Shown here piece after piece: positions 1-64,000 of a stretch of 64,000 bases of DNA. The position numbers and the translations under genes were made by a program. The stretch comes from a virus. The notes beneath the pieces were generated by a model. That model saw only the letters and a program-made list of their open reading frames with translations. It was not told the DNA's origin and did not search any database. The first letter of the stretch is position 1, and every line of letters starts with the position of its first letter. Location: positions 10,814 through 74,813 of the IMG/VR virus record IMGVR_UViG_3300021961_000065; one strand, written 5' to 3'.

Positions 1-3000
1 CTCTGTATTTAAATATGTTTTCTGCTTTAGATACAGACTCCATGATTCTACCTACAGCTTTGTTAAAAGGTATATTAGGAGCCTGAGCTTGTCTGTCTCC
101 CATAAACCATGCAACTGATTGGAACAATCCATGTAATACTTCAATAGGAGCATTCGTAGCACTTACAGAAGCTGAAGCAGATATACTTACATCTGATTTC
201 TCATCCATTAATAACTCAGAAAGATATTCAATGGATAGGTCTATAGCTCCTTTTTGTAGAAGTTCAGCATTAGCTTGTATTTCAGGATTATCATGATTAG
301 CAAAATAATCATAGATTAGTTTACCTGCTCCACCTATTGTTCCATACTTAACTCCATGTAGTAGGACTCTATTACCTACTAACATAGCTCTTTGACCTCT
401 AGTTAAGTTAGTACCATTATCTTGTAATACTTGTACTAAGCCTTTAACGTTAATAGCTTGGAACTGTGTTAAGAAGGATAAAACAGGTTGTCTTTGAAAT
501 TGAAGAGCTCCTGCTCGAGACATCGAACCTGCTTGTTTCCATGCTTCAAAAGCTAACTGATTAATATTAGCTTTAGTAGTCCAATCCTTACCTGGATTAG
601 CTGCTTTCCATCTTTCTTTATTTTGTAAGAACATACCTACCAAGTTGCTTAATTCAGATACACCATATCCATATTTATTAAAACCACCTGCAACTACACC
701 TTCAGCAGTTTGTACAGGTCTTAGTATTTTACCTGGAATAGAGGTTCCTTCATCAAAACTTCTAATACGTCTTCCTAATACTTCATGAGCAGCCAAGTTC
801 TGGTTAATTGTTTCAAGAACATTAGCTTCTTTAAGTGCTTTCAATTCAAGATCATATTCTAATTTAGCTTTAGGATCTTTAATCATAATACTTTTAACAG
901 CTTGAGAATCAAAGCCCAATAGTTCTGAAGCTAATAAAGGTGTCTTTGTAAAAGTAGCCTTAGCTGTTTTAGGAAACACAGTAGCTTGTTCTATAAACAT
1001 AGAGGGTTGAATGATCCAGTGTCTCATAGGAAGTACATAAGTAATCATAAGTCTAGTAGCTAAAGCCTTACCTAGGGTAGAGGCACCAGTAATACCCATA
1101 CTTGCTAACTTTCTAAGTTCAGAAGCAGGTACTTTAAATGTACGAGACTCAAGAATATCAGCCATTGACTGTAGAGAGTTAAACCATATTCGATCAAAAG
1201 ACTTAACATCACCTGCTTGAATAAAGTGATCATGTCTTAGCCATGCAGATTGAGCATCCTTAACCATTTGTTCTAAGGCAGGAGAAGCTGCTTTACCTTT
1301 TGCAGTAGCTGATATTTCATTTAATGAAGTAGGATAAGTATCTCCAGGGATTACATCTTTAAAGTCTTTTACAAACTTCTGTGTAAAAGCTTTCTCAAAT
1401 TGAGATCCTGCTGCTGTAGAAGTAATTCTACGAGCACTTTCATGAAGAGCCTTTAAAGGATCCATGATAACATTGTCATCTTTAAGGTATCTAACACCTT
1501 CAGCTCGAGTCAGAGCATTTTTATAGTTGTCAGTATCCATCTTATAAATAGCAATATGATCAGATATACTGTTAGCTACTGACTTTTCAGGAGACATTAC
1601 AACAGCATCTGGAACATAATTAGGTGAATTAGGATCAGACATCTCTTTAACTAATAAGTCTGCCTCATATTTAGTAGTAGCTGTACCTTTAACTTCTGTA
1701 AAGCTATCTGGAACAGGTCTATTAGTTCCTCTACCATATTCAATACCATTATGTTTTACATAAATAGGTTTAGTCTTAATAAAGAAATGACTTTCATATT
1801 GTTTGTAATAGTGTCCAGGAATCTTATTAATAACTCTTTGAGGTAGAATCTTAAGCTCTGATTTTCCTTTAGCACTGATTAAAGCATAGTCAGCAGAGGC
1901 TCCAGTTACATCCTTCTGTCTCTTACTGAGTCTTACTAATTCTTTACCAGAAGCTACATTAACAGTAGAGTCCTTAGCATTAAAGATATTACCTTTGGAT
2001 TCATCAGGTACATATTTAACTATTTTTCCTGAATCAATATCTAATACTTCTGCAGGTACTTCAGATAAAAGTATACCTTTTTTCTGATTAAACTGTTTAG
2101 CAAACATAAGGGTCGGTCGATTATTTATATAGATACCTTTATCATAACCCTCTGCATATAGTCTAGTTTTCTCACCTTGATTGGTAATTTCAAATAGAGT
2201 ATCTTGAACAGTTCTCCATTCTTTCTGAAGAGCATCAAGTCTTTCTAATTGTTTAGTTGTAAGCTTATCTCCTAAACGAACACCATTTACTTCTATATTA
2301 GATAATTCAGAAACACTATAAAGATCTATACTTTCTGCTTCCATCTTTCTAGCAATATGACCCATGTAAGGATTGATGTCCCTACTTACTTTAACCATAT
2401 TGTCCATCTTTTCAGTAACACGATTTAAAAGGTTTTCAGCTTTCTCACTTACACCTTTTCTAGCCATCTCTGCCCATTTAGGAAAGTAACCAGTTCCTGA
2501 AAAGTATTCACTGATACTAGATGTTTTATATGCTCCTGCGTTTAAACCACCTATAAAAGACATAGTCTCAGAATCTAATCTATTGTCTTCTATTACAGGA
2601 TTATCTAGTAAGTCATACTTCTTCTTAAAGCCATATTCAATTTGAAACTCACCTTTATCTAATGTTTTAGCTTTAGATTTAAGGAAAGCATCAGCATCAT
2701 ACACTTTATTAGTTTTAAGGTCTCTTACTTTAATAGCACCTGGTTCATCCATAGCTTCTACTAAAGGTCTTAATTGTTTAATTCCATGTTCAACAGCAGC
2801 TTTACTAGCAAACGCATAGTCAGGACCTTGAGTAAATACCATCTCACCTTCAAGAACATTATCTACCATGTTAAAAGTAGAGGCAGGTTGATTATGATGT
2901 AGCTTAGTAGACTGAGCAATATTAAAACGTCTTTCAAAGTCAGCAAAACGAGCAGGAGAATCTACAATATTATCATCAAATAAAGAATCATAGATAATCT

Positions 3001-4192
3001 TAGCTGAATCTGACATTCCTTCTTTTTCTTTTAGTCTTCTATTAATATCAGGAATAGGACCATTTTGATCTGTCTTTTTACCAGTCTTAGCTAATACATT
3101 CTCAGCTATGATAGCTTCTTGAGAAGTACCCATAGCATCTGCAAGAGATGCACCATCAGGACCATCTAAAGAAGTAGCTAGAGTATCACCTGCTAGTTTA
3201 GGATTAGCTGTAACTGTGGCTACTGCAGGAGAATCTTTAGGATGTGTTAGTCTATTATATTGAGTTTTAAGAGGTTTCCATGCAAAAGGAATCATCATAC
3301 CTATTGCTTCCATAGTAAATAGAGCAGTCTCTTTATCCTTAGCTATACCTTTTTCTACAGCCTTATCAGCAATAAGTTCTAACTCACCTCCTACCCAATT
3401 AAGAGCCTGAGTAGCGTAGGCTTCATCAAATTCTTTCTCTACACCCATCCATTTAGCAAGAAACTTAGGATCTAAGTCATCAAACCAATTCTGTAGTTTG
3501 TCTACACCTAATTTAGTATTAGTCTTTTCTTCCCATTCTTTTCTATAACGAGCAATATCAACTTCTTTACCTTTAAGAAGGTCAACAGTTAGTCCTGCTA
3601 ATGAATAAAGAAACTGAGGAATCCCTTTAATAGTACCCACACCTAAGTTACCTACAAGAGATGCTGCTTCAGCACTAATAGGTTTAGCATAGTCTTCATC
3701 GATAGATTTAAGAAACGTTGTATTTTCTTTAATAGCTTCTATGTTATTATTGTTTACACGCTCATTTACAGAATCAACAACTTGATCTTGACCTTCCATA
3801 TCTAATGTTGATTGTCCTAGTTCAAGAATAGCTATATCTTCTATGTATTTATCTTTAAGAGATCTAGGAATAAAACCACCTAAACTATACTGACGAAGCA
3901 TTCTTTGCTTTTGATCTCTAGGAATAGTTTGATCACCCATAAGGTTAGCTATAACTAACTTATTCTTTTCATTGGCTTCTGCTTGATAAGCTACTTCTGC
4001 GTTTTGATATACGTCAGAATAACCTACTTGAGTGAAGTCATCATACGTTTTATTATAAACATCTACAGCATTATCCATATTAGACTGAGAAGCTAAATAA
4101 AAAGCCTTCTCTTTTGCCTCTGTTTCTGATAAAGGTCTGCCCTTAAGCTCTTCACCTTCAAACTGAAGCAGTGTCGTATTTTCAAATTCCAT
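1..4192 (-). CDS. Large internal virion (ejection) protein, apparently running off the window start
   Basis: Not in the ORF track. ATG at 4192 (MEFENTTLLQFEGEELKGRPLSETEAKEKAFYLASQ...) with upstream AGGA. Same position as the 1717-aa ORF at 43016-48169. Frame not checked codon by codon over its full length. Confidence 0.7.
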   Translation of the reverse strand, partial: MEFENTTLLQFEGEELKGRPLSETEAKEKAFYLASQSNMDNAVDVYNKTYDDFTQVGYSDVYQNAEVAYQAEANEKNKLVIANLMGDQTIPRDQKQRMLRQYSLGGFIPRSLKDKYIEDIAILELGQSTLDMEGQDQVVDSVNERVNNNNIEAIKENTTFLKSIDEDYAKPISAEAASLVGNLGVGTIKGIPQFLYSLAGLTVDLLKGKEVDIARYRKEWEEKTNTKLGVDKLQNWFDDLDPKFLAKWMGVEKEFDEAYATQALNWVGGELELIADKAVEKGIAKDKETALFTMEAIGMMIPFAWKPLKTQYNRLTHPKDSPAVATVTANPKLAGDTLATSLDGPDGASLADAMGTSQEAIIAENVLAKTGKKTDQNGPIPDINRRLKEKEGMSDSAKIIYDSLFDDNIVDSPARFADFERRFNIAQSTKLHHNQPASTFNMVDNVLEGEMVFTQGPDYAFASKAAVEHGIKQLRPLVEAMDEPGAIKVRDLKTNKVYDADAFLKSKAKTLDKGEFQIEYGFKKKYDLLDNPVIEDNRLDSETMSFIGGLNAGAYKTSSISEYFSGTGYFPKWAEMARKGVSEKAENLLNRVTEKMDNMVKVSRDINPYMGHIARKMEAESIDLYSVSELSNIEVNGVRLGDKLTTKQLERLDALQKEWRTVQDTLFEITNQGEKTRLYAEGYDKGIYINNRPTLMFAKQFNQKKGILLSEVPAEVLDIDSGKIVKYVPDESKGNIFNAKDSTVNVASGKELVRLSKRQKDVTGASADYALISAKGKSELKILPQRVINKIPGHYYKQYESHFFIKTKPIYVKHNGIEYGRGTNRPVPDSFTEVKGTATTKYEADLLVKEMSDPNSPNYVPDAVVMSPEKSVANSISDHIAIYKMDTDNYKNALTRAEGVRYLKDDNVIMDPLKALHESARRITSTAAGSQFEKAFTQKFVKDFKDVIPGDTYPTSLNEISATAKGKAASPALEQMVKDAQSAWLRHDHFIQAGDVKSFDRIWFNSLQSMADILESRTFKVPASELRKLASMGITGASTLGKALATRLMITYVLPMRHWIIQPSMFIEQATVFPKTAKATFTKTPLLASELLGFDSQAVKSIMIKDPKAKLEYDLELKALKEANVLETINQNLAAHEVLGRRIRSFDEGTSIPGKILRPVQTAEGVVAGGFNKYGYGVSELSNLVGMFLQNKERWKAANPGKDWTTKANINQLAFEAWKQAGSMSRAGALQFQRQPVLSFLTQFQAINVKGLVQVLQDNGTNLTRGQRAMLVGNRVLLHGVKYGTIGGAGKLIYDYFANHDNPEIQANAELLQKGAIDLSIEYLSELLMDEKSDVSISASASVSATNAPIEVLHGLFQSVAWFMGDRQAQAPNIPFNKAVGRIMESVSKAENIFKYR

Positions 4193-4201
4193 TAATTAAT
4201 C

Positions 4202-5017
4202 CTATACATTAAAGATGTTAATAAAGTCTTTTGACATTCCTGAAGCCATTGTAGCCATGTTTGTCCATTGATTAGCCTGTACTCCTGCCTGGTATCCTTT
4301 AGAAGCTGCAGTAGCAGCACCAATATTATATCCTGATTGTTCTTGAGCAAACCCTTGAGCTACGTTAATTTGTCCTATGTTAGCTGCAGCTTGAGTTGCT
4401 AAACCTCCTACTGCTCCAGTAAAGCTAGATGTACCTGCCATACCTATTCCTGCTCCACCTGTTGCTGCTGTAATTTGACCTGTTTTAATCCTTTGCTCTC
4501 TTACTTGAGCTATCCGTTGCAATCTTGCTTGAACAGCATTTTCTCTTTGTCTAGACTCTTCTAATTTCTTAGCTTCAGCTACTCGTTGTGCCTCAAACTT
4601 TGATTGTTGACCTGCATATTTTCTAGATTGAATTTGAGAAGCAACATTAAGACCAAGACCTGCTATAGAAGTAGCTTGTGATAAAGAAAGACCTGAAGTT
4701 GCTAACTTAGCTACACTTCCTAAGCCCTGTCCCATATAACCAAAGCTACCCATACCAAAAGCAGAATATCCTCCATAAGCAATAGCTGCTACTGCTGCTA
4801 CTTTTGCTATTGTTTTAACAGCTTTTTTATATTCAGGAAGACCTGTATATGGATTAATAGTACCAGAACCACCATACATTTTTAATAATAAAGCTTCTTC
4901 TGGATTAATATGAGCAAGCATTGTATCACCTTCTTGCCCTTTACCTGCAATATCATGATATAATTCTTTAAGTAATTCTACTTTTTCTTTAGTAGATAAG
5001 TTTCTTATTAAACTCAT
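4202..5017 (-). CDS. Small internal virion/ejection protein with N-terminal GDTxLAHINPEEA..GGSGTINPxTGLPEY domain
   Basis: Gly/Ala/Gln-rich with a hydrophobic segment and coiled coil. T7 gp14-like position after the nozzle gene. C-terminal half resembles 48173-48790. Confidence 0.65.
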   Translation of the reverse strand: MSLIRNLSTKEKVELLKELYHDIAGKGQEGDTMLAHINPEEALLLKMYGGSGTINPYTGLPEYKKAVKTIAKVAAVAAIAYGGYSAFGMGSFGYMGQGLGSVAKLATSGLSLSQATSIAGLGLNVASQIQSRKYAGQQSKFEAQRVAEAKKLEESRQRENAVQARLQRIAQVREQRIKTGQITAATGGAGIGMAGTSSFTGAVGGLATQAAANIGQINVAQGFAQEQSGYNIGAATAASKGYQAGVQANQWTNMATMASGMSKDFINIFNV

Positions 5018-5027
5018 AGTGTCTCCC

Positions 5028-5333
5028 TTATAATACTTTTTTAGTTAATATTTGTTGCATTCCATCTGTTGTTGTAACTATAAAATTGGTTGGCATCATA
5101 CCAAACATCTTATTAAATTTAAGATCAAGTATAGTTTCTGGTAATCCATATATTTCTTTTATACCCATAGCTTTAATTTTAGGTATAATAATATTATCCC
5201 AAACATGTAAATATCTTTTATAAGTATCAGGACTCCATTGGATTGAATCCATGTGAAGCATCCATCCAGGAAGATCCTTATCATATCTTATATGGACATA
5301 TCCATTACCTGGTTCTTCGTATAATATATTCAT
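5028..5333 (-). CDS. Small virion assembly protein (T7 gp13-like position, possibly GNAT-like)
   Basis: Lies between nozzle and ejection genes. Homologous to 48790-49110 (ILYEE.GNGYV, TYKRY, I.E.YGL, KFN..FG). Confidence 0.5.
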   Translation of the reverse strand: MNILYEEPGNGYVHIRYDKDLPGWMLHMDSIQWSPDTYKRYLHVWDNIIIPKIKAMGIKEIYGLPETILDLKFNKMFGMMPTNFIVTTTDGMQQILTKKVL

Positions 5334-7582
5334 TAAACATTAGAAGTTGCTGTGGCAGGGAACGCCCATCCTAGTAACTTCATATCTTTTCCTTCTTCTG
5401 AATTTATCTTTAAACTTATTGTTTTACCAGAACCTCTTAGCTTATTCTTTGTTATAATAACTCCATCACCATAGTCAAAAGGATCTCCTGATCCAGTAGG
5501 TATGTAGTTTCTTAATAAACGATAAGCTTGGAATTCTGATCCCCATTTACCACTATTAGCACTATTTGACCAATTCCATTGTGATTGTACTTTACATGAT
5601 GATTGGTTATTAAGAATTAAATTAGATCCTGAAGCTATATAGCCATCTTCTGTACGAGTAAAATAGAAGAATACATAAGGTATTTGTTTGTCTCTCATAA
5701 CATCACCAAACAACTCATAACCTGTTACAAGATAACTAGTATAGCTAACTCCTGTACCATTTTCTGTTACCCAATCTTTAAATGACAAGTTATTAAATTT
5801 AGATAGAGTAAAAGAAGTACCTACTATAGTTAAATAACTAAATTGTGAACTTCTATTTAATAACAAATCTTCTGTTGTTACTACAGTATCAGAATTACTA
5901 TCTATAACTGTATCTCCACTTGTAACTAATACAGATTGATCAAAACTAGATACGGCATAACCAGGTACTTCAATATAGTCAGCTACATAAGGTGAATTAG
6001 TTGCAAGATCACTAAATGTATTTGTGTACCAAGCTTGGAGTGTAAGATCATATACAAGTTCCTTGGTATACTTATTTATATAATTATTGTTCGTATAAGA
6101 AGTACTATCATTATATAACCAACGTACTCTATTTTCTTTCTCATCATAGAATCCTTTACAGTTGTTTTTACCAATGTCAGGAATACCTAAATATAAAGAT
6201 TGAATTGTTGTAAGTGATAAAGATTCAGCTTTAAATCTTCCTGCTACAGAGTCTGTAGATAATAAATAAATACCTGCTTTAGACCAATATACAAAGTTAC
6301 CCCCTACATTAACTACAGATTTAGAATTTAAGATTCCATTTGGAGAAATCTTACTTGCTTGGAAAGAAGTAGCTACGAAACCATTAGTATCTCCATAAAC
6401 TTCCCACACACCATTCTCTGCAAAGACAAGTAAAGATGATTGAGAAGAAATTATCTTAACAATACGAGTAGCTTCTGGTATCTGAATAGTACCCCCATCA
6501 GAGTCAATAATGTCATTAATACCAGGATCTGTAGGATCAGCTTCTTGATGACATTTACCTAAGTCTGTATTAGATGTTACAACTTTAGTAAAGAATATAT
6601 ATCCTGAATAATTAGGAGATTTAGCATCACCATTTGTAACACTAGAATCAATACCTGAATAGAATATACGTTGAGCATAAGAAGCAATAGTAGATATATT
6701 ACCTGTTTCTGTATCTGAATTAAGTCCTGTAACATCTGTTCCTGCTTCTCTAGAAGAACCTCTATCAAAGGCATCTATAATGATTGAACCTCTAGCTACT
6801 GTATAACGTGATTGTGAGTTCTTTTGTAATACTACTGGATCAAACTTTTCATAATTAGCATCGGCTGAATTACTAATCTTACCAAGAGTCCATGAATCAG
6901 AATTACTTGGATATTTACTTAGAGCAGTAAATGTTTCAGCTAAAGCATCTCCTCCTCCTTTAGTAACAATGTTTTCATTCCAACCTTGGTTACGAAGATT
7001 ATACTTATGCTCATCTGATAGAGTAGCAGGTCTTTCATCATCTCCTAAACCATCTACTAATCCCCATATATCTCTAACTTTAATATCAATAGTAGATTGA
7101 GTTACTGTATCTGTTGTACTATTGTAAGAAAGAAGTACAGGTTTATCTATGTCTTTAGAAACAATAATTAACTGATTGTTAATAACAGCAGTTTCTATAT
7201 TATTGTTAGATAGTCCTGTTATCGTAATAGAATTACCACTATTTAATAAATTAGCACTAGGAGCTGAAGTTAAGAGATCTATAAACCATAGTTTATTTTT
7301 AACACGAATAACACCAATAGCTACAGATGAGTTACCACTAGGAGTATCCCATCTATGAAAAGATTGTTTACCTTGTTTAATATCATCTGCTGTTAAACCT
7401 GTAGAAGTCTTTGCATAGGCACCTTCATAGTCTAAACCTAGTCTACGAGAGCGTGAGCCATCTCTATTGAGTACAAAGTTTTGTTCGTCAATAGAAGCAT
7501 TCTCTGGAAATGTAAGAGGACTCGCCTCTGTAATTAGACCCTTGACAAAGGATCTAAAGACTTTCTCGGTTTTAGCTGCCAA
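5333..7582 (-). CDS. Tail tubular protein B / nozzle
   Basis: 749 aa, beta-rich, podovirus gene order, strong homologue at 49103-51400. Confidence 0.75.
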   Translation of the reverse strand: MAAKTEKVFRSFVKGLITEASPLTFPENASIDEQNFVLNRDGSRSRRLGLDYEGAYAKTSTGLTADDIKQGKQSFHRWDTPSGNSSVAIGVIRVKNKLWFIDLLTSAPSANLLNSGNSITITGLSNNNIETAVINNQLIIVSKDIDKPVLLSYNSTTDTVTQSTIDIKVRDIWGLVDGLGDDERPATLSDEHKYNLRNQGWNENIVTKGGGDALAETFTALSKYPSNSDSWTLGKISNSADANYEKFDPVVLQKNSQSRYTVARGSIIIDAFDRGSSREAGTDVTGLNSDTETGNISTIASYAQRIFYSGIDSSVTNGDAKSPNYSGYIFFTKVVTSNTDLGKCHQEADPTDPGINDIIDSDGGTIQIPEATRIVKIISSQSSLLVFAENGVWEVYGDTNGFVATSFQASKISPNGILNSKSVVNVGGNFVYWSKAGIYLLSTDSVAGRFKAESLSLTTIQSLYLGIPDIGKNNCKGFYDEKENRVRWLYNDSTSYTNNNYINKYTKELVYDLTLQAWYTNTFSDLATNSPYVADYIEVPGYAVSSFDQSVLVTSGDTVIDSNSDTVVTTEDLLLNRSSQFSYLTIVGTSFTLSKFNNLSFKDWVTENGTGVSYTSYLVTGYELFGDVMRDKQIPYVFFYFTRTEDGYIASGSNLILNNQSSCKVQSQWNWSNSANSGKWGSEFQAYRLLRNYIPTGSGDPFDYGDGVIITKNKLRGSGKTISLKINSEEGKDMKLLGWAFPATATSNV

Positions 7583-7586
7583 TTAA

Positions 7587-7856
7587 TTATTCCTCAGTAG
7601 ATTGTTCTTCTTTTTCTTTAATAGTCTTTTTAAGATCTTTAACAAACTCTTTGTTTTCTGCTTTCTTTTCGAAACGATCTTTGTTATTTAGTAGATAGTT
7701 ACGAACAGCTATTTGTGCTACAGCACTTGATGTAAAGAATCCTGCTAGTTCTTGTGGTGTTTGTCCACCTTGAGTAAATTGTATTTTATAATGTCCAGTA
7801 CCTGGAGCATTAACAATCTGTATCTCCTTACCATTTGGGGTCATAAATGTATCCAT
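7587..7856 (-). CDS. Conserved hypothetical phage protein
   Basis: GGQTPQELAGFFTS matches GGELPEQLGGHFTS in 51401-51643. Confidence 0.6.
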   Translation of the reverse strand: MDTFMTPNGKEIQIVNAPGTGHYKIQFTQGGQTPQELAGFFTSSAVAQIAVRNYLLNNKDRFEKKAENKEFVKDLKKTIKEKEEQSTEE

Positions 7857-7870
7857 TGTTTATCCTTAAG

Positions 7871-8107
7871 TTATTTAATTTTAGACTTTTTATAGTTCTC
7901 TTTGTTTTCTTCTCTAGTTTGAATAGTTCTAGCCATAGAGTCTTTAACTATGTTTTTCATACCTTCATAGAGCTTCTTACCTGCTTTGATAGGTGAGGGT
8001 GGTTTACCTTCGCCCATATTAGCTTTAGTAGAGTTAGCATCACGAATAGCTGCTATCTCTTCAGCAGTCATTTCGCTAGGTTTTTTACCTTTATATAAAT
8101 CTCCCAT
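7871..8107 (-). CDS. Hypothetical charged protein
   Basis: In-operon ORF; start overlaps the upstream stop. Confidence 0.5.
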   Translation of the reverse strand: MGDLYKGKKPSEMTAEEIAAIRDANSTKANMGEGKPPSPIKAGKKLYEGMKNIVKDSMARTIQTREENKENYKKSKIK

Positions 8108-8523
8108 TAGTTTCCTCCCATCATTTTACGAGCTTTTCTTTCAGCTTCTCTAGCCCAAGACATACGATCTTCTGATGGTTCTGACTTAGCTGATAAAGTA
8201 CCAGTAGCTGTTTCTTTTGATTGACTCAAATTATTAACATAGTCTTGTACAATAGGATTATTAGAATAGCTCTCTGCAGAAGAAGTAGATTCTTTTACAC
8301 TAGATTTAGAATTATAATTAGGTCCTTGTCTAAGCACATCATCAGATTGTCTTACTACTGAAGTTTGAGGAGCTGTTGATTTACGAGGTACTGTATAATC
8401 AGGTCCTTTTGAAGTATCAGTAGGAATATACTTAGGTTTTTTTAGATTAGCTTTATATCTTTCATTAGCTTCTTTATTAGCTTTTTCATAAGAAGGTTGT
8501 TTGTACTTTTTCATGAGTGGCAT
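8107..8523 (-). CDS. Hypothetical low-complexity Ser/Lys-rich protein
   Basis: In-operon ORF with AGGA upstream. Confidence 0.5.
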   Translation of the reverse strand: MPLMKKYKQPSYEKANKEANERYKANLKKPKYIPTDTSKGPDYTVPRKSTAPQTSVVRQSDDVLRQGPNYNSKSSVKESTSSAESYSNNPIVQDYVNNLSQSKETATGTLSAKSEPSEDRMSWAREAERKARKMMGGN

Positions 8524-8525
8524 GA

Positions 8526-8669
8526 TTAATATCCTTGTTTTTTAGGTTTAACTATCTTTTTCATAGGTTTCTTTTTCATTGTTTTCATAGAAGTTTTCCT
8601 TTTCTTAGTTGATTTACCATATTGTTCTTTGTGAACAAATGCCTGAGTATTGCTCGTTAGTTGTGACAT
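8526..8669 (-). CDS. 47-aa basic peptide whose N-terminus resembles the major capsid protein N-terminus
   Basis: Hand translation: MSQLTSNTQAFVHKEQYGKSTKKRKTSMKTMKKKPMKKIVKPKKQGY. TAATG coupling to the adaptor gene. Homologue at 51887-52051. Confidence 0.8.
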   Translation of the reverse strand: MSQLTSNTQAFVHKEQYGKSTKKRKTSMKTMKKKPMKKIVKPKKQGY

Positions 8670-9445
8670 TAGTAGTTAGGTTTTCCTTTCACTCCTGGTT
8701 TACGTCCATAATTACCAAAGGTAATTCCATTCTTTAGTTTCCATGCCTCTTGAGACATTCTACGTTTCTGTGAAACGGATACTTGTTCAGCCTTAGGATT
8801 ACCCATTTGTTTTAATGTAATAAAGCAAGTAGACTTAGCTTCTGCTAATAAGTATGTAAACATTTGAACAGGAAGATCAGGTGTAAAAGAATCTGTTATA
8901 CTAAAAGCAACTGATCGTTTGCCATGACACTGTGTCTTACTACTTACAAGAGTAGAATTAACAGCACTATCATAAGAATCAAATACAAGATTGTCATCAT
9001 CAAATGAAGTAAAGTATTGAGGAGGTTTATCATTATAAATTAATAAAGATATACCTGTTGTATCTGTTACTGTAGTTACATTAGATGCAGAACTATCTCT
9101 TTGATTCAAGATATAAAGAAAGTCTTCAGGAGTCTTATAGAGAATCTCTTTATACTTGTCCTTAGTATCTGTAAGTTTTCTACAATTATAATTAAGCTTC
9201 TTAAGATCAATAATAGTTTCAGGTAGACTCATGTGAGTAGGTCTTGCTGAAGTACCACTACTATCTAATTGAAACAACTCATAGAGAAAAGGAAAGTCTT
9301 TACCATCTATAATGTTATAATAAGTTGATTTAATAATCTGTGCTACTTGTAAGGCTTCGACTGTATCATTAATACTATTAATTTCATCAGAGTCCATATC
9401 TGACATGATGTCTTGTACCATTTCAAGTAGTGTCATTTTAGCCAT
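8669..9445 (-). CDS. Tail tubular protein A / head-tail adaptor
   Basis: N-terminus MTLLEMVQDIMSDMDSDEINSI is typical of gp11-like adaptors. Gene order fits. Homologue at 52051-52827. Confidence 0.7.
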   Translation of the reverse strand: MAKMTLLEMVQDIMSDMDSDEINSINDTVEALQVAQIIKSTYYNIIDGKDFPFLYELFQLDSSGTSARPTHMSLPETIIDLKKLNYNCRKLTDTKDKYKEILYKTPEDFLYILNQRDSSASNVTTVTDTTGISLLIYNDKPPQYFTSFDDDNLVFDSYDSAVNSTLVSSKTQCHGKRSVAFSITDSFTPDLPVQMFTYLLAEAKSTCFITLKQMGNPKAEQVSVSQKRRMSQEAWKLKNGITFGNYGRKPGVKGKPNY

Positions 9446-9449
9446 AATT

Positions 9450-10022
9450 TTATCCTAGAAATAAAACAGTTAAACCTGCTTCAGTTGGAGTAATATTAGT
9501 TCCTGAAGAAGTACCATCTCCTCCTACAAACATGGATAGTGTTTGACCTGCTGTTGCATTAACTAAACCACTAGAAGCTAAAGTAATTTTATCAGCTCCA
9601 TTAGTAGGTTTAGCAACAGTTGTTAATCGAGCTCCTACAGAACCATTTAAAGCATATTTAAAGTTATAAACTGAACCTGAAGCAATAGCTGCTGTTGTAA
9701 AGTTAATCCAGAAATCTACATAATAAGTACCTGCTTGATTAAGAGTAATGATACCACTTGCAGGAGTTGTAGTTAAAATAGACACATCACCTTGTGTCCA
9801 TTCTCCACTTGGATTAAGAAGTGAATAAGCAGAAGCACCTGCTAATGTATGAGCAGTAGCACCTGCTGAGATGTATAGATCTGCATGAGCTTTACCTGGA
9901 GGGTATGTCCATGCACCAGAACCTGATCCATTAGAAATATATACTTTACCACTTGTAGCAGCAGCTACACCCTTAGGCTCATGTATATCTGGATCTGTGA
10001 TAATGTTATGTTGTATAGTCAT
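9450..10022 (-). CDS. Virion structural protein (putative head fibre/decoration)
   Basis: HEPKG..GKVY.SNGSGSGAW N-terminus, beta-rich C-domain. Homologue at 52837-53412. Confidence 0.55.
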   Translation of the reverse strand: MTIQHNIITDPDIHEPKGVAAATSGKVYISNGSGSGAWTYPPGKAHADLYISAGATAHTLAGASAYSLLNPSGEWTQGDVSILTTTPASGIITLNQAGTYYVDFWINFTTAAIASGSVYNFKYALNGSVGARLTTVAKPTNGADKITLASSGLVNATAGQTLSMFVGGDGTSSGTNITPTEAGLTVLFLG

Positions 10023-10425
10023 TTAATATATATTCCTAAAAGATAAGGGAGGGTCCGAAGACCCTCATCCTTAATTAGTTTTTGTCGTAAACGTATTCAA
10101 CGACAAGTCGAGCTTTACCTGTAAGTAAATCGTCAACGTTAGGAGCAACTACAACTTCTCCTGCAGTAGCACCGATTGTTTTACCTACTAAAGCACCTGC
10201 ACCAGTAACAACGTTACCTGCAGTGCCAATAGCTGTTTGTGTAGCCTCATCAGCTTCCACCAAACCATCAGCATCGATAGCAACACCTGCAGAATTATAC
10301 AATCCAACAACTAAGTCTGTTGTAGTAGATGTAGAAGTAAATGCTACATCAACATATAACTTAGCTGAAACGATTGTTGCGTTTGCAGGAATAACATATT
10401 GTAAATTGCTAGTACCAGAAGCAGG
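9964..10425. repeat. 462-bp exact direct repeat, copy 1 (copy 2 at 53354-53815)
   Basis: Line-by-line comparison found no mismatch across this interval; offset 43,390 bp. Confidence 0.9.
10036..10073 (-). terminator. Intrinsic terminator after the capsid genes
   Basis: Minus strand GAGGGTC-TTCG-GACCCTC stem with extended TAAGG/CCTTA pairing, followed by TCTTTT. Confidence 0.75.
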
Positions 10426-10563
10426 GAGATTATCATAAGAGAAATCCCATTGGGCTCTTTTGATAATACCTGTAGATGCTGTTTGAGCACCTTTACTTCC
10501 ATCTGTTGTTCTAGCACCATAGTGGTTAGCAACACCACGCTTTGCGTCTACTTCATAAGTCAT
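10075..10563 (-). CDS. Putative capsid decoration/minor capsid protein
   Basis: Directly after MCP with GGAG RBS and before the terminator. Ala/Thr/Val-rich. Near-identical copy at 53465-53953. Confidence 0.6.
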   Translation of the reverse strand: MTYEVDAKRGVANHYGARTTDGSKGAQTASTGIIKRAQWDFSYDNLPASGTSNLQYVIPANATIVSAKLYVDVAFTSTSTTTDLVVGLYNSAGVAIDADGLVEADEATQTAIGTAGNVVTGAGALVGKTIGATAGEVVVAPNVDDLLTGKARLVVEYVYDKN

Positions 10564-10574
10564 GTGATGTCTCC

Positions 10575-11555
10575 TTAGTAATTAGATGGATGAGTTAAAA
10601 TTACACCCAACGTGTCAACACGTTGAGCACCAAAACCGAAGCGAGAAGTAACTTGATACTTGTCAGCTCTTTCTTCGTTGTCTCTCCAACCTTCTGTTTT
10701 TGGAGCACGTCTCCATGCGTGCATAATTGGCTTGCATGAATCATCAGCCACACACATAAATACGTTTGCTTTGTCACCAACAGCAGCAGTTTCAGATGTT
10801 AAACCATATGAAGAAGCATTGATAGCTTCAGTAGCTGTTAATGTAGGTAAGAAGTTAGAAGTATAGATGTCGAAACCAAAGATATTCTTAACGAATTTAT
10901 GATCACGAGCAAAACCTTCTGTTACAATACCATCAAACATTGGGTTATTTGAAACGTTAACTAAGTTTTGTAAGCTATTTAATGTAGCTTCAACAACTGG
11001 ATCAACGATAGCAATACGACCACCTGCAGGAACATTAGCTTTATCAAATGCTAATTTCATAGCGATAAAGTCTTCTAATGTAATAGTTCTTGCATTAGCT
11101 GCAGCAGAACCTACCCAACGATGTGGACGACCATTAACTAAGTTAAGGTTAGCTGCAGTTTGACCTGAGTTAGCAGCAGCTAAATATTTAGTTTCGTGGT
11201 TTTCACCAAGAGCACGTGTAGATTCCATAGCTCTCATAGACATTAATGTGTCTACTTGTGAACCATCTTCACGTAAGTCGTCAGAAACTTTCCAAGCATC
11301 ACCAACATAGTCAGTAATAGCAAGTGTTAAGTTACCTGTGTCAATAGGTGAGAAATTTAAAGGTGTATCCTCAGCAGCATCTTGAAGAGTTACTGTACCT
11401 ACTGTTTTAATGTTTAAAGTTGTACCTGAACCAAAGTCAGTTACATCTCTCCACATTCCTTCTGGCAATAGATAGTCATGTAAGTTTTCAAGGATAAACT
11501 GAGAATACTGTTGAGCTTCAATAAAAGCTGTAGTATTAGAAGTTAATTGTGACAT
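10575..11555 (-). CDS. Major capsid protein
   Basis: 326 aa, follows the scaffold gene. Podovirus MCP-like motifs (VTDFGSGTTLNIKTVG, DKANVP..GR.AIVDP, final RFGFG..R). Strong RBS. Confidence 0.9.
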   Translation of the reverse strand: MSQLTSNTTAFIEAQQYSQFILENLHDYLLPEGMWRDVTDFGSGTTLNIKTVGTVTLQDAAEDTPLNFSPIDTGNLTLAITDYVGDAWKVSDDLREDGSQVDTLMSMRAMESTRALGENHETKYLAAANSGQTAANLNLVNGRPHRWVGSAAANARTITLEDFIAMKLAFDKANVPAGGRIAIVDPVVEATLNSLQNLVNVSNNPMFDGIVTEGFARDHKFVKNIFGFDIYTSNFLPTLTATEAINASSYGLTSETAAVGDKANVFMCVADDSCKPIMHAWRRAPKTEGWRDNEERADKYQVTSRFGFGAQRVDTLGVILTHPSNY

Positions 11556-11568
11556 TTAAGTCTCCTTG

Positions 11569-12288
11569 TTAATTGTTTAATTGTCGTTTTACTTTTTCAC
11601 CTGCAATTCGCCAAGCATTAAGCATATCTTTAGTAGAAGCACCTTTAGGTACTCTAGCAGATAACTCATCTGTTGCTTTATTATTAGATAAAGATTCTGT
11701 ATTTACAGTACTTTGTGATTTTGCAACTGTTGTAGCTCTGTTATCAAAACCTGCTAATTTTAAAACAACATTTGGAGATGTTGCAGATAAATTGTGTAAT
11801 TGTTCTAGTGTCATACCTGACTCTTTTGCTAAGGTATTATAAACTTCTTCAGCTTTACTTCCATACTTTTCAGTAAACTTGTCAGCTACTGAACGAGCAT
11901 TAGTTTGAGCTTTAGTTAGTTTTTCCCTTTGCTGTAAGGTTTGATTAACTAGATCCATGATTCTATCTTGGTTTATTTCACTCGTAGAAGTGGTAGCTTC
12001 TTGAGGTTGAATACCAGACTTTATTTCATCAAGTAACTCTTCTGTTGTTCTACGTTTAGCAAGTTCCTCTTTCAAATGAGTCATTTCTTCCTCTAGGGTT
12101 TTGATATGCTCTTGTGCATGAGGCACTGATCTTAACGCATCATCAACAGATTTATACTTTTTACCTTCGCCTACAAACTCTTGAGCTTCTGTCGGTATCT
12201 CAAAAGGTCTAGCTTGGGTATCTTGTTGCTGAGTCTCTTGGGTATTTGACTCAACAGCTTGTTCTTGTTTAACTTGTTCTTCACTCAT
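11569..12288 (-). CDS. Capsid scaffolding protein
   Basis: Acidic N-terminus, GKKYKS motif and coiled coil, located between portal and MCP. Confidence 0.75.
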   Translation of the reverse strand: MSEEQVKQEQAVESNTQETQQQDTQARPFEIPTEAQEFVGEGKKYKSVDDALRSVPHAQEHIKTLEEEMTHLKEELAKRRTTEELLDEIKSGIQPQEATTSTSEINQDRIMDLVNQTLQQREKLTKAQTNARSVADKFTEKYGSKAEEVYNTLAKESGMTLEQLHNLSATSPNVVLKLAGFDNRATTVAKSQSTVNTESLSNNKATDELSARVPKGASTKDMLNAWRIAGEKVKRQLNN

Positions 12289-12509
12289 TATTTTTCTCCT
12301 TGGTCAGGAATAAGATTATATAATTTAGAAAAAGCTTTTTGGATGCCTAATTGATAAGCTTGGTATTGACTCCAAGCAGGTTTATCAAAAGTTTCTTCAT
12401 CTATTGCTTTTCTTTGAGCAAGTTGAATCTGCTCGAGACAGTAAGCTTTGAGCTCTTCAAACACTTGTTGTTTTGTTAAGCTCTTAGCTTTATCTGATTT
12501 TAAATCCAT
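12288..12509 (-). CDS. Conserved small protein between portal and scaffold
   Basis: Homologue at 55684-55905. Confidence 0.7.
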   Translation of the reverse strand: MDLKSDKAKSLTKQQVFEELKAYCLEQIQLAQRKAIDEETFDKPAWSQYQAYQLGIQKAFSKLYNLIPDQGEK

Positions 12510-12515
12510 ATAACT

Positions 12516-12544
12516 ATTCTAACATAATTGATTAAAAAAGTCAA
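12516..12544 (-). promoter_or_regulatory. Sigma70-type promoter for the scaffold/capsid operon (probably leaderless)
   Basis: TTGACT-N17-TAGAAT with TGn extension; ATG lies 6 nt after the -10. Confidence 0.75.
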
Positions 12545-12547
12545 GGT

Positions 12548-14335
12548 TTAAATTAACCCTGCTCCCTGTAAGACAGACTCATTTAAGTCGTCTTCAATAG
12601 GTTCTTGTGCTTGCATCTGAGCTTCTTGTTGAGCAGACATAGCTAACTTCTGTGTTTCAGCATTTTCAAAGATAGCTGCGTTGTCTTTAATAAACTCATA
12701 AGCTTCAAAACCCATGTACTCTTCCACCATCTTAGCTAATTGTTTAGCAGAGATATGTGGTGAAATCATTTGTCCAATCGGACTATTAAATAAACCTATA
12801 ATGTTTTGAATTAACTGTGCTCGTGCTGCATAATGTCTAGCACCTATAGGACGTAATTTACCTTTAGCTGTAATATCTTCTTTAGTAATAGATATAAAGT
12901 CAGCAACACCTAAGTCGTTATCCATTACTTTAGCAATCTCTGCAACATCTAAATTACGTCTAGCTGTTTCAAGCATTGTATTTAAAATAGGTTCTATAAA
13001 TTCTATTTCAAATTTATTAACTTTGTTTTGGAAAATACGACCTGCAGCATTTTGTAATTGTTGTACTTCAAATGCTGTTTTTTCACCTGGACTACGAATA
13101 CCCATAGCTTCTCTAGGTGCTCCTGCCATTTCTTCCATAAGTTGTAATAACATACCAATTTCATTATTAACTTGGAAAGCAGCAGGATTAGGAGGCATCA
13201 TATCTACATCACCATCTTCAGGAATATGAATTACTGATTCAGGACCCCATTCAAATGGTTCTACATCACCTTTAATTCTAATTGGTGGATGTATTGTTAA
13301 ATCTAGTGCATCTGCTTTTAAGTTTTCTAAATGGTCTACTCGATATTGCATACCTACTAAATTATCTAAAGGACCCATCGCATATAAATTATCAGGACGA
13401 TTTCTCCATCCTACATGATGTTTATTATCTTTACCTAAGTAAGATGGATTTTCTATATTACGTAATACATAACTACGATCTACAATAGTAATAATTCTAT
13501 TTTCAAGTAACTCATCATCATGTTCACTATAAATAGTTCCTTCAAATTCTAATATTTCTACTAAACCTGATTGATAATATTCTTGTAATGAACCAAAACC
13601 ATCAATGTGATAAGCTTCTGCTTTGTTAATATCTTCTAATCTAAATTGAGTTATATTACGTCTTACATCCATAGTTTTATTAAAAGAATCTATGTTGTAT
13701 TGTAGATCAGGTCGTTTATCAATATCTAATTTAAGTTCACCTACTGTTTTTACATATCGTGTAAATTTAGGAGTATCTTTAAATGCTTTAGCTGTTGGAT
13801 TAAAAATAATATCAAATGGTGATATTCTTTCTAGTTTAGGACCAGTATAAGTAACTATTTCTTCTTTTGTAATAGGATCAATATGTTTTTCTGTAATATA
13901 GTTTACTTCTGCAAAAGAATTACCATAATCAATGTAGTCATATACTAATTGAGCTACTGTTTCTCTAAAACCTGATTCTTTTAGTTTAGTTTTTAAATAG
14001 GCTTCAATCGCTTTACGTTTTGCTGTAGTTGTATCTTCTAAAGAAGCTCCTTCCCATTTCATCCAGTTATCATTAGGAAATAAAGCATCCATGTAGTTAG
14101 CATGAAGATTATCTCTAATCTGAGTTAATTTAGGAAGTGTTGTTTTATTCTTCCAAGGAAGTTTAGAGTTAGTTGTTTTAGTGGTATCAGTTGCAAATAG
14201 ATAGTTTCTTAATTCTCTCCATTCTTCTTCTTTATCTTGTCTTTGAATCCACCAATTATTGTAGAGATGTCCTAGCTGTCTTGCTAAATTTTCTCTAGCT
14301 AACATTTGTTTAATTTCTGCGACTTTTCCTGCCAT
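12548..14335 (-). CDS. Portal protein
   Basis: 595 aa directly after TerL. Podovirus portal-like motifs (ERISPFDI.F.P, GEKTAFEV..L..AA.R). Confidence 0.9.
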   Translation of the reverse strand: MAGKVAEIKQMLARENLARQLGHLYNNWWIQRQDKEEEWRELRNYLFATDTTKTTNSKLPWKNKTTLPKLTQIRDNLHANYMDALFPNDNWMKWEGASLEDTTTAKRKAIEAYLKTKLKESGFRETVAQLVYDYIDYGNSFAEVNYITEKHIDPITKEEIVTYTGPKLERISPFDIIFNPTAKAFKDTPKFTRYVKTVGELKLDIDKRPDLQYNIDSFNKTMDVRRNITQFRLEDINKAEAYHIDGFGSLQEYYQSGLVEILEFEGTIYSEHDDELLENRIITIVDRSYVLRNIENPSYLGKDNKHHVGWRNRPDNLYAMGPLDNLVGMQYRVDHLENLKADALDLTIHPPIRIKGDVEPFEWGPESVIHIPEDGDVDMMPPNPAAFQVNNEIGMLLQLMEEMAGAPREAMGIRSPGEKTAFEVQQLQNAAGRIFQNKVNKFEIEFIEPILNTMLETARRNLDVAEIAKVMDNDLGVADFISITKEDITAKGKLRPIGARHYAARAQLIQNIIGLFNSPIGQMISPHISAKQLAKMVEEYMGFEAYEFIKDNAAIFENAETQKLAMSAQQEAQMQAQEPIEDDLNESVLQGAGLI

Positions 14336-14345
14336 AATAATTTCC

Positions 14346-15875
14346 TTAGTAAGTTACTCCCCCAAAACGAGAGTGTGTTTGTATACGACTTGTCATATTA
14401 ATAACATTACCTCTACCTTTTGGTACGATTGAAATAGCAATAGCATTGGCTAGTGCATCTTTAATATCATCGTGAGGAGGATGTCTTTGTGTTAATTCTT
14501 CTTCTAATGGTTGGCAATTACCTCCTTTGTAATGCCATATTTGTTTATTATCATATTTAGGTTCTAAAATAGCACTAATACGTTGTCGTTTATCACCCAT
14601 ATGTCGTGTAGGTCTATACTCATCAATAGCAAGAGGTATACCATTAGGTCGTAAATAACTATCTTTTAATTCTTTAACAATAAGTTGTTGAGCTACAGTA
14701 ATTTCAGCTCGTAGTTTTCTAAATCCCCACTTTTCCCAAGAACGTAATATATGAGAATAGTAATCAACAATTTTATCTGTTTTAAAACGATCTATATCTA
14801 AGACATAATAATTAGCTTGACTATCTACACCAATGATAACAAGAGCTGTATAGTCAGCTTTTTTACGTAAACTAAAAGCAAAGTCAATCGCTGCATATAT
14901 ATTTAATTTACGATCTCGTATAAACCAGTCGCCTTCTTTATTTGTTAAAACTGAACGATCATAATATTGAAAATCATCTACATTTAAATTAGCTGTTTCT
15001 TTACTATTAGGATCATTATAATATTGTGCAAAGAATTGAGTTTGATCTACATATTTAGCACGAATACGAGCTAATTCTCTTGCATCAAATCCAAATGATT
15101 TACCATCTTTACGTTTTTGTTTACTCCAAAGAAACTCACCATTAGTTTCTACTACTCGTTGAAATAATTCATAGACTGGCTCTTCTTCAAGCATTTCTCC
15201 TTCATCATCATAAATGCTTTCTTTCATGTTTACCATTGTGTCATATATATCTCTGGGGTGATAACGAGTACCAACAACCCACTCAAAAGCACCAGGATTT
15301 TCAATGGAAGCCAGTTGACTATATGCTGACGATACTTTATCTCGTCCCTCTTCAGTATAAGCATTACCAGGCACAACAATGTCGTCAAGCACAACAACAT
15401 CAGCATGGAAACCAGTAGTATTTGAAGTAAGTCCAACTGCTTTAACACTGGCATCTCTTACTCCTTCCTCTTTTCTTTTTGGATGATCAACAGCTATTTC
15501 AGCTACTGCCCATCGTTCTCTTTTGCCCTCTTCAGGATGTAACATTTCAGACCAATAACGTCTATAAATTGGACTATCTATAATTTGTTTAATTTGATAT
15601 AATTGTTTTTCAGCTAAATCTGCTGTAGCTGATACATATAATATAGTAGTTTCAGGATGTTTAGTTAACCACCAAGCTGTTCTATATGCTACTAATTTAG
15701 ATTTCATATGTCCACGAGGAAGTAATACAAGTTGATTGTTTTTAGCTTCTTGTCTAGTCCACCATTGTATTAATTCTTCATGTATAGCTCCCATCATTAA
15801 ATGAGGAGCTACTAATTTAATAAACGTTAGTAAGTCTTCTTCTGCTGCTTGTCTAATTTGGTCAATTTGACTCAT
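14346..15875 (-). CDS. terL: Terminase large subunit
   Basis: LLPRGHMKS ATPase motif, VVVLDD Walker B, VGTRYH, nuclease AIDFA..DYTA and HDDIKDA. Confidence 0.93.
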   Translation of the reverse strand: MSQIDQIRQAAEEDLLTFIKLVAPHLMMGAIHEELIQWWTRQEAKNNQLVLLPRGHMKSKLVAYRTAWWLTKHPETTILYVSATADLAEKQLYQIKQIIDSPIYRRYWSEMLHPEEGKRERWAVAEIAVDHPKRKEEGVRDASVKAVGLTSNTTGFHADVVVLDDIVVPGNAYTEEGRDKVSSAYSQLASIENPGAFEWVVGTRYHPRDIYDTMVNMKESIYDDEGEMLEEEPVYELFQRVVETNGEFLWSKQKRKDGKSFGFDARELARIRAKYVDQTQFFAQYYNDPNSKETANLNVDDFQYYDRSVLTNKEGDWFIRDRKLNIYAAIDFAFSLRKKADYTALVIIGVDSQANYYVLDIDRFKTDKIVDYYSHILRSWEKWGFRKLRAEITVAQQLIVKELKDSYLRPNGIPLAIDEYRPTRHMGDKRQRISAILEPKYDNKQIWHYKGGNCQPLEEELTQRHPPHDDIKDALANAIAISIVPKGRGNVINMTSRIQTHSRFGGVTY

Positions 15876-16118
15876 TTATTTCTTTCTATATTTAGCTGTT
15901 TTTTTAGCTATTGATTTAGGCTGTGCAACAAATTGTTTACCTTTACGTTTACCTTCTGCTTTAGCTGCATTAGTAGCTTTTTTTTCAGAAAGACTTAATG
16001 CTTTCCATGCTGCATCAGGTAAGTATCTTTTCTTTCCTTCACTTTTACTACCATCAGAAGTTCTCCACTTCTGTTTAGTCCAAGCTTTTAAACTCTTTTG
16101 TGATTTAGCAAGAGCCAT
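15876..16118 (-). CDS. Small basic protein (DUF5872-like C-terminal half)
   Basis: WTKQKWRT..RYLP..AW..GKQFV motif; family name from memory. Confidence 0.55.
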   Translation of the reverse strand: MALAKSQKSLKAWTKQKWRTSDGSKSEGKKRYLPDAAWKALSLSEKKATNAAKAEGKRKGKQFVAQPKSIAKKTAKYRKK

Positions 16119-16306
16119 TATTTATAACCTCCTCCTGCTTTTTTATATTCACTAGCAAGTAACTGAGCTTTACGAGCTGACCATTGTCCAGGATTACCAC
16201 CTTTACTACCTGCTTTAATCTTTTCAAATAAACGTTTACGCATTGTAGGTTTTGTATAATTACCTGCTTGATTAACTTTACTTTTTGTTTTGCTTTTCGT
16301 TTTCAA
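16118..16306 (-). CDS. Small basic protein (DUF5872-like N-terminal half)
   Basis: YTKP..GG.PGQWSARKAQLLA.EYKK.GGGY motif. Confidence 0.55.
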   Translation of the reverse strand: MKTKSKTKSKVNQAGNYTKPTMRKRLFEKIKAGSKGGNPGQWSARKAQLLASEYKKAGGGYK

Positions 16307-16454
16307 GTTGTTTCATCCTTTCTAGTCTAGCTTCTCTTGTCATATACAACCAATGTTCTAGATCATCATAATTTCTGTAACATGATCTACATCTTGCTTT
16401 ACCTGCTACATTTATCATACGACAATCCCCAGTACAAGGACTGTCGTCTACCAT
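16278..16454 (-). CDS. DUF1289-like Cys-rich small protein (58 aa)
   Basis: Hand translation MVDDSPCTGDCRMINVAGKARCRSCYRNYDDLEHWLYMTREARL...; homologue at 59387-59575. Confidence 0.7.
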   Translation of the reverse strand: MVDDSPCTGDCRMINVAGKARCRSCYRNYDDLEHWLYMTREARLERMKQLENEKQNKK

Positions 16455-16729
16455 TTAACTTTATGACTCCAATAACGAGCACTTAATTTACTTGGATTTG
16501 GATCTTGTGCATTATGTCTTGCATAGTAAGATTTCTTACGTGCTTTATCTTTAGCAGACGTAGGATTTTTACCTGCACCTCGTACACCTTGTTGTCCAAA
16601 CCTAATTGTTTTAACTTTATCTCCTACTTTAGCTACAACAACATGAGATTTAGTAGGATGTCCTGGAGTACGTTTAGGTTTGTTATAACCTGATACTCCT
16701 GCTTTTTCTAGTCTAGAGTCTTTAGCCAT
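16448..16729 (-). CDS. Conserved small basic phage protein
   Basis: [31 protein letters not shown]. Start moved to MAKDSR (AGGA upstream). Homologue at 59569-59838. Confidence 0.7.
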   Translation of the reverse strand: MAKDSRLEKAGVSGYNKPKRTPGHPTKSHVVVAKVGDKVKTIRFGQQGVRGAGKNPTSAKDKARKKSYYARHNAQDPNPSKLSARYWSHKVKW

Positions 16730-16730
16730 A

Positions 16731-16865
16731 TTATTTCCTTTTTTTACTTTTACCTGCTTTTGATAATGCAATAGCAATAGCTTGTTTTTGTGGTTTACCT
16801 GCTTTCATTTCTTTACGAATATTTGCAGAAATAGTTTTTTGTGATTTACCTTTTTTAAGGGGCAT
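16731..16865 (-). CDS. 44-aa basic protein ([39 protein letters not shown]...)
   Basis: Hand translation with GGAG RBS; homologue at 59835-59972. Confidence 0.75.
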
Positions 16866-17292
16866 AATGTACTCCATTTTTATCAATAATTAATATTTGT
16901 CTTAAAGCTTTATCACCTTCTTTAGGAAAAGAAATATGTATCCAAGCATCATATTCTAAAATTAATTGATCAAATTCAATAGATGAATCAGCCAAAACTG
17001 AAAATACATCATCGACATCGCCATAACGATCACAAGTAAAATCAGCAGCAAGACCAAGTATATGTCTGCTTGTTCTTTTTGACCCCAAACGATCATTGAG
17101 AGCCTCACACCTAAAACCACTACTAATATTAATAGGATTACCACCAAGCTTAGTCCTAACATCTTCTAACCCTTTCGCTAAAGTTTTTAAATTCTCTATT
17201 TGCTCTTCATTAGGAGTGTTAGCTATTCCATATCGTGAAGCTGTTTGAGATCTTGTAAATTCATTTAATGTAAAATGTTCTGATAACTTCAT
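16855..17292 (-). CDS. Endolysin, peptidase M15A family
   Basis: LSEHFTL.EF, ISSGFRC..LN, S.H..G.AADF and W.HIS zinc motifs; adjacent to a holin. Confidence 0.85.
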
Positions 17293-17681
17293 TTAGTTAA
17301 GCCTTTACTTTTCTCCCAAGTTCTTAAACTTGCAAGACCAAGCATGGCTAAAGTTAGTTCCATTAATACATCTGTTTGTAATTGAGGTAATGTTATAGTA
17401 ATGCCAAGTAATGTACACACCCACTGAGCCAATGGGGATAAAACAAACACCCAAGCAAAACCAAACCCAGAGACCCAACCAAGGAAAGGACGCCAACCAC
17501 TAACCCAAATAGAGCGATGGCTAGCTTCGATTTTATTCGTTTCAGCTTGAGTAAGACTAATCTGTGCTGCATTATCAATAAGAGCTTTTTCAATTTCTTG
17601 TTTAGCTTTTTCTTTTGCATTGTTGTCAGGTATTAGTTTATCTAGTACAGTACTTATAATTGGTAAAATAGCTTGTATCAT
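17289..17681 (-). CDS. Holin (3TM, GTA-type)
   Basis: N..EA.H.S.WVSGWRPF.GW and MLGL..LRT.EK.KG motifs. Confidence 0.8.
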   Translation of the reverse strand: MIQAILPIISTVLDKLIPDNNAKEKAKQEIEKALIDNAAQISLTQAETNKIEASHRSIWVSGWRPFLGWVSGFGFAWVFVLSPLAQWVCTLLGITITLPQLQTDVLMELTLAMLGLASLRTWEKSKGLTK

Positions 17682-17845
17682 TTAGACACAATCTCCTTCA
17701 ATCGTAACACAGTCTCCTTGAGAACAGTGTACATTTTTATTGTTTTTACTTGTATAGTTTCTTTGAGAGCGTGGAGTGGATCTCGGATAATTTCGTAAGC
17801 CACGAGTATCACACAAACTGAAATCAAATGAAGTGTCATAGACAT
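17678..17845 (-). CDS. 55-aa protein with hydrophobic N-terminus
   Basis: MSMTLHLISVCVILVAYEIIRDPL... with AAGGAG RBS and ATGA overlap with the holin start. Confidence 0.55.
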   Translation of the reverse strand: MSMTLHLISVCVILVAYEIIRDPLHALKETIQVKTIKMYTVLKETVLRLKEIVSK

Positions 17846-17884
17846 CTTTGTTTCTCCTTAATAATTGACATAATCTAGATAACA

Positions 17885-18097
17885 TTAAAACATCCTTGTT
17901 ATAAGTTCTACTGCATTTACTTTACTAATTATAATACTTGATCCTACAATACTACCAAAACCTACAATAATAGTCCAAAGAAGTTTATTAAGAACATTTT
18001 CTATTTTATCTATACGAGCATGTATATTAGCGTACCTTTCGGCACACAGTTCTTCATGAGATCTAAGTTCCTGTTCTACTTCTTTTGCTGTTGTCAT
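17885..18097 (-). CDS. Small coiled-coil plus TM protein (XhlA-like)
   Basis: HEELCAERY..I..RIDKIE followed by a TM helix; nearly identical to the N-terminus of 62204-62797. Confidence 0.6.
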   Translation of the reverse strand: MTTAKEVEQELRSHEELCAERYANIHARIDKIENVLNKLLWTIIVGFGSIVGSSIIISKVNAVELITRMF

Positions 18098-18098
18098 A

Positions 18099-18668
18099 TT
18101 AAAATTCTATCCATCCAGTTATAATATACTTGTCTCCACCAATAGGTGGGTTTCCTCTGTGTGTATGTGTAAAGGCTGCAGGAAATATTACTACATCTCC
18201 TTTACTTGGTTTGTATCTGTATTGTTGATAAAGAAATTCTGTTTCACCTGCTTCAAAGTCATCGTTAAGATAAGCAGTCCATACTAAAACTCTATTAGAT
18301 GAATCTCTATCTGTAGCTTCAGCATGCCAAACATGATACCCTTGACCTGGTTTAGTTAATTGTATCTTCATTGTATATGATTTATGTTGAGCTAATGTGT
18401 GTACAATATTATATTTTTTAGCATACTCACTATAACAATCTGACCAAAATACTTTATTAAACTCATTTATTAATTCAGGAGTCGTATGATGTAAAGGATA
18501 GCTAGGAAGAAAAGTAAATTGATCTTGTTTTTCTAATTTAGGAACTTTTTCTATACTTTGTCTATCTTGTGTAAATCCATTTGTATGTGCTATATTAAAA
18601 TAGTTTATTACTTTATTACAGAACTCATCACTTAATACATTTTTATAAACTTCTATAAAATTATCCAT
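18099..18668 (-). CDS. 2OG-Fe(II) oxygenase
   Basis: WHAE, YLND...GETEF, FPA.FTH.HRG and KYI.TGW motifs. Confidence 0.88.
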   Translation of the reverse strand: MDNFIEVYKNVLSDEFCNKVINYFNIAHTNGFTQDRQSIEKVPKLEKQDQFTFLPSYPLHHTTPELINEFNKVFWSDCYSEYAKKYNIVHTLAQHKSYTMKIQLTKPGQGYHVWHAEATDRDSSNRVLVWTAYLNDDFEAGETEFLYQQYRYKPSKGDVVIFPAAFTHTHRGNPPIGGDKYIITGWIEF

Positions 18669-18683
18669 GTTATGTTTTATCCT

Positions 18684-19103
18684 TTATATTAATTCATTTA
18701 CTATTAGTTGAGACCATTTGACTGCATCTTTTGTTTTAATTCTGTAGTCATAACTAATAGGATTACTAAATAAACTATTAGTATCTTTATATCTACTTTG
18801 ATTTATTGTATCCATCCATATTACAATATCAGCATTAAATATATTTCTAATTTCTTCAGTAGGTGCTACAAAATCTGTTATAGTATGACTATAATTATTA
18901 CTTATAGTTTTTAATCTAGTTGCTTGTCTAAGCCTTCCTTCATAACTAAAATCCCAATCATTACTTAAAGCTCTAACCTCATCTGCATTTATTCTAATAA
19001 AGTTTGTTAGTTTACCTAGTTCATTGGCTAATGTAGTTTTACCTGATCCTGGTAAACCCATTACTAATATCTTTAGTTTCTCCAAAACTCCATTCCTTGA
19101 CAT
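18684..19103 (-). CDS. Adenylylsulfate (APS) kinase-like P-loop protein
   Basis: GLPGSGKTT Walker A and NADEVR...DWDFS.EGR.RQA.R, resembling CysC. True start may be slightly downstream. Confidence 0.65.
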   Translation of the reverse strand: MSRNGVLEKLKILVMGLPGSGKTTLANELGKLTNFIRINADEVRALSNDWDFSYEGRLRQATRLKTISNNYSHTITDFVAPTEEIRNIFNADIVIWMDTINQSRYKDTNSLFSNPISYDYRIKTKDAVKWSQLIVNELI

Positions 19104-19798
19104 TTATCTATAATATCTTGAGTAGGAGTTGTTGTTGATTTACTTAATGTAGATCGTAAAGAATGTAAGTTTGCATCACCATAAGCCTCTTTATCTAATT
19201 CTTTATATGTTGATTTTATATTATTAAATGTATGTTCATAATAATTTTCATTTAAAAACTTATATATCTTTTGTAAAGTTTCTTTAGGTTTATTAATTAA
19301 ATTATTATACTCAACAATATGTATACAATCTTTATAATTATTAAAACCTATTTTTAAATTATCATAAGGATCTTGTAAAAGAATATCATCTTTAGTTAAT
19401 AAAAGATTACTATCTATATTAATTTTTGTATTTTTAATAGACATATAAATTTCAGATATATCTCTAACCATACATATTATCTTAGGTTTTATTTTAAAAT
19501 AATGTAAAATATCAGTAACTTTACCTGTCCAAACTCTATTCTTATCAAATATAACTTCTTGTGTTATATCAGAATAATAATATTTAATAAAGTCTCCTAT
19601 ATAACTTTCAACTTGAGTCACTTTAGGAAAAGCTTTAAATAAATCTAAATCATTAATTGTAGTAGCAATAGTTTCCATAATTTTAACTACAGGTGAACTT
19701 GGTCCTGAATAAAAATTAGGATTTTGATTTAGTATAGCAGAAAGTAATGTACTTCCTGATCTTGGTAATCCTGATATAAAATATAGTTTTTTTGTCAC
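19073..19798 (-). CDS. Sulfotransferase
   Basis: GLPRSGSTLL 5'-PSB loop, VRD...IYMS 3'-PB motif, VEY..L...P. Confidence 0.85.
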   Translation of the reverse strand: MTKKLYFISGLPRSGSTLLSAILNQNPNFYSGPSSPVVKIMETIATTINDLDLFKAFPKVTQVESYIGDFIKYYYSDITQEVIFDKNRVWTGKVTDILHYFKIKPKIICMVRDISEIYMSIKNTKINIDSNLLLTKDDILLQDPYDNLKIGFNNYKDCIHIVEYNNLINKPKETLQKIYKFLNENYYEHTFNNIKSTYKELDKEAYGDANLHSLRSTLSKSTTTPTQDIIDKCQGMEFWRN

Positions 19799-20895
19799 TT
19801 AAAGTAAGGACCTTCTAACCATGTTACACAACTATATCGTACTCCTTCTGTAACAGGTTCTACTCCATGTAACATATAACTAGGAAAAACTATTATAGTA
19901 CCTTTTTCTTGAGGCGGGTAAAACTTTTTATGTGTAGTTTGAATATAAAACTTACCACCTTTGTAGTCATCATTAAGAAAAGCTAATACTGTTAGTTTTC
20001 TAGTTTCGTTACTATGTTTATGTATTGTATCTACATGAGGATAATAACGTCCATCTTGTTTATAAATTAAAAATTCAGATTGGTTAGTATGTGTTACATT
20101 ATATTTCCACCAATAATTATTAGCATTTAAACCAGTAGCAGCTAATGTAGCACTAATACCTACATTAGGTTGTAATATAACTCTTTCAACATCTCTAATA
20201 TTTTTATCTAAATTATTATCACCTATATAAGCAGGTTCTTTTTTAATACTATCTTGACTATAAGTATTAATAAGATTTTGACAAAAACTATCTGTTATAT
20301 GATTCTTAAATATAGCACAGTCAGTTAATCTATTATTTATAACTGTAGAAGGTTTTGGTATTCCTAAAGATTCTCTGCTATCATACTTTTGATCTGCATG
20401 AGGACCATCTGCATCTACATAGTGTAAGAATACTTGAGCCTGCCACTGTCCCTCTGTATATTTGTTTCTCCAATGTTCTAAATCCATACCACGATAAAGA
20501 ACAGCATCTCCTACTTCCATATCTATTTTATTATGTTCCATATAAATAGACCAAGGTTTACCTTCAAATCCTAAAGTAAGAGTAGCTGATATTTCACAAG
20601 CAGGTCTATCTGTATGTTTTTTTAACTCATCATTAGGTTGATATAACCTAGCATAAGAATAAGTAGGATATAATTTTTTACCACTAGCTTTTTCAAAATA
20701 AGGTAATAAATCCTCAAGAAGCTCATCAAAGTTTTTTTGTCCATAGATACCATAAGATAATGGACATTGTTTATCTTTTGTAGCTTCACCTTTATTTACT
20801 AAATCTTTTAATAAATTAGTATATCGTTTACAAGTATTTCTATTAATAAATTCTTTTAAATGAACGTATCCATTTTTATCGAAATCGTTGGTCAC
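19795..20895 (-). CDS. Tandem two-domain 2OG-Fe(II) oxygenase
   Basis: Domain 1: HTDRPACEIS..HWR..QVFLHYV. Domain 2: HVD..RKLT..HGVEPVT.GVRYS.V.W. Confidence 0.85.
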   Translation of the reverse strand: MTNDFDKNGYVHLKEFINRNTCKRYTNLLKDLVNKGEATKDKQCPLSYGIYGQKNFDELLEDLLPYFEKASGKKLYPTYSYARLYQPNDELKKHTDRPACEISATLTLGFEGKPWSIYMEHNKIDMEVGDAVLYRGMDLEHWRNKYTEGQWQAQVFLHYVDADGPHADQKYDSRESLGIPKPSTVINNRLTDCAIFKNHITDSFCQNLINTYSQDSIKKEPAYIGDNNLDKNIRDVERVILQPNVGISATLAATGLNANNYWWKYNVTHTNQSEFLIYKQDGRYYPHVDTIHKHSNETRKLTVLAFLNDDYKGGKFYIQTTHKKFYPPQEKGTIIVFPSYMLHGVEPVTEGVRYSCVTWLEGPYFK

Positions 20896-20914
20896 GATTA
20901 TCCTTTCTAATTAT

Positions 20915-21223
20915 TTAGACTGAAACTTTAGTCCAGGTGTCTGTAGTCCAATCCCATTGATAGTCTTCTATTAAATTACCTTCTGCATCTTCTGCAAGAG
21001 CTCCTGCTGTACTTTGATGAACAGCATCAGGTAAAATTCTAAACGTGTTTGTAGTAGGATCATACCAATAATCATAACTTTCTATAGAATCAGGACAATC
21101 TTTCCATTCCATTGAAGAATGTACTTCAAATTCATTTCCAGAATCTACTACTTCTAAAACTCGATAGCCTCTATTATCTTGTCCTTTAGATTCATTTGTA
21201 TTAACTAATGCTTTTTTTGTCAT
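20915..21223 (-). CDS. Hypothetical protein (possible fibre chaperone)
   Basis: Acidic and Trp-rich, directly after the fibre gene. Confidence 0.45.
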   Translation of the reverse strand: MTKKALVNTNESKGQDNRGYRVLEVVDSGNEFEVHSSMEWKDCPDSIESYDYWYDPTTNTFRILPDAVHQSTAGALAEDAEGNLIEDYQWDWTTDTWTKVSV

Positions 21224-21235
21224 AATTTATTCCTA

Positions 21236-22204
21236 TTAATATTCTACGATAACGCTACCTGCTTGACCTGCTAAACCAGGACAACTAGATATTAGATGAC
21301 CTCCTCTACCTCCTGCACCTGTACCTCCACCATAGATACTAGCTCCTCCTACCATAAGAGAACCAGTAGAATGACTCAGTACAGAATGAGCATAACCTCC
21401 TGCAAAGTTTGCATTACCTCCTGTACCATTTCCAGGATTTCTTGGGTTTTTAGGTGGGTTAGAGTTAGCACAATAAGCTCCTTGACCTCCAGTAGCAGAA
21501 CAATAAGCTCCAAATGAAGAAGTACCTCCTGTTCCTCCATTTTGTCCACCACTTCCATTATTATTTGGATTACCTCCTGAACCTACAGTAACAGGTACAT
21601 TAGTTCCTGATGGAAATGAAATAACTTCTATAGCTGCTCCTGCTGCTGCTGCTCCATAATTACCTGCTGTGTTATAACAATATACTCCTCCACCTCCACC
21701 ACCTACAACAGTTACTTTAACTTTTTCTACTGTTCCTGGATTAGTCCATGTACCTGGTGAAGTAAATACTTGCATGTTAGAAAAACCACCTGCTGCCGCA
21801 GCAAGAGTAGTCCATGTCATTGTACCATCACCATCAGAGGCTAAGTATTGACCTGCTGTACCATTACCTGGAACATTAAGTTCATCAGCACCTACAGCAT
21901 TAGAAGCAATAGAATCAGCATTAACTGCACCAGTTGCTATATGTTCATTACCAATAGCATCATTTGCAATCTTAGTTCCATCAACTGCATCAGCAGCTAA
22001 TTTACCAGTAGTCACTGCAAGGTTATCAATGTCTGCTGTAGCTACTGTATTTTTAGATGCCAGTGCTCCGTCTGCAGAATTGACGTATGCTTTAATTTGT
22101 GATCCAGTAACTTTCTTACTGGTACCTGCTTCGTTGATTTCAAACTCATTGGCATCTGCTGCTACCGATGCTGCTGTTAAGTCTGAGATTTTAATGTTTG
22201 CCAT
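21236..22204 (-). CDS. Tail fibre / receptor-binding protein with Gly-rich C-terminal domain
   Basis: KISDL N-terminus, AVT..K.A..AV repeats and VGGGGGG..GG.GGTSSFG..G.V.VEY domain. Confidence 0.75.
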   Translation of the reverse strand: MANIKISDLTAASVAADANEFEINEAGTSKKVTGSQIKAYVNSADGALASKNTVATADIDNLAVTTGKLAADAVDGTKIANDAIGNEHIATGAVNADSIASNAVGADELNVPGNGTAGQYLASDGDGTMTWTTLAAAAGGFSNMQVFTSPGTWTNPGTVEKVKVTVVGGGGGGVYCYNTAGNYGAAAAGAAIEVISFPSGTNVPVTVGSGGNPNNNGSGGQNGGTGGTSSFGAYCSATGGQGAYCANSNPPKNPRNPGNGTGGNANFAGGYAHSVLSHSTGSLMVGGASIYGGGTGAGGRGGHLISSCPGLAGQAGSVIVEY

Positions 22205-22207
22205 CTT

Positions 22208-23122
22208 TTAATAACTCCTTTTCCAAGCTCCGTTAGTGTGTTTGTAAATTTTAATATTACCAGTCCAAGCTCCATTCCATTTAACATAAGGAAGAAACTC
22301 TTTCCAAGATCCATCATCTTTGTAGTAAGGTTCTGATGAGAATAAAGTTGTAACACCATTACCTACCATTGTTGCTGCTATAATATTGCCTTCAGCTTGT
22401 ATACCTGTTCTTACATCAGTACCATTCTCAAGTACTCGTATATCACCTGACTCTGTAATACGAGTAACATCTGTTGTCCCACCTTCAACAAATCCATTAA
22501 GTATTTTAACTGCAGATGGACTTAAAGTACCTGTACCTGTTTTATCAAACAGACCATATTGTATTCTAATACCTGCAGAAACTTTAGAACCTAATGATGC
22601 TAAACTTGATTCTGCTAATTGATTTCTATAACCTATAGCAGATACAGCTCCTGCACTTACAAGATTAACTGTAGGGAATTGAATCCTTGTACTAACTCCT
22701 AATTTACTACCTACAGCTTGTAAACTACTAAATACAAGACTTGTTGTATTAGGATAAATATTAGTAGTAGCTTCACCTACTAATGATATATCTGCTTGAG
22801 ATTTACCTGTACCTAAAGGAGCTAATGTAGCTGTTCCTGTTAATGAGGTAGCTCCTGAGTAGTCCATTCGTACTACATCAGTTATAGTACCTGTACTATT
22901 AAATTCACTGTAACCAAATACAGTTCGTTCTGCTGCTGATATTTTAGAACCTAAAACATCTAAATTAGAGAAACCATACTTAGTAAGTAAACCTACAGAG
23001 CTTATACTACTAGAAGCTGATACACTTGCAAAAGCTTCTACAAAGTTTTCAGTTATTCGAGTGTCAGACGACTGCGTAATGCGAATGTCGCCATTTTCGA
23101 GTATTCGAAAGCCGTCTGCCAT
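22208..23122 (-). CDS. Virion structural/fibre-associated protein
   Basis: Repeated RI(L/T)E.GDIR motifs; Ser/Gly/Thr-rich. Confidence 0.5.
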   Translation of the reverse strand: MADGFRILENGDIRITQSSDTRITENFVEAFASVSASSSISSVGLLTKYGFSNLDVLGSKISAAERTVFGYSEFNSTGTITDVVRMDYSGATSLTGTATLAPLGTGKSQADISLVGEATTNIYPNTTSLVFSSLQAVGSKLGVSTRIQFPTVNLVSAGAVSAIGYRNQLAESSLASLGSKVSAGIRIQYGLFDKTGTGTLSPSAVKILNGFVEGGTTDVTRITESGDIRVLENGTDVRTGIQAEGNIIAATMVGNGVTTLFSSEPYYKDDGSWKEFLPYVKWNGAWTGNIKIYKHTNGAWKRSY

Positions 23123-23134
23123 TTAAATAAGTCC

Positions 23135-23527
23135 TTAAGCTATTGTAAGGTCAATATTGCCAGTTGAAAACTGTAATGTGTCTCCATCATTAACAACTTT
23201 AGAAGCAGTCATAGAACCATGCCATAACAAGTTTCCTGCAGATACAGCATCAAAAATACCTATGTGAGTAATTGTGCCCCAGTTACCTCCACTTGCAGTG
23301 AAAGAAATATCTGCTGAGTTAGATGTTGTACCACCTGGTGATGATGCTGCATCAAAAGCTGCTGATTCTCTTGCATAGCCTGAACCTGATACTTCAGTAC
23401 CTCCTCCACTATCTGAAGGTGCTGCAGTAAATAATCCTACATACCATGCTGTTGGTCTTGTAGCAGAGCCAGTTGTCATCATCCAATCTAATAACAATTT
23501 CTCTGCGTAATCTGATAAAGCTGCCAT
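23135..23527 (-). CDS. Conserved small tail-associated protein
   Basis: Y.GLFTA.P..GTEVSG.GYAR..WGTITH.GI.DA...GN.L family signature. Confidence 0.65.
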   Translation of the reverse strand: MAALSDYAEKLLLDWMMTTGSATRPTAWYVGLFTAAPSDSGGGTEVSGSGYARESAAFDAASSPGGTTSNSADISFTASGGNWGTITHIGIFDAVSAGNLLWHGSMTASKVVNDGDTLQFSTGNIDLTIA

Positions 23528-23546
23528 ATTATAAGTCTCCTCTTAA

Positions 23547-23891
23547 TTAAGTTATTTTAAACCAAATATCACCATCACTACCTCCTGAAGGTGAAGCTGT
23601 GCTAACAGTAACACTCTGGGTGATACTGGCATAATTGTTATAGACTGTTTGCATAGATGTTAAATAGTCTACACCATTAACTGTTAAACTTGTTACTGAC
23701 AATCCACCTGCATTAAGAATGTCATTGTTATTCATATCAAAATCATTCAACATCTGGTTAGGTTCACCAGATGGATTGTTTCGATATAGAACCTTATTAT
23801 TAAATTCGTCTTCTATTTGGTTAAAACTAGCGTTTAGTGCTGTGGTACTAGCGTAACCTGATGCTATGTCACTTACTGTAATTTTAGCCAT
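23547..23891 (-). CDS. Short tail-fibre anchor/adaptor-like protein
   Basis: LN..F..IE.....L.R.....PNQM..D.DMN.N.ILN anchor motif; ends PSGG.DGDIWF. Confidence 0.55.
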   Translation of the reverse strand: MAKITVSDIASGYASTTALNASFNQIEDEFNNKVLYRNNPSGEPNQMLNDFDMNNNDILNAGGLSVTSLTVNGVDYLTSMQTVYNNYASITQSVTVSTASPSGGSDGDIWFKIT

Positions 23892-24141
23892 TACGTTTCC
23901 TTCTTGCCTCTTTTGTTAAATTAGTTTTAGCAGAAACAACTCTAAGGTTACTTCTACTATTAGAACCACCATTCTTTAAAGTCTTAACGTGATCTACTTG
24001 TTTTGGATCACCTACTTTTAATCCCATCTTCTTACGAGCGGCATTACGAGCTGCTCGATCTTTTACTCGTGTCGGTTTCTTTTTCTTTTCCCAAGAGAGT
24101 TCTTTCTTGTAGTCTCTCTTTCCTTTAGTCATGTAAGGCAT
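23884..24141 (-). CDS. HNH-like small basic protein
   Basis: VDH...L..GGSN...NL.V.....N motif. Confidence 0.7.
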   Translation of the reverse strand: MPYMTKGKRDYKKELSWEKKKKPTRVKDRAARNAARKKMGLKVGDPKQVDHVKTLKNGGSNSRSNLRVVSAKTNLTKEARRKRNG

Positions 24142-24692
24142 TAGTCTTTTTCTCCATTAACAACTTTAAGACCAATCCGTTCCATATCTGTTTCAAGTTC
24201 TTTTCGAGCTCCTGCTTGAATTTTACGTTCACGCTCTATTTCTTCTTTGCTAGGTCGTCCTCGTTTTACTTCGTATCCTTTTTCAGCAAGATACTTAGAA
24301 GCTTGTACTCCTTTAGCATCATTATCTCGTGAAGCATGAATCAAAGCTTTTAAGCCTAATGCTTTTAGTTTAATATCTAATTCCTCTCTCCATGATTTAA
24401 TTTCATCTTTGATAGCAGGTAGAGTGTCGTTAGCTAACTTGTTCCAATGATCCCAAGAGCTAAACACATCTGTAGCGAATTCATATTCATATTTAGGAAC
24501 ATGATCGTAAGACAAGTAAATCTTTTTAAGTGAATAATATAATTTGCCGTCTCTCTCAATATTATCAGATTTAAGCGTAAAGATAGGAGGAAACTTTTCT
24601 TCTGTTCCATAGCGAAGTTCCCAAAATAAACTTTGGGTACGATAACGACCTATGTCGTCTTTCATGACAGAATGAAACTTTTTTAAATCCAT
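24141..24692 (-). CDS. Putative terminase small subunit
   Basis: First gene of the morphogenesis arm; W.HW, A.KYL and KRGRPSK motifs. Assignment mainly from position and family recall. Confidence 0.5.
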   Translation of the reverse strand: MDLKKFHSVMKDDIGRYRTQSLFWELRYGTEEKFPPIFTLKSDNIERDGKLYYSLKKIYLSYDHVPKYEYEFATDVFSSWDHWNKLANDTLPAIKDEIKSWREELDIKLKALGLKALIHASRDNDAKGVQASKYLAEKGYEVKRGRPSKEEIERERKIQAGARKELETDMERIGLKVVNGEKD

Positions 24693-24720
24693 AGTAAAGA
24701 GGAAAAGATATTATATGAAT

Positions 24721-24749
24721 AGTATAACAAAAAAATATATTCTTGTCAA
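24721..24749 (-). promoter_or_regulatory. Sigma70-type promoter heading the morphogenesis arm
   Basis: TTGACA-N17-TATACT on the minus strand. Confidence 0.75.
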
Positions 24750-24786
24750 GTAATATTTGAGATATTTATAAAAATATCGAAAATGA

Positions 24787-24880
24787 AGTAATTGTCGTTT
24801 TGTAGTATAGTAATTACTAATTACTGTTATTAGTTATTATAGTAATTAGTAATACTACATAACTACAGTAATTAGTAATT
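24787..24880. repeat. Array of AGTAATT heptamers in both orientations
   Basis: Five direct copies (24787, 24809, 24841, 24867, 24874) and two inverted copies (24812, 24819). Confidence 0.7.
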
Positions 24881-25320
24881 AGACATATTAAGTTCAGAAT
24901 AGTTTGATAGATTTTACTTATCATAATACTATGTGATAAGTTTTACTTATGGATACCTAGTAGCTATGCTATGCGAGAGGTCGTTTTTACCTCGAGCACG
25001 ATAATTAGTTCCCCCTGACATTAGGAATTTCTATGAGATAATTATTTGTTGTAATGCAATCTGTCCTTGTCATGGGTGTGTTCCCCCCTGTACCCTTCCA
25101 GACAGTGACATATATTTAACATGTACCAACAATTACTTGAGGAGACTGATGAGTTGTATTGTATTATTTACACTATTGCCACTGTAACTTATTGATTTTA
25201 TTGTAAGAGATACATTATTATTCTTAACTGTCATATATTACTCTAACTATATTCTAAATAGTTATATAACGTACATTCTACAGGAGTTTCCCATGACTGT
25301 CGTGCTCATATTTTTTCTGT

Positions 25321-25501
25321 GTGCTTCGCACTCTATTTAATATTCGCATCATTCATTACCCACGCTCAATCGCCGCTCGGGCTTACACACTCACTCTAGT
25401 TTACCACATGGTTCAAGACCTTCCGTTCACTGCGTTCACTTCAGCGAGAAATGCTTCGCATTTGTCTTGACCTCATGTGATCACTAGATTACGAGTGTGT
25501 A
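25321..25501 (-). other. Structured non-coding element: long stem with GNA-triloop hairpins
   Basis: 25384-25419 pairs with 25464-25501. Minus-strand mini-hairpins C-GAA-G (25321-25331, 25449-25463) and C-GCA-G (25425-25439). Confidence 0.65.
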
Positions 25502-25549
25502 TTACACTTATTTCATTATTATAAATCTATATTTTTTTAGGAGCTTATT

Positions 25550-25738
25550 ATGAACGACAAATTAATCTTTGGTTTTGACGAATGGATGCTTGACTTAATT
25601 CACTATCATGAAATGAATATGGAGCAAGCCATGCAACTTGCTCATATTTGTTACGATGAAGATGAATATGATCCATGGAATGATACAATATTCGATACTC
25701 TCGAAGAGTACGAGCTTGACGAGGGACAAGTTTATTAA
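25550..25738 (+). CDS. First early gene, highly acidic small protein
   Basis: AGGAG RBS; 18 D/E versus 1 K and 0 R in 62 aa. Confidence 0.7.
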   Translation: MNDKLIFGFDEWMLDLIHYHEMNMEQAMQLAHICYDEDEYDPWNDTIFDTLEEYELDEGQVY

Positions 25739-25751
25739 CCCTCTAAACCTC

Positions 25752-25791
25752 AAAGCGAGTGCCTCTCTCTTTCGTGAGAGAGGCTCTCTTT
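25752..25791 (+). terminator. Stem-loop (terminator or RNA processing site)
   Basis: GCCTCTCTC/GAGAGAGGC stem followed by a T-rich tract. Confidence 0.55.
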
Positions 25792-25822
25792 ATTTATTAT
25801 TTAACAAAAAGGAAACTATATT

Positions 25823-26275
25823 ATGTCTAAACAACTTACATTTGATAAAAACTTACTTACTCAACATAGCTACACTGTTAAATCTGAATTTGATAAGCTC
25901 GAGGGTTTAGAGCCGTTCAATTTCATACAGTCCTTGGTGAAAGGTAAGTCAGCTAACATGATGCTTGCTCTTGCAGAAAGTATCCTACGGCAAGCTAATT
26001 ACGATCAGTTCAAGAAGTACAACTCACCACTAGAACGAGATGTATCGAGCTTAATCATCAAATCAAAAGCAATACGAGAGGAAAACAAAGCTCTAATCGC
26101 AGAGCGTATGGCTAAGAAAGATGCTCAATCAGACACTGTTGAACAATCTGTAATCGTTGTAAATGAAGATGGCAAGCAGATTGGTGCAAGAGTAGAGGTT
26201 CTTGCAGAGCGTGGCAGACCTGAGATTGAGTATGCTCAAGAGTCAACATCAGCAAATGGGGGTGCAGTAGCGTAA
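25823..26275 (+). CDS. Early hypothetical protein
   Basis: AAGGA RBS; followed by a terminator. Confidence 0.7.
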   Translation: MSKQLTFDKNLLTQHSYTVKSEFDKLEGLEPFNFIQSLVKGKSANMMLALAESILRQANYDQFKKYNSPLERDVSSLIIKSKAIREENKALIAERMAKKDAQSDTVEQSVIVVNEDGKQIGARVEVLAERGRPEIEYAQESTSANGGAVA

Positions 26276-26295
26276 GCTACTCCCCCTTTTTTTTT
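26258..26295 (+). terminator. Intrinsic terminator
   Basis: GGGGG..AGTAGC-GTAA-GCTACT-CCCCC followed by T9. Confidence 0.85.
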
Positions 26296-26327
26296 GCTAA
26301 GACGGCAGGGGACCAGGGGTCGGTCAC

Positions 26328-26570
26328 TTGTACAAATACGCAACTTTTGACTTATACTTTTACAGGAGTTTTTGTATGAACGAAATTTTTGATGTAGTTA
26401 TAGCAGCAATAGGTACAGTATTATTTACTGGACTAGCAATCTATACATATTTTATAGATGGATCATCTGCATTATTGTTCATGTTTATCTGTGGAGCAAC
26501 AGCATTTGGTTTGATATTAATCTCAATAGTTAGTTATGTCATTGATATTACTGGGGGTAAAAAGAAATGA
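26328..26570 (+). CDS. Small two-TM membrane protein
   Basis: Two hydrophobic helices; probable start at MNEIF after AGGAG. Confidence 0.65.
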   Translation: MYKYATFDLYFYRSFCMNEIFDVVIAAIGTVLFTGLAIYTYFIDGSSALLFMFICGATAFGLILISIVSYVIDITGGKKK

Positions 26571-27565
26571 CTTATACAATTATATTCCAACACAATGGAC
26601 AAAACTTAAATTGGATCTCGGGCCTGCCCTCACTTGAGCAGGCTCGAGCTCACCTTAAAGACTGGGTGCAATATGCTAAGCCAGGTGATAACTTTGTAAT
26701 ACAAGAAGGGATTGATGAATGTTAACAATAAAAGATGCAGAAGTTCTTAACTATGATACACTATTAGAAATGTGGGCAGAAGAATATATTTTGTATCACA
26801 ACAAGCTTCCACATAAGAATATAAAGTTCCGATACAAATTGGAATTGTTAAATGAAATCAATACTTTACGTAAACAACAACAGTTGGAGAAGTCCGAATG
26901 AAAAGTACTATATATGAAGTTTTAAATCGTAATGGTAAAAGCCTTGGCTTTGTACAAGGTAAAGACATTGAAGAATGTAATTCAATGGCTGAAGAATTTT
27001 ATGGTGATAACTTTTATTCTTTACACAGAGTTACAAGTTATCCTGGATCAATCGATGTTAAAATTGGAGGTAGTAACTAATGTATAATAGAGAAAGAGAA
27101 AAGTTATATGACAGTTGGCTAACTGATTATGATAAATATCTTGATGATCAATGGCAACGACAAAATGATCAAGAACGTCAACAATGGGAAGAGGAAAATA
27201 AAAATGAGTAAATTTCATTTTGAAGTAGAAGAACGACACTTATACAAGTTTGATATAAACGCTAATGATCGTGATCAAGCAATACGAATATTTACTGAAC
27301 ATGCTTCACTTTATATGAAAGATGATACTTTAGAAAATATTCATTTAGATTATGAAGTTACTGAATAAGGAATATAACTATGAAAGTAACTTGCGATAGA
27401 TGCAATTTATCAATCAAATATAAAGGGGACTATTTGTTCAATGATGGACAATTTTTTGGAGATAATGGAGACCGAATATTATTTAAATTAAATGAAGTTA
27501 TTTGTTCACATTGTATAGAAGAACTCGCAAGAGTAGGTGATCCACATGTGCGTGTGCAGCCTTAA
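26567..27565 (+). CDS. Run of about six short, coupled early hypothetical ORFs
   Basis: Track ORFs 26719, 26898, 27129 (probable start 27204) and 27380 (CxxC..CxxC), plus unlisted ORFs at 26567 and 27080 with overlapping stop/start codons. Confidence 0.55.
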
Positions 27566-27747
27566 ATGCTGATGAGCAGCCAGACTTTAATCCATGTCTT
27601 TAAATTTGATTGGTCAATCTCAGCGACTTAAAACTGAAATCTGTCGCAACATGCAGTCGACATTAACTCACTGTCTGAGTGGAAGTAATGGCAGTGATTC
27701 CCAAAAAAACACATTCTGCCATTTAATTTTTTAGAAGGAGCTTAACT

Positions 27748-28221
27748 ATGGGTTTAGATATGCACTTACTAGGTGAGCGTTATATATGGAAACATACTAA
27801 CGAACCTCAAGAAGATTTACTACGTAACAAAGTAGCACAAGCAACTGGCTTTAAACCTAATCAAGTTCAAGGTATTAAATTAGATCTTGGTTACTGGAGA
27901 AAAGCTAACCACATACATAATTGGTTTGTTGAAAACATACAAAGTGGTGAAGATAACTGTCGTCAATATCATGTTGAAAGATCTGAGTTAATGGATCTAA
28001 AACATATATGTCAACGTATCATGGATCGTGTAGAAAATGGTGATGAATGGAAGTCTTATGCAGAAGAAGTATTACCATGCTGTGATGGCTTCTTCTTTGG
28101 TAGCACAGAGATTGATGACTATTATCTTGAAGCTTGTAAAGAAACCATACGCATTATTGATAACATCATTACTGACCCTGCATTAACTGATGTTGATTTG
28201 TATTACGCATCATCATGGTAA
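27748..28221 (+). CDS. Conserved phage hypothetical protein
   Basis: MGLDM..YWRKANHIHNWF..GFFFGS..Y.SSW family signature; AAGGAG RBS. Confidence 0.75.
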   Translation: MGLDMHLLGERYIWKHTNEPQEDLLRNKVAQATGFKPNQVQGIKLDLGYWRKANHIHNWFVENIQSGEDNCRQYHVERSELMDLKHICQRIMDRVENGDEWKSYAEEVLPCCDGFFFGSTEIDDYYLEACKETIRIIDNIITDPALTDVDLYYASSW

Positions 28222-28717
28222 AGTACATAATATTATTAATGTGTGTATTACATGTATTACAAATACAAGCTAGTGTTGTAATTATAGAACCTGATGGTGA
28301 TGTAAAACAATGTTATATAGATTCATCAGGTATTATGATATGTATTTAAGGAGAGATTTATGTCATGTGATCCAAATAAAGAAGCTATACTAGAACAGAT
28401 GTATGAAGAGTGGTATGACTTTTACAAAGAAGAAGGTTTCATAGGTGAGCAGTTATGTATACTTGCAGAAGAAGCTGCTTTAAATCAATATCAATCAGGT
28501 GATTTTTACCAAGGAGATTATGATGTCGAGTAAATTTGTACGTTGGACTTTACTAGCTCAAACAGAAGATGGATTAGATTACGATGTGTCGAGCCACGTT
28601 CCAGTGGGCCTCGACAATCGTCTTAATGATTTTCTAGATGATCTAGAACAATACTGGGATGAGGAGGATCTTGATCCAATAGAATGGGAAGGAGAAGATG
28701 ATGCAAGGAGTAAATAG
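28215..28717 (+). CDS. Three short early ORFs (28215-28349 signal-peptide-like; 28360-28533 and ~28520-28717 acidic)
   Basis: Hand translation; AAGGAG RBS before 28360 and 28520. Confidence 0.5.
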
Positions 28718-29594
28718 TAAAAACATAGCTAAGATTATTACTGATCGAATCTTAGAAGAACTTAAGAAAGATCCAGGTCAATGGATTAAATCTTGGTCTG
28801 CTGCTAATCGTCCAGTTAATTTAGTAACAGGTCGTGAATACACAGGCTGTAATTGGCTATGGTTATCTATGATGCAAGGTCACGAAGGTAACGATACTAA
28901 TGAATGGTGTACTTATAACCAAGCTAAAGAATTAACAGGTCTTGACTATCCAATTAAGAAAGGTAGTAAAGGGCAACCAGTTATTCTTTACAAACCACAA
29001 AAGATTGCAACACTTGATAAAAAACAAAACAAAATGAAAGACAAAGTTGTTCCTTTAATGCGAGTGTTTCAGGTATTTAATCGTAGTCATATCATTGATT
29101 TACCACCACGAGAAATACCAAATGAAGAAGAAAACAAACTAGAAAAAGTAGAAGTGTTTGTTAATCATCACAAGTTAAACTTAAAGAATGGTTTTGATCA
29201 CGCTTGTTTTATACCAAGTAAAGATGAAATTCACATGCCATACATTACAAACTTTAAGTCAACAGAAGATTACTATGCTACGCTTCTACATGAAATGACA
29301 CACTGGACTGGTCATGAGAAACGACTTGATCGTAAACTTAAAACTAGTTATGGTACAGAAGCTTATGCTTTTGAAGAATTAGTTGCAGAGTTAGGTGCAG
29401 CTATGTTATGTAATCATCTTAATATTCAAGGTAAACTACAACACACAGAGTATATTGCTAGTTGGCTAAAGGTATTACAGAATGATGAAAAGGCTGTGTT
29501 ACGTGCATCAGCACAAGCACAAAAAGCATTTGATTATATTGTAGGAGTTACTAATGACAAAACAACAGCAAACGTGGTTAATGCACCTGCTTGA
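28698..29594 (+). CDS. ardC: ArdC-like antirestriction ssDNA-binding protein with zincin-like domain
   Basis: W.K.W..P.N..TGR.Y.G.N N-domain, YYATLLHE..HWTGH..RL.R, YAFEELVAELGA, YI.SWL..L. Confidence 0.88.
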   Translation: MMQGVNSKNIAKIITDRILEELKKDPGQWIKSWSAANRPVNLVTGREYTGCNWLWLSMMQGHEGNDTNEWCTYNQAKELTGLDYPIKKGSKGQPVILYKPQKIATLDKKQNKMKDKVVPLMRVFQVFNRSHIIDLPPREIPNEEENKLEKVEVFVNHHKLNLKNGFDHACFIPSKDEIHMPYITNFKSTEDYYATLLHEMTHWTGHEKRLDRKLKTSYGTEAYAFEELVAELGAAMLCNHLNIQGKLQHTEYIASWLKVLQNDEKAVLRASAQAQKAFDYIVGVTNDKTTANVVNAPA

Positions 29595-29742
29595 TTTTGA
29601 ACAACAACGAATGTCATTTTCAGGCAGGTTATATTTAATTAAATTAGCTGAATCTATGGATATAGATGTACAAACAGATGTTGAAGATTTGTATGCAGAA
29701 TATCCTGAACAATTTATGCAAATTACTGGAGGTATGCTATGA
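29554..29742 (+). CDS. Hypothetical protein
   Basis: AGGAG RBS; in-operon. Confidence 0.55.
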   Translation: MTKQQQTWLMHLLDFEQQRMSFSGRLYLIKLAESMDIDVQTDVEDLYAEYPEQFMQITGGML

Positions 29743-29921
29743 ATAGACAGATCAGAGAACATCGAGTAAAAGAAGCATTAGCATCATTAGAGATAGAAGG
29801 ATTAAAGATTAGTGATTATTGTCAATCACAAATCAAGGAATACATCGAGGGGCGCATGACACACAAGATGTTATTACAGATGCTAGATGAATGGTATTTA
29901 ACGGAGGTCGTTAAACGTTAA
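29739..29921 (+). CDS. VbhA-family (Fic antitoxin-like) protein
   Basis: ALASLEIEGL matches the (S/T)xxxE(G/N) inhibitory motif; also YIEG.MT; 60 aa; GGAGG RBS. Confidence 0.65.
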   Translation: MNRQIREHRVKEALASLEIEGLKISDYCQSQIKEYIEGRMTHKMLLQMLDEWYLTEVVKR

Positions 29922-30229
29922 ACATTAAGGAGAAATTTATGAAAACTGTGTGGGCTATCTTTACTGATGAAGATAGATTAGATAGTATATGGGCTAATAG
30001 AACTAGTGCTGATGCCTATGTTAAACAAGAAGAAAAGAAAGATCCTGGAGTTGAGTTATATCCTTGGGAACTTCCATTAAACAACTGGAGTAAATAATTA
30101 TGACATTTGCAACTGATTTACTAGATGAGTTTTGTATAGAAGCAGGATTTGTAGACTGGGAAATTGTTAGATTGTCTGATGAATCCCCTTACTATGGAGA
30201 CTATGTTGTTAGATTTATAGAAGGACCTA

Positions 30230-30258
30230 TTGACAACTAAAAGATTTTCTGTTAGAAT
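30230..30258 (+). promoter_or_regulatory. Sigma70-type promoter
   Basis: TTGACA-N17-TAGAAT with TGn extension. Confidence 0.75.
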
Positions 30259-30273
30259 GGAATTTTATTTCAT

Positions 30274-30477
30274 ATGAAAGCAGTTCCTATGAGATGTCTA
30301 GCTTGCAATAAAGAGCTCTCAGACTTCGAAGCTACAAGAAAATCTACTCAAACAGGTGAATATATAGACTTATGTAATACGTGTTATCGTACTATTAAAG
30401 ATGTAATATTGCCTCAAGAACGTGAAGACTTACGAGATGTAATAGAAGATGATGATGAAGAAAATGGGGAGTACTAA
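30274..30477 (+). CDS. Small zinc-finger protein
   Basis: RCLACN...DLCNTC with acidic tail. Confidence 0.7.
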   Translation: MKAVPMRCLACNKELSDFEATRKSTQTGEYIDLCNTCYRTIKDVILPQEREDLRDVIEDDDEENGEY

Positions 30478-30487
30478 ACTCCCCTTT
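30461..30487. terminator. Probable bidirectional terminator between the Zn-finger gene and pqqA
   Basis: AAAAT-GGGGAGT-ACTAA-ACTCCCC-TTT at the convergence point. Confidence 0.65.
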
Positions 30488-30491
30488 GATA

Positions 30492-30563
30492 TTACTTGTT
30501 ACATACGTACATAGTAACTTCAAAACCAAATCTCATTTCTGTTGCTGATGGTTTAGTCCACAT
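30492..30563 (-). CDS. pqqA: Pyrroloquinoline quinone precursor peptide PqqA (23 aa)
   Basis: Hand translation MWTKPSATEMRFGFEVTMYVCNK, with the conserved W..P....R.GFEVT.Y pattern (E-x3-Y). GGAG RBS 7 nt upstream. Confidence 0.95.
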   Translation of the reverse strand: MWTKPSATEMRFGFEVTMYVCNK

Positions 30564-30674
30564 AATGTTTCTCCATTTAGTTGATTAATATACTTTTTTA
30601 GTATATAATAATATTATACTATAAATACGATATAGTGTAATCAGTACGATCTTGATAAGGAGCTAAGTTAAATC

Positions 30675-31373
30675 ATGAGTGCTTTTTTACAGCATTTACC
30701 CTGTCCTAATTGTGGTAGTAAAGACAATCTAGGTGAGTATGAAGATCATTTCTTCTGCTTTGGATGTCGTTATCACAAACATAAATCAGACACAAAATCA
30801 TTAAGAAAACGAATAACTGTTAAACAAGAAACAGTGTATACTCCTGTCCAGGACATGGAGTTAACAGATGAACTACCTTCTGTTGCAAAACAATGGCTAT
30901 TGAAGTATGGCATTACAATGGAAGATGCTAAAGAATATAATTTACAATGGAATCCTAATATGAATATGCTAATGTTATTAAAAACAAAATACTATTGGCA
31001 AGCAAGATTATTTGATAAAGCTAAACCAAAGTATTTATCTAAAGGAAAGAAACCTGTACAAATATATGGATATGGTACAGAACGAGTTACACTATGTGAA
31101 GACATAATTTCTGCTATCAAGTTAGCTCGAGTCTCTCCTGAGATGTGTGCTTCTCCTCTTCTAGGAAGCACAATCTCTTTCGAGGCCCTTCGCTTTTATA
31201 AGAAAAAATATAACAGAATCACAATATGGCTTGATCGAGATAAAGCTAAAGAAGCAATAAAGATAAGTAAATTGTTTCAACAATATGGAACTAAGAGTGA
31301 TGTTATTATTACTCCTCTTGATCCAAAAGAATACAATAGAACGGAGCTTAGAGAATGGTTGAATTACAGATAA
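30675..31373 (+). CDS. DNA primase (Zn finger + TOPRIM)
   Basis: CPNCGS.D..CFGC, LCED..SA and WLD.D motifs. Confidence 0.88.
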   Translation: MSAFLQHLPCPNCGSKDNLGEYEDHFFCFGCRYHKHKSDTKSLRKRITVKQETVYTPVQDMELTDELPSVAKQWLLKYGITMEDAKEYNLQWNPNMNMLMLLKTKYYWQARLFDKAKPKYLSKGKKPVQIYGYGTERVTLCEDIISAIKLARVSPEMCASPLLGSTISFEALRFYKKKYNRITIWLDRDKAKEAIKISKLFQQYGTKSDVIITPLDPKEYNRTELREWLNYR

Positions 31374-32602
31374 TAAGATTATTCTGTGTAAATAAAGATG
31401 AGTATAGTCGTTACTATAAATACGTTGATACGACTTACATGAAAAACAATTATCCTTTGTTACATAAATTGTTTCAAATGGTATTTAGTTTCTATGATAA
31501 ATATGATAAAGATAACATTACACCTAATGAACTCTTTACAATGTATCAAGCTAACTATATTACAGATGAATCAGAACAAAAAGAAATAAAAGAACTTATT
31601 GATACCATCTTTGATTCTGAAGAAAACACAGCTATACGAGATTTATTACAGACACATAAAAGACGTGCTCTTGCAGGTAACCTTGCTAAAGTAGCTTTAG
31701 ATGTAGAAGAAGGTAAAGTAGAAGCTGAAAAACTACAGGAACTTTTTAGTGACTTTGAATTACAAGCAGTAAATGAACAAGAAATTAATGGCTGCACAGA
31801 TGATTTATCAGACTTATTACATCAACAATTTGATGAAGTGGGGCTTCGTTGGAGACTTAACTTCTTAAATAAATCATTAGGTAGTCTACGTCAAGGAGAC
31901 TTTGGCTTTATCTTTGCTAGACCTGAAACAGGTAAAACTACTTTCTTAGCTTCAGAAGTATCTAATATGATAAAATATACAGACAAAGAAATACATTGGT
32001 TTCATAACGAAGAGGGTGCACGTAAAGTGCAAACTCGAGTCTATCAAGCAGTGCTTGGAGTTACAACACAACAACTAAAGAAACACGAAGAACGTTGTAA
32101 ACAAAAGTATTATGAAGAAACATATAAAGATGGACAGAAAAGAATCTTTATACATGATGTTAATGAATCTTCACACATCAAAGTAATTGAAGGAATCTTA
32201 AAACAAAAGAACCCCGGGCTTATAATACTTGATCAAATTGATAAGATAAAAGGATTTAAAGCAGATCGTAATGATCTTGAATTAAAAGTATTATATCAAT
32301 GGGCTAGGGAACTTTGTAAAAAGTATGCTCCAGTTATTGCCGTCTCCCAAGCTAGTGGTGAGGCAGAGGGTGTACCATTTCTAACAATGGATATGGTAGA
32401 CTCATCCAAGACAGCCAAACAAGGAGAGGCTGATTGGATTCTAGGTATAGGTAAGGATAAAGATAATACCTCTCGTATAAGGTATCTAAATATCACTAAA
32501 AATAAGCTCCTTGGTGATAGCGATTCCTTACCTGCACTTAGACATGGTAGTGCTAGAGTACTAATTAAACCTGAGGTAGCTCAATATGAAGACATCGTTT
32601 AG
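31355..32602 (+). CDS. DnaB-like replicative helicase
   Basis: ARPETGKTT Walker A, IILDQ and SQ motifs. Confidence 0.9.
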   Translation: MVELQIIRLFCVNKDEYSRYYKYVDTTYMKNNYPLLHKLFQMVFSFYDKYDKDNITPNELFTMYQANYITDESEQKEIKELIDTIFDSEENTAIRDLLQTHKRRALAGNLAKVALDVEEGKVEAEKLQELFSDFELQAVNEQEINGCTDDLSDLLHQQFDEVGLRWRLNFLNKSLGSLRQGDFGFIFARPETGKTTFLASEVSNMIKYTDKEIHWFHNEEGARKVQTRVYQAVLGVTTQQLKKHEERCKQKYYEETYKDGQKRIFIHDVNESSHIKVIEGILKQKNPGLIILDQIDKIKGFKADRNDLELKVLYQWARELCKKYAPVIAVSQASGEAEGVPFLTMDMVDSSKTAKQGEADWILGIGKDKDNTSRIRYLNITKNKLLGDSDSLPALRHGSARVLIKPEVAQYEDIV

Positions 32603-32715
32603 TAAAAGAGAATGTAATATTTGTGGTGAGCCTGCTCTTATATGGTATAAAAACAAATGGTGGTGTGCTTTTTGTACAAGTATGGGTGAATTTAATATGA
32701 AAGGATATTGTAAAC

Positions 32716-32976
32716 ATGAGAAGACTGATGATAACGATCCATCGTGATTATGATGCAACAAATGATATAACTAATCCTACTATGAAAAAGATATATTCAT
32801 ATATGCAAAGAGGTAAAACATATACTCGTAAAGATATAGCAAAAGACCTGTCCCTACCTGTTCCTACAGTGACAGCTAGGGTTTCAGATCTTCTGATGAA
32901 ACATTATATAACAGAGACCCCTACTGTATGGGATGAAAAATCTAAAAGATATATAGGAGGCTTCCAAAGATTATGA
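32716..32976 (+). CDS. Winged-HTH DNA-binding protein
   Basis: TRKDIAKDLSLPVPTVTARVSDL. Confidence 0.7.
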   Translation: MRRLMITIHRDYDATNDITNPTMKKIYSYMQRGKTYTRKDIAKDLSLPVPTVTARVSDLLMKHYITETPTVWDEKSKRYIGGFQRL

Positions 32977-34127
32977 ATGTATTAACAATAGATGTAGAAA
33001 CTACCATATCAAATAAAGGTAATCCTTTTGATACAACTAATAAATTAGTATATGTAGGATGTAAAGATAACGAGCAACCTACTAAAGTATTTAGTATTGA
33101 ATACAATCAAGAACCTTATAAAGATAAACTTAATAAGATTCAAGCTATGATAAATGATGTTGATTGGTTAGTAGGTTTTAATATTAAATTTGATTTATCT
33201 TGGTTAAAAAGATATGGAATTAAATTTGATCACAAAAGAATATGGGATTGTCAGTTAGCTCACTTTATTATGACAGGACAAGAAAAACCATATCCTAGTT
33301 TAAATGGAGTCTGTGAACATCACGGACTTGAACAAAAGATAGATATTATTAAAGAGCAGTATTGGTCTAATGGCATTGACACTCCAAATATACCAGAAGA
33401 ATTATTACAAGACTATCTTAAAAAAGATGTAGACTTAACAAGAGAAGTTTATAAAAAACAAATGTATGTATTATATAAAGATACTAATCAAGCTAATCTT
33501 ATACAATTACATTTTAGAGATTTAGCAGTGCTTCAAGAAATGGAATACAATGGGATGTTATATGATCAACAAAGGAGTAAAATACTTGGTGATGAATTGG
33601 ATGAACAAATTGGGAAACTGGATAGACGACTGTACGATTTACATGGATTGGATTCTTTTAACCCTTCTAGCGTGGATCACCTTAATGCTTTCCTTTATGG
33701 TGGGAGGCTTAGCTTCCGTCGTAAAGTACCTGATGGTGTTTACAAGACGGGGGCTCGTAAAGGTGAACCAAAGGAAAAATGGGAAACGTATGAAGTAGAA
33801 TTACCACAACGTTGTAAACCTATTGCAGGATCTGAACTAAAAAAAGATGGATTATATTCAGTAGATGATAGTACAATTAAAAGATTAAAAGGAGCAAAAG
33901 ATATTCGTGATTTAATACTAACAAGAGCTACATTACAGAAACGACTTACAGCATACTATAGAGGCTTAGATGAACTTATCACAGAAAATAATTGGAAACA
34001 AAACAAACTACATGGAGTCCTCAACCAATGTGTTGCTAGAACAGGACGACTCTCAAGTAGTAAACCCAACTTACAAAACTTTGATTCAGAAATTAAAGGC
34101 TTGCTTTACAGTAGATATGAGTCATAG
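32973..34127 (+). CDS. Family A DNA polymerase, N-terminal part (3'-5' exonuclease and thumb)
   Basis: IDVET, GFNIKFD and Y...DV exonuclease motifs; ends just after TGRLSS.KPNLQN. Confidence 0.92.
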   Translation: MNVLTIDVETTISNKGNPFDTTNKLVYVGCKDNEQPTKVFSIEYNQEPYKDKLNKIQAMINDVDWLVGFNIKFDLSWLKRYGIKFDHKRIWDCQLAHFIMTGQEKPYPSLNGVCEHHGLEQKIDIIKEQYWSNGIDTPNIPEELLQDYLKKDVDLTREVYKKQMYVLYKDTNQANLIQLHFRDLAVLQEMEYNGMLYDQQRSKILGDELDEQIGKLDRRLYDLHGLDSFNPSSVDHLNAFLYGGRLSFRRKVPDGVYKTGARKGEPKEKWETYEVELPQRCKPIAGSELKKDGLYSVDDSTIKRLKGAKDIRDLILTRATLQKRLTAYYRGLDELITENNWKQNKLHGVLNQCVARTGRLSSSKPNLQNFDSEIKGLLYSRYES

Positions 34128-34374
34128 TAAAAAAGTAACAGTAGCTATTACAGGCATTGATGATTATTTTCGTAATAATTGTCCTCGCTCTGAAAGATTA
34201 AAAGATCTTTATGAACATATAGAACGCAAAGGATTAAATGTAGCCTGGGCAGAATATGTATCTAAAGATATAGAAGATCTTATTATGATAGAAGGACCTG
34301 AATTTTTACTTAAACATATGTCTGTTAGTGCTAAAGATAAACTAATAAAGTACATGAAAAAGAGGTATCTTTAA
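34117..34374 (+). CDS. Hypothetical protein between the two polymerase genes
   Basis: In-frame ATG at 34117 within track ORF 33970-34374; TAATG coupling to the next gene. Confidence 0.55.
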   Translation: MSHSKKVTVAITGIDDYFRNNCPRSERLKDLYEHIERKGLNVAWAEYVSKDIEDLIMIEGPEFLLKHMSVSAKDKLIKYMKKRYL

Positions 34375-35099
34375 TGTTATTACAAGCAGATGCAAAACAA
34401 CTAGAGTGGGTAGGTGCTGCTTATTTATCTCAAGATCCTGTAGCTATTAATGAAATATGGGGATCAGTAGATATGCACAGTGATAATCAAAAACGATTTG
34501 GTCTACCTAGTAGATTGATTGCTAAGACTTTCGTGTTTAGATTAATCTATGGAGGCAGTGCTTATAGTTATGCACATGATCCTAACTTTATGTCAATAGG
34601 TAGTGAAAAGTATTGGCAAACTATTATAGATAACTTTTATGATAAATATAAAAGATTAGGTGAATGGCATAAAGAAATCTATGAAGAAGCAGTTCGTGAA
34701 CGTAGATTAGTAATGCCAACAAATAGAGTCTATAACTTTGAATCTGAAGTTAAAGGCAATAAAGTATATTATCCACGTACTAAGATATTAAACTATCCTG
34801 TACAAGGATTAGGCGCAGATCTTATGGCGATTGCTCGTGTGTCGTTAATGACTAAACTACGTGAGATGAAAGACATAGTTATGGTTAATACAGTACATGA
34901 TTCAATAATACTTGATTTTAATTCAAAAGTATGGGATAATATACATATAGTCAATTTAGTTGACAAATGTTTCAATGAAGTTCCAGATAACTTTCACAAA
35001 TTATTTGGGAAAGAGTTTAACTTACCTATGAGAGTCGAGTGTCAAGTAGGACCCACATGGGGATCAATGGAGATAATAAATGCAGATAAACGTAATTGA
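34374..35099 (+). CDS. Family A DNA polymerase, C-terminal catalytic part
   Basis: Motif A DAKQLE, motif B R..AKT..F..IYG, NYPVQG, motif C VHDS. Confidence 0.92.
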   Translation: MLLQADAKQLEWVGAAYLSQDPVAINEIWGSVDMHSDNQKRFGLPSRLIAKTFVFRLIYGGSAYSYAHDPNFMSIGSEKYWQTIIDNFYDKYKRLGEWHKEIYEEAVRERRLVMPTNRVYNFESEVKGNKVYYPRTKILNYPVQGLGADLMAIARVSLMTKLREMKDIVMVNTVHDSIILDFNSKVWDNIHIVNLVDKCFNEVPDNFHKLFGKEFNLPMRVECQVGPTWGSMEIINADKRN

Positions 35100-35616
35100 T
35101 GTAGGACAACCAACCACTCATGCTAGTGCTAATGGTAGATCATATGAAATGATTGAAGTTGCATACAAGAATGAGAACGGGCAAATTCAACAAAAGAAGT
35201 TAATGTCATTCAAAAACCCTGACGTTTACAAACAAGCTTTAACATGGGAGAAAGGTGCAACAGTCCATATACAAGCTGAGAAAAACGAAAAAGGTTATTG
35301 GGAATGGATTGGCTTAGGAGATGTACCAGTAGCTAGTGCATCACCATCATCACAACCTAGTAAATCTAATAGCAATACTAGAGTTACTGGTTCTAACTAT
35401 GAAACCAAAGAAGAACGTGCAGCACGACAAGTAATGATTGTTCGGCAGTCATCTATCTCTTCAGCAGTCAGTGCTTTAACAGCAAGTAATAATGTTCCTT
35501 CAAGCAACGACATTCTATCTCTTGCAAAAGAGTTTGAAGATTATGTTATGGGTAATACTACTGTTAACAAAGCTGATGGTGGAATAGATAACTTTGAGGA
35601 TGATGTTCCTTTTTAG
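35080..35616 (+). CDS. Putative ssDNA-binding protein
   Basis: Acidic C-terminus FEDDVPF; position in the replication module. Confidence 0.6.
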   Translation: MQINVIDVGQPTTHASANGRSYEMIEVAYKNENGQIQQKKLMSFKNPDVYKQALTWEKGATVHIQAEKNEKGYWEWIGLGDVPVASASPSSQPSKSNSNTRVTGSNYETKEERAARQVMIVRQSSISSAVSALTASNNVPSSNDILSLAKEFEDYVMGNTTVNKADGGIDNFEDDVPF

Positions 35617-35633
35617 GGACATCTTCTTTCATT

Positions 35634-36329
35634 ATGTTAGCTCTAATTGATATGGATATAGTATGCTATCGTTGTGCTGCTTCAGCAGAAAACAATGATC
35701 TAGGAATAGCTATATACAGACAGAATGAATTACTTGATCAGATATTAGAGATGACAGGAGCTACAGCATATAAAGCTTACCTATCAGGTCAAAAGAACTT
35801 TCGTAAACAAATCTACCCAGAATATAAAGCTAATAGAAAGCAACCTAAACCTATACATCTGGATAACTGTAGAGACTATGCGATGCAGGAACAAAATGCA
35901 GAACTCGCACCTATAGGATTAGAAGCAGATGATGCTCTAGGAATAAATCAGACTAAAGACACAGTAATTTGTAGTTTAGATAAGGATCTATTACAGATCC
36001 CTGGACAACATTACTCATGGGAAATTAGTGGTAAAGGATGGAAAAAACCACACATATTCAGAGAAATTACTGAAATAGAAGGACTTAAACTATTCTATGA
36101 ACAATGCCTTAAAGGAGATCGAACAGACAATATACGAGGCATAGAAAAGATTGGAGATAAAAAAGCAAACTTAATATTAAAACCATACACAACAGAACTA
36201 GAAATGTTTAATGTAGTCAGAGATATGTATGGTAATGATGAAGAGTTTTTAATGAACGCTAATTGTTTATGGATATTACGAGATGAAAACGAAACGTTTA
36301 CAGAACGCTTTGCCAAACTTCAAAAGTAA
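35634..36329 (+). CDS. 5'-3' exonuclease (T7 gp6/FEN-like)
   Basis: ID.D, YKANR, EADD, DKDL.Q and GD..DNI.G...IG motifs. Confidence 0.92.
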   Translation: MLALIDMDIVCYRCAASAENNDLGIAIYRQNELLDQILEMTGATAYKAYLSGQKNFRKQIYPEYKANRKQPKPIHLDNCRDYAMQEQNAELAPIGLEADDALGINQTKDTVICSLDKDLLQIPGQHYSWEISGKGWKKPHIFREITEIEGLKLFYEQCLKGDRTDNIRGIEKIGDKKANLILKPYTTELEMFNVVRDMYGNDEEFLMNANCLWILRDENETFTERFAKLQK

Positions 36330-36693
36330 ATTTGAACGTAGTATTTGGGAACAGTTAATAAAAGAATACAAGACTTGTCAGTATGAATGTGACTCGTACA
36401 AATACGAACAACCTGTTATTATAAGAACCTACACTCCTGACTTTAAGACAGGTAAACATAAAGTATACTTAGAAACAAAAGGTAAATTAGATTTAGAGAC
36501 TCGTAAGAAAATGATATGGTTTAAAGAATGTAATCCTAATGTACGGATTATATTTTTATTTCAAAATGCTGATGTTAAACTACGTAAAGGTAGTAAAACA
36601 TCTTATAGTGAATGGGCAACAAAGAATAACTTTGAATGGTTAGATGCTAGAAAGGATTGGATAAGTGCATATAAAGAAATGCTCAAAGAATAA
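36283..36693 (+). CDS. Endonuclease I / Holliday junction resolvase (T7 gp3-like)
   Basis: SKFE, YTPDF and ETKG motifs. Confidence 0.88.
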   Translation: MKTKRLQNALPNFKSKFERSIWEQLIKEYKTCQYECDSYKYEQPVIIRTYTPDFKTGKHKVYLETKGKLDLETRKKMIWFKECNPNVRIIFLFQNADVKLRKGSKTSYSEWATKNNFEWLDARKDWISAYKEMLKE

Positions 36694-36862
36694 AGATGGT
36701 TCATTTAAATTTGAAGTTGAAGTGAACAAAGATGAAGCTGCCTATTTGTTTAATTATGCTCTTAATGATTTAATAAAAGCAGGGTTTATGCACGTAGATT
36801 TAATTACTGAAGCTGAATATGAGCTTAATTTATTTAGAGAAGATGGAGGAGATCTATCATGA
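36665..36862 (+). CDS. Hypothetical protein
   Basis: In-operon ORF. Confidence 0.5.
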   Translation: MHIKKCSKNKDGSFKFEVEVNKDEAAYLFNYALNDLIKAGFMHVDLITEAEYELNLFREDGGDLS

Positions 36863-37620
36863 AACATTTAGTGATACCTGATTGTCAAGTTAAACCTAAA
36901 GTAGATATATCTTATTTATATTGTATTGGTAACTATATAGTGGCTAAACAACCTGATGTTATTGTATGTATAGGTGACTTTGCTGATATGCCTAGCTTAT
37001 CAAGTTATGATACAAATAAGAAATCATTTGAAGGACGTACATACAAAGCAGATGTTAAATCTGTTCACACAGGAATGGAACTACTTTTAGGTCCTTTATG
37101 GGAGTATCAAGATAGACAACGTAAAGATAAAAAGAAGATGTACAGACCTCGTATGATATTGACGTTAGGTAATCATGAAGATAGAATAGATAGAGCGATT
37201 AACACAGATCGTAAACTTGAAGATTTAATTAGTATAGGAGATCTAAACTATGAACACTATGGTTGGGAGGTGTATCCTTTTCTTGACGTGGTTGTGGTCG
37301 ATGGTGTTGCTTACTCACATTATTTTGCAAGTGGTGTCATGGGAAGACCAGTTACATCAGCACAAGCTCTCATTAATAAAAAGCACATGTCATGCTTTGC
37401 AGGACACCAACAAGGACGACAAATTGCCTATGCAAGAAAAGCAGATGGCACTGAAATTACTTGTATTATAGCAGGTAGTTGTTATCTACATAATGAAGAC
37501 TATCTATCTTCACAAGGTAATAATCACTGGAGAGGGATCTATATGTTACATGAAGTAGATAATGGGGCTTTCGATGAGATGGCAGTTAGTTTAAGATATT
37601 TAATGAAGGAGTATAAGTAA
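36859..37620 (+). CDS. Calcineurin-like metallophosphoesterase
   Basis: IPD.Q, GDFAD, GNHE and GH motifs. Confidence 0.85.
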   Translation: MKHLVIPDCQVKPKVDISYLYCIGNYIVAKQPDVIVCIGDFADMPSLSSYDTNKKSFEGRTYKADVKSVHTGMELLLGPLWEYQDRQRKDKKKMYRPRMILTLGNHEDRIDRAINTDRKLEDLISIGDLNYEHYGWEVYPFLDVVVVDGVAYSHYFASGVMGRPVTSAQALINKKHMSCFAGHQQGRQIAYARKADGTEITCIIAGSCYLHNEDYLSSQGNNHWRGIYMLHEVDNGAFDEMAVSLRYLMKEYK

Positions 37621-37922
37621 TGCACCCATTAGAAACAATATATAAAAAAGCAGTAGAACAAGTTACAAGTGGAAAAGGTAATGAAAGACATGGTGATGGT
37701 GATGACTTTATGTTACAGCCTTGGGTTAACATTACTAGACTACATGGACGTGGTTTTCTAACAGGACAGGCACAGAAGAAACTAGAAGAGGCAGTCCGTA
37801 ATCGAGTCGGTCATAACTACGACTGGTATGAGCGTGAGTTACTTGGTGCTATCAATTACTTAGCTATGGCATTACTTGCTGAATATGAGATTGGTAAAAG
37901 TACTACGGAGGAACTACATTGA
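37620..37922 (+). CDS. Conserved phage hypothetical protein
   Basis: GKG.ERH..F..QP..GQA.KK..E..ELLGAINY motif. Confidence 0.65.
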   Translation: MHPLETIYKKAVEQVTSGKGNERHGDGDDFMLQPWVNITRLHGRGFLTGQAQKKLEEAVRNRVGHNYDWYERELLGAINYLAMALLAEYEIGKSTTEELH

Positions 37923-38101
37923 TTACTATTGAAGAATTAGCTGAACAGCTAGAAACATTTAGTGAGGTAGACTTACTAGAGATACTAGACATTGATTCAA
38001 AAGAATTAATTGCTAGGTTTATAGATAAGATAGAAGATAAGTATGAAGATCTTGTATCTGAATTTACTATTGATTTAAATGAGGAGAATGAGGATGATTA
38101 A
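37919..38101 (+). CDS. Small acidic hypothetical protein
   Basis: In-operon, upstream of the RNR gene. Confidence 0.55.
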   Translation: MITIEELAEQLETFSEVDLLEILDIDSKELIARFIDKIEDKYEDLVSEFTIDLNEENEDD

Positions 38102-39971
38102 TTTACCATCGGTATATCAAGACGTTATTGCTATGTCTAGATATTCTAGATATATTCCTGAGAAAAAACGTAGAGAAACTTGGGATGAAACTGTAGATAG
38201 ATTGGTAAACTATTTAGAAAGTAAAGCACCAGAATTAAAGAAAGACTTAAAAGAAGTTAGAGAAGCTGTTCTTAACTTAGAAGTAATGCCTTCTATGCGT
38301 TTATTAATGACAGCAGGTGAAGCTGTAGAGCGAGATAATATTGCTGCTTATAATTGCTCTTACCTTGCTATTAATAATAAACGTGCTTTTAGTGAGGCTC
38401 TTTATATCCTAATGAATGGTACTGGTGTTGGTTTTAGTTGTGAACGACAAGAGATTAATAAACTACCTGCAGTACCTACTGAAATGTCAGAAGTCAAAGA
38501 CATTATTGTCGTTGGAGATAGTAAACTTGGATGGGCGAAAGCCTTCAAGAAATTGTTATCCAGTCTTTGGGAAGGAGATATACCACAGATTGACTACTCA
38601 CATATTCGACCATTAGGAGCTAGACTAAAGACATTTGGAGGACGAGCTAGTGGTCCAGGTCCCTTAGAAAAACTATTTAAATTTGTTATTAACAAGTTTG
38701 TAGAGGCTAAAGGACGTAAACTAAACTCTATCGAAGTACATGATATTATGTGTATGATTGGTGACATTGTTGTTGTAGGTGGTGTAAGACGATCAGCTTT
38801 AATTTCTTTAAGTAATCTAACAGACAGACGTATGAGAGATGCTAAAACAGGTGCTTGGTGGGAAAAAGATGAACATCGTAGACTTGCTAATAACTCAGTA
38901 GCTTACACAGAAACACCTGATAGTGAGACTTTTATGGAAGAATGGCTATCTTTAGTTAAATCTAAATCTGGAGAACGAGGTATCTTTAATCGTGTTGCTG
39001 CTCAGAAACAAGCTAACAAATGGGGAAGACGTGATCCTACTTTAGATTATGGTACTAATCCTTGTAGTGAAATTATTCTACGTGATAAACAATTCTGTAA
39101 CTTAACTGAAGTTATTATTCGTGCTAATGATACAGAAGAGTCTTTAACTAGAAAAGTCAGACTAGCTACGTTGTTAGGCACTATACAATCTACACTTACT
39201 AACTTTCAATTTTTATCTCATGATTGGATTAAAAATACAGAAGAAGAAAGATTACTTGGAGTATCATTAACAGGGATTATGGATTGTAAACTAACTTCAA
39301 ACCCTGATTCTAAAATGTTAGAAAGGTTAAGAGATGTTGCAAGAAAAACAAATGAAACATACGCTAAAAAACTGGACATTCCTGTGTCTACGTCAATTAC
39401 TTGTGTTAAGCCTAGCGGCACTGTGTCTCAGCTTGTTGACTCTGCTAGTGGTATACATACACGACACAATGACTACTACATTAGAAGAATACGTATGTCT
39501 AAAGCAGACCCTATATATGACTTCTTAAAAAACAAAGGTATTGAAGTAGAAGATGATTTGTTTGATAAAAGTAAAATAACGGCTGTATTTAGTTTCCCTA
39601 TGAAATCACCTAAAGGTGCTATACTTAGAGATGGTATGACAGCTATAGAGCAATTAGAAAACTGGCTTATTTATCAACGTCATTGGTGTGAACATAAACC
39701 TTCTGTAACTATATCTGTTAAAGATGATGAATGGATTCAAGTAGGAGCCTGGGTATGGAAACATTTTAATGAGATTAGTGGAGTTTCTTTCTTACCTCAT
39801 GATGGTGGATCATATCAACAAGCTCCTTATGAAGACTGCACTAAAGAACAGTATGAAGAGTTGTTAAGTCGTACTCCTAAAACCATAGATTGGTTAGACT
39901 TTATTGAAGAAGACGATAATACAATAGGACAACAAACATTAGCCTGTACGGCAGGAAGCTGTGAGATATAA
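38079..39971 (+). CDS. nrdJ: Class II (adenosylcobalamin-dependent) ribonucleotide reductase
   Basis: NC, GGVRRSA, TNPCSEI, CNLTE, KPSGT and C-terminal CxxxxC motifs; no NrdB gene nearby. Confidence 0.9.
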   Translation: MRRMRMINLPSVYQDVIAMSRYSRYIPEKKRRETWDETVDRLVNYLESKAPELKKDLKEVREAVLNLEVMPSMRLLMTAGEAVERDNIAAYNCSYLAINNKRAFSEALYILMNGTGVGFSCERQEINKLPAVPTEMSEVKDIIVVGDSKLGWAKAFKKLLSSLWEGDIPQIDYSHIRPLGARLKTFGGRASGPGPLEKLFKFVINKFVEAKGRKLNSIEVHDIMCMIGDIVVVGGVRRSALISLSNLTDRRMRDAKTGAWWEKDEHRRLANNSVAYTETPDSETFMEEWLSLVKSKSGERGIFNRVAAQKQANKWGRRDPTLDYGTNPCSEIILRDKQFCNLTEVIIRANDTEESLTRKVRLATLLGTIQSTLTNFQFLSHDWIKNTEEERLLGVSLTGIMDCKLTSNPDSKMLERLRDVARKTNETYAKKLDIPVSTSITCVKPSGTVSQLVDSASGIHTRHNDYYIRRIRMSKADPIYDFLKNKGIEVEDDLFDKSKITAVFSFPMKSPKGAILRDGMTAIEQLENWLIYQRHWCEHKPSVTISVKDDEWIQVGAWVWKHFNEISGVSFLPHDGGSYQQAPYEDCTKEQYEELLSRTPKTIDWLDFIEEDDNTIGQQTLACTAGSCEI

Positions 39972-40342
39972 TGAGAGTTTGTATAATAGGTAGTCGTAGT
40001 TTAGATAAGGCAGAGATAGTTCTTCCTATTATAGATAAGTTCTTTAAAGAACATACAGTTAAACCTCAAGTTATTATATCAGGAGGAGCTAAAGGAGTTG
40101 ATCACTTTAGTCAGTTGTATGCAGAACATAATGGACTTGACTTTATACAAATATTGCCGTATCATTTATTGGATACCACCACTGAGTTTAACAGTAAATA
40201 CTTTTTTATTCGTACCAAGCAGATGATAAGTAACGCAGATAAGGTACTTGCAATATGGGATACAAAAAGTAAAGGTACTGAGTATGGTATTAAACTTGCT
40301 CAGAAGTTAGATATACCAGTGATGGTTGTTAAAGTACCATAG
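39971..40342 (+). CDS. SLOG/DUF2493-family protein
   Basis: IIGSR, ISGGA.GVD and WD..S.GT motifs. Confidence 0.75.
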   Translation: MRVCIIGSRSLDKAEIVLPIIDKFFKEHTVKPQVIISGGAKGVDHFSQLYAEHNGLDFIQILPYHLLDTTTEFNSKYFFIRTKQMISNADKVLAIWDTKSKGTEYGIKLAQKLDIPVMVVKVP

Positions 40343-40418
40343 GTTTCCTTCCTTTTTGTCCTATGGTATGCTATGGTGCTGTAGTAGTTAGGTTGCCTCG
40401 CCTAGCTATTACAGCATT
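40335..40418 (+). other. Two tandem hairpins with pyrimidine-rich loops (terminator or sRNA)
   Basis: TACCATAGG/CCTATGGTA stem and a 16-bp TGCTGTAGTAGTTAGG/CCTAGCTATTACAGCA stem with G-U pairs. Confidence 0.55.
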
Positions 40419-40436
40419 ATTTTATATGGAGGTTAT

Positions 40437-40649
40437 GTGCTTGAATACGTATTAGTACTCTATCTTAATGATGAGCCTAACTATATAGGTAACTTTAAGT
40501 CATGTGCTCATGCTAATAGATACATACAAAACTGTTACTTTAGTACAGTTATGCCTAGTGACTACTATGTATCATGCCAACATCAAGACTATTTATTTTT
40601 ACCTGAGGGTTTTGTAGCCTCTTATCCTGAGGATTGTTCCACAGATTAA
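40437..40649 (+). CDS. Hypothetical protein, last gene of the + arm
   Basis: GGAGG RBS, GTG start. Confidence 0.55.
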   Translation: MLEYVLVLYLNDEPNYIGNFKSCAHANRYIQNCYFSTVMPSDYYVSCQHQDYLFLPEGFVASYPEDCSTD

Positions 40650-40679
40650 TAGGAGGAAAATCTATATCCTTCCATTCAA

Positions 40680-43016
40680 TCATAGTAAGCTATCTAAATA
40701 ATTTATAGTTTCACTAGGTAATTTTGTTTTCCATTTATTACCATTAGCTTCTATTAATTTATCTACATTACCTAAACCATAATTATAAGCAGCTAAAGCT
40801 TTTTCTTTATCGCCTCGATAGTAACTAACTAATTTATCAAGATAGTTTTGTACCCATTGAGCTTGTTCCATTACAGTAGAAGTTTCAAGATCTATTGAAG
40901 GTAATCCAAATCCAGGATCTTTTGCTGTACTAGGTAGTATTTGGAATTGTCCTAAAGCACCTTTACTAGATTTAATAAGTTTACCTGCTTTATCTCGATG
41001 TCCTTCTTTAGATTCTACAGGACCTAACTCATTAACTACAAAGTCTAAATCAAGTTCTTTAGCTTTTGTTTGAGTTATAGGAGGTTCTTGTTCTACAGGA
41101 GCAGTTGTAACTCCTTCTGTAGGTGTCGTCTCTACAGGTTGTTCATTAACTATAGGAACAGTTTCTTCTTGTACTTGTTGTTGTACAGCTTTAAGACTAT
41201 CTAAAATACCTTTATTAGATTCAACAGCCATTACTTTACCATAGGTTTTAATACTGTTATTTAATGGTACTACATACTTATTATTAAAATCATTTTTAGC
41301 ACCAGGTACAATAACTAAACCTTGACCATCTGTTTTAATAGTAAGCCCCAAAGTAGCAGCTTCTGCTTCCATTTGTTTATAAATTGTAGGAACAGCGTTT
41401 TCAATACTTTGAGCTAATGCACTTTGACGAGTTGCATCTAATGATCTAACATCATCACTTGTTACAAAGTTTGATGCTATACCTGCCATAATTTCAGTAT
41501 ATAATTTATATTTATCAGCAGGACTATCCATTTTATTATTATAGGCTTCTTCAATACGATCAAATAAAGAATTAGCTACTTGAGTACCTTTAGTATCTCC
41601 TGATAATTTAGTTAAAGATATTTGAACTCCTTCTTGTACCATTGATTTATTTTTATTAAGAGGACTTATATTTAACATTTCATCTAATGATGATATTCCT
41701 GTATTGCCTTGTTTTTCAAACATTCTATTAATATTATCAATAAAACCAACGTATTCAGCACTATTAAATTGAATACCAAACGTATTACCTACAGTAGCTA
41801 GTTTTTCTAACATACCTGCTACTTCTGTAGTAGCTCCAAATTTATTTCTAAAATCTATTTGTATTTGATTTTCAGTAATAGATTTTTGATTTTCAATATA
41901 AGTTTTAATATCACTAAGATTTTTATAGTTTTCAATCGTAGTTAAAGAATCATTTAATCTATCTTTATAACGAGTAAGCCGTTCTTTAACTTCAGGATTA
42001 TTTAATCCATAAGGAGAAAATGTTAATTCAGCATCCATAATACGATTTTGAATATATGTTTTAGCATTAGCTTTAGCTGTTGCTAATTCATTAGGAGACA
42101 ATTCTTGTCTTGTTACAAGTTGTCCAGTTTGAGGATCTACATTTGTAATAGTAAATATTTTTTCTATTTCATTTACATCACTATATTGTCTACTTAATGA
42201 AATTTTATCAAAAGTACCATCTTTAATAGCTCTACGAAGTTGTAATTTATCAACATCTTCACCACGTTTAGCTTCTCTAGATAAAGCATCATCTCCAAAT
42301 TTAGCTTGTCTTAAATATTGATTAAAAGCATCCATCGCATTAGAATCTAATTGACCATTAGGTCCTCTAAATATTGGATTATTTAAATTAAGATTATTAT
42401 CTTTAGCTTCTTTATAAATCTCTTTAAACATCCATTCATCCATACCTGCTTTAGAGGTAGCCATTTTGTCGTCAAGTTTAATACGATTTTCAATACCATT
42501 TAAATCAAGTACAGTTTTACCATGAGAAAGAATTTCTGATTTAAGATAAGGATATTGTGTTACTTTATCTTTAAGTATTTGTTTTACTCGTTGATCAAAT
42601 TCAAAACCAGTAATACGTTCTTGTGACTTTGCTTTGTCTAAGAATTGTTTTTGTGTATCAATATCTGATAAAACATTATTAATAGACTGGTTAACTTCTT
42701 CAGCAGAACCTGATTTTTGACTTGGTAGTTTAGCTAATTCAGCTTCAGACTTTTGTAAACCCTGTTGTTGTTCTAGTATTTTAGAAGGACTAGCAGATTC
42801 ATAAGCATTAATTTCATCGTCTATTTCACCAGTAATTCCTTGAAGAGCATTGAGTTCAGCAACATCTTTATAAATAGCTGTAGATAATTTAGCTGCATTA
42901 GTAAACGCATTAATGTTTGTAGCAGCACCATAGCCTGCTGATTTATCAATTACTGGTTGTTTAACAAAAGGAGCAACATTTCTTTCTCCTATTTCATCTG
43001 TAAATCTATTTGCCAT
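40680..43016 (-). CDS. Internal virion protein with C-terminal lytic transglycosylase (SLT) domain
   Basis: VES, S.KGALG.FQ..P.TA and ALAAYN.G.GNV motifs. Confidence 0.85.
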   Translation of the reverse strand: MANRFTDEIGERNVAPFVKQPVIDKSAGYGAATNINAFTNAAKLSTAIYKDVAELNALQGITGEIDDEINAYESASPSKILEQQQGLQKSEAELAKLPSQKSGSAEEVNQSINNVLSDIDTQKQFLDKAKSQERITGFEFDQRVKQILKDKVTQYPYLKSEILSHGKTVLDLNGIENRIKLDDKMATSKAGMDEWMFKEIYKEAKDNNLNLNNPIFRGPNGQLDSNAMDAFNQYLRQAKFGDDALSREAKRGEDVDKLQLRRAIKDGTFDKISLSRQYSDVNEIEKIFTITNVDPQTGQLVTRQELSPNELATAKANAKTYIQNRIMDAELTFSPYGLNNPEVKERLTRYKDRLNDSLTTIENYKNLSDIKTYIENQKSITENQIQIDFRNKFGATTEVAGMLEKLATVGNTFGIQFNSAEYVGFIDNINRMFEKQGNTGISSLDEMLNISPLNKNKSMVQEGVQISLTKLSGDTKGTQVANSLFDRIEEAYNNKMDSPADKYKLYTEIMAGIASNFVTSDDVRSLDATRQSALAQSIENAVPTIYKQMEAEAATLGLTIKTDGQGLVIVPGAKNDFNNKYVVPLNNSIKTYGKVMAVESNKGILDSLKAVQQQVQEETVPIVNEQPVETTPTEGVTTAPVEQEPPITQTKAKELDLDFVVNELGPVESKEGHRDKAGKLIKSSKGALGQFQILPSTAKDPGFGLPSIDLETSTVMEQAQWVQNYLDKLVSYYRGDKEKALAAYNYGLGNVDKLIEANGNKWKTKLPSETINYLDSLL

Positions 43017-46000
43017 TATTGTTCTCCTTGAATTTCTACGGGTCCTACAGTAACATTTTCGTTTTCTTTAGGCTCTGTTTGTTTTATATTAAAGCGTTCT
43101 TTTAACATTTCTACGGCTTTTTTAGTAGAAGGTTTGTCTATACGTTCTAGTTTATTAATTACATTATTAATAAATTCATTAGTTTCTCGTTCTTGAGATC
43201 TAAATACTCTTCCTAAAATACTTGATTCAATATCAGAACGAGCTGCTCTTCTATCAAAAGCAACTATTTGTTTTTGAATAGCTATCATATCATCTTTAGT
43301 AAAGAATTTACCACCTTGCTCTAATACTGTAAGTGTTTCACCAACTACTTTCATTTTAGCTGTAGCTGTTTCAACTGTGTCCATACTATTTTTAACTTCA
43401 GGACTATTAAAGATTTTTACCATTTGTTTGTAAACATCTTCAGCTACTTGTTTATTACGTTCATTACGTTTATTTTCATTTGAAAGTATTGCATACATTT
43501 CATTTTCATTTACAGTTCTAAAACCAAACTTCTGAGCTGCAAGCTCTGCTTGTGTTTTTTGTAATTGTAAACTATTGCCAAATGATGTAAGAATTTCACC
43601 TGATTCTGCTTGTACATAAGATTTAGTAATATTACTCATACCTGATACAAATTCAAATATTCTAGGAAGGGCTGAAGACATATCTTCTTTAGTAATATCT
43701 TTAGTTCTTATATAAAAATCAAAAGTATCAAATGCTTTAAATAAAGATTGAGAACCTTGTATTGCAGGTATTCTAAATGTACCCCCTTTTTCAGTAAATA
43801 CATCTTGTATATTATAGATAAACTCAACAAAAGCAAAAGGAGTTCCTGAATTACCTACAGGAGATACAGAAGTTGAGTAGTCTATATTAGGTCGTTTACC
43901 TTCTCCATCTTGAGCTAATTGATAAAATAATTCATTAACAACATAATTAGCTAAACCTCGTTCTATTAAAGCTCTAGTATTCTCATCTAATTGATCATCA
44001 GGATGTTGTTTATCTAACCAATCCATTAAGAATTTACCAAAGTAAAAACCAGTAGCACCAAAGGCTAATACTTGTCCTGCAAAGAAACGTCCTCTTTGGA
44101 ATTTAGTAAGATTAGTTGCATTATTTTGAAAAAACACATTACCTATCTTTTGAACAACAGCAAGGAATTGGAATAAACTACTTGTTAAACCTTTTTGGAA
44201 ATTAAAAGCACCTTGTCTTGTTTGTGATCCTGAAATTCTCCATCCTTCATAGAAAATATCATCTTGAGTACGTTTATCTTTTAAATTAAAATCTTTACCT
44301 GCTAATTTACGTTTGTTCATCATAGCAATATTAGCAAAAAATAATCTGTTTTGAAATTCAGCAAAGTTAAAACCAATAGTACGAGCTATACCAACAGCTC
44401 CTCTTATAGGTGATGTTGCTACGTTTACTGTTTGTTGTAATTTAGAAGGATTAATAGGATTATATTTATCTCCTAATAACTCGTTTACCATCATGTTAAG
44501 AGAAGCAGACTGAGCTAATCCTGATTTATTTACAGCTTCTACCCAAGCTTCAAACTCAGGTACTTTCATAATTCTAAAACCTGGCACATCTGTAACTTGT
44601 AATAAACTATGAACCATTTGTTTAATGGCTTCTCCTGCAGGTTTACCTTTAAATTTATCTGCTTCAGCTAATAAACGTAAGTTAATTAAAACAGACATAG
44701 AGGTATCTCTTAAAATTGTATGAGGATTACCTGCCATCCACCCTACCATTTGAGTCGTTTGAACAAAAGGCTGTCGTAAAACGTTTAAAGCAATATATAA
44801 AGTAGAAGCAACTTTATTACCTAAAGAAGTAATTTGTTGTCCATCTAACTTTCTAAGAATAGAGTTAGTTCTTTTATTAATAAAATTAGGAGTTACCCAT
44901 TCAAAACCATCATATACTTTATTAACAAACTCGTTAACTAATCCCTCACCTTTAGTTAAATAAGTTTGTTGTGCTTCATAATATTTATATTTATTTAAAG
45001 CTGCTCTATATTTATTACGATTAACGTTAGCATTAATTATATCTGATTCTGATCTAGGAAATATAGGGTCACCTTGAGCATCTCGTTTAAGAAACTCAGG
45101 ATAAGTCCTTACAAAGTATTCTTCAAATACTCTAAGATGTGGATCTAATAAATTAAGTCTATCTAAAGCTCGATGAGACTTAGCAAGAGCAGTCATCATA
45201 TCTTCTAGATTATTATTCTTAAAGTTACGATTTAAATACTCGCCTCTAGCTTTAGCACTTGATGCAGAGGCTACATAAATTTCTTGATCTGCTTTAATAT
45301 CATTATATGTATTTTCTGCACGTCTTGGGTCAACTACACGATATGCAGGATTACCATCTAAATCCATAGGTAAGTCTGCTTCCATCTTTTTAGCAAATGC
45401 TTTAGCATCTTTAATAGTGTCAGCAGTTCCTACTACTTGTCTGTATTGAGCTAATACTTCAGGTTGTTGTTTAAACTTACCATTAACAAATAAAGAAGCA
45501 GGTTCTATTTCTATAAAATAAACGGCTTTATGTACTGTAGGTAAATAGCCAGGTACCTTATCTAAAACTTGTGTAGGTAATGAATCAATTTGAAATTTAG
45601 TTGCATCAATAACACCATATTCATAAACATCAATACGTTTATTTAAATTAAAGGGGTCTTGCTGTGGAAAACGTAATTGAACAATTTGTCGTCCATATTT
45701 ATCATAAGGAATACCATCTTTTACTTTATCAAATACAAGTTCAGTTCCTGCTTTAGCTTCAAAATCCCAAATTAAACCTATGTCTTCTTTAATAAAAGGG
45801 AAGTCTGTTTTAACAGGTTGTAACATTGTATCTAAATTACCTTTATTATATAAAGCTTCTTTAAATCCATTAGCTACTAAATCTTCTTTAAATAGTTTAT
45901 TAGTATAAGCATAGTCAAGTTTAGTTATTAACTTAATTGTTTGTATATCTGTATATACATCATCAATTAATTTAGTACGTTTAGAAGATTCAATTTGATC

Positions 46001-48169
46001 AAATAAAGATCTATGTAATGTCACTAAATCAGAACGAGATATATCTTTTAATCCATTAACAAATAAATGATTTAATGTTTCAAATACATAACTTGAGTGA
46101 GGTGATTTAGCTATTTTATTAATTTCTTTTACAATAGCACGAGTATTATAGTTTGTTTTTTCTGCTGCTCTTTGATAACCTTGTGATAACCAATTATCAA
46201 ATTGAGCTCCTAAACTCATAATATTATTACTAAATATATCTGCTGCTTTAGCAATACCTTCACTACCAAAGTAAGTTGTTCTAGGAGCTAACCCTTCAGT
46301 GTCGTATACATATAAATCAAGAGGATCAAAAGGTCTATCAAATTCTAAAGTAATACTTAGAGTACGTTCACTACCTTCTAAGTTATTTTTAAATTCAGCC
46401 ATATCATTTGCATCTAATACGTCTTTACCTTTACGTTCTTTAAAGTCTTGTAAGTTAAAGAATTTAGATTCTTTCATAAGAGTATCAGGTGTATACTTTT
46501 TACCTGTATCTAAATCTTCAATATAAAGATCTAGTTTACCTCTATTTTTAACAAAGTTTTTTAAATCACCATAGGCAGCTTTACCTTGATCTATTAAGTC
46601 TTGTTTAATTTTATTATAGATACCAATAGCTTCTTGTCGTGAGTAAATCATGTAGCTATCGTCTTTACCAAAACGAGCTTTACCAAAGATGTTATTTTGT
46701 GCTAATGTAAATTTAGATTTATTTAAATGTAATTTACCTTGGCTTTCTGATACAATAGCTTGTAATAAATCAGCATATTGTAAACGTGCCTCATAGTTTT
46801 GAAGAGGATTAAAATAGTTTTCTGTAAATATATTACTAAAATCTTCAGTTAAAGTTCTTAGTTTATGTTCAAGAGAAGGTGTGTTTTTAATATCAGACGT
46901 AAAGTTGTCTGCTTGATTTAATAAAGTATCATGAATAATGTTAAACTTTTGATTATTTAATTTACTTGCTATATTGTTAGTAGGATCTATAATAGCTGTA
47001 AGTGCTAACTCGCCACCTGCTTTAGGGTTTGCTTGTATTACATTATCAAGAGGACTACCATCTGCGATATTTTCAGCACGTCCATTTTCATAAACACGAA
47101 TACGTTCACGTACAGTTTTACCTGTTTGTGGATCAAGATATTCTACTGTTGTATATCGTTCATTATATTTACGAGATATAAAGTTTTTACCACCCTTAGC
47201 AAGAGGATAAGCTATTAAAGCAGTTTCAATAATTAAACTACCTTGATCTTTGTTTTTAAAAACACCATATTTAGCCCCTGCTTCAGCTAAAGTTTGAATA
47301 CCATCACTAATAGCTGTTTCACCTTTACGAACCATACTATTTCTAAACTCTTCACCAATTCCTACTTTATCAGCATATTGTTCTAGTGTTAACATATGTG
47401 CTGCTCTATGAATAGGATTATTAGCTTCTTTCATTAATACGTCAGCACGTTCAGCTAGTGTTTCCCAAGTAACTTCACCATTATCAATAGCATCTTTAGT
47501 AGCAAGTGCCCATCTAGCTCCTAAATTACCCATTACTTCAGGTATTTGAGTAAAGAAATTAACTAAAGCACCTGTCTCTGCTGTTGTTTGTTTACCCCAT
47601 TGTTTCCAATTAATACTACCATTTTTGTTTTTAGGTATTTCAGAACCAAAGGTCATTTCAGAATTATTAAAGAAATCAATTACATTACCTGTTAACTGTT
47701 TATCTTCTTGTAAAGATTGATAATCTTTTTTCTCTTTACGAGAATCTACAATCGTTGATAAATGAGCATCTTGATTTTGTTCTTCAACATCAAATTTACC
47801 ACCTGGAAGTGTTGCTATATTTTCAACAAATATATCTTCTTTATCTTGAGGTGTAAAGACTCCTTTATAGTAGTCAGCAATTAATTGTCGTTTAGTTAGA
47901 TCATCATATTGAGGATCATCAATAATATCAGCTACGGCTGACTTATAGTTATTAGCTTCTGTTTGTTGTATTTGTGCATCTTTTAAATCTCGATCTTCAG
48001 TAATACCATTCTTTAAATCTTCAGACATTTTAAAGATGTCTTCAAAATCAGCACTACCATCTAAACCTATAGTATATATAGCTTCTTCATTAGCCGTAGG
48101 CTCATTCATTAGAAGCTGTTTATTTTCAACCTCAGGTACTATAAAGTCTTTAGGTAAAGTAAGTCCCAT
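43016..48169 (-). CDS. Large internal virion (ejection) protein, 1717 aa
   Basis: Size, helical composition and position after the nozzle and small ejection genes. Confidence 0.7.
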   Translation of the reverse strand: MGLTLPKDFIVPEVENKQLLMNEPTANEEAIYTIGLDGSADFEDIFKMSEDLKNGITEDRDLKDAQIQQTEANNYKSAVADIIDDPQYDDLTKRQLIADYYKGVFTPQDKEDIFVENIATLPGGKFDVEEQNQDAHLSTIVDSRKEKKDYQSLQEDKQLTGNVIDFFNNSEMTFGSEIPKNKNGSINWKQWGKQTTAETGALVNFFTQIPEVMGNLGARWALATKDAIDNGEVTWETLAERADVLMKEANNPIHRAAHMLTLEQYADKVGIGEEFRNSMVRKGETAISDGIQTLAEAGAKYGVFKNKDQGSLIIETALIAYPLAKGGKNFISRKYNERYTTVEYLDPQTGKTVRERIRVYENGRAENIADGSPLDNVIQANPKAGGELALTAIIDPTNNIASKLNNQKFNIIHDTLLNQADNFTSDIKNTPSLEHKLRTLTEDFSNIFTENYFNPLQNYEARLQYADLLQAIVSESQGKLHLNKSKFTLAQNNIFGKARFGKDDSYMIYSRQEAIGIYNKIKQDLIDQGKAAYGDLKNFVKNRGKLDLYIEDLDTGKKYTPDTLMKESKFFNLQDFKERKGKDVLDANDMAEFKNNLEGSERTLSITLEFDRPFDPLDLYVYDTEGLAPRTTYFGSEGIAKAADIFSNNIMSLGAQFDNWLSQGYQRAAEKTNYNTRAIVKEINKIAKSPHSSYVFETLNHLFVNGLKDISRSDLVTLHRSLFDQIESSKRTKLIDDVYTDIQTIKLITKLDYAYTNKLFKEDLVANGFKEALYNKGNLDTMLQPVKTDFPFIKEDIGLIWDFEAKAGTELVFDKVKDGIPYDKYGRQIVQLRFPQQDPFNLNKRIDVYEYGVIDATKFQIDSLPTQVLDKVPGYLPTVHKAVYFIEIEPASLFVNGKFKQQPEVLAQYRQVVGTADTIKDAKAFAKKMEADLPMDLDGNPAYRVVDPRRAENTYNDIKADQEIYVASASSAKARGEYLNRNFKNNNLEDMMTALAKSHRALDRLNLLDPHLRVFEEYFVRTYPEFLKRDAQGDPIFPRSESDIINANVNRNKYRAALNKYKYYEAQQTYLTKGEGLVNEFVNKVYDGFEWVTPNFINKRTNSILRKLDGQQITSLGNKVASTLYIALNVLRQPFVQTTQMVGWMAGNPHTILRDTSMSVLINLRLLAEADKFKGKPAGEAIKQMVHSLLQVTDVPGFRIMKVPEFEAWVEAVNKSGLAQSASLNMMVNELLGDKYNPINPSKLQQTVNVATSPIRGAVGIARTIGFNFAEFQNRLFFANIAMMNKRKLAGKDFNLKDKRTQDDIFYEGWRISGSQTRQGAFNFQKGLTSSLFQFLAVVQKIGNVFFQNNATNLTKFQRGRFFAGQVLAFGATGFYFGKFLMDWLDKQHPDDQLDENTRALIERGLANYVVNELFYQLAQDGEGKRPNIDYSTSVSPVGNSGTPFAFVEFIYNIQDVFTEKGGTFRIPAIQGSQSLFKAFDTFDFYIRTKDITKEDMSSALPRIFEFVSGMSNITKSYVQAESGEILTSFGNSLQLQKTQAELAAQKFGFRTVNENEMYAILSNENKRNERNKQVAEDVYKQMVKIFNSPEVKNSMDTVETATAKMKVVGETLTVLEQGGKFFTKDDMIAIQKQIVAFDRRAARSDIESSILGRVFRSQERETNEFINNVINKLERIDKPSTKKAVEMLKERFNIKQTEPKENENVTVGPVEIQGEQ

Positions 48170-48172
48170 GTA

Positions 48173-48790
48173 TTATCCTACGTTAAATGTATCGAAATAG
48201 TCACTACTAAAAGTTCTAGAGGCTGTCTTAGGTACTTCAAAAGGATTACCTACTCCAAAATCACGAGCTACATTCATACCTAAAGTAGATAAGTTTTGAT
48301 AACCTTGCATTTCCATACCAGTTGTAGCTACTTGAGAAGCATATGTTCCTATTTGTTGAGTTGTTTCACTCATAGAACGTCCTGCCATTTCAGCACCTGT
48401 TAAGTTAGCTTGTTGATAGGCTTCTTGAGTTAATAAAGAACCAGTAGCTCCACTAGCCACAGAAGTACCAGGAAATGCTACACCACTTTGTGCTAAGTTT
48501 GCTATAATATTAGATCGTTTAAGATACGATTCTCGAGTTAACTGCCTTCGTTGCTTTTGTATATTAGCTTCAGCTACTTTTTGTTTCTTTTCTTCAAGAA
48601 TTCTAGCTTGTTCTGCACGTTGTTCTTCTGCTTTTTCTTGTTTTTTACCAAGTCGTCTTTGTTGTATCATTGAATAAGCTGAAGCAACATAACCTATAGG
48701 TCCTAAATATTTACCTACAATACCTGCTTTATCTGCAAATTTACCTACAGCACTTACAACACTTGTAACAGCATTAACAGCACCACCCAT
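48173..48790 (-). CDS. Small internal virion/ejection protein
   Basis: MGG start, Gly/Ala/Gln-rich, gp14-like position. Confidence 0.65.
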   Translation of the reverse strand: MGGAVNAVTSVVSAVGKFADKAGIVGKYLGPIGYVASAYSMIQQRRLGKKQEKAEEQRAEQARILEEKKQKVAEANIQKQRRQLTRESYLKRSNIIANLAQSGVAFPGTSVASGATGSLLTQEAYQQANLTGAEMAGRSMSETTQQIGTYASQVATTGMEMQGYQNLSTLGMNVARDFGVGNPFEVPKTASRTFSSDYFDTFNVG

Positions 48791-49110
48791 TATAATACTC
48801 CTTTAACAATATATTGATACTCAGTTCCATGATTAATTTCAGCTAGTTCACCTGTATATTCACCACCAAATAAAGCATTAAACTTTATTTCTTTTGGTGT
48901 TTTAGATAAACCATATACTTCATTAATCCCTCTTCTTTTTAATACTTTTCTAATAACTTCACCTATTTTACGATAACGTTTATACGTAGATAATGACCAT
49001 TCTTTACACTCAATATGAAGTATCCATTTCTTCATATAAGGTTCCCAACTAATGGCTACATAACCATTACCATCTTCTTCATATAAGATTGTTTTTGTTG
49101 AATCATGCAC
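48790..49110 (-). CDS. Small virion assembly protein (gp13-like position)
   Basis: Homologue of 5028-5333. Confidence 0.5.
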   Translation of the reverse strand: MHDSTKTILYEEDGNGYVAISWEPYMKKWILHIECKEWSLSTYKRYRKIGEVIRKVLKRRGINEVYGLSKTPKEIKFNALFGGEYTGELAEINHGTEYQYIVKGVL

Positions 49111-51400
49111 GATCTAATGTTACTACAGGTGTTGCCCATCCTAATAAAACCATATCTTTACCTGCTTCTGATTCTATCTTTAAACTTAAGGTTTTACCTG
49201 ATCCTCTTATTTTATTCTTTGTTACAATAACTTCTTCACCATAATCAAAAGTATCTGTAGGTCCACTTGGTATATAATTTCTTAATAAACGATAAGCTTG
49301 AAATTGTGTACCCCATTTACCACTGTTAGCACTATTTGCCCAATTCCATTGAGCTTGCACTAAACATGATGATTGTTTATCTAATTCTAAATTACCACCT
49401 ACTTCTGTATAACCATCTTCTGTTCGTTTTAAATAAAAGAAAATGTAGTTAGCTTGTTTACGTCTCATAATATCATTATATAATTCATAGCCAGTTACAA
49501 GATAACTTGAATAATCAGCCCCTACATTATCTACTGTATACCAGTCTTTAAATTGTAAACTACTAAATTTAGAAATTGTAAATTGAGTTCCTTTTATAGT
49601 AAGATAACTAAATTGTGAACTTCTATTTAAAGGAGTATCAATAGTTATAACTACAGGATTACTACTACTATCAATAACTGTATTTGTATTTACAACAACA
49701 TTTGTATCTTGTTCTGCAATTACATAACCTGGTATTTGAATATAATCAGCAATATAAGGAGAACCTGTTGCTAAGTCTGCAAATGTATTTGTATACCAAG
49801 CTTGTAATGTTAAATCATAAATTAATTCTTTATTGTATTTATTTATGTAATTAGTCGTATTATAAACAACATCATTATTATCATTGTATAACCAACGTAC
49901 TCTATTTTCTTTTTCATCATAATAACCTTTACAAAAGTCTTTACCTAATTCAGGAATATCTAAATATAAAGATTGAATTGTTGTTAATGATAAAGAAACA
50001 GCTTTAAAACGTCCTCCTGCAGCATCAGGAGTAAGCATATAAATACCTGCATTAGACCAATAAAAGAAAGCTCCATTAACAAAAACAATAGAGTCAGCAT
50101 TAAGTACACCATTATCAGATATTTTACCTAACTGAAAAGAGGTTGCATTAAAACCACCTGTATCACCATAAAGTTCCCATACACCATTTTCTGCAAAGAT
50201 TAATAAAGAAGCTTGAGACGGCACAATTTTAATAATCTTGCTACAATCAGGTATTTGTACAGTACCTCCATCAGAAGCTACTACATCATTTAAAGCTGAA
50301 TCTGTTGGATCAGTTTCTTGATGACATTTACCTAATTGGTCATCTGACGTTACTACTTGAGTAAAGAAAATATAACCTGAATAATTAGGTGATTTAGCAT
50401 CAGGATCAGTTACATTAGAAACAATACCTGAATAAAAAAGTCGTTGAGCATAAGCAGCAATAGTAGTTAATGATCCTGTTTCTTGATCTGTATTAAGACC
50501 TGTTACATCTGTATTAGTTTCTCTACTAGAGCCTCTATTAAAAGCATCTATAATAATACGACCTTTAGCTACTTGAAAACGAGAAGTAGCATTTTTTTCA
50601 AGAATAGTAGGATCATACTTTTCATAGTTAGCATCTGTAGCATCACTATTTTTACCTAATACAAAAGCATCAGCATTACTAGGATAACCTCCTAAAGCTC
50701 CTCGTGTAGCATTAAGAGCATCAGTTGTAGCTACTGTAGGAGTTGCAGGATCATTATCATCATCCCATTGAGTACTAACTGTAACAATGTTTTCTGCCCA
50801 ACCTTGATTTCTAAGATTATATTTATGTTCAATAGATAATGCTGCAGGTCTTTCATCTACATCTAAACCATCCTCAAGTCCCCATATATCACGTACTTTA
50901 ATATCAATCGTAGTTTGAGTAACAGTATCTGTAGTAGAATTATAAGATAATAAAACAGGTTTTGATAAATCTTCAGATACTAAAATACATTTATTATTAA
51001 TAACAGCAGTTTGTAATTTAGCATTACTTAAATCTGTTACTGTTAAAGCACTACCACCATTTAATAAATTAGCACTAGGATTAGCTGTAAGTAAATCTAC
51101 AAACCATAGTTTACCTTCTATTCTAATAATACCAATAGATACAGAACTAGACCCTCCTGGTGTTGTCCAACGATGAAAAGACTGTTTACTTTCTTTAATA
51201 GTATCTACTGTTAAACCTGTACTATTTAATTGATACAAGTTTTCATAGTCAATACCTAGTCGTCTTGAACGAGAGCCATCTCGATTCAGAACAAAGTTAT
51301 TTTCATCAAGAGAAGCATTTTCAGGAAAAGTAAGAGGACTTGCCTCAGTAATTAAACCTTTTGTAAAAGATCTAAATGCCTTTTCAATAGCTTTAGCCAC
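49103..51400 (-). CDS. Tail tubular protein B / nozzle (second homologue)
   Basis: Colinear homologue of 5333-7582 with a short insertion. Confidence 0.75.
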   Translation of the reverse strand: MAKAIEKAFRSFTKGLITEASPLTFPENASLDENNFVLNRDGSRSRRLGIDYENLYQLNSTGLTVDTIKESKQSFHRWTTPGGSSSVSIGIIRIEGKLWFVDLLTANPSANLLNGGSALTVTDLSNAKLQTAVINNKCILVSEDLSKPVLLSYNSTTDTVTQTTIDIKVRDIWGLEDGLDVDERPAALSIEHKYNLRNQGWAENIVTVSTQWDDDNDPATPTVATTDALNATRGALGGYPSNADAFVLGKNSDATDANYEKYDPTILEKNATSRFQVAKGRIIIDAFNRGSSRETNTDVTGLNTDQETGSLTTIAAYAQRLFYSGIVSNVTDPDAKSPNYSGYIFFTQVVTSDDQLGKCHQETDPTDSALNDVVASDGGTVQIPDCSKIIKIVPSQASLLIFAENGVWELYGDTGGFNATSFQLGKISDNGVLNADSIVFVNGAFFYWSNAGIYMLTPDAAGGRFKAVSLSLTTIQSLYLDIPELGKDFCKGYYDEKENRVRWLYNDNNDVVYNTTNYINKYNKELIYDLTLQAWYTNTFADLATGSPYIADYIQIPGYVIAEQDTNVVVNTNTVIDSSSNPVVITIDTPLNRSSQFSYLTIKGTQFTISKFSSLQFKDWYTVDNVGADYSSYLVTGYELYNDIMRRKQANYIFFYLKRTEDGYTEVGGNLELDKQSSCLVQAQWNWANSANSGKWGTQFQAYRLLRNYIPSGPTDTFDYGEEVIVTKNKIRGSGKTLSLKIESEAGKDMVLLGWATPVVTLDRA

Positions 51401-51643
51401 TTAGTCTTCCTTTGTAAGTTCTAGTTTTTCGTTTACTTTTTTAGATTGTTTCTTTTGTTGAGCTGTTAATAAATAGCTACGAGCTGTTACATCAGCTACT
51501 CGTTCTGATGTAAAATGACCCCCTAGTTGTTCAGGTAGTTCACCACCACTACCAAATTGAAACTTAAGATGAGCAGTAGTAGGGCATACAAATAATTGTA
51601 ATTCTTTACCACCTTCTGTTTCATACGTTCTTATAATTTTCAT
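51401..51643 (-). CDS. Conserved hypothetical phage protein
   Basis: Homologue of 7587-7856. Confidence 0.6.
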   Translation of the reverse strand: MKIIRTYETEGGKELQLFVCPTTAHLKFQFGSGGELPEQLGGHFTSERVADVTARSYLLTAQQKKQSKKVNEKLELTKED

Positions 51644-51644
51644 T

Positions 51645-51884
51645 TTATGTCCTTTGAAGTTTCTTTTTACGATCTTCGTTATCTTTACGTAATTGTTCTG
51701 TACGTTCTTTAGATTCTTCTACTTGATCTTTCATAGAAGGATGAGTATAGTTACCTTCATCATCTACATTATATTTATTTAAAAACTCATCTATATCTTT
51801 ATAGTGAGGTAAGTCAGCCCTTTCTTTTTGAGCATCTTCATATATAGTTGATTCTCTTTTTTGTTTTTTAGGCATAGTGCTCAT
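51645..51884 (-). CDS. Hypothetical charged protein
   Basis: In-operon; occupies the slot of the two ORFs at 7871-8523. Confidence 0.5.
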   Translation of the reverse strand: MSTMPKKQKRESTIYEDAQKERADLPHYKDIDEFLNKYNVDDEGNYTHPSMKDQVEESKERTEQLRKDNEDRKKKLQRT

Positions 51885-51886
51885 TA

Positions 51887-52051
51887 TTAGTAACCTTGTT
51901 TTTTAGGTTTAGCCATTTTCTTCATTGGTTTCTTTTTAGGCATAGGTTTCTTTTTCATAGGATGTTTCATAGTTTTTTTACCTTTCTTAGTTGATTTACC
52001 ATATTGTTCTTTATGAACAAAGGCTTGAGTGTTGCTCGTTAATTGTGTCAT
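51887..52051 (-). CDS. 54-aa basic peptide with MCP-like N-terminus
   Basis: MTQLTSNTQAFVHKEQYGKSTKKGKKTMKHPMKKKPMPKKKPMKKMAKPKKQGY; TAATG coupling to the adaptor gene. Confidence 0.8.
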   Translation of the reverse strand: MTQLTSNTQAFVHKEQYGKSTKKGKKTMKHPMKKKPMPKKKPMKKMAKPKKQGY

Positions 52052-52827
52052 TAGTAGTTAGGCTTTCCTTTAATACCTGGTTTACGACCATAGTTTCCAA
52101 ATGTAATACCATTTTTTAGTCTCCAAGCTTCTTGGCTCATTCTACGTTTTTGAGATATAGAAGCTTGTTCTGCTTTAGGATTAGGCATTTGTTTTAAAGT
52201 TAAGAAACAATTTGATTTAGCTTCTGCTAATAAATAAGTAAACATTTGTACAGGTAAATCAGGTGTAAAAGAATCTGTTATACTAAAAGTTACTGATCTT
52301 TTACCTTGTGCTTTTGTTTTAGAAGAAGACAATGTAGAGTCTATAACACTATCATAAGAATCAAAAACTAAAGTTTCATCATCAAAAGATGTAAAATAAT
52401 TAGGACTTTGGTCATTATAAATATTTAAAGTAATACCTGTAGCATCTGTAACAACAGTTACATCAGAAGCAGAGCTATCTCGTTGATCTACAATATACAT
52501 AAAATCTTCAGGTGTTTTATAAATAATTTCTTTATATTTATCTTTAGTATCAGTTAACTTACGACAATTATATTTAATAAATTTAAGATCTATAATATCT
52601 TCAGGTAGTCTCATGTGTGTAGGTTTTGTATTATCACCTGAAGCTTGTAACTGAAATAACTCATATAAAAATGGCATATCACGACCATCTATAATATTAT
52701 AGTATGTTGATTTAATTATTTGGGCTACTTGAGTGGCTTCTTGAGTATCATTAATACTATTAATTTCATCAGAATCCATGTCTGACATTATGTCTTGTAC
52801 CATTTCAAGTAGTGTCATTTTAGCCAT
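52051..52827 (-). CDS. Tail tubular protein A / adaptor (second homologue)
   Basis: Same length as, and colinear with, 8669-9445. Confidence 0.7.
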   Translation of the reverse strand: MAKMTLLEMVQDIMSDMDSDEINSINDTQEATQVAQIIKSTYYNIIDGRDMPFLYELFQLQASGDNTKPTHMRLPEDIIDLKFIKYNCRKLTDTKDKYKEIIYKTPEDFMYIVDQRDSSASDVTVVTDATGITLNIYNDQSPNYFTSFDDETLVFDSYDSVIDSTLSSSKTKAQGKRSVTFSITDSFTPDLPVQMFTYLLAEAKSNCFLTLKQMPNPKAEQASISQKRRMSQEAWRLKNGITFGNYGRKPGIKGKPNY

Positions 52828-52836
52828 AATTTATTC

Positions 52837-53412
52837 CTAGTCTAAGAAGAGAGCTACTAAACCTGCTTCAGTTGGAGTAATATTCTCTCCTGAAGAAGTA
52901 CCATCTCCTCCTACGTGTATTGATAATAATTGACCTGCTGTTGCATTTACAGTGCCTGTAGAAGATAAAGTTAATTTATCAGCACCATTAGTAGGTTTAG
53001 CTACTGTACTTGTTCGAGTACTTGTTGTACCATCTAAAGCAAATTTAAAGTTATAAACAGATCCTGAAGCTATAGCTGTTGTTGTAAAGTTAATCCAAAA
53101 AGTAATTAAATAGTGACCTGCTTGATTAAGTGTAATAACTCCACTAGCAGGTGTTACAGTAAGAATATCTTCATTACCTGAAGCTGTCCATTCGGCACTT
53201 GGATTAAGAATTGTATAAGCAGAAGCTCCTGCTAAAGTATGTGTAGTTGTACCACTTGTAATATAAATTTCAGCATGAGGTTTACCAGGAGGATATTCCC
53301 ATGCACCTGATCCTGATCCATTAGAAATATATACTTTACCACTTGTAGCAGCCGCTACACCCTTAGGCTCATGTATATCTGGATCTGTGATAATGTTATG
53401 TTGTATAGTCAT
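52837..53412 (-). CDS. Virion structural protein (second homologue)
   Basis: Homologue of 9450-10022. Confidence 0.55.
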   Translation of the reverse strand: MTIQHNIITDPDIHEPKGVAAATSGKVYISNGSGSGAWEYPPGKPHAEIYITSGTTTHTLAGASAYTILNPSAEWTASGNEDILTVTPASGVITLNQAGHYLITFWINFTTTAIASGSVYNFKFALDGTTSTRTSTVAKPTNGADKLTLSSTGTVNATAGQLLSIHVGGDGTSSGENITPTEAGLVALFLD

Positions 53413-53815
53413 TTAATATATATTCCTAAAAGATAAGGGAGGGTCCGAAGACCCTCATCCTTAATTAGTTTTTGTCGTAAACGTATTCAACGACAAGTCG
53501 AGCTTTACCTGTAAGTAAATCGTCAACGTTAGGAGCAACTACAACTTCTCCTGCAGTAGCACCGATTGTTTTACCTACTAAAGCACCTGCACCAGTAACA
53601 ACGTTACCTGCAGTGCCAATAGCTGTTTGTGTAGCCTCATCAGCTTCCACCAAACCATCAGCATCGATAGCAACACCTGCAGAATTATACAATCCAACAA
53701 CTAAGTCTGTTGTAGTAGATGTAGAAGTAAATGCTACATCAACATATAACTTAGCTGAAACGATTGTTGCGTTTGCAGGAATAACATATTGTAAATTGCT
53801 AGTACCAGAAGCAGG
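53354..53815. repeat. 462-bp exact direct repeat, copy 2
   Basis: Identical to 9964-10425. Confidence 0.9.
53426..53463 (-). terminator. Intrinsic terminator after the capsid genes
   Basis: Identical to 10036-10073. Confidence 0.75.
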
Positions 53816-53953
53816 AAGGTTATTATACGCAAAGTCCCATTGGGCTCTTTTGATAATACCTGTAGATGCTGTTTGAGCACCTTTACTGCCATCTGTTGTT
53901 CTAGCACCATAGTGGTTAGCTACTCCACGTTTAGCATCAATTTCATAACTCAT
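53465..53953 (-). CDS. Putative capsid decoration protein (second copy)
   Basis: Only a few N-terminal substitutions relative to 10075-10563. Confidence 0.6.
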   Translation of the reverse strand: MSYEIDAKRGVANHYGARTTDGSKGAQTASTGIIKRAQWDFAYNNLPASGTSNLQYVIPANATIVSAKLYVDVAFTSTSTTTDLVVGLYNSAGVAIDADGLVEADEATQTAIGTAGNVVTGAGALVGKTIGATAGEVVVAPNVDDLLTGKARLVVEYVYDKN

Positions 53954-53968
53954 TGTTTCGTCTCCCTA

Positions 53969-54952
53969 TTAGTATGTAGCTTCGTCAGTTAAAATAACAC
54001 CAAGTGTATCTACACGTTGAGCACCGAAACCAAAGCGAGAAGTAACTTGATACTTGTCAGCTCTTTCTTCTTGATCTCTCCAACCTTCTGTTTTAGGAGC
54101 ACGTCTCCATGCGTGCATGATTGGCTTGCAAGAGTCATCAGCAACACACATAAATACGTTAGCCTTGTCACCAACTTCAGCAGTATCGTTAGCTAAGCCG
54201 TAGCCTGAGCCGTCAATAGCTTCTGTAGAAGTTAATGATGGTAAGAAGTTAGAAGTGTAGATGTCAAAACCAAATATGTTTCTTACAAACTTATGGTCAC
54301 GAGCAAAACCTTCTGTTACGATACCTTCGAACATTGGGTTGTTTGATACGTTTACTAAGTTTTGTAAGCTGTTTAATGTAGCTTCAACAACTGGGTCTAC
54401 AATAGCGATACGACCACCTGATGGAACATTAGCTTTATCAAATGCTAATTTCATAGCGATGATGTCATCTAATGTCATGTTACGAGTAGAAGCACCTGCT
54501 CCACCTGCAACCCAACGATGTGGACGACCATTTACTAAGTTAGCATTAGCAGCAGTATGAGCAGCATTAACAGCAGCTAAGAATTTAGTTTCATGGTTTT
54601 CACCTAATGCACGGGTAGATTCCATAGCACGCATAGCCATGAGTGTATCTACTTGAGAACCATCTTCACGAAGGTCATCAGACACTTTCCAAGCATCACC
54701 TATATAATCAGTAATAGCAAGTGTTAAGTTACCTGTGTCAATAGGAGAGAAATTTAAAGGAGTATCCTCAGCAGCATCTTGAAGAGTTACAGTACCTACT
54801 GTCTTGATGTTTAAAGTTGTACCTGAACCGAAGTCAGTTACATCTCTCCACATACCTTCTGGCAATAGATAGTCATGTAAGTTCTCAAGAATAAACTGTG
54901 AATACTGTTGAGCTTCAATAAAAGCTGTAGTATTGCTAGTTAATTGTGACAT
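53969..54952 (-). CDS. Major capsid protein (second homologue)
   Basis: Highly similar to 10575-11555. Confidence 0.9.
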   Translation of the reverse strand: MSQLTSNTTAFIEAQQYSQFILENLHDYLLPEGMWRDVTDFGSGTTLNIKTVGTVTLQDAAEDTPLNFSPIDTGNLTLAITDYIGDAWKVSDDLREDGSQVDTLMAMRAMESTRALGENHETKFLAAVNAAHTAANANLVNGRPHRWVAGGAGASTRNMTLDDIIAMKLAFDKANVPSGGRIAIVDPVVEATLNSLQNLVNVSNNPMFEGIVTEGFARDHKFVRNIFGFDIYTSNFLPSLTSTEAIDGSGYGLANDTAEVGDKANVFMCVADDSCKPIMHAWRRAPKTEGWRDQEERADKYQVTSRFGFGAQRVDTLGVILTDEATY

Positions 54953-54964
54953 AATATTTCCTTA

Positions 54965-55684
54965 TTATAATTGAGATTTAACTTTCTCACCTGCATTTCT
55001 CCATGCTGCCAACATATCTTTAGTAGAAGCTCCTTTCGGAACTTTAGCAGATAATTCTGGCTTAGCTGTATTGTTTAAAGCTTGTGTATTAATAGAACTT
55101 GAAGGTTTACCTACTGGTGTAGATTTAGTTTCAAATCCTGCAAGCTTCATAACAACATTAGGAGATGTTGCAGCTAAGTTATTAAGTTGTTGCACAGTTA
55201 GACCTGCTTCTTGAGCAATCTTAGTATAAGCTGCCTCAGCTTGAGCTCCATACTGTTCAGTAAACTTAGAAGCTACTGTTTGTGCATTTTGCTTAGCTTT
55301 AGACTGCTGTTCTTTTTGCTCAATAGTTTGAGTAACTAACTGCATTAGTCTATCTTGATCAATTTCAACACCTTGAGGGGTTGCCTCTCTTGGTTGAATG
55401 CCAGACTTCATTTCATCTAGTAGTTCTTCTGCAGTTTTACGTCTTGTTAGTTCTTCCTTCAGTTGAGCCATCTCTTCCTCTAGGGTTTTGATATGCTCTT
55501 GTGCATGAGGAACTGATTTCAACGCATCTTCTGCAGATTTATACTTTTTACCTTCTCCTACAAAGTCTAGAGCTTCTGTCGGAATCTCAAACTTAGGGGT
55601 GGAAGTATCTGCTTGCTGAGTCGCTTGGGTAGTTGACTCATTAGAAACTTGTTCTTGTTGTATGTTATTGTTATCTTCAGCCAT
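54965..55684 (-). CDS. Scaffolding protein (second homologue)
   Basis: Homologue of 11569-12288. Confidence 0.75.
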   Translation of the reverse strand: MAEDNNNIQQEQVSNESTTQATQQADTSTPKFEIPTEALDFVGEGKKYKSAEDALKSVPHAQEHIKTLEEEMAQLKEELTRRKTAEELLDEMKSGIQPREATPQGVEIDQDRLMQLVTQTIEQKEQQSKAKQNAQTVASKFTEQYGAQAEAAYTKIAQEAGLTVQQLNNLAATSPNVVMKLAGFETKSTPVGKPSSSINTQALNNTAKPELSAKVPKGASTKDMLAAWRNAGEKVKSQL

Positions 55685-55905
55685 TATTTTTCTCCTTGGT
55701 CAGGAATAAGATTATATAGTTTAGAAAAAGCCTTTTGAAAGCCAAGTTGATAAGCTTGATGTTCAGACCATGCAGGTAAAGAGAAATTATCTTCATCAAC
55801 ACATTTACGTCTTGACAACTCAATCTGTTCTGTGAGATAATCTTTTAACTCTTTAAATACTTGATCTTTAGTAAGCTTCTTAGCTTTATCTGATTTTAAA
55901 TCCAT
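55684..55905 (-). CDS. Conserved small protein
   Basis: Homologue of 12288-12509. Confidence 0.7.
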   Translation of the reverse strand: MDLKSDKAKKLTKDQVFKELKDYLTEQIELSRRKCVDEDNFSLPAWSEHQAYQLGFQKAFSKLYNLIPDQGEK

Positions 55906-55911
55906 ATAAAT

Positions 55912-55940
55912 ATTATACCATAAGTTGGTTTAAAAGTCAA
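55912..55940 (-). promoter_or_regulatory. Sigma70-type promoter (probably leaderless)
   Basis: TTGACT-N17-TATAAT with TGn extension; ATG lies 6 nt after the -10. Confidence 0.8.
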
Positions 55941-55941
55941 G

Positions 55942-57753
55942 TTAAACTTGTGGTTCTTCAGGTTGTTGGGGAGCTAACTCCTCTGCCTGTTGAGCCAACA
56001 TCTGCTCTTCCATTCCTGGTTGAGCTTGTTCAGCTTGAATTGATTGTTGGACTTGATTTATAAGTCTTTGTGTCTCTGCTTGTTCAAATATAGCAGCATT
56101 ATCTTTAATAAATTCATATTGTTCAAAGCCCATATATTCTTCTACCATCTTAGCAAGACGTTTAGCTGATATATGAGGAGCAATAACTTGTCCCATAGGA
56201 CTATTAAAGACACCTAGCATATTCTGTATAAGTTGAGCACGAGCAGCAAAGTGTCTAGCTCCGATAGGACGGAGTTTACCTTTAGCTGTAATGTCTTCTT
56301 TAGTAATAGATAAGAAGTCGGCAACACCAAGATCATCATCCATTACACGAGAAACTTCTACAATATCCATGTTACGTTTAGAAACTTCTAACATGGTATT
56401 TAAGATTGGTTCTAAGAACTCAACCTCGAATTGGTTAATTTTATGTTGGAATATTCTGCCTGCAGCATTCTGTAACTGTTGTACTTCAAACGCTGTCTTT
56501 TCTCCTGGGGTTCTAAAGCCCATAGCTTCTTTAGGAGCTCCTGCCATTTCTTCCATGATAGCTAATAAAGCTGCTATCTCATTGTTGACTTGGAAAGCAG
56601 CAGGATTAGGAGGCATCATACTTACATCACCATCTTCAGGGATATGAATTACTTCTTCAGGACCCCATGTAAATGGTTCTACATCACCTTTAATAGCAAT
56701 CGGTGGATGTATAGTTAAATCTAGTGCATCTGCTTTTAAGTTCTCTAAGTGATCTACTCGATATTGCATACCAACTAGATTGTCTAAAGGACCCATAGCA
56801 TATAGGTTGTCTGGACGAGTTCTCCATCCAACATGATGTTTATTGTCTCTACCAAACCAAGATGGATTCTCCATGTTACGAATAACAATAGAACGATCTA
56901 TAATAGTAATCATTCTACGTTCTAATAGATTACCTTCCATCTCGTCATAAATATCTCCTTCAAATTCTAGTATCTCTACTAAACCTGATTGGAAATATTC
57001 TTGTAAAGAACCAAAGCCATCTATATGATATGCTTCTGCTTTATTTACATCTTCTTGTCTAAATGATGAAATACTCTTACGAATCTCCATAGCTCTTTGT
57101 ACAGAACCTTCGTCATAGTTAAGATCAGGTCTATATTTAAGATCCTTCTGTAATTCACCTACTGTTTTTACATAGCGAGTAAATTTAGGAGAGTCTTTAA
57201 ATGAAACTGCTGTAGGATTAAAGATAATATCAAATGGTGATATTCTTAAAAGCTTAGGACCTCTATATGTTGTAATTTCTTCTTCAGATACAGGATCTAT
57301 ATGAGTCTCATTAACATAAGTTACTTCTGCAAAAGAGTTACCATAATCAATATAGTCATATACTAACTGTGATACTGTTTCTCTAAATCCTGATTCTCTA
57401 ACTTTAGTTTTAAGATAGGATTCAATAGCTTTTCTTTTCTTATGAGTAGAATCTTCTAGATTATACCCTTCCCATTTCATCCAATTATCATTTGGAAACA
57501 ACGCATCCATATAGTTAGCATGTAAGTTGTCTCTAATTTGAGTAAGCTTAGGCAGAGTAGTCTTATTCTTCCAAGGAAGTTTAGAGTTAGTAGTTTTAGT
57601 TGTATCTGTTGCAAATAAATAGTTCCTTAGCTCTCGCCATTCTGTTTCTTTTTCTTGTCTTTGAATCCACCAGTTATTATAAAGATGAGAAAGCTGTCTT
57701 GCTAATCCATCTCCTTCTAATAACCTTTTGATTTCTGCTACTTTTCCTGCCAT
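55942..57753 (-). CDS. Portal protein (second homologue)
   Basis: Colinear with 12548-14335. Confidence 0.9.
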   Translation of the reverse strand: MAGKVAEIKRLLEGDGLARQLSHLYNNWWIQRQEKETEWRELRNYLFATDTTKTTNSKLPWKNKTTLPKLTQIRDNLHANYMDALFPNDNWMKWEGYNLEDSTHKKRKAIESYLKTKVRESGFRETVSQLVYDYIDYGNSFAEVTYVNETHIDPVSEEEITTYRGPKLLRISPFDIIFNPTAVSFKDSPKFTRYVKTVGELQKDLKYRPDLNYDEGSVQRAMEIRKSISSFRQEDVNKAEAYHIDGFGSLQEYFQSGLVEILEFEGDIYDEMEGNLLERRMITIIDRSIVIRNMENPSWFGRDNKHHVGWRTRPDNLYAMGPLDNLVGMQYRVDHLENLKADALDLTIHPPIAIKGDVEPFTWGPEEVIHIPEDGDVSMMPPNPAAFQVNNEIAALLAIMEEMAGAPKEAMGFRTPGEKTAFEVQQLQNAAGRIFQHKINQFEVEFLEPILNTMLEVSKRNMDIVEVSRVMDDDLGVADFLSITKEDITAKGKLRPIGARHFAARAQLIQNMLGVFNSPMGQVIAPHISAKRLAKMVEEYMGFEQYEFIKDNAAIFEQAETQRLINQVQQSIQAEQAQPGMEEQMLAQQAEELAPQQPEEPQV

Positions 57754-57765
57754 AGTTATTCCTTA

Positions 57766-59301
57766 TTAATAAGATACACCACCAAAACGGGAGTGTGTTA
57801 CTATATTTCTACCTACACTAAAAGCACCTACACGCTGTTTAGGAATCACAGCTATTGCGATAGCGTTTGATAGAGCATCTTTAATATCGTCATGAGGTGG
57901 ATGAGTCATGACTAATTCTTCTTCTAATGATTGACAATTACCACCTTTATAATGCCATACTTGTAGGTTGTCATACTTAGGTTCAAGCACTGCTCCTACT
58001 CGTTCTTGTTTGTCACCTAAATGCCTAGTAGGTCTAAACTCTTCAATAGAAAGAGGTATACCATTAGGTTTTAAATAGCTCTCCTTAAGCTCCTTAACAA
58101 TCGTTTGCTGAGCTACTGTGGTCTCTGCTCTAAGTTTTCTAAAGCCCCACTTCTGCCATGCTGTAAGAATGTGATTGTAATAATCTACAATACGTTCTGT
58201 TTTAAATCGATCTATGTCTAACACATAGAAGTTCCCTTGATGATCTACTCCTACAACTACTAAAGCTGTATAGTCAGCTTTCTTTCTTAATGAGAACGCA
58301 AAGTCAATCGCTGCATAGACGTTGAGTTTACGATCTCGCATATACCAGTCCCCTTCTTTATTCTGTAGAATGTTTCTATCATAATATTGAAAGTTATCTG
58401 CATTAATTCTAGCTGTCTCAGTACTATTAGGATTATTATAGTATTGAGCATAGAATTGAGTATTATCGACATATTTAGCTTTGATTCGTGCTAACTCTTT
58501 AGCATCAAATCCAAAAGCTTTACCATCTGACCTTGTTCGTTTAGCCCATAGAAACTCACCATTGGTTTCTACGACCCTTTGAAATAACTCATATACTGGA
58601 TCTTCTGAAACTAACTCTCCATCTTCATCATAAAGAGTTTCTTTCATATTGATCATAGTATCATAAATATCTCTAGGATGATAACGAGTGCCAACAACCC
58701 ATTCATAAGCACCAGGATTTTCAATGGAGGCGAGTTGTGAATAAGCCGAGGCAACCTTTTCTCTACCATCTTCCGTATAAGCGTTACCTGGCACAACAAT
58801 ATCATCCAAGACGACAACATCAGCATGAAAGCCAGTAGTATTACTGGTAAGCCCAACAGCTTTACAAGTAGCATCCCTGATTCCTTCTAGTTTTCTTTGT
58901 GGGTGGTCTACTGCAATCTCAGCAACTGCCCACTTTTCACGTTTACCCTCTTCTGGGTGTATCATATCTGACCAATAACGTCTGTATATTGGATTATCTA
59001 AGACCTGTTTAATTGCATATAGCTGTTTCTCAGCTAAGTCAGCAGTAGCAGACACATAGAGTATAGTTGTTTCAGGATGCTTTGTAATCCACCATGCAGT
59101 TCTATAAGCTACTAACTTAGACTTCATGTGTCCTCGAGGAAGTAATACTAATTGGTTTTGTTTAGCATCTTGACGTTGCCACCATTGTATTAATTCTTCA
59201 TGAATAGCACCTAACATTAAGTGAGGAGCTACTAACTTAATAAACGTTAAGAGATCAGCTTCTGCTGCTTCTCTTATTTGATCTATACTAGCTTTTAACA
59301 T
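57766..59301 (-). CDS. terL: Terminase large subunit (second homologue)
   Basis: Same motifs as 14346-15875. Confidence 0.93.
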   Translation of the reverse strand: MLKASIDQIREAAEADLLTFIKLVAPHLMLGAIHEELIQWWQRQDAKQNQLVLLPRGHMKSKLVAYRTAWWITKHPETTILYVSATADLAEKQLYAIKQVLDNPIYRRYWSDMIHPEEGKREKWAVAEIAVDHPQRKLEGIRDATCKAVGLTSNTTGFHADVVVLDDIVVPGNAYTEDGREKVASAYSQLASIENPGAYEWVVGTRYHPRDIYDTMINMKETLYDEDGELVSEDPVYELFQRVVETNGEFLWAKRTRSDGKAFGFDAKELARIKAKYVDNTQFYAQYYNNPNSTETARINADNFQYYDRNILQNKEGDWYMRDRKLNVYAAIDFAFSLRKKADYTALVVVGVDHQGNFYVLDIDRFKTERIVDYYNHILTAWQKWGFRKLRAETTVAQQTIVKELKESYLKPNGIPLSIEEFRPTRHLGDKQERVGAVLEPKYDNLQVWHYKGGNCQSLEEELVMTHPPHDDIKDALSNAIAIAVIPKQRVGAFSVGRNIVTHSRFGGVSY

Positions 59302-59433
59302 TTAAGCTTTCTTCTTCTTTTTGCCCCAGTTATTCTGCATATCTTTATAAGCTTTAGCACTTATAGTAGATTTCTTTTTACTTCTGCTAGTTCCTGCTTT
59401 CTTTCTTTTGTTTATGTTTTCTACTAAGCTCAT
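59302..59433 (-). CDS. 43-aa basic protein (MSLVENINKRKKAGTSRSKKKSTISAKAYKDM...)
   Basis: Hand translation; fills the gap directly before terL. Confidence 0.65.
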   Translation of the reverse strand: MSLVENINKRKKAGTSRSKKKSTISAKAYKDMQNNWGKKKKKA

Positions 59434-59575
59434 TTTTAATCTGCTCCATTCTGTTTAAACGTTCTTCACGAGTAAGGTACAACCATTGACTTAAATCTTC
59501 AAAGGTGCGATGACATGATATACATCGAGTACCTTTCATTCGACACACCCCATTACAGGGTGAGTCCTCTACCAC
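59387..59575 (-). CDS. DUF1289-like Cys-rich small protein
   Basis: SPC.GVC....C.SC.RT..D...W.......R motif. Confidence 0.7.
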   Translation of the reverse strand: MVEDSPCNGVCRMKGTRCISCHRTFEDLSQWLYLTREERLNRMEQIKNELSRKHKQKKESRN

Positions 59576-59838
59576 TTAACTTTGTCAGCCCAATATGCTG
59601 CTGACATTTTACCTTTACTTATGTTTTTAGCATGACGAGCTTTAAATGACTTCTGTCTTGCTTTCTCTGAAGCAGTCTTAGGATTAGCTCCTGCTCCACT
59701 AACACCTTGTTGACCAAATCTAATAAGCTTAACTGTTGAACCTTCTTTAGCTAACACAGCATGAGACTTTTTAGCACCTGGAGTTTTCTTAGGTTTATTG
59801 TATCCTGCAAACTTCTCTCCACGATATTCAATACTCAT
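59569..59838 (-). CDS. Conserved small basic phage protein
   Basis: Homologue of 16448-16729. Confidence 0.7.
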
Positions 59839-59972
59839 TTCTTTTTACCTTTACTTTTACCTGCTTTGCTTAATGCAATAGCAATAGCTTGCTTCTGTGG
59901 TTTACCTGCTTTCATTTCTTTACGAATATTCTCAGAGATAACCTTTTGTGACTTACCTTTCTTTAGTGGCAT
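59835..59972 (-). CDS. 45-aa basic protein ([35 protein letters not shown]...)
   Basis: Hand translation; homologue of 16731-16865. Confidence 0.75.
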
Positions 59973-60457
59973 TATTTACTCTCCATGAAAAACAAATTAA
60001 CTTCTGCTGCTCGTCTTCTTTCTAATCCTCGTAGAACTTTACCACCTGCTCTACAATACTTTAAAAGAGTGTCCATCGCTTCTTCCTTCTCTCCTCGATT
60101 TAACTTAGAACGAACACTACTTCTTTGTAAAGTTCCATTTCCTAGGTTAAATGCAAATGATACAAGTGCATCAAATTCACACTGCTTAAGAGGAACAGTG
60201 ATATAACGAGAAACTCCCAACTCAAATCTCTTAAGATCTTTCTTAAGTAAATCATCAACCTCCTCTTGGCTCCATACTCTGTTATCTTTTGGATCAAGTC
60301 TTATTTCCTTTCGTCTTGCTAAAGGGAGGGTAGCCTGTTCAGGATAGAGAACGTGACCATACCCCACAGTCCAAAGTAAAGCAGGACAAAGATAAGGATT
60401 GAAATGACAGCCTTCAAATTGCTTAATAAGTTTGATCCCGAGTTCACCTGTTATCAC
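59972..60457 (-). CDS. Endolysin, GH24 phage lysozyme
   Basis: FEG....Y.CPA..WT.GYGH, FDALVSF.FN.G and GL.RRR.AE..LF motifs. Confidence 0.9.
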
Positions 60458-60942
60458 TTTTTCTTATCCCAGTGTCTAGATCCAAACCAGAAGCCTATAA
60501 TTGAAGCTACGATTGCCATCTCTTCATCTGAGAATATTAATGTTAATGCTGTTTCAAAGTCAACACCTGTTTTAATAGCCCATATCATACCTGCTACATC
60601 TGTAAACAATAGTAAGAATACAAACATATAGGTTACTACAGGTCTTACAGAAGCACTTAGATTCTTAACCCATCCACTAGCACCTTCTTGTAGTTTCTTA
60701 TCATGATCATATAATGCTACTCGTTCTTGAGCATAAGTTTGCATTTCTATTTGATCTGTTCTTACTTCTTCTATTCTTGCTTGAGATGCAAAGCCTTTTT
60801 CAGCTAAAGCTAATTCACGCTCTGTTTGTAAAGATGCCATTTCACGTTCATGCTTTTGATCTGCTTTATTCTTAAAGAAGTCTAATACACTTGGTAAACC
60901 TGAAGTGGCAAAACCTAATATTCCTGATAGTATACTTAACAT
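60454..60942 (-). CDS. Putative holin
   Basis: Hydrophobic N-terminus, VRP.VTY, two further TM segments ending FWFGSR; directly before the lysozyme. Confidence 0.6.
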   Translation of the reverse strand: MLSILSGILGFATSGLPSVLDFFKNKADQKHEREMASLQTERELALAEKGFASQARIEEVRTDQIEMQTYAQERVALYDHDKKLQEGASGWVKNLSASVRPVVTYMFVFLLLFTDVAGMIWAIKTGVDFETALTLIFSDEEMAIVASIIGFWFGSRHWDKKK

Positions 60943-60944
60943 TG

Positions 60945-61358
60945 TTACCTTCCTAGTGGGTTAGTCGTTGCTGTTTGTAATGCTTTCATCTTAGCATTTA
61001 CTGTTTCGAGTTCAGCTCTTACTTCATTACGCATAGCGTTTAAACTTGCTTCAACTTCTCTTTGACTTCCTTTTGCGATTGCTGCTGTCTCTTTAGCCAA
61101 CACAAAAGCATCGCTTGCCTTGTCTTGTAACTTAACATTTGTTTGCATTAACTCCATATATCGTTCTTGTTGTGTCTTCATCTGATGCTCTAGAGCTTCT
61201 ATTTTAGAACTATCAAACTCTTCAATCACCGAAAGCATCTGATTGTAAAGGGTTATCGTGTAATAAGCTCCTCCACCTATTATTGGCAGAATCGTTAAGA
61301 TTAAGCCCAATACCATTTGGGGAGATAAGGTCAAGGAGAAGGTTTTGTTCTCTGGCAT
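60945..61358 (-). CDS. TM-anchored coiled-coil protein
   Basis: N-terminal TM helix followed by a long heptad helix. Confidence 0.6.
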   Translation of the reverse strand: MPENKTFSLTLSPQMVLGLILTILPIIGGGAYYTITLYNQMLSVIEEFDSSKIEALEHQMKTQQERYMELMQTNVKLQDKASDAFVLAKETAAIAKGSQREVEASLNAMRNEVRAELETVNAKMKALQTATTNPLGR

Positions 61359-62289
61359 AGTTCTGTTCCTGTTCTAAGTCTAAAAGGTTAGTTAATTGTT
61401 CTTGATAGTAGCCTTGAGGCTGATCTATCAATGCAAAATCAATAGCAATCCCAAACCCAGGAACGACTGTTTCGTTTTCCTTTGTCTTTATCTTCTGTTC
61501 TTGTTTTGCCTCTTGCTTCTCTTCCTTTGTCTCCGTAGGGGAGCTTGATGTCGAAGGCTTCGTTGTATTTGTCTCTGTTGGTTTTTCCTGTACTTGAGGA
61601 ATCGCCATTTCTTGCTCCACTGGATTGTTCATTTGAACTGGATTCATATCCACAGGTTCTGAAGTAATCCCAACTGGGTCTGGCTGATCGAGACTCAATG
61701 GGCTTGCAGGATTCAATGGACTCTCTATGCTTGTAGGATCTGTTGCTTTTAGGGTACACGAATTGGAGGTCGTAATCCAAGGACCACTCATTGGGTCTGA
61801 GTATGGAGTCGAGCAAGTCGAAGTTCTTTGCTGCGTTATAGATCCTGTGTATCCATCCTGACATGCTATTGTTTGCTCCTCTTGACTTTCGACACAACTA
61901 GGTGGTAAAGGTTCACAATGAGACGAGCTAACAGTCCAAGCACTCCAACTGTCAATATTACAAGAATAGAAACGACTTTCATTAACGAAACCAGTAGTGA
62001 AAGGCTCTGTGCAAGCAGTTGTTCTTTGCTCTGTTTGGTCCACGCACCTACTGTAGTTTTGACAGATTGGATCATTTGGTTGATACGAGACACACCAGTA
62101 GTCCATAATGGCAACTGAGGGTTCGATACCAACGCAGACCAACGAGTCTTCAACCATGAAACCATTTTGATCAGGTGTGTATGTACAGTACCAAGCATAA
62201 GCATTACTCCAAGTTAAGAGGTTTAGTATAAGTAGGAAGCGTAAAATCTTTACCATATAGCTTTGTAAACCTTTCAGGATATAGTTCAT
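61222..62289 (-). CDS. Secreted Cys-rich protein with Pro/Thr linker (probable start 62256)
   Basis: Signal peptide ending AYA; repeated C..G..G....R...C....W....S..C units. Confidence 0.6.
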   Translation of the reverse strand: MNYILKGLQSYMVKILRFLLILNLLTWSNAYAWYCTYTPDQNGFMVEDSLVCVGIEPSVAIMDYWCVSYQPNDPICQNYSRCVDQTEQRTTACTEPFTTGFVNESRFYSCNIDSWSAWTVSSSHCEPLPPSCVESQEEQTIACQDGYTGSITQQRTSTCSTPYSDPMSGPWITTSNSCTLKATDPTSIESPLNPASPLSLDQPDPVGITSEPVDMNPVQMNNPVEQEMAIPQVQEKPTETNTTKPSTSSSPTETKEEKQEAKQEQKIKTKENETVVPGFGIAIDFALIDQPQGYYQEQLTNLLDLEQEQNYAREQNLLLDLISPNGIGLNLNDSANNRWRSLLHDNPLQSDAFGD

Positions 62290-62797
62290 ACCAAGCAGCT
62301 CTTGCTGCTGATCCTAGGGCTCCTCCCACAGGACAGGGGCTTCCAGACATTTCCATAGCATTCCATACTTTAATATCTTCACATAGAACTGATACAGCAC
62401 TAACTTTAAGACCTAGATCATTAAGAGTTTTTGCTAGTTTAATCCGTACACAGTTATCATCTGTGAGAACAGTTCCACCTGACACAGCAAATACACCTGT
62501 ATTAATACCACCTGATGCAGGTACAGCACAAACATCTTGAGAGAAAGCAGACATCGAAGGTGCCATAGCAGAAGGGACTGGTTGTCCCTTATAATTTATA
62601 GTTGTTTCTGCTGCTTCTGCTTTATTGATAATAATAGTAGATACAACAATACTACCAAAACCTATAATGATAGTCCAAAGAAGTTTATTAAGAACAGCTT
62701 CTATTTTATCTATACGAGCATGTATATTAGCGTACCTTTCGGCACACAGTTCTTCATGCGAGTTTAGTCGTTGTTCTACTTCCTTTGGAGTTGTCAC
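62204..62797 (-). CDS. XhlA-like TM segment fused to a Cys-containing exported domain
   Basis: N-terminus matches 17885-18097, followed by SA.APS..SQDVC..D.NC.RIKL..G.KV.AV..LC.D. Confidence 0.6.
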   Translation of the reverse strand: MTTPKEVEQRLNSHEELCAERYANIHARIDKIEAVLNKLLWTIIIGFGSIVVSTIIINKAEAAETTINYKGQPVPSAMAPSMSAFSQDVCAVPASGGINTGVFAVSGGTVLTDDNCVRIKLAKTLNDLGLKVSAVSVLCEDIKVWNAMEMSGSPCPVGGALGSAARAAWYELYPERFTKLYGKDFTLPTYTKPLNLE

Positions 62798-63339
62798 TAT
62801 TCACTCCAGTTCTGTGATTGCATTACCTCAATTAATGCTTCTACAGTTGATACTGCTTTGATTGCAGTTTCTAATCTTTCTGATTCTGCAACGATTGCTG
62901 TTCGTTTAGATGCTACATCTGTAGGAATGTCTACATTACGCTCTACTTTACGAGTCACATACCAGTCTGTCGTTGCTAATAGTTTACCTGCTGTGTCTTT
63001 TACTTGTGCAATCATAGTAGACTTCAGACCTTTAGTGACTAGTCTTTCATCACTGTCTACCATCACACGATTGTCTGGGTCTGTGTTATCTAATACTTTT
63101 ACATAGAGTGGGTTACCTGCTTCGTCTACTTCTTCTTTATCCTCTAATGCTTTAGGATTGTTGATGTCACCATCCCAGTAAAATCTGTCATCAGCACGAA
63201 CAGGGTCGTCTACCCATGTAATACCGATGGCAGTCTTTTCTGCTTCTGTTGATTTTTGTAACCAATTAGAAGGATACATCACATCACCTACTGTAAATGA
63301 CCTTCCAATTCTGAGTGTTAAGTTTCCTAATTTATACAT
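62797..63339 (-). CDS. Tail fibre assembly chaperone-like protein
   Basis: YPSNWL, D.RFYW and LL..TDWYV.RK.E motifs; follows the fibre gene. Confidence 0.55.
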   Translation of the reverse strand: MYKLGNLTLRIGRSFTVGDVMYPSNWLQKSTEAEKTAIGITWVDDPVRADDRFYWDGDINNPKALEDKEEVDEAGNPLYVKVLDNTDPDNRVMVDSDERLVTKGLKSTMIAQVKDTAGKLLATTDWYVTRKVERNVDIPTDVASKRTAIVAESERLETAIKAVSTVEALIEVMQSQNWSE

Positions 63340-63359
63340 AATGTTTTCCTTTTAATTAA

Positions 63360-64000
63360 TCATCGACCTAAAGCGTATTTCGTTGGTACTTCGGCAAATG
63401 CCATATAGATGTATGTGCCACCAGATGAGTTTCCACCACCAGTGGTACTTTTTACTTTAAATCCATTTGATAAGAAATCAAATTGAACGCCAGTAGATTC
63501 AGCATTTGATAAATTTGGAAATAAAGTTGCAGTTGTTACATTATATTGGTTACGAGAAGCATCAACAATTTGCCAGTTTTCAGTTGAATCTGTGCGTTTA
63601 ATCATCACAAACGCAGGTCTAAACCCTGTGTATACAAATGGACCATCAGCAGAACCATTACCGACATAAGAACCAAACTTGGAGAATCCTTCTACTTCTG
63701 CAAAGCAGTATGCTACATAAGGAACAGTATTAGTATTACAAACATTATTTGTTCCAATGGTAAATATACTAGATGTTGGACTAGTATTATTCCAAAAAAC
63801 TATGTTTGTATTTACTGCATAATTGCCACTTAAAAATACAGCGGCAGTATTTCCAACGCTTGTATGGTATACTCCCCAATCATTTGTTCCAGTTCTTGCT
63901 TTTGTAATTATGAATTTAGGTGTAGAACCCAATCCATGACCAACTGTAGACCCTGTTATTCCATTACCTGTATATGTCACCACACTAAATCCAGATGTTG
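63360..64000 (-). CDS. Tail fibre / receptor-binding protein, C-terminal part (gene starts beyond the window)
   Basis: Repeated YTGNG..HGLG..P.FII.K and GSY.GNG...GPFVY.GFRPA.VMIK units; frame is open to the window end. Confidence 0.7.
   Translation of the reverse strand, partial: TSGFSVVTYTGNGITGSTVGHGLGSTPKFIITKARTGTNDWGVYHTSVGNTAAVFLSGNYAVNTNIVFWNNTSPTSSIFTIGTNNVCNTNTVPYVAYCFAEVEGFSKFGSYVGNGSADGPFVYTGFRPAFVMIKRTDSTENWQIVDASRNQYNVTTATLFPNLSNAESTGVQFDFLSNGFKVKSTTGGGNSSGGTYIYMAFAEVPTKYALGR

Follow-up and report, generated by a model that had tools for sequence, protein, structure and literature searches.

Introduction

In other HK97-fold phages, the N-terminal arm (N-arm) of the major capsid protein (MCP) binds the scaffold in the prohead and pairs with the E-loop of a neighbouring subunit in the mature head (PMC11922011). 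The internal proteins IPI, IPII and IPIII of phage T4 are small and basic; a short N-terminal signal brings them into the prohead, where they accompany the DNA, and they are later injected (PMC3012670, PMC7697877). In Thermus phage P74-26, five copies of PVP (gp34) are found only around the portal aperture, where they contact the DNA ring; the N-terminal arm of this protein joins the MCP β-sheet as a strand, and its Lys2 lies in the DNA minor groove (PMC12407722). Lambda gpD and A4 gp25 are accessory proteins that dock by N-terminal anchors (PMC12002296); in these two, as in Dec of P74-26, attachment to the shell works through an extended N-terminal segment that is added as a strand (PMC12002296, PMC12407722).

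The locus analyzed here encodes a small (35–63 aa), intrinsically disordered late protein that is translationally coupled to the head–tail adaptor gene. Judged by pairwise and profile comparison, its head (~18 residues) is a copy, now diverged, of the arm at the extreme N-terminus of the phage's own HK97-fold MCP, and this head is followed by a polybasic tail.

Genomic organization of the locus

The window, i.e., the whole 64,000-nt stretch of DNA that was analyzed, is part of a 74.8-kb IMG/VR record containing two diverged copies of one podovirus virion module. The modules share an exact 462-bp repeat (9964–10425 = 53354–53815) and are elsewhere 79–86% identical; this suggests that two related genomes were joined in the record, or that one genome was assembled inside a relative, and the record does not look like a natural 75-kb phage. 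The module runs on the minus strand in the order portal, 73-aa ORF, scaffold, MCP, two small capsid-associated genes and adaptor, followed by the mimic-peptide ORF, a few variable small genes, a conserved 80–89-aa gene, and the nozzle and ejection proteins. The mimic-peptide gene thus sits within the virion-gene block, with the adaptor on one side and the nozzle on the other. Among cultured phages, the closest are two Zobellviridae of OM43 Methylophilales, MEP401 and MEP402, with an adaptor identity of 65–68%. The coordinates of the features are collected in Table 1.

Table 1. Location of the mimic-peptide genes and of the neighbouring virion genes in the window.
Feature	Position	Strand	Product length	Basis or remark
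Mimic-peptide gene, copy 1	8526–8669	−	47 aa	ORF and match to MCP N-arm
Copy 1, head codons	8616–8669	−		MSQLTSNTQAFVHKEQYG
Copy 1, polybasic tail	8529–8615	−
Copy 1, stop codon	8526–8528	−		TAA
Mimic-peptide gene, copy 2	51887–52051	−	54 aa	ORF; tail 7 aa longer than in copy 1
Head–tail adaptor, copy 1	8669–9445	−	258 aa	phrog_7592; 66–68% identity to the 'adaptor' of MEP401/402
Head–tail adaptor, copy 2	52051–52827	−	258 aa	TAATG junction as in copy 1
MCP, copy 1	10575–11555	−	326 aa	HK97 fold; PF25209; copied N-arm residues 1–19 at 11499–11555
MCP, copy 2	53969–54952	−	327 aa	N-terminal 25 residues identical to MCP copy 1
Scaffold	11569–12288	−	239 aa	Acidic N-terminus, basic C-terminal segment; MEP401/402 counterpart annotated scaffold
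Variable cassette	7587–8523	−	138 aa, 78 aa; 89 aa	Small basic/disordered proteins (138 and 78 aa), then conserved 89-aa gene phrog_9082

Both ORFs named in the preliminary description were found on the minus strand (8526–8669 and 51887–52051), each coupled to its adaptor gene as claimed: at 8669 and 52051, the peptide ATG shares one base, its A, with the TAA stop of the adaptor (TAATG). The N-terminal 40 residues of the scaffold are strongly acidic, and this protein is a candidate for the procapsid partner of the MCP N-arm.

The slot between adaptor and nozzle is a cassette of variable small basic proteins. The gene after the peptide (8107–8523, minus strand, in the window; 5908–6354, plus strand, in L006) encodes a disordered, Ser-rich protein of 138 or 148 aa; in close relatives its C-terminal third is kept (...SWAREAERKARKMMGGN) and its N-terminal part is swapped out. 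In the second module, the same slot holds a different gene of 79 aa. In phages without the mimic peptide, the adaptor is followed directly by the 89-aa gene (phrog_9082).

Similarity of the peptide to the MCP N-arm

Pairwise BLASTP aligned the peptide to the MCP from Met1 to Met1 with 12 identities over 19 positions and no gaps (E 3e-7). A comparison of the peptide-family profile (alignment of 24 members) with the MCP-family profile (alignment of 22 MCPs) in hhalign matched columns 1–19 to columns 1–19 at a probability of 95.8% and E 6.6e-9, so the gapless copying of the MCP N-terminus described earlier was reproduced by both methods. A search of all six reading frames of the window for NT..F[IV]....Y[GS] found this motif at four places only, the starts of the two MCPs and of the two peptides. 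When the peptide was run with tblastn against 50,697 phage records, the only matches, with weak E values of 8–10, lay at the MCP starts of PA11-like Pseudomonas phages. Residues T5, N7, T8, F11, I/V12 and Y17 are fixed in both families, and the peptides depart from the MCP systematically at three positions, with N, H or K in place of E13, G in place of S18, and P, K or Q in place of T9. These three departures make the peptide an imperfect mimic, which may bind something else.

Several simpler interpretations of the head were considered. Alternation of conserved residues as a mark of a β-strand was rejected, since odd and even positions are both conserved (5, 7, 8, 10, 11, 12 and 17). A programmed frameshift fusion to the adaptor was likewise rejected; no slippery heptamer is present, and peptide and MCP stay in register from Met1 onwards. 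The argument that loss of the MCP's invariant E13 rules out scaffold binding is weakened by Siovirus-type MCP arms, which have R or K at this position (LIRGEVWG).

The heads of the type-E peptides (L046, L047, L057 and L064) read FIKGDVYG and are closer to this Siovirus-type arm, found in L083/L084 and in Celeribacter phage P12053L, than to their own MCP arm, FIEAQQYS; either both sequence types fit one binding site or the head came from another lineage. The sole other near-match to the MCP N-terminus in the window lies in TerL (511 aa), which contains GLTSNTTGFHAD in both modules (15404–15430 and 58824–58850, minus strand) and has 7 of 8 residues (LTSNTT.F) in common with QLTSNTTAF of the MCP. 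This likeness is probably due to chance, since it adjoins the Walker-B-like VVVLDD.

AF2 predicted no secondary structure for the peptide (pTM 0.15). The AF2 model of the MCP, based on the 22-sequence alignment, had a pLDDT of 57.6, with residues 1–83 below 50, and is too poor for placing the N-arm; Foldseek assigned it to the HK97 fold, with cyanopodophage A4, P-SCSP1u, Kp7 and T7 as the nearest structures. A search for MCP homologs gave no deeper alignment, the best 120 matches all having at least 89% identity.

Distribution of the peptide family

To read the sequence 3' of the adaptor stop, 80 IMG/VR loci were fetched via the adaptor. An intact peptide ORF was present in 65 of the 65 clade loci with enough downstream sequence, always with a length of 35–57 aa, the same head, and an ATG located 1 or 4 nt inside the adaptor stop. 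In the adaptor tree (FastTree topology, rooted on distant members), the peptide-bearing loci form a single clade. The peptide is absent from the sister lineage L055, from the next lineage L005 and from all deeper Zobellviridae relatives examined, including Vibrio, Pseudomonas PA11/TC6, Citrobacter CVT22 and Siovirus-like phages; in relatives without it, a conserved gene of 60–105 aa stands directly after the adaptor. The simplest history is therefore a single gain, with no loss observed. The clade consists of marine podoviruses related to the OM43 phages MEP401/402, which themselves carry peptide homologs, and it is abundant in coastal metagenomes, where thousands of close MCP relatives are found.

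An exhaustive profile search of 1.84 billion representative proteins returned ten clusters at E<=1e-3, all of 39–63 aa and of the same design, and no longer fusions of the head were among them. When longer proteins were searched by word index for heads fused to other domains, only three MCP-length proteins (321–327 aa) were retrieved, with weak E values, one of them carrying the capsid family PF25209. There is no evidence here for the head as a wider 'tag' system, a profile this short having limited power. In 59 Siovirus-like loci and 4 cultured Zobellviridae, small ORFs mimicking the N-arm did not rise above the shuffled null.

The peptide cannot be placed in any Pfam, PHROG or PDB family. 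Both peptides matched 0 families in PHROGs v4 at E<=0.01, the 47-aa peptide matched 0 Pfam-A families at E<=0.1, and no solved relatives of the MCP or the adaptor were detected among PDB sequences with phmmer. Neighbours in the ESM Atlas are unnamed clusters of small hypothetical proteins. The peptide had been called unannotated, which holds for Pfam and PHROGs but not for GenBank, where the MEP401/402 homologs gp37/gp39 are labelled 'hypothetical protein'. The MEP401/402 paper makes no mention of the gene, and the literature searched contains no description of the peptide or of any MCP-arm mimic.

Selection on the head and relation to the own MCP

Among 30 distinct DNA variants of the head, pS was 0.70 (saturated) and pN 0.225, giving a pN/pS of 0.32; saturated synonymous change with a low pN/pS indicates selection on the head at the amino-acid level. 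The two window copies show 5 synonymous changes and 0 non-synonymous ones over the 16-codon head, in agreement with the earlier observation that the head is conserved at the protein level despite synonymous changes; the copy 2 head equals that of copy 1 apart from one Ser-to-Thr change.

Between the head and the MCP arm of the same phage, pS was 0.71, again saturated, and the nucleotide identity was 24–33 of 48 positions (about 60%). The Ser codons also differ between the two families, AGC in one and TCT in the other. The saturated pS and the different Ser codons exclude recent gene conversion from the MCP gene. On these substitution patterns, the likeness between head and MCP is kept by protein function, and neither recent gene conversion nor a shared RNA signal explains it.

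The same data bear on the possibility that the ORF is a relic of a partial MCP duplication, or a nucleic-acid element for translation initiation, with a functionless peptide. Although the ~60% nucleotide identity over 48 nt could be taken as a trace of such an origin, the synonymous sites are saturated, the Ser codons differ, the Met1-to-Met1 register is kept, and the ORF is intact throughout the 65 clade members with a head under the constraint given above. We regard this explanation as hardly tenable, and among the alternatives it is the only one that is essentially excluded; disruption or absence of the ORF in relatives, which the preliminary description had proposed to look for, was not seen inside the clade.

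Co-variation of the head with the phage's own MCP N-terminus appears weak. The mean number of identities was 9.81 of 16 with the own MCP versus 9.47 with shuffled MCPs, and 21 of 10,000 shuffles reached the own value, uncorrected for phylogeny. Derived states are common to the peptide and its own MCP in three lineages, namely TTANT in MEP401/402, MAST.NT in L070 and TGNT in L069; in three further lineages they are not. The power of this comparison is low, because the MCP arm is nearly invariant across the family, even at 45% adaptor identity.

Properties of the polybasic tail

The tails in the window are 29 aa (copy 1) and 36 aa (copy 2) long, contain ~47% K+R and zero acidic residues, and both terminate in KPKKQGY; this ending and the unequal length had been noted from the sequence at the outset. 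The 7-residue difference corresponds to tandem units of 15–18 nt made of KKPM-type codons (51921–52000), and tail length probably changes through slippage. Across the family, tails have a mean length of 30 aa, 46% K+R, 1.2% D+E, a net charge of +8 to +17 and a pI of 10.5–11.9. They fall into at least five unrelated types, some with small recurrent motifs (NPFK.LQ.K, GSFSKQL, terminal KPKKQGY), and the types do not track the adaptor tree. The two-part design, a constrained N-arm-like head with a basic, sequence-free tail, holds family-wide. The loci W1 and L006 have adaptor 3' ends that are ~95% identical and yet carry different peptide alleles, with heads differing at many synonymous sites, which places an exchange point at the adaptor/peptide junction.

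Type-C tails overlap a basic ORF of 59–60 aa (MAEKWIQKAIKKPGAL...) in another frame (L025:5838–6017, plus strand; same slot in L026–L045). This ORF has a weak Pfam match to the fusellovirus VP2 family PF25632 (E 0.009, below the cut-off). In the overlap, pS is 0.21 and pN 0.03 in the frame of the other gene, and pS is 0 and pN 0.08 in the peptide's own frame. The overlap thus evolves under the other gene's frame, which implies that the tail sequence is unconstrained and that the basic character alone persists; only the charge of the tail seems to matter, not its sequence.

Tail diversity of this kind could reflect an arms race, with the head imitating a capsid epitope recognized by an abortive-infection sensor, or with the peptide acting as a co-injected escort that shields DNA. 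In its favour, hypervariable tail alleles are swapped between near-identical backbones, the break lying where adaptor and peptide meet; the slot as a whole consists of small genes that vary; and the analogous T4 gene 61.1 copies gp23 residues 57–93. A decoy or escort of this sort is nevertheless quite improbable: expression is late and tied to that of a structural gene, conservation lies in the head and not in the tail, and the variability of type-C tails is explained by the constraint of the overlapping gene rather than by positive selection. We also know of no defence system in OM43 hosts that senses this MCP arm.

Possible function of the peptide

Of the readings considered, we prefer, tentatively, the one in which the peptide is a disordered accessory component of the virion that docks via an N-arm-type contact and places its polycationic tail on DNA; the selected likeness of the head, the composition of the tail, the coupling to the adaptor within the virion operon and the docking of other accessory proteins by N-terminal strands make this possible, though by no means assured. 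The head would take the place of an MCP N-arm at one of the sites where such arms normally bind. Candidate sites are the scaffold or spine-helix contact of the procapsid-state arm and the arm-accepting sites on neighbouring MCP subunits, the latter being most plausible where they may be left empty around the portal vertex, at which a penton is missing. Docking would anchor a polycation of 20–40 residues (46% K+R, ~1% D+E) against packaged DNA or against acidic portal/adaptor surfaces, the tail acting via charge and not sequence. On this view, the peptide would be an accessory peculiar to the clade, outside the core set of assembly proteins, and it may exit the head together with the DNA. The sister lineages L055 and L005 and the deeper Zobellviridae have the same MCP N-arm without the peptide, and thus a general need in assembly does not explain it.

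A low-copy location, at the portal vertex or internal after loading with the scaffold, is favoured over a bulk protamine role, because a closed T=7 lattice leaves none of its arm sites vacant, because the gene is coupled to that of a 12-copy protein, the adaptor, and because relatives with the same capsid lack the peptide. A high-copy neutralizer, with about one peptide per MCP lining the inner shell and offsetting much of the DNA charge, would be in keeping with the basic tail (46% K+R, net +8 to +17), and PKKK/KKPM repeats resemble basic tails that bind the minor groove. Such a role is very improbable, since in the closed shell every N-arm site is filled by the MCP, leaving no free site per subunit, and hundreds of copies would be needed from a gene coupled to that of a 12-copy protein. 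The charge of a 43-kb genome is so large that, by our estimate, even 415 copies at +15 would balance no more than ~7% of it; moreover, the relatives that lack the peptide have the same genome size as well as the same capsid.

Alternatively, the peptide may act during assembly and be lost before the virion is complete: a free copy of the N-arm could transiently cap the N-arm-binding surface of the scaffold or of unassembled MCP. In a variant of this idea, the tail possibly binds the acidic N-terminus of the scaffold and tunes nucleation or stops off-pathway polymerization. The head is homologous to the N-arm and selected, the gene is expressed from the late structural operon, the scaffold is strongly acidic over its N-terminal 40 residues, and prohead N-arms are a scaffold-binding element in several phages (PMC11922011). 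We consider a non-virion assembly factor unlikely all the same. Assembly proceeds without the peptide in relatives, both close and distant, that share the MCP arm and have a homologous scaffold; a polybasic tail of free sequence has no obvious place in this mechanism, which also leaves the coupling to the adaptor, rather than to the scaffold or MCP, unexplained. Blocking of the capsids of competing relatives, another role suggested earlier, is unlikely because relatives share the N-arm of the producer.

The interpretation given in the preliminary description is partly supported: the gene is real, modular and selected, and the peptide may dock on the capsid, be present in the virion and act on DNA. 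If the head of the putative virion peptide docks at the MCP N-arm site, it would represent a minimal, self-derived capsid-addressing tag of ~18 residues that tolerates any basic tail. This would bear on how phages load or seal their heads and could provide a handle for placing peptides in or on HK97-fold shells. The clade has cultured members (MEP401/402 on OM43), which opens the idea to bench testing. Even if the peptide were only a cytoplasmic factor, it would still be a conserved, clade-defining micro-gene that annotation pipelines list merely as 'hypothetical'.

Comparison with known systems

Phage T4 (NC_000866) also encodes a free-standing mini-protein in which the N-terminal arm region of the phage's own MCP is copied. 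The 54-aa gp61.1 (L149:1967–2131, minus strand), annotated as 'hypothetical protein', matches residues 57–93 of gp23 (L150:4946–6511, plus strand) with 17 identities over 37 positions (E 6e-9) and ends in KKKKEESKEKEE, a K/E-rich tail. The likeness to the mimic peptide thus extends to a charged tail and to an uncharacterized status, and the literature searched contains no description of gp61.1 as a capsid-arm look-alike. Consequently, the earlier statement that no equivalent has been described needs amending, as gene 61.1 is an analogous look-alike of an MCP N-terminus, although it is itself uncharacterized. The two proteins have only the design in common. There is no sequence relationship to the mimic-peptide family (PHROGs, 0 hits), and the tail of gp61.1 is mixed K/E and not polybasic. 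The segment copied from gp23 surrounds the maturation cleavage site, at which gp21 acts on a protease-processed MCP, and gene 61.1 adjoins the primase gene (61), outside the virion operon. In the mimic-peptide phage, by contrast, the scaffold is a separate protein and no protease gene came to light in the stretch from portal to MCP, which holds only the 73-aa ORF and the scaffold; among the ORFs scanned, no protease family was found.

The T4 case indicates that the design recurs in an unrelated lineage, which lowers the uniqueness of the mimic peptide and raises the chance of a general principle. By analogy, an MCP-arm copy on a mini-protein could be a general, convergent way in which tailed phages address small cargo or sealing peptides to capsid sites, a counterpart of the cargo-loading peptides of encapsulins, here delivering a polycation to the portal vertex or DNA. 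This generalization is speculative and, on present evidence, somewhat doubtful; the parallel with gene 61.1 makes it testable in the best phage model.

The T4 internal proteins IPI, IPII and IPIII offer a functional model for a peptide that is loaded into the head and co-ejected. Their CTS differs in being a scaffold-core signal that is cut off by the gp21 protease and is no copy of an MCP arm; it has no sequence similarity to the peptide, the head of which is homologous to the MCP arm and not to the CTS. P74-26 PVP, from an unrelated siphovirus, has a globular domain; homology between its arm and that of the MCP has not been reported, and its five copies were shown by cryo-EM. The proteins gpD, gp25 and Dec possess folded trimeric or dimeric domains on the capsid exterior, in contrast to the mimic peptide, which has no folded domain and a polycationic tail. 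Adenovirus mu and VII and tails of the protamine/H1 type are short, polycationic, disordered polypeptides that condense DNA, the adenovirus core peptides doing so inside a dsDNA capsid. The mimic-peptide tails resemble them in their high K/R content, near-zero acidic residues and disorder; the eukaryotic-virus and protamine-type polypeptides are Arg-rich, high-copy and protease-processed and have no capsid-derived docking head. In functional terms, the nearest known kinds would be the CTS-tagged internal proteins of T4 and the N-anchored accessory capsid proteins.

What the first reader, a model, noticed from the sequence alone, without database searches (positions are those of the whole stretch)
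30461..30620. Phage-encoded pqqA (PQQ precursor peptide) as a stand-alone antisense cassette in the replication arm
Seen: a 23-aa ORF at 30563-30492 (-), too short for the ORF track, MWTKPSATEMRFGFEVTMYVCNK. It has a GGAG RBS, an upstream TATAAT (30613-30618, - strand) and a shared bidirectional hairpin (30466-30484). It is the only credible gene opposing the direction of the 15-kb + arm. Established: PqqA is the ribosomal peptide whose Glu and Tyr (E-x3-Y) are cross-linked by PqqE/PqqD to make PQQ, the cofactor of MxaF/XoxF methanol dehydrogenases, and one peptide is consumed per PQQ. Inference: the phage supplies only the consumable substrate (no pqqB-E in the window) to sustain host PQQ-dependent oxidation during infection. 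The TEMRFGFEVTMY wording resembles Methylophilaceae PqqA as I recall it, suggesting an OM43/Methylopumilus-type host. pqq genes in methylotroph viruses may have been reported before, so novelty needs checking.
Basis: partly seen in the sequence, partly recalled or inferred. Interest (0 to 1): 0.9.

Follow-up and report, generated by a model that had tools for sequence, protein, structure and literature searches.

The report
Phage-borne PQQ precursor gene pqqA
A 43-kb phage of marine methanol-eating bacteria carries its own intact 23-codon copy of pqqA, the small peptide the host uses up to make the cofactor PQQ; the gene is real and under selection, but viral pqqA has been reported before.

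Summary
A 23-codon ORF at 30563-30492 (-) scores twice the curated cut-off of both PqqA models. It has a GGAG ribosome site, a sigma-70-like promoter and a bidirectional terminator, and lies antisense between a 67-aa ORF and the primase gene. The phage is a MEP401/402-type OM43 podophage (TerL 78%) with no pqqB-E, integrase or PQQ enzyme. The core EMRFGFEVTMY is the Methylophilaceae type. Sampled host genomes carry 3-7 mostly orphan pqqA copies and one pqqE.

The same gene, mostly unannotated, is in every Methylophilales or Methylophilaceae phage record the GenBank search returned. It is also in at least 204 IMG/VR contigs, 203 of them intact. Selection is clear: a relative with only 50% primase identity keeps an identical peptide across 12 nucleotide changes.

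Within this one phage lineage the gene sits at three different sites. It is an antisense island in 30% of viral loci, against 4% of other ORFs.

The best reading is an auxiliary gene that supplies the consumable PQQ precursor. Expression and effect are untested. Viral pqqA was published in 2020 (Lake Baikal) and 2026, and this scan has noted it many times on other DNA.

The parts
30492..30563 (-). pqqA coding sequence, 23 codons plus a TAA stop. The cross-linked Glu15 and Tyr19 lie in the E-V-T-M-Y motif.
   Evidence: Translation. PF08042 43.3 bits and TIGR02107 44.7 bits. The peptide is identical in the syntenic relative L015 despite 12 nucleotide differences.
30571..30574 (-). Shine-Dalgarno GGAG, 7 nt upstream of the ATG.
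   Evidence: Sequence. An SD-like motif at -16..-4 is present in 115 of 115 distinct viral copies and 111 of 112 host copies. The stretch from the SD to the ATG is conserved between host and virus.
30613..30641 (-). Sigma-70-like promoter of the pqqA cassette (ATTACA-17-TATAAT).
   Evidence: 10 of 12 matches. TTACA-N17-TATAAT is conserved in relatives L015 and L315. This is a consensus match only; no transcript data exist.
30588..30606 (.). Perfect 7+7 palindrome ATATACT-N5-AGTATAT. It lies between the pqqA -10 box and the SD, and inside the spacer of the divergent primase promoter. It may be an operator or a weak 5'-UTR hairpin.
   Evidence: It is unique in the window, where 0.01 are expected by chance. 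It is conserved in L015 (6-nt spacer) and L315. It folds at only about -4.9 kcal/mol together with the rest of the leader. Its function is unknown.
30466..30484 (.). Bidirectional intrinsic terminator. It is shared by the leftward pqqA unit and the rightward early operon that ends with the 67-aa ORF.
   Evidence: both strands: 7-bp stem, 5 GC pairs, T-rich tails. (-13.3 and -12.6 kcal/mol). The identical hairpin is present in L315.
30581..30609 (+). Promoter-like site TTGATT-17-TATAAT that would restart rightward transcription into the primase, helicase and polymerase genes. It overlaps the pqqA promoter region back to back.
   Evidence: 10 of 12 matches. Consensus match only.
30274..30477 (+). 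67-aa ORF, the last gene of the upstream rightward unit and the downstream neighbour of pqqA on the opposite strand.
   Evidence: weak match to phrog_10364. Its homologue directly abuts the primase gene in MEP402 and L054, where no pqqA is inserted.
30675..31373 (+). DNA primase gene, the upstream neighbour of pqqA on the opposite strand. It is followed by the DnaB-like helicase (31355-32602), a split PolA, a 5'-3' exonuclease and RNR.
   Evidence: PHROG and Pfam matches.

Best explanation
This is a genuine, translated pqqA carried by a lytic-looking 43.4-kb MEP401/402-type podophage of OM43 or related Methylophilaceae. The captured unit is just the host ribosome-binding site plus 23 codons. 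In this phage it sits as a self-contained leftward transcription unit (sigma-70-like promoter, SD, CDS, intrinsic terminator) at the boundary between the early operon and the replication operon. After infection the host RNA polymerase and ribosomes would make the peptide. The host's own PqqD/PqqE/PqqB/PqqC would then convert it into PQQ, one peptide per cofactor. This would sustain or raise the supply of PQQ for the XoxF-type methanol dehydrogenase that powers the cell, and so phage production. What is shown: family membership, intactness, purifying selection, phage context, absence of pqqB-E in the phage, their presence in candidate hosts, and repeated independent placement. What is inferred: transcription, translation, processing by host enzymes, and any benefit to the phage.
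For: Identity: PF08042 and TIGR02107 scores are twice the cut-off, over the full model length. Phage context: ArdC-like protein, primase, DnaB, PolA, exonuclease, RNR, major head protein, portal and TerL, with TerL 78% identical to MEP401/402. No PqqB-E homologue was found in the record or in 1.67 Mb of 204 pqqA-bearing IMG/VR loci. No PQQ dehydrogenase is in the record. Candidate hosts supply the rest. Ca. Methylopumilus has pqqBCDE without an adjacent pqqA, 3 orphan pqqA and XoxF. A 1.2-Mb marine MAG has 3 pqqA, pqqE and XoxF. M. flagellatus has 7 pqqA. Beck 2014 reports 3-12 pqqA per Methylophilaceae genome with a single pqqBCDEFG, which argues that precursor dosage matters. The two commonest viral peptides are identical to the two commonest host peptides. 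Selection: window versus L015 shows 12 nucleotide and 0 amino-acid differences in the same slot, while the neighbouring primase is 50% identical. pN/pS is 0.21 among the copies of six phage records from the tblastn search plus this window, a set that no DNA pattern selected, with the core E-M-R-F-G-F-E-V-T-M-Y invariant. Of 204 IMG/VR copies, 203 are intact 23-25-aa ORFs. Recurrence: the gene is in every Methylophilales or Methylophilaceae phage record returned (Venkman, MEP301, MEP401, MEP402, P19250A, four Melnitz records), which span siphovirus, podovirus and myovirus types. It has 82 distinct immediate contexts in 112 loci. It occupies three different sites within the MEP401-type lineage. 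Cassette signals.
Against: PQQ is a stable catalytic cofactor that turnover does not consume, so a need for new PQQ within one infection cycle is unproven. The host already has about 3 copies. The promoter call is a consensus match in 29-34% GC DNA, where such matches are common (10 found against 6 expected in the 1.2-kb scan). The IMG/VR set was collected with a pattern that fixed the core residues, so conservation of the core in that set is circular. Only the isolate set and the positions outside the pattern are unbiased.
Confidence: 0.7

Rival explanations
1. The peptide is made but serves another purpose than boosting PQQ. It might flood PqqD/PqqE as a regulator or decoy, signal through the pqq pathway, or benefit the host cell in a carrier state or pseudolysogeny rather than during lytic growth.
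For: The benefit of extra PQQ within one lytic cycle is unproven. The conserved palindrome over the promoter region hints at regulated rather than constitutive expression. The gene is antisense or separately transcribed far more often than other phage ORFs.
Against: The viral peptides are the same as, or within 1-3 leader residues of, host substrates and keep Glu15 and Tyr19. A decoy would be expected to lose the reactive residues. No integrase was found in this record.
Confidence: 0.12
2. The 72-nt ORF matters at the DNA or RNA level: as a transcriptional insulator or convergent-transcription device at the early/replication operon boundary, or as an antisense RNA. Its coding capacity would be incidental.
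For: It sits exactly at an operon boundary with a shared bidirectional terminator and overlapping divergent promoters.
Against: The substitution pattern is that of a protein-coding gene: 12 nucleotide changes, none altering the peptide, and pN/pS of 0.21. In MEP402 and L054 the same gene lies in sense orientation at other sites, while the boundary between the 67-aa ORF and primase is seamless. No Rfam family matches.
Confidence: 0.05
3. It is a phage attachment site or an integration-target copy. The phage would integrate into a host pqqA gene, much as phages use tRNA genes, and carry a copy to rebuild the gene.
For: Host pqqA is short, conserved, multi-copy and followed by a hairpin (115 of 128 host copies). 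These are features shared with popular integration targets.
Against: The 74.8-kb record has no tyrosine integrase, and the control genomes did ring. Similarity to host copies is 83-88%, spread evenly over SD plus CDS, with no exact core and no flank identity. The full ORF with its own SD is kept in 203 of 204 contigs. The gene is also in the 141-kb T4-like Melnitz phages. Only 1 of about 125 host pqqA loci has phage-like neighbours.
Confidence: 0.03
4. It is a neutral, recently picked-up scrap of host DNA with no function in the phage.
For: Phages do pick up host fragments, and the unit is tiny.
Against: It is retained with an unchanged peptide across phages whose replication proteins are only 50-70% identical. 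It occurs in at least 204 contigs and in the siphovirus, podovirus and myovirus isolates. No flanking host sequence is co-transferred.
Confidence: 0.03

Closest known systems
Virus-encoded PqqA of Lake Baikal Methylophilaceae-infecting viral population VP_266 (Coutinho et al. 2020, Microbiome 8:163, PMC7678222; preprint 10.1101/2020.04.02.019802)
   Same: The same gene family on a viral genome predicted to infect Methylophilaceae. It was interpreted there as an auxiliary metabolic gene supporting PQQ-dependent methanol oxidation.
   Different: That report concerns freshwater metagenomic contigs, some of which also carry methanol dehydrogenase or radical-SAM genes. The case here is a MEP401/402-type phage that carries pqqA alone. 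The Baikal paper does not describe the antisense cassette or the multiple insertion sites, and does not say that all cultured isolates carry the gene.
Orphan (non-operon) pqqA copies of Methylophilaceae chromosomes (3-12 per genome; Beck et al. 2014, PMC4109929)
   Same: Same length, same core EMRFGFEVTMY, same SD-to-ATG region and often the identical peptide. They are stand-alone, with their own terminator hairpin and no adjacent pqqB.
   Different: The window's copy is on a phage and flanked by phage genes, with promoter and terminator sequences that are not homologous to host flanks. It is antisense to both neighbours, an arrangement seen in 30% of viral copies.
Unannotated pqqA in cultured Methylophilales or Methylophilaceae phages: Venkman, MEP301, MEP401, MEP402, P19250A, Melnitz
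   Same: Peptide identity is 73-96% with an invariant core. The copies in Venkman, MEP301 and the uncultured MW202481 are also antisense islands.
   Different: The nearest relatives, MEP401/402, carry it at another site, as the first gene of the leftward arm and in sense orientation. In GenBank these copies are unannotated, or a wrong-strand ORF is called over them. The isolate papers held in the library do not mention pqq as a phage gene.
Cyanophage psbA (D1 protein) and similar auxiliary genes that resupply a host component during infection
   Same: This comparison rests on established knowledge of cyanophage auxiliary genes and is an analogy only.
   Different: There is no sequence or structural relation. 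Here the product is a 23-aa RiPP precursor consumed stoichiometrically in cofactor synthesis, not a damaged protein subunit. Unlike psbA, expression and benefit have not been demonstrated.

Membership tests
PqqA (PF08042 / TIGR02107, PQQ precursor peptide) | Profile-HMM score above the curated cut-off over the full model | tested here: met
   PF08042: 43.3 bits against 21.1, model positions 1-19 of 19. TIGR02107 (equivalog): 44.7 bits against 20, positions 1-21 of 21. The six-frame search of the record found exactly one match.
PqqA (PF08042 / TIGR02107, PQQ precursor peptide) | Conserved Glu-X3-Tyr pair that is cross-linked to form PQQ | tested here: met
   E15-V-T-M-Y19 is present. It is invariant in the copies of six phage records (five cultured isolates and MW202481) plus this window, a set found by tblastn without any pattern constraint.
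PqqA (PF08042 / TIGR02107, PQQ precursor peptide) | Short ribosomally translated ORF (about 20-40 aa) with start codon and ribosome-binding site | tested here: met
   23 codons, ATG, GGAG 7 nt upstream. An SD is present in 115 of 115 distinct viral copies. Translation itself was not observed.
PqqA (PF08042 / TIGR02107, PQQ precursor peptide) | Occurs with pqqB, pqqC, pqqD and pqqE, in the same operon or at least the same genome | tested here: not met
   No PqqB-E homologue is in the 74.8-kb record or in 204 pqqA-bearing viral loci. The partners are present in candidate hosts, where most pqqA copies are also orphans. This failure is what makes it a phage auxiliary gene and does not argue against the peptide family.
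PqqA (PF08042 / TIGR02107, PQQ precursor peptide) | Bound by PqqD, cross-linked by PqqE and matured to PQQ | not testable with these tools
   The peptide is shorter than the 30-residue minimum of the complex predictor, so no job was sent. This needs biochemistry or genetics.
Viral auxiliary metabolic gene | Lies inside a bona fide viral genome with viral genes on both sides, and has a host homologue with a metabolic role | tested here: met
   Replication genes are on one side and early genes on the other, with the structural arm further out. TerL is 78% identical to MEP401/402. The host homologues are Methylophilaceae pqqA.
Viral auxiliary metabolic gene | Maintained by purifying selection in viruses | tested here: met
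   12 nucleotide and 0 amino-acid differences against the syntenic L015. pN/pS is 0.21 in the isolate set. 203 of 204 copies are intact.
Viral auxiliary metabolic gene | Expressed during infection and alters host metabolism | not testable with these tools
No transcriptome of an OM43 phage infection was found in the papers read.
Phage moron (self-contained transcription unit, variably present) | Own promoter and terminator, and variable presence or position among related phages | tested here: met
   Promoter-like site and bidirectional terminator. The slot is empty in MEP402 and L054, which carry the gene elsewhere. 30% of viral copies are antisense islands against 3.7% of other ORFs, odds ratio 11. 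Promoter activity was not measured.
attP / integration-target copy | Adjacent integrase and an exact identity core with the host target | tested here: not met
   No PF00589 match in the record, with controls positive. Identity to host copies is 83-88%, spread evenly over SD plus CDS only.

The most novel reading that the evidence does not exclude
pqqA is a near-universal signature gene of phages that infect Methylophilaceae. It would be repeatedly and independently captured or relocated as an 84-nt unit of SD plus CDS: three sites within the MEP401-type lineage alone, and 82 immediate contexts in 112 loci. By contrast, the motif I recall (unverified) as the Pseudomonas/Acinetobacter type, RIGFEVTMY, is almost absent from viral contigs (2 against at least 204). 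This would mean that supply of the precursor peptide, rather than the pqq enzymes, limits methylotrophic energy metabolism in infected cells. The 23-codon ORF could then also serve as a host-prediction marker for methylotroph viruses that gene callers currently miss.
Probability: 0.5. Interest if true: 0.6.

Novelty: new member of a known kind. Interest (0 to 1): 0.45.

Why it matters
OM43 and freshwater Methylophilaceae are major methanol and C1 oxidisers in coastal seas and lakes. Their phages appear to carry, almost without exception, the one consumable part of the PQQ pathway. That points to precursor-peptide supply as the weak point of methanol oxidation in infected cells. It also adds a cofactor-precursor case to the list of viral auxiliary genes. 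Practically, the gene is invisible to standard ORF callers: it is unannotated, or covered by a wrong-strand ORF, in the GenBank isolate records. Viral roles in C1 cycling are therefore under-counted, and a cheap host marker is being missed. The kind of gene itself is already published, so this window adds detail (cassette anatomy, site turnover within one lineage, prevalence) rather than a new principle.

Tried and rejected
- Megablast of 28-33 kb against GenBank phages found no match, so relatives had to be found at the protein level.
Degenerate DNA patterns were used instead, which fixes the core residues and so biases that set.
- Single-linkage clustering of everything within 3 kb chained 117 of 127 loci together through mosaic genes and was uninformative. 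It was replaced by families of the immediate neighbours.
- The first orientation count (45 of 110 antisense) included ORFs that overlap pqqA itself. The stricter recount gives 54 of 182, and that is the figure to use.
- Idea: host orphan pqqA copies are prophage-borne. Rejected: apparent hits in 54 host loci were to pqqA itself, and only L230 has many phage-like neighbours.
- The attP idea was rejected.
- A search for a T7-type RNA polymerase (PF00940) found nothing, but no control genome rang either, so this is uninformative.
- The Rfam scan of the cassette gave only a chance-level match elsewhere. The window has no tRNAs.
- An exact look-up of the peptide found it only on 3 unnamed JGI contigs and gave no host clue.
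- No complex prediction of PqqA with PqqD was attempted, because the peptide is below the tool's 30-residue minimum.
- No pqqA tree was built, because 69 nt is too short and too saturated to count transfers.

Full report
**1. The observation**

The minus-strand ORF 30563..30492 is there as described. It has an ATG, 23 codons and a TAA stop, with an in-frame stop seven codons upstream, so there is no alternative start. GGAG lies at 30574-30571, seven bases before the ATG.

The consensus scan finds ATTACA-17-TATAAT at 30641-30613 on the minus strand (10 of 12 matches). It also finds a 7-bp, 5-GC hairpin at 30466-30484, scored as a terminator on both strands; two terminator-like sites were found in 1.2 kb where shuffles give 0.4. 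The hairpin folds at -13.3 kcal/mol on the pqqA strand (z = -4.6) and -12.6 kcal/mol on the plus strand.

Pfam PqqA scores 43.3 bits (cut-off 21.1). The NCBIfam equivalog TIGR02107 scores 44.7 bits (cut-off 20). Both matches cover the full model. A six-frame search of the whole record finds this one match only.

**2. What carries it**

The window is bases 10814-74813 of a 74,813-bp IMG/VR virus record. Around the ORF lie an ArdC-like anti-restriction protein, several small ORFs, a 67-aa ORF (30274-30477), DNA primase (30675-31373), a DnaB-like helicase, a split family-A polymerase, a 5'-3' exonuclease and a class II RNR. All are on the plus strand. The minus-strand arm holds the major head protein, portal, TerL and tail fibre genes.

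TerL is 78% identical to the OM43 podophages MEP401 and MEP402 (Zobellviridae). The record has no tyrosine integrase, no PQQ-dependent dehydrogenase and no PqqB-E homologue.

The record is about 1.7 genome lengths of two related strains. Homologous blocks recur 43.4-44.0 kb apart at 66-80% nucleotide identity. The simplest reading is a complete genome of about 43.4 kb, which contains pqqA, assembled into a sister strain through that identical block.

**3. Host type**

The rows with a specific label name Methylophilaceae genera (Methylotenera, Methylophilus, Methylovorus, Methylobacillus, Ca. Methylopumilus, Novimethylophilus, Pseudomethylobacillus), apart from one Acidovorax MAG. The remaining rows are labelled only Burkholderiales, Betaproteobacteria, Nitrosomonadales or Pseudomonadota.

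These hosts have several pqqA copies, most of them orphans:
- Ca. Methylopumilus universalis has three, none next to its pqqBCDE.
- M. flagellatus has seven.
- A 2.0-Mb Methylophilaceae genome has four.
- A 1.2-Mb Tara Oceans MAG has three, plus pqqE and a XoxF-type dehydrogenase.

Beck et al. 2014 report 3-12 pqqA copies and a single pqqBCDEFG per Methylophilaceae genome.

**4. Relatives in other phages**

A tblastn of the peptide against 50,697 GenBank phage records returns every Methylophilales or Methylophilaceae phage record:
- Venkman, 96% identity.
- MEP401, MEP402, MEP301 and P19250A, 87%.
- Four Melnitz records, 73%.
- One uncultured spring-water podovirus, 91%.

In these records the gene is unannotated, or a wrong-strand ORF is called over it. 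The isolate papers held in the library do not mention it.

Of these, 203 have an intact 23-25-aa ORF; the exception is cut by the end of the locus. None has PqqB-E in 1.67 Mb. The two commonest viral peptides are identical to the two commonest host peptides.

As a rough control I scanned for RIGFEVTMY, the motif I recall (not verified here) as the Pseudomonas/Acinetobacter type. It occurs in only 2 IMG/VR contigs, and its longer form in none.

**5. Selection**

In the copies of six phage records from the tblastn search plus this window, a set that no pattern constrained, pS is 0.54 and pN is 0.11, a ratio of 0.21. All replacements fall in leader positions 4, 6 and 8 or in the four C-terminal residues.

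The cleanest test is L015. It has the same slot between the 67-aa ORF and primase. Its primase is only 50% identical and its helicase 57% identical. Its pqqA differs at 12 of 72 nucleotides and at none of 23 residues.

Similarity to host copies (83-88%) and to other viral copies (up to 94%) covers only the SD plus CDS, about 84 nt. The flanks are unrelated. The stretch from SD to ATG is conserved between hosts and viruses.

**6. Anatomy and mobility**

Here the cassette occupies a transcription-unit boundary. The rightward early unit ends at the shared hairpin. A plus-strand promoter-like site (30581-30609) restarts transcription into primase. The pqqA promoter lies back to back with it.

Between the pqqA -10 box and the SD sits a perfect palindrome, ATATACT-N5-AGTATAT. 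It is unique in the window, where 0.01 are expected by chance, and it is conserved in L015 and L315. Its role is unexplained.

Within the MEP401-type lineage the gene is found at three sites:
- Antisense between the 67-aa ORF and primase (window; L315 at 85-92% protein identity; L015).
- As the first gene of the leftward arm, 7 nt upstream of gp69, in MEP402, where the 67-aa homologue gp10 directly abuts primase gp11.
- In sense orientation, about 0.8 kb after the RNR gene, in the 43.9-kb contig behind L054, where the primase slot is again closed.

Across viral loci there are 82 different pairs of immediate neighbour families in 112 loci. pqqA is antisense to both neighbours in 54 of 182 loci (30%), against 3.7% of all ORFs of 60 aa or more and 7% of ORFs of 60-100 aa in the same loci. 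The odds ratio is 11 and Fisher p is 3e-28, though the loci are not phylogenetically independent. This is the behaviour of a moron-like, separately transcribed add-on that is repeatedly gained or moved.

**7. Mechanism**

Established knowledge: PqqA is the ribosomal precursor whose Glu and Tyr are cross-linked by the radical-SAM enzyme PqqE with the chaperone PqqD, and then processed by PqqB and PqqC. One peptide is consumed per PQQ. PQQ is the cofactor of MxaF/XoxF methanol dehydrogenases.

Inference: the phage supplies only this consumable, from a host-type promoter, and relies on host enzymes. This sustains or raises PQQ synthesis while host gene expression declines. The multi-copy state of pqqA in hosts supports the idea that precursor dosage limits flux.

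Weak points: PQQ is not consumed in catalysis, the host already has several copies, and no expression or PQQ data exist.

Rivals considered: another role for the peptide (0.12), an RNA- or DNA-level role (0.05), an attP-like copy (0.03) and neutral hitch-hiking (0.03). The last three are contradicted by the codon-level selection, the absence of an integrase or an exact identity core, and the wide retention of the gene. Host orphan copies are not generally prophage-borne.

**8. Novelty**

Viral PqqA was reported in a Lake Baikal Methylophilaceae-virus population and read there as an auxiliary metabolic gene (Coutinho et al. 2020). Virus-encoded pqqA is listed again in a 2026 reservoir study. 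This scan has also noted phage pqqA many times on other DNA, with readings that agree with mine.

I did not find the following in the held literature:
- The gene is in every cultured Methylophilales phage record returned.
- The lower bound of 204 IMG/VR contigs.
- The antisense-island bias.
- The three insertion sites within one lineage.

I therefore class it as a new member of a known kind, of moderate interest.

Noticed in passing
window 9964-10425 = 53354-53815; whole record: The 74.8-kb record is about 1.7 genome lengths of two related strains. Homologous blocks lie 43.4-44.0 kb apart at 66-80% nucleotide identity. One exact 462-bp block has an offset of 43,390 bp. This is most simply a complete genome of about 43.4 kb assembled into a sister strain through the identical block, so CheckV's '100% complete, linear' label hides a chimera.
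   Followed up: partly
window 30588-30606: A perfect palindrome ATATACT-N5-AGTATAT sits between the pqqA -10 box and the SD, inside the spacer of the divergent primase promoter. It is unique in the window (0.01 expected) and conserved in relatives L015 and L315. It may be an operator; its function is unknown.
   Followed up: partly
window 32973-34127 and 34374-35099: The family-A DNA polymerase is split into two ORFs: exonuclease plus the N-terminal part of the polymerase domain, and the C-terminal part of the polymerase domain. A gap of about 250 nt holding a small ORF separates them. The same split is seen in relatives L315, L015 and L054.
   Followed up: no
window 19795-20895 (-) and neighbours 18099-21223: A 366-aa protein matches PHROGs annotated as 2OG-Fe(II) oxygenase and 'ferrochelatase'. 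It lies in a block of auxiliary-looking genes between the tail-fibre genes and the lysis and terminase region, and may be another host-modifying cassette.
   Followed up: no
window 28698-29594 (+): An ArdC-like anti-restriction protein (ArdC N-terminal domain plus a zincin-like metallopeptidase domain) lies in the early arm.
   Followed up: no
GenBank MZ577095 (L006 2461-2556) and MW202481 (L007 2067-2195): In Melnitz-1 and in the Manatee Spring podovirus, the annotated 'hypothetical protein' over the pqqA locus is called on the wrong strand. In Venkman, MEP301, MEP401/402 and P19250A nothing is annotated there. In Melnitz the gene lies just upstream of a tRNA-Leu gene.
   Followed up: partly
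L230 (genome contigs locus): This is the only one of about 125 host pqqA loci whose neighbours match many phage proteins from pqqA-bearing viral contigs (15 bins). It is probably a prophage or a phage contig binned into a MAG.
   Followed up: no
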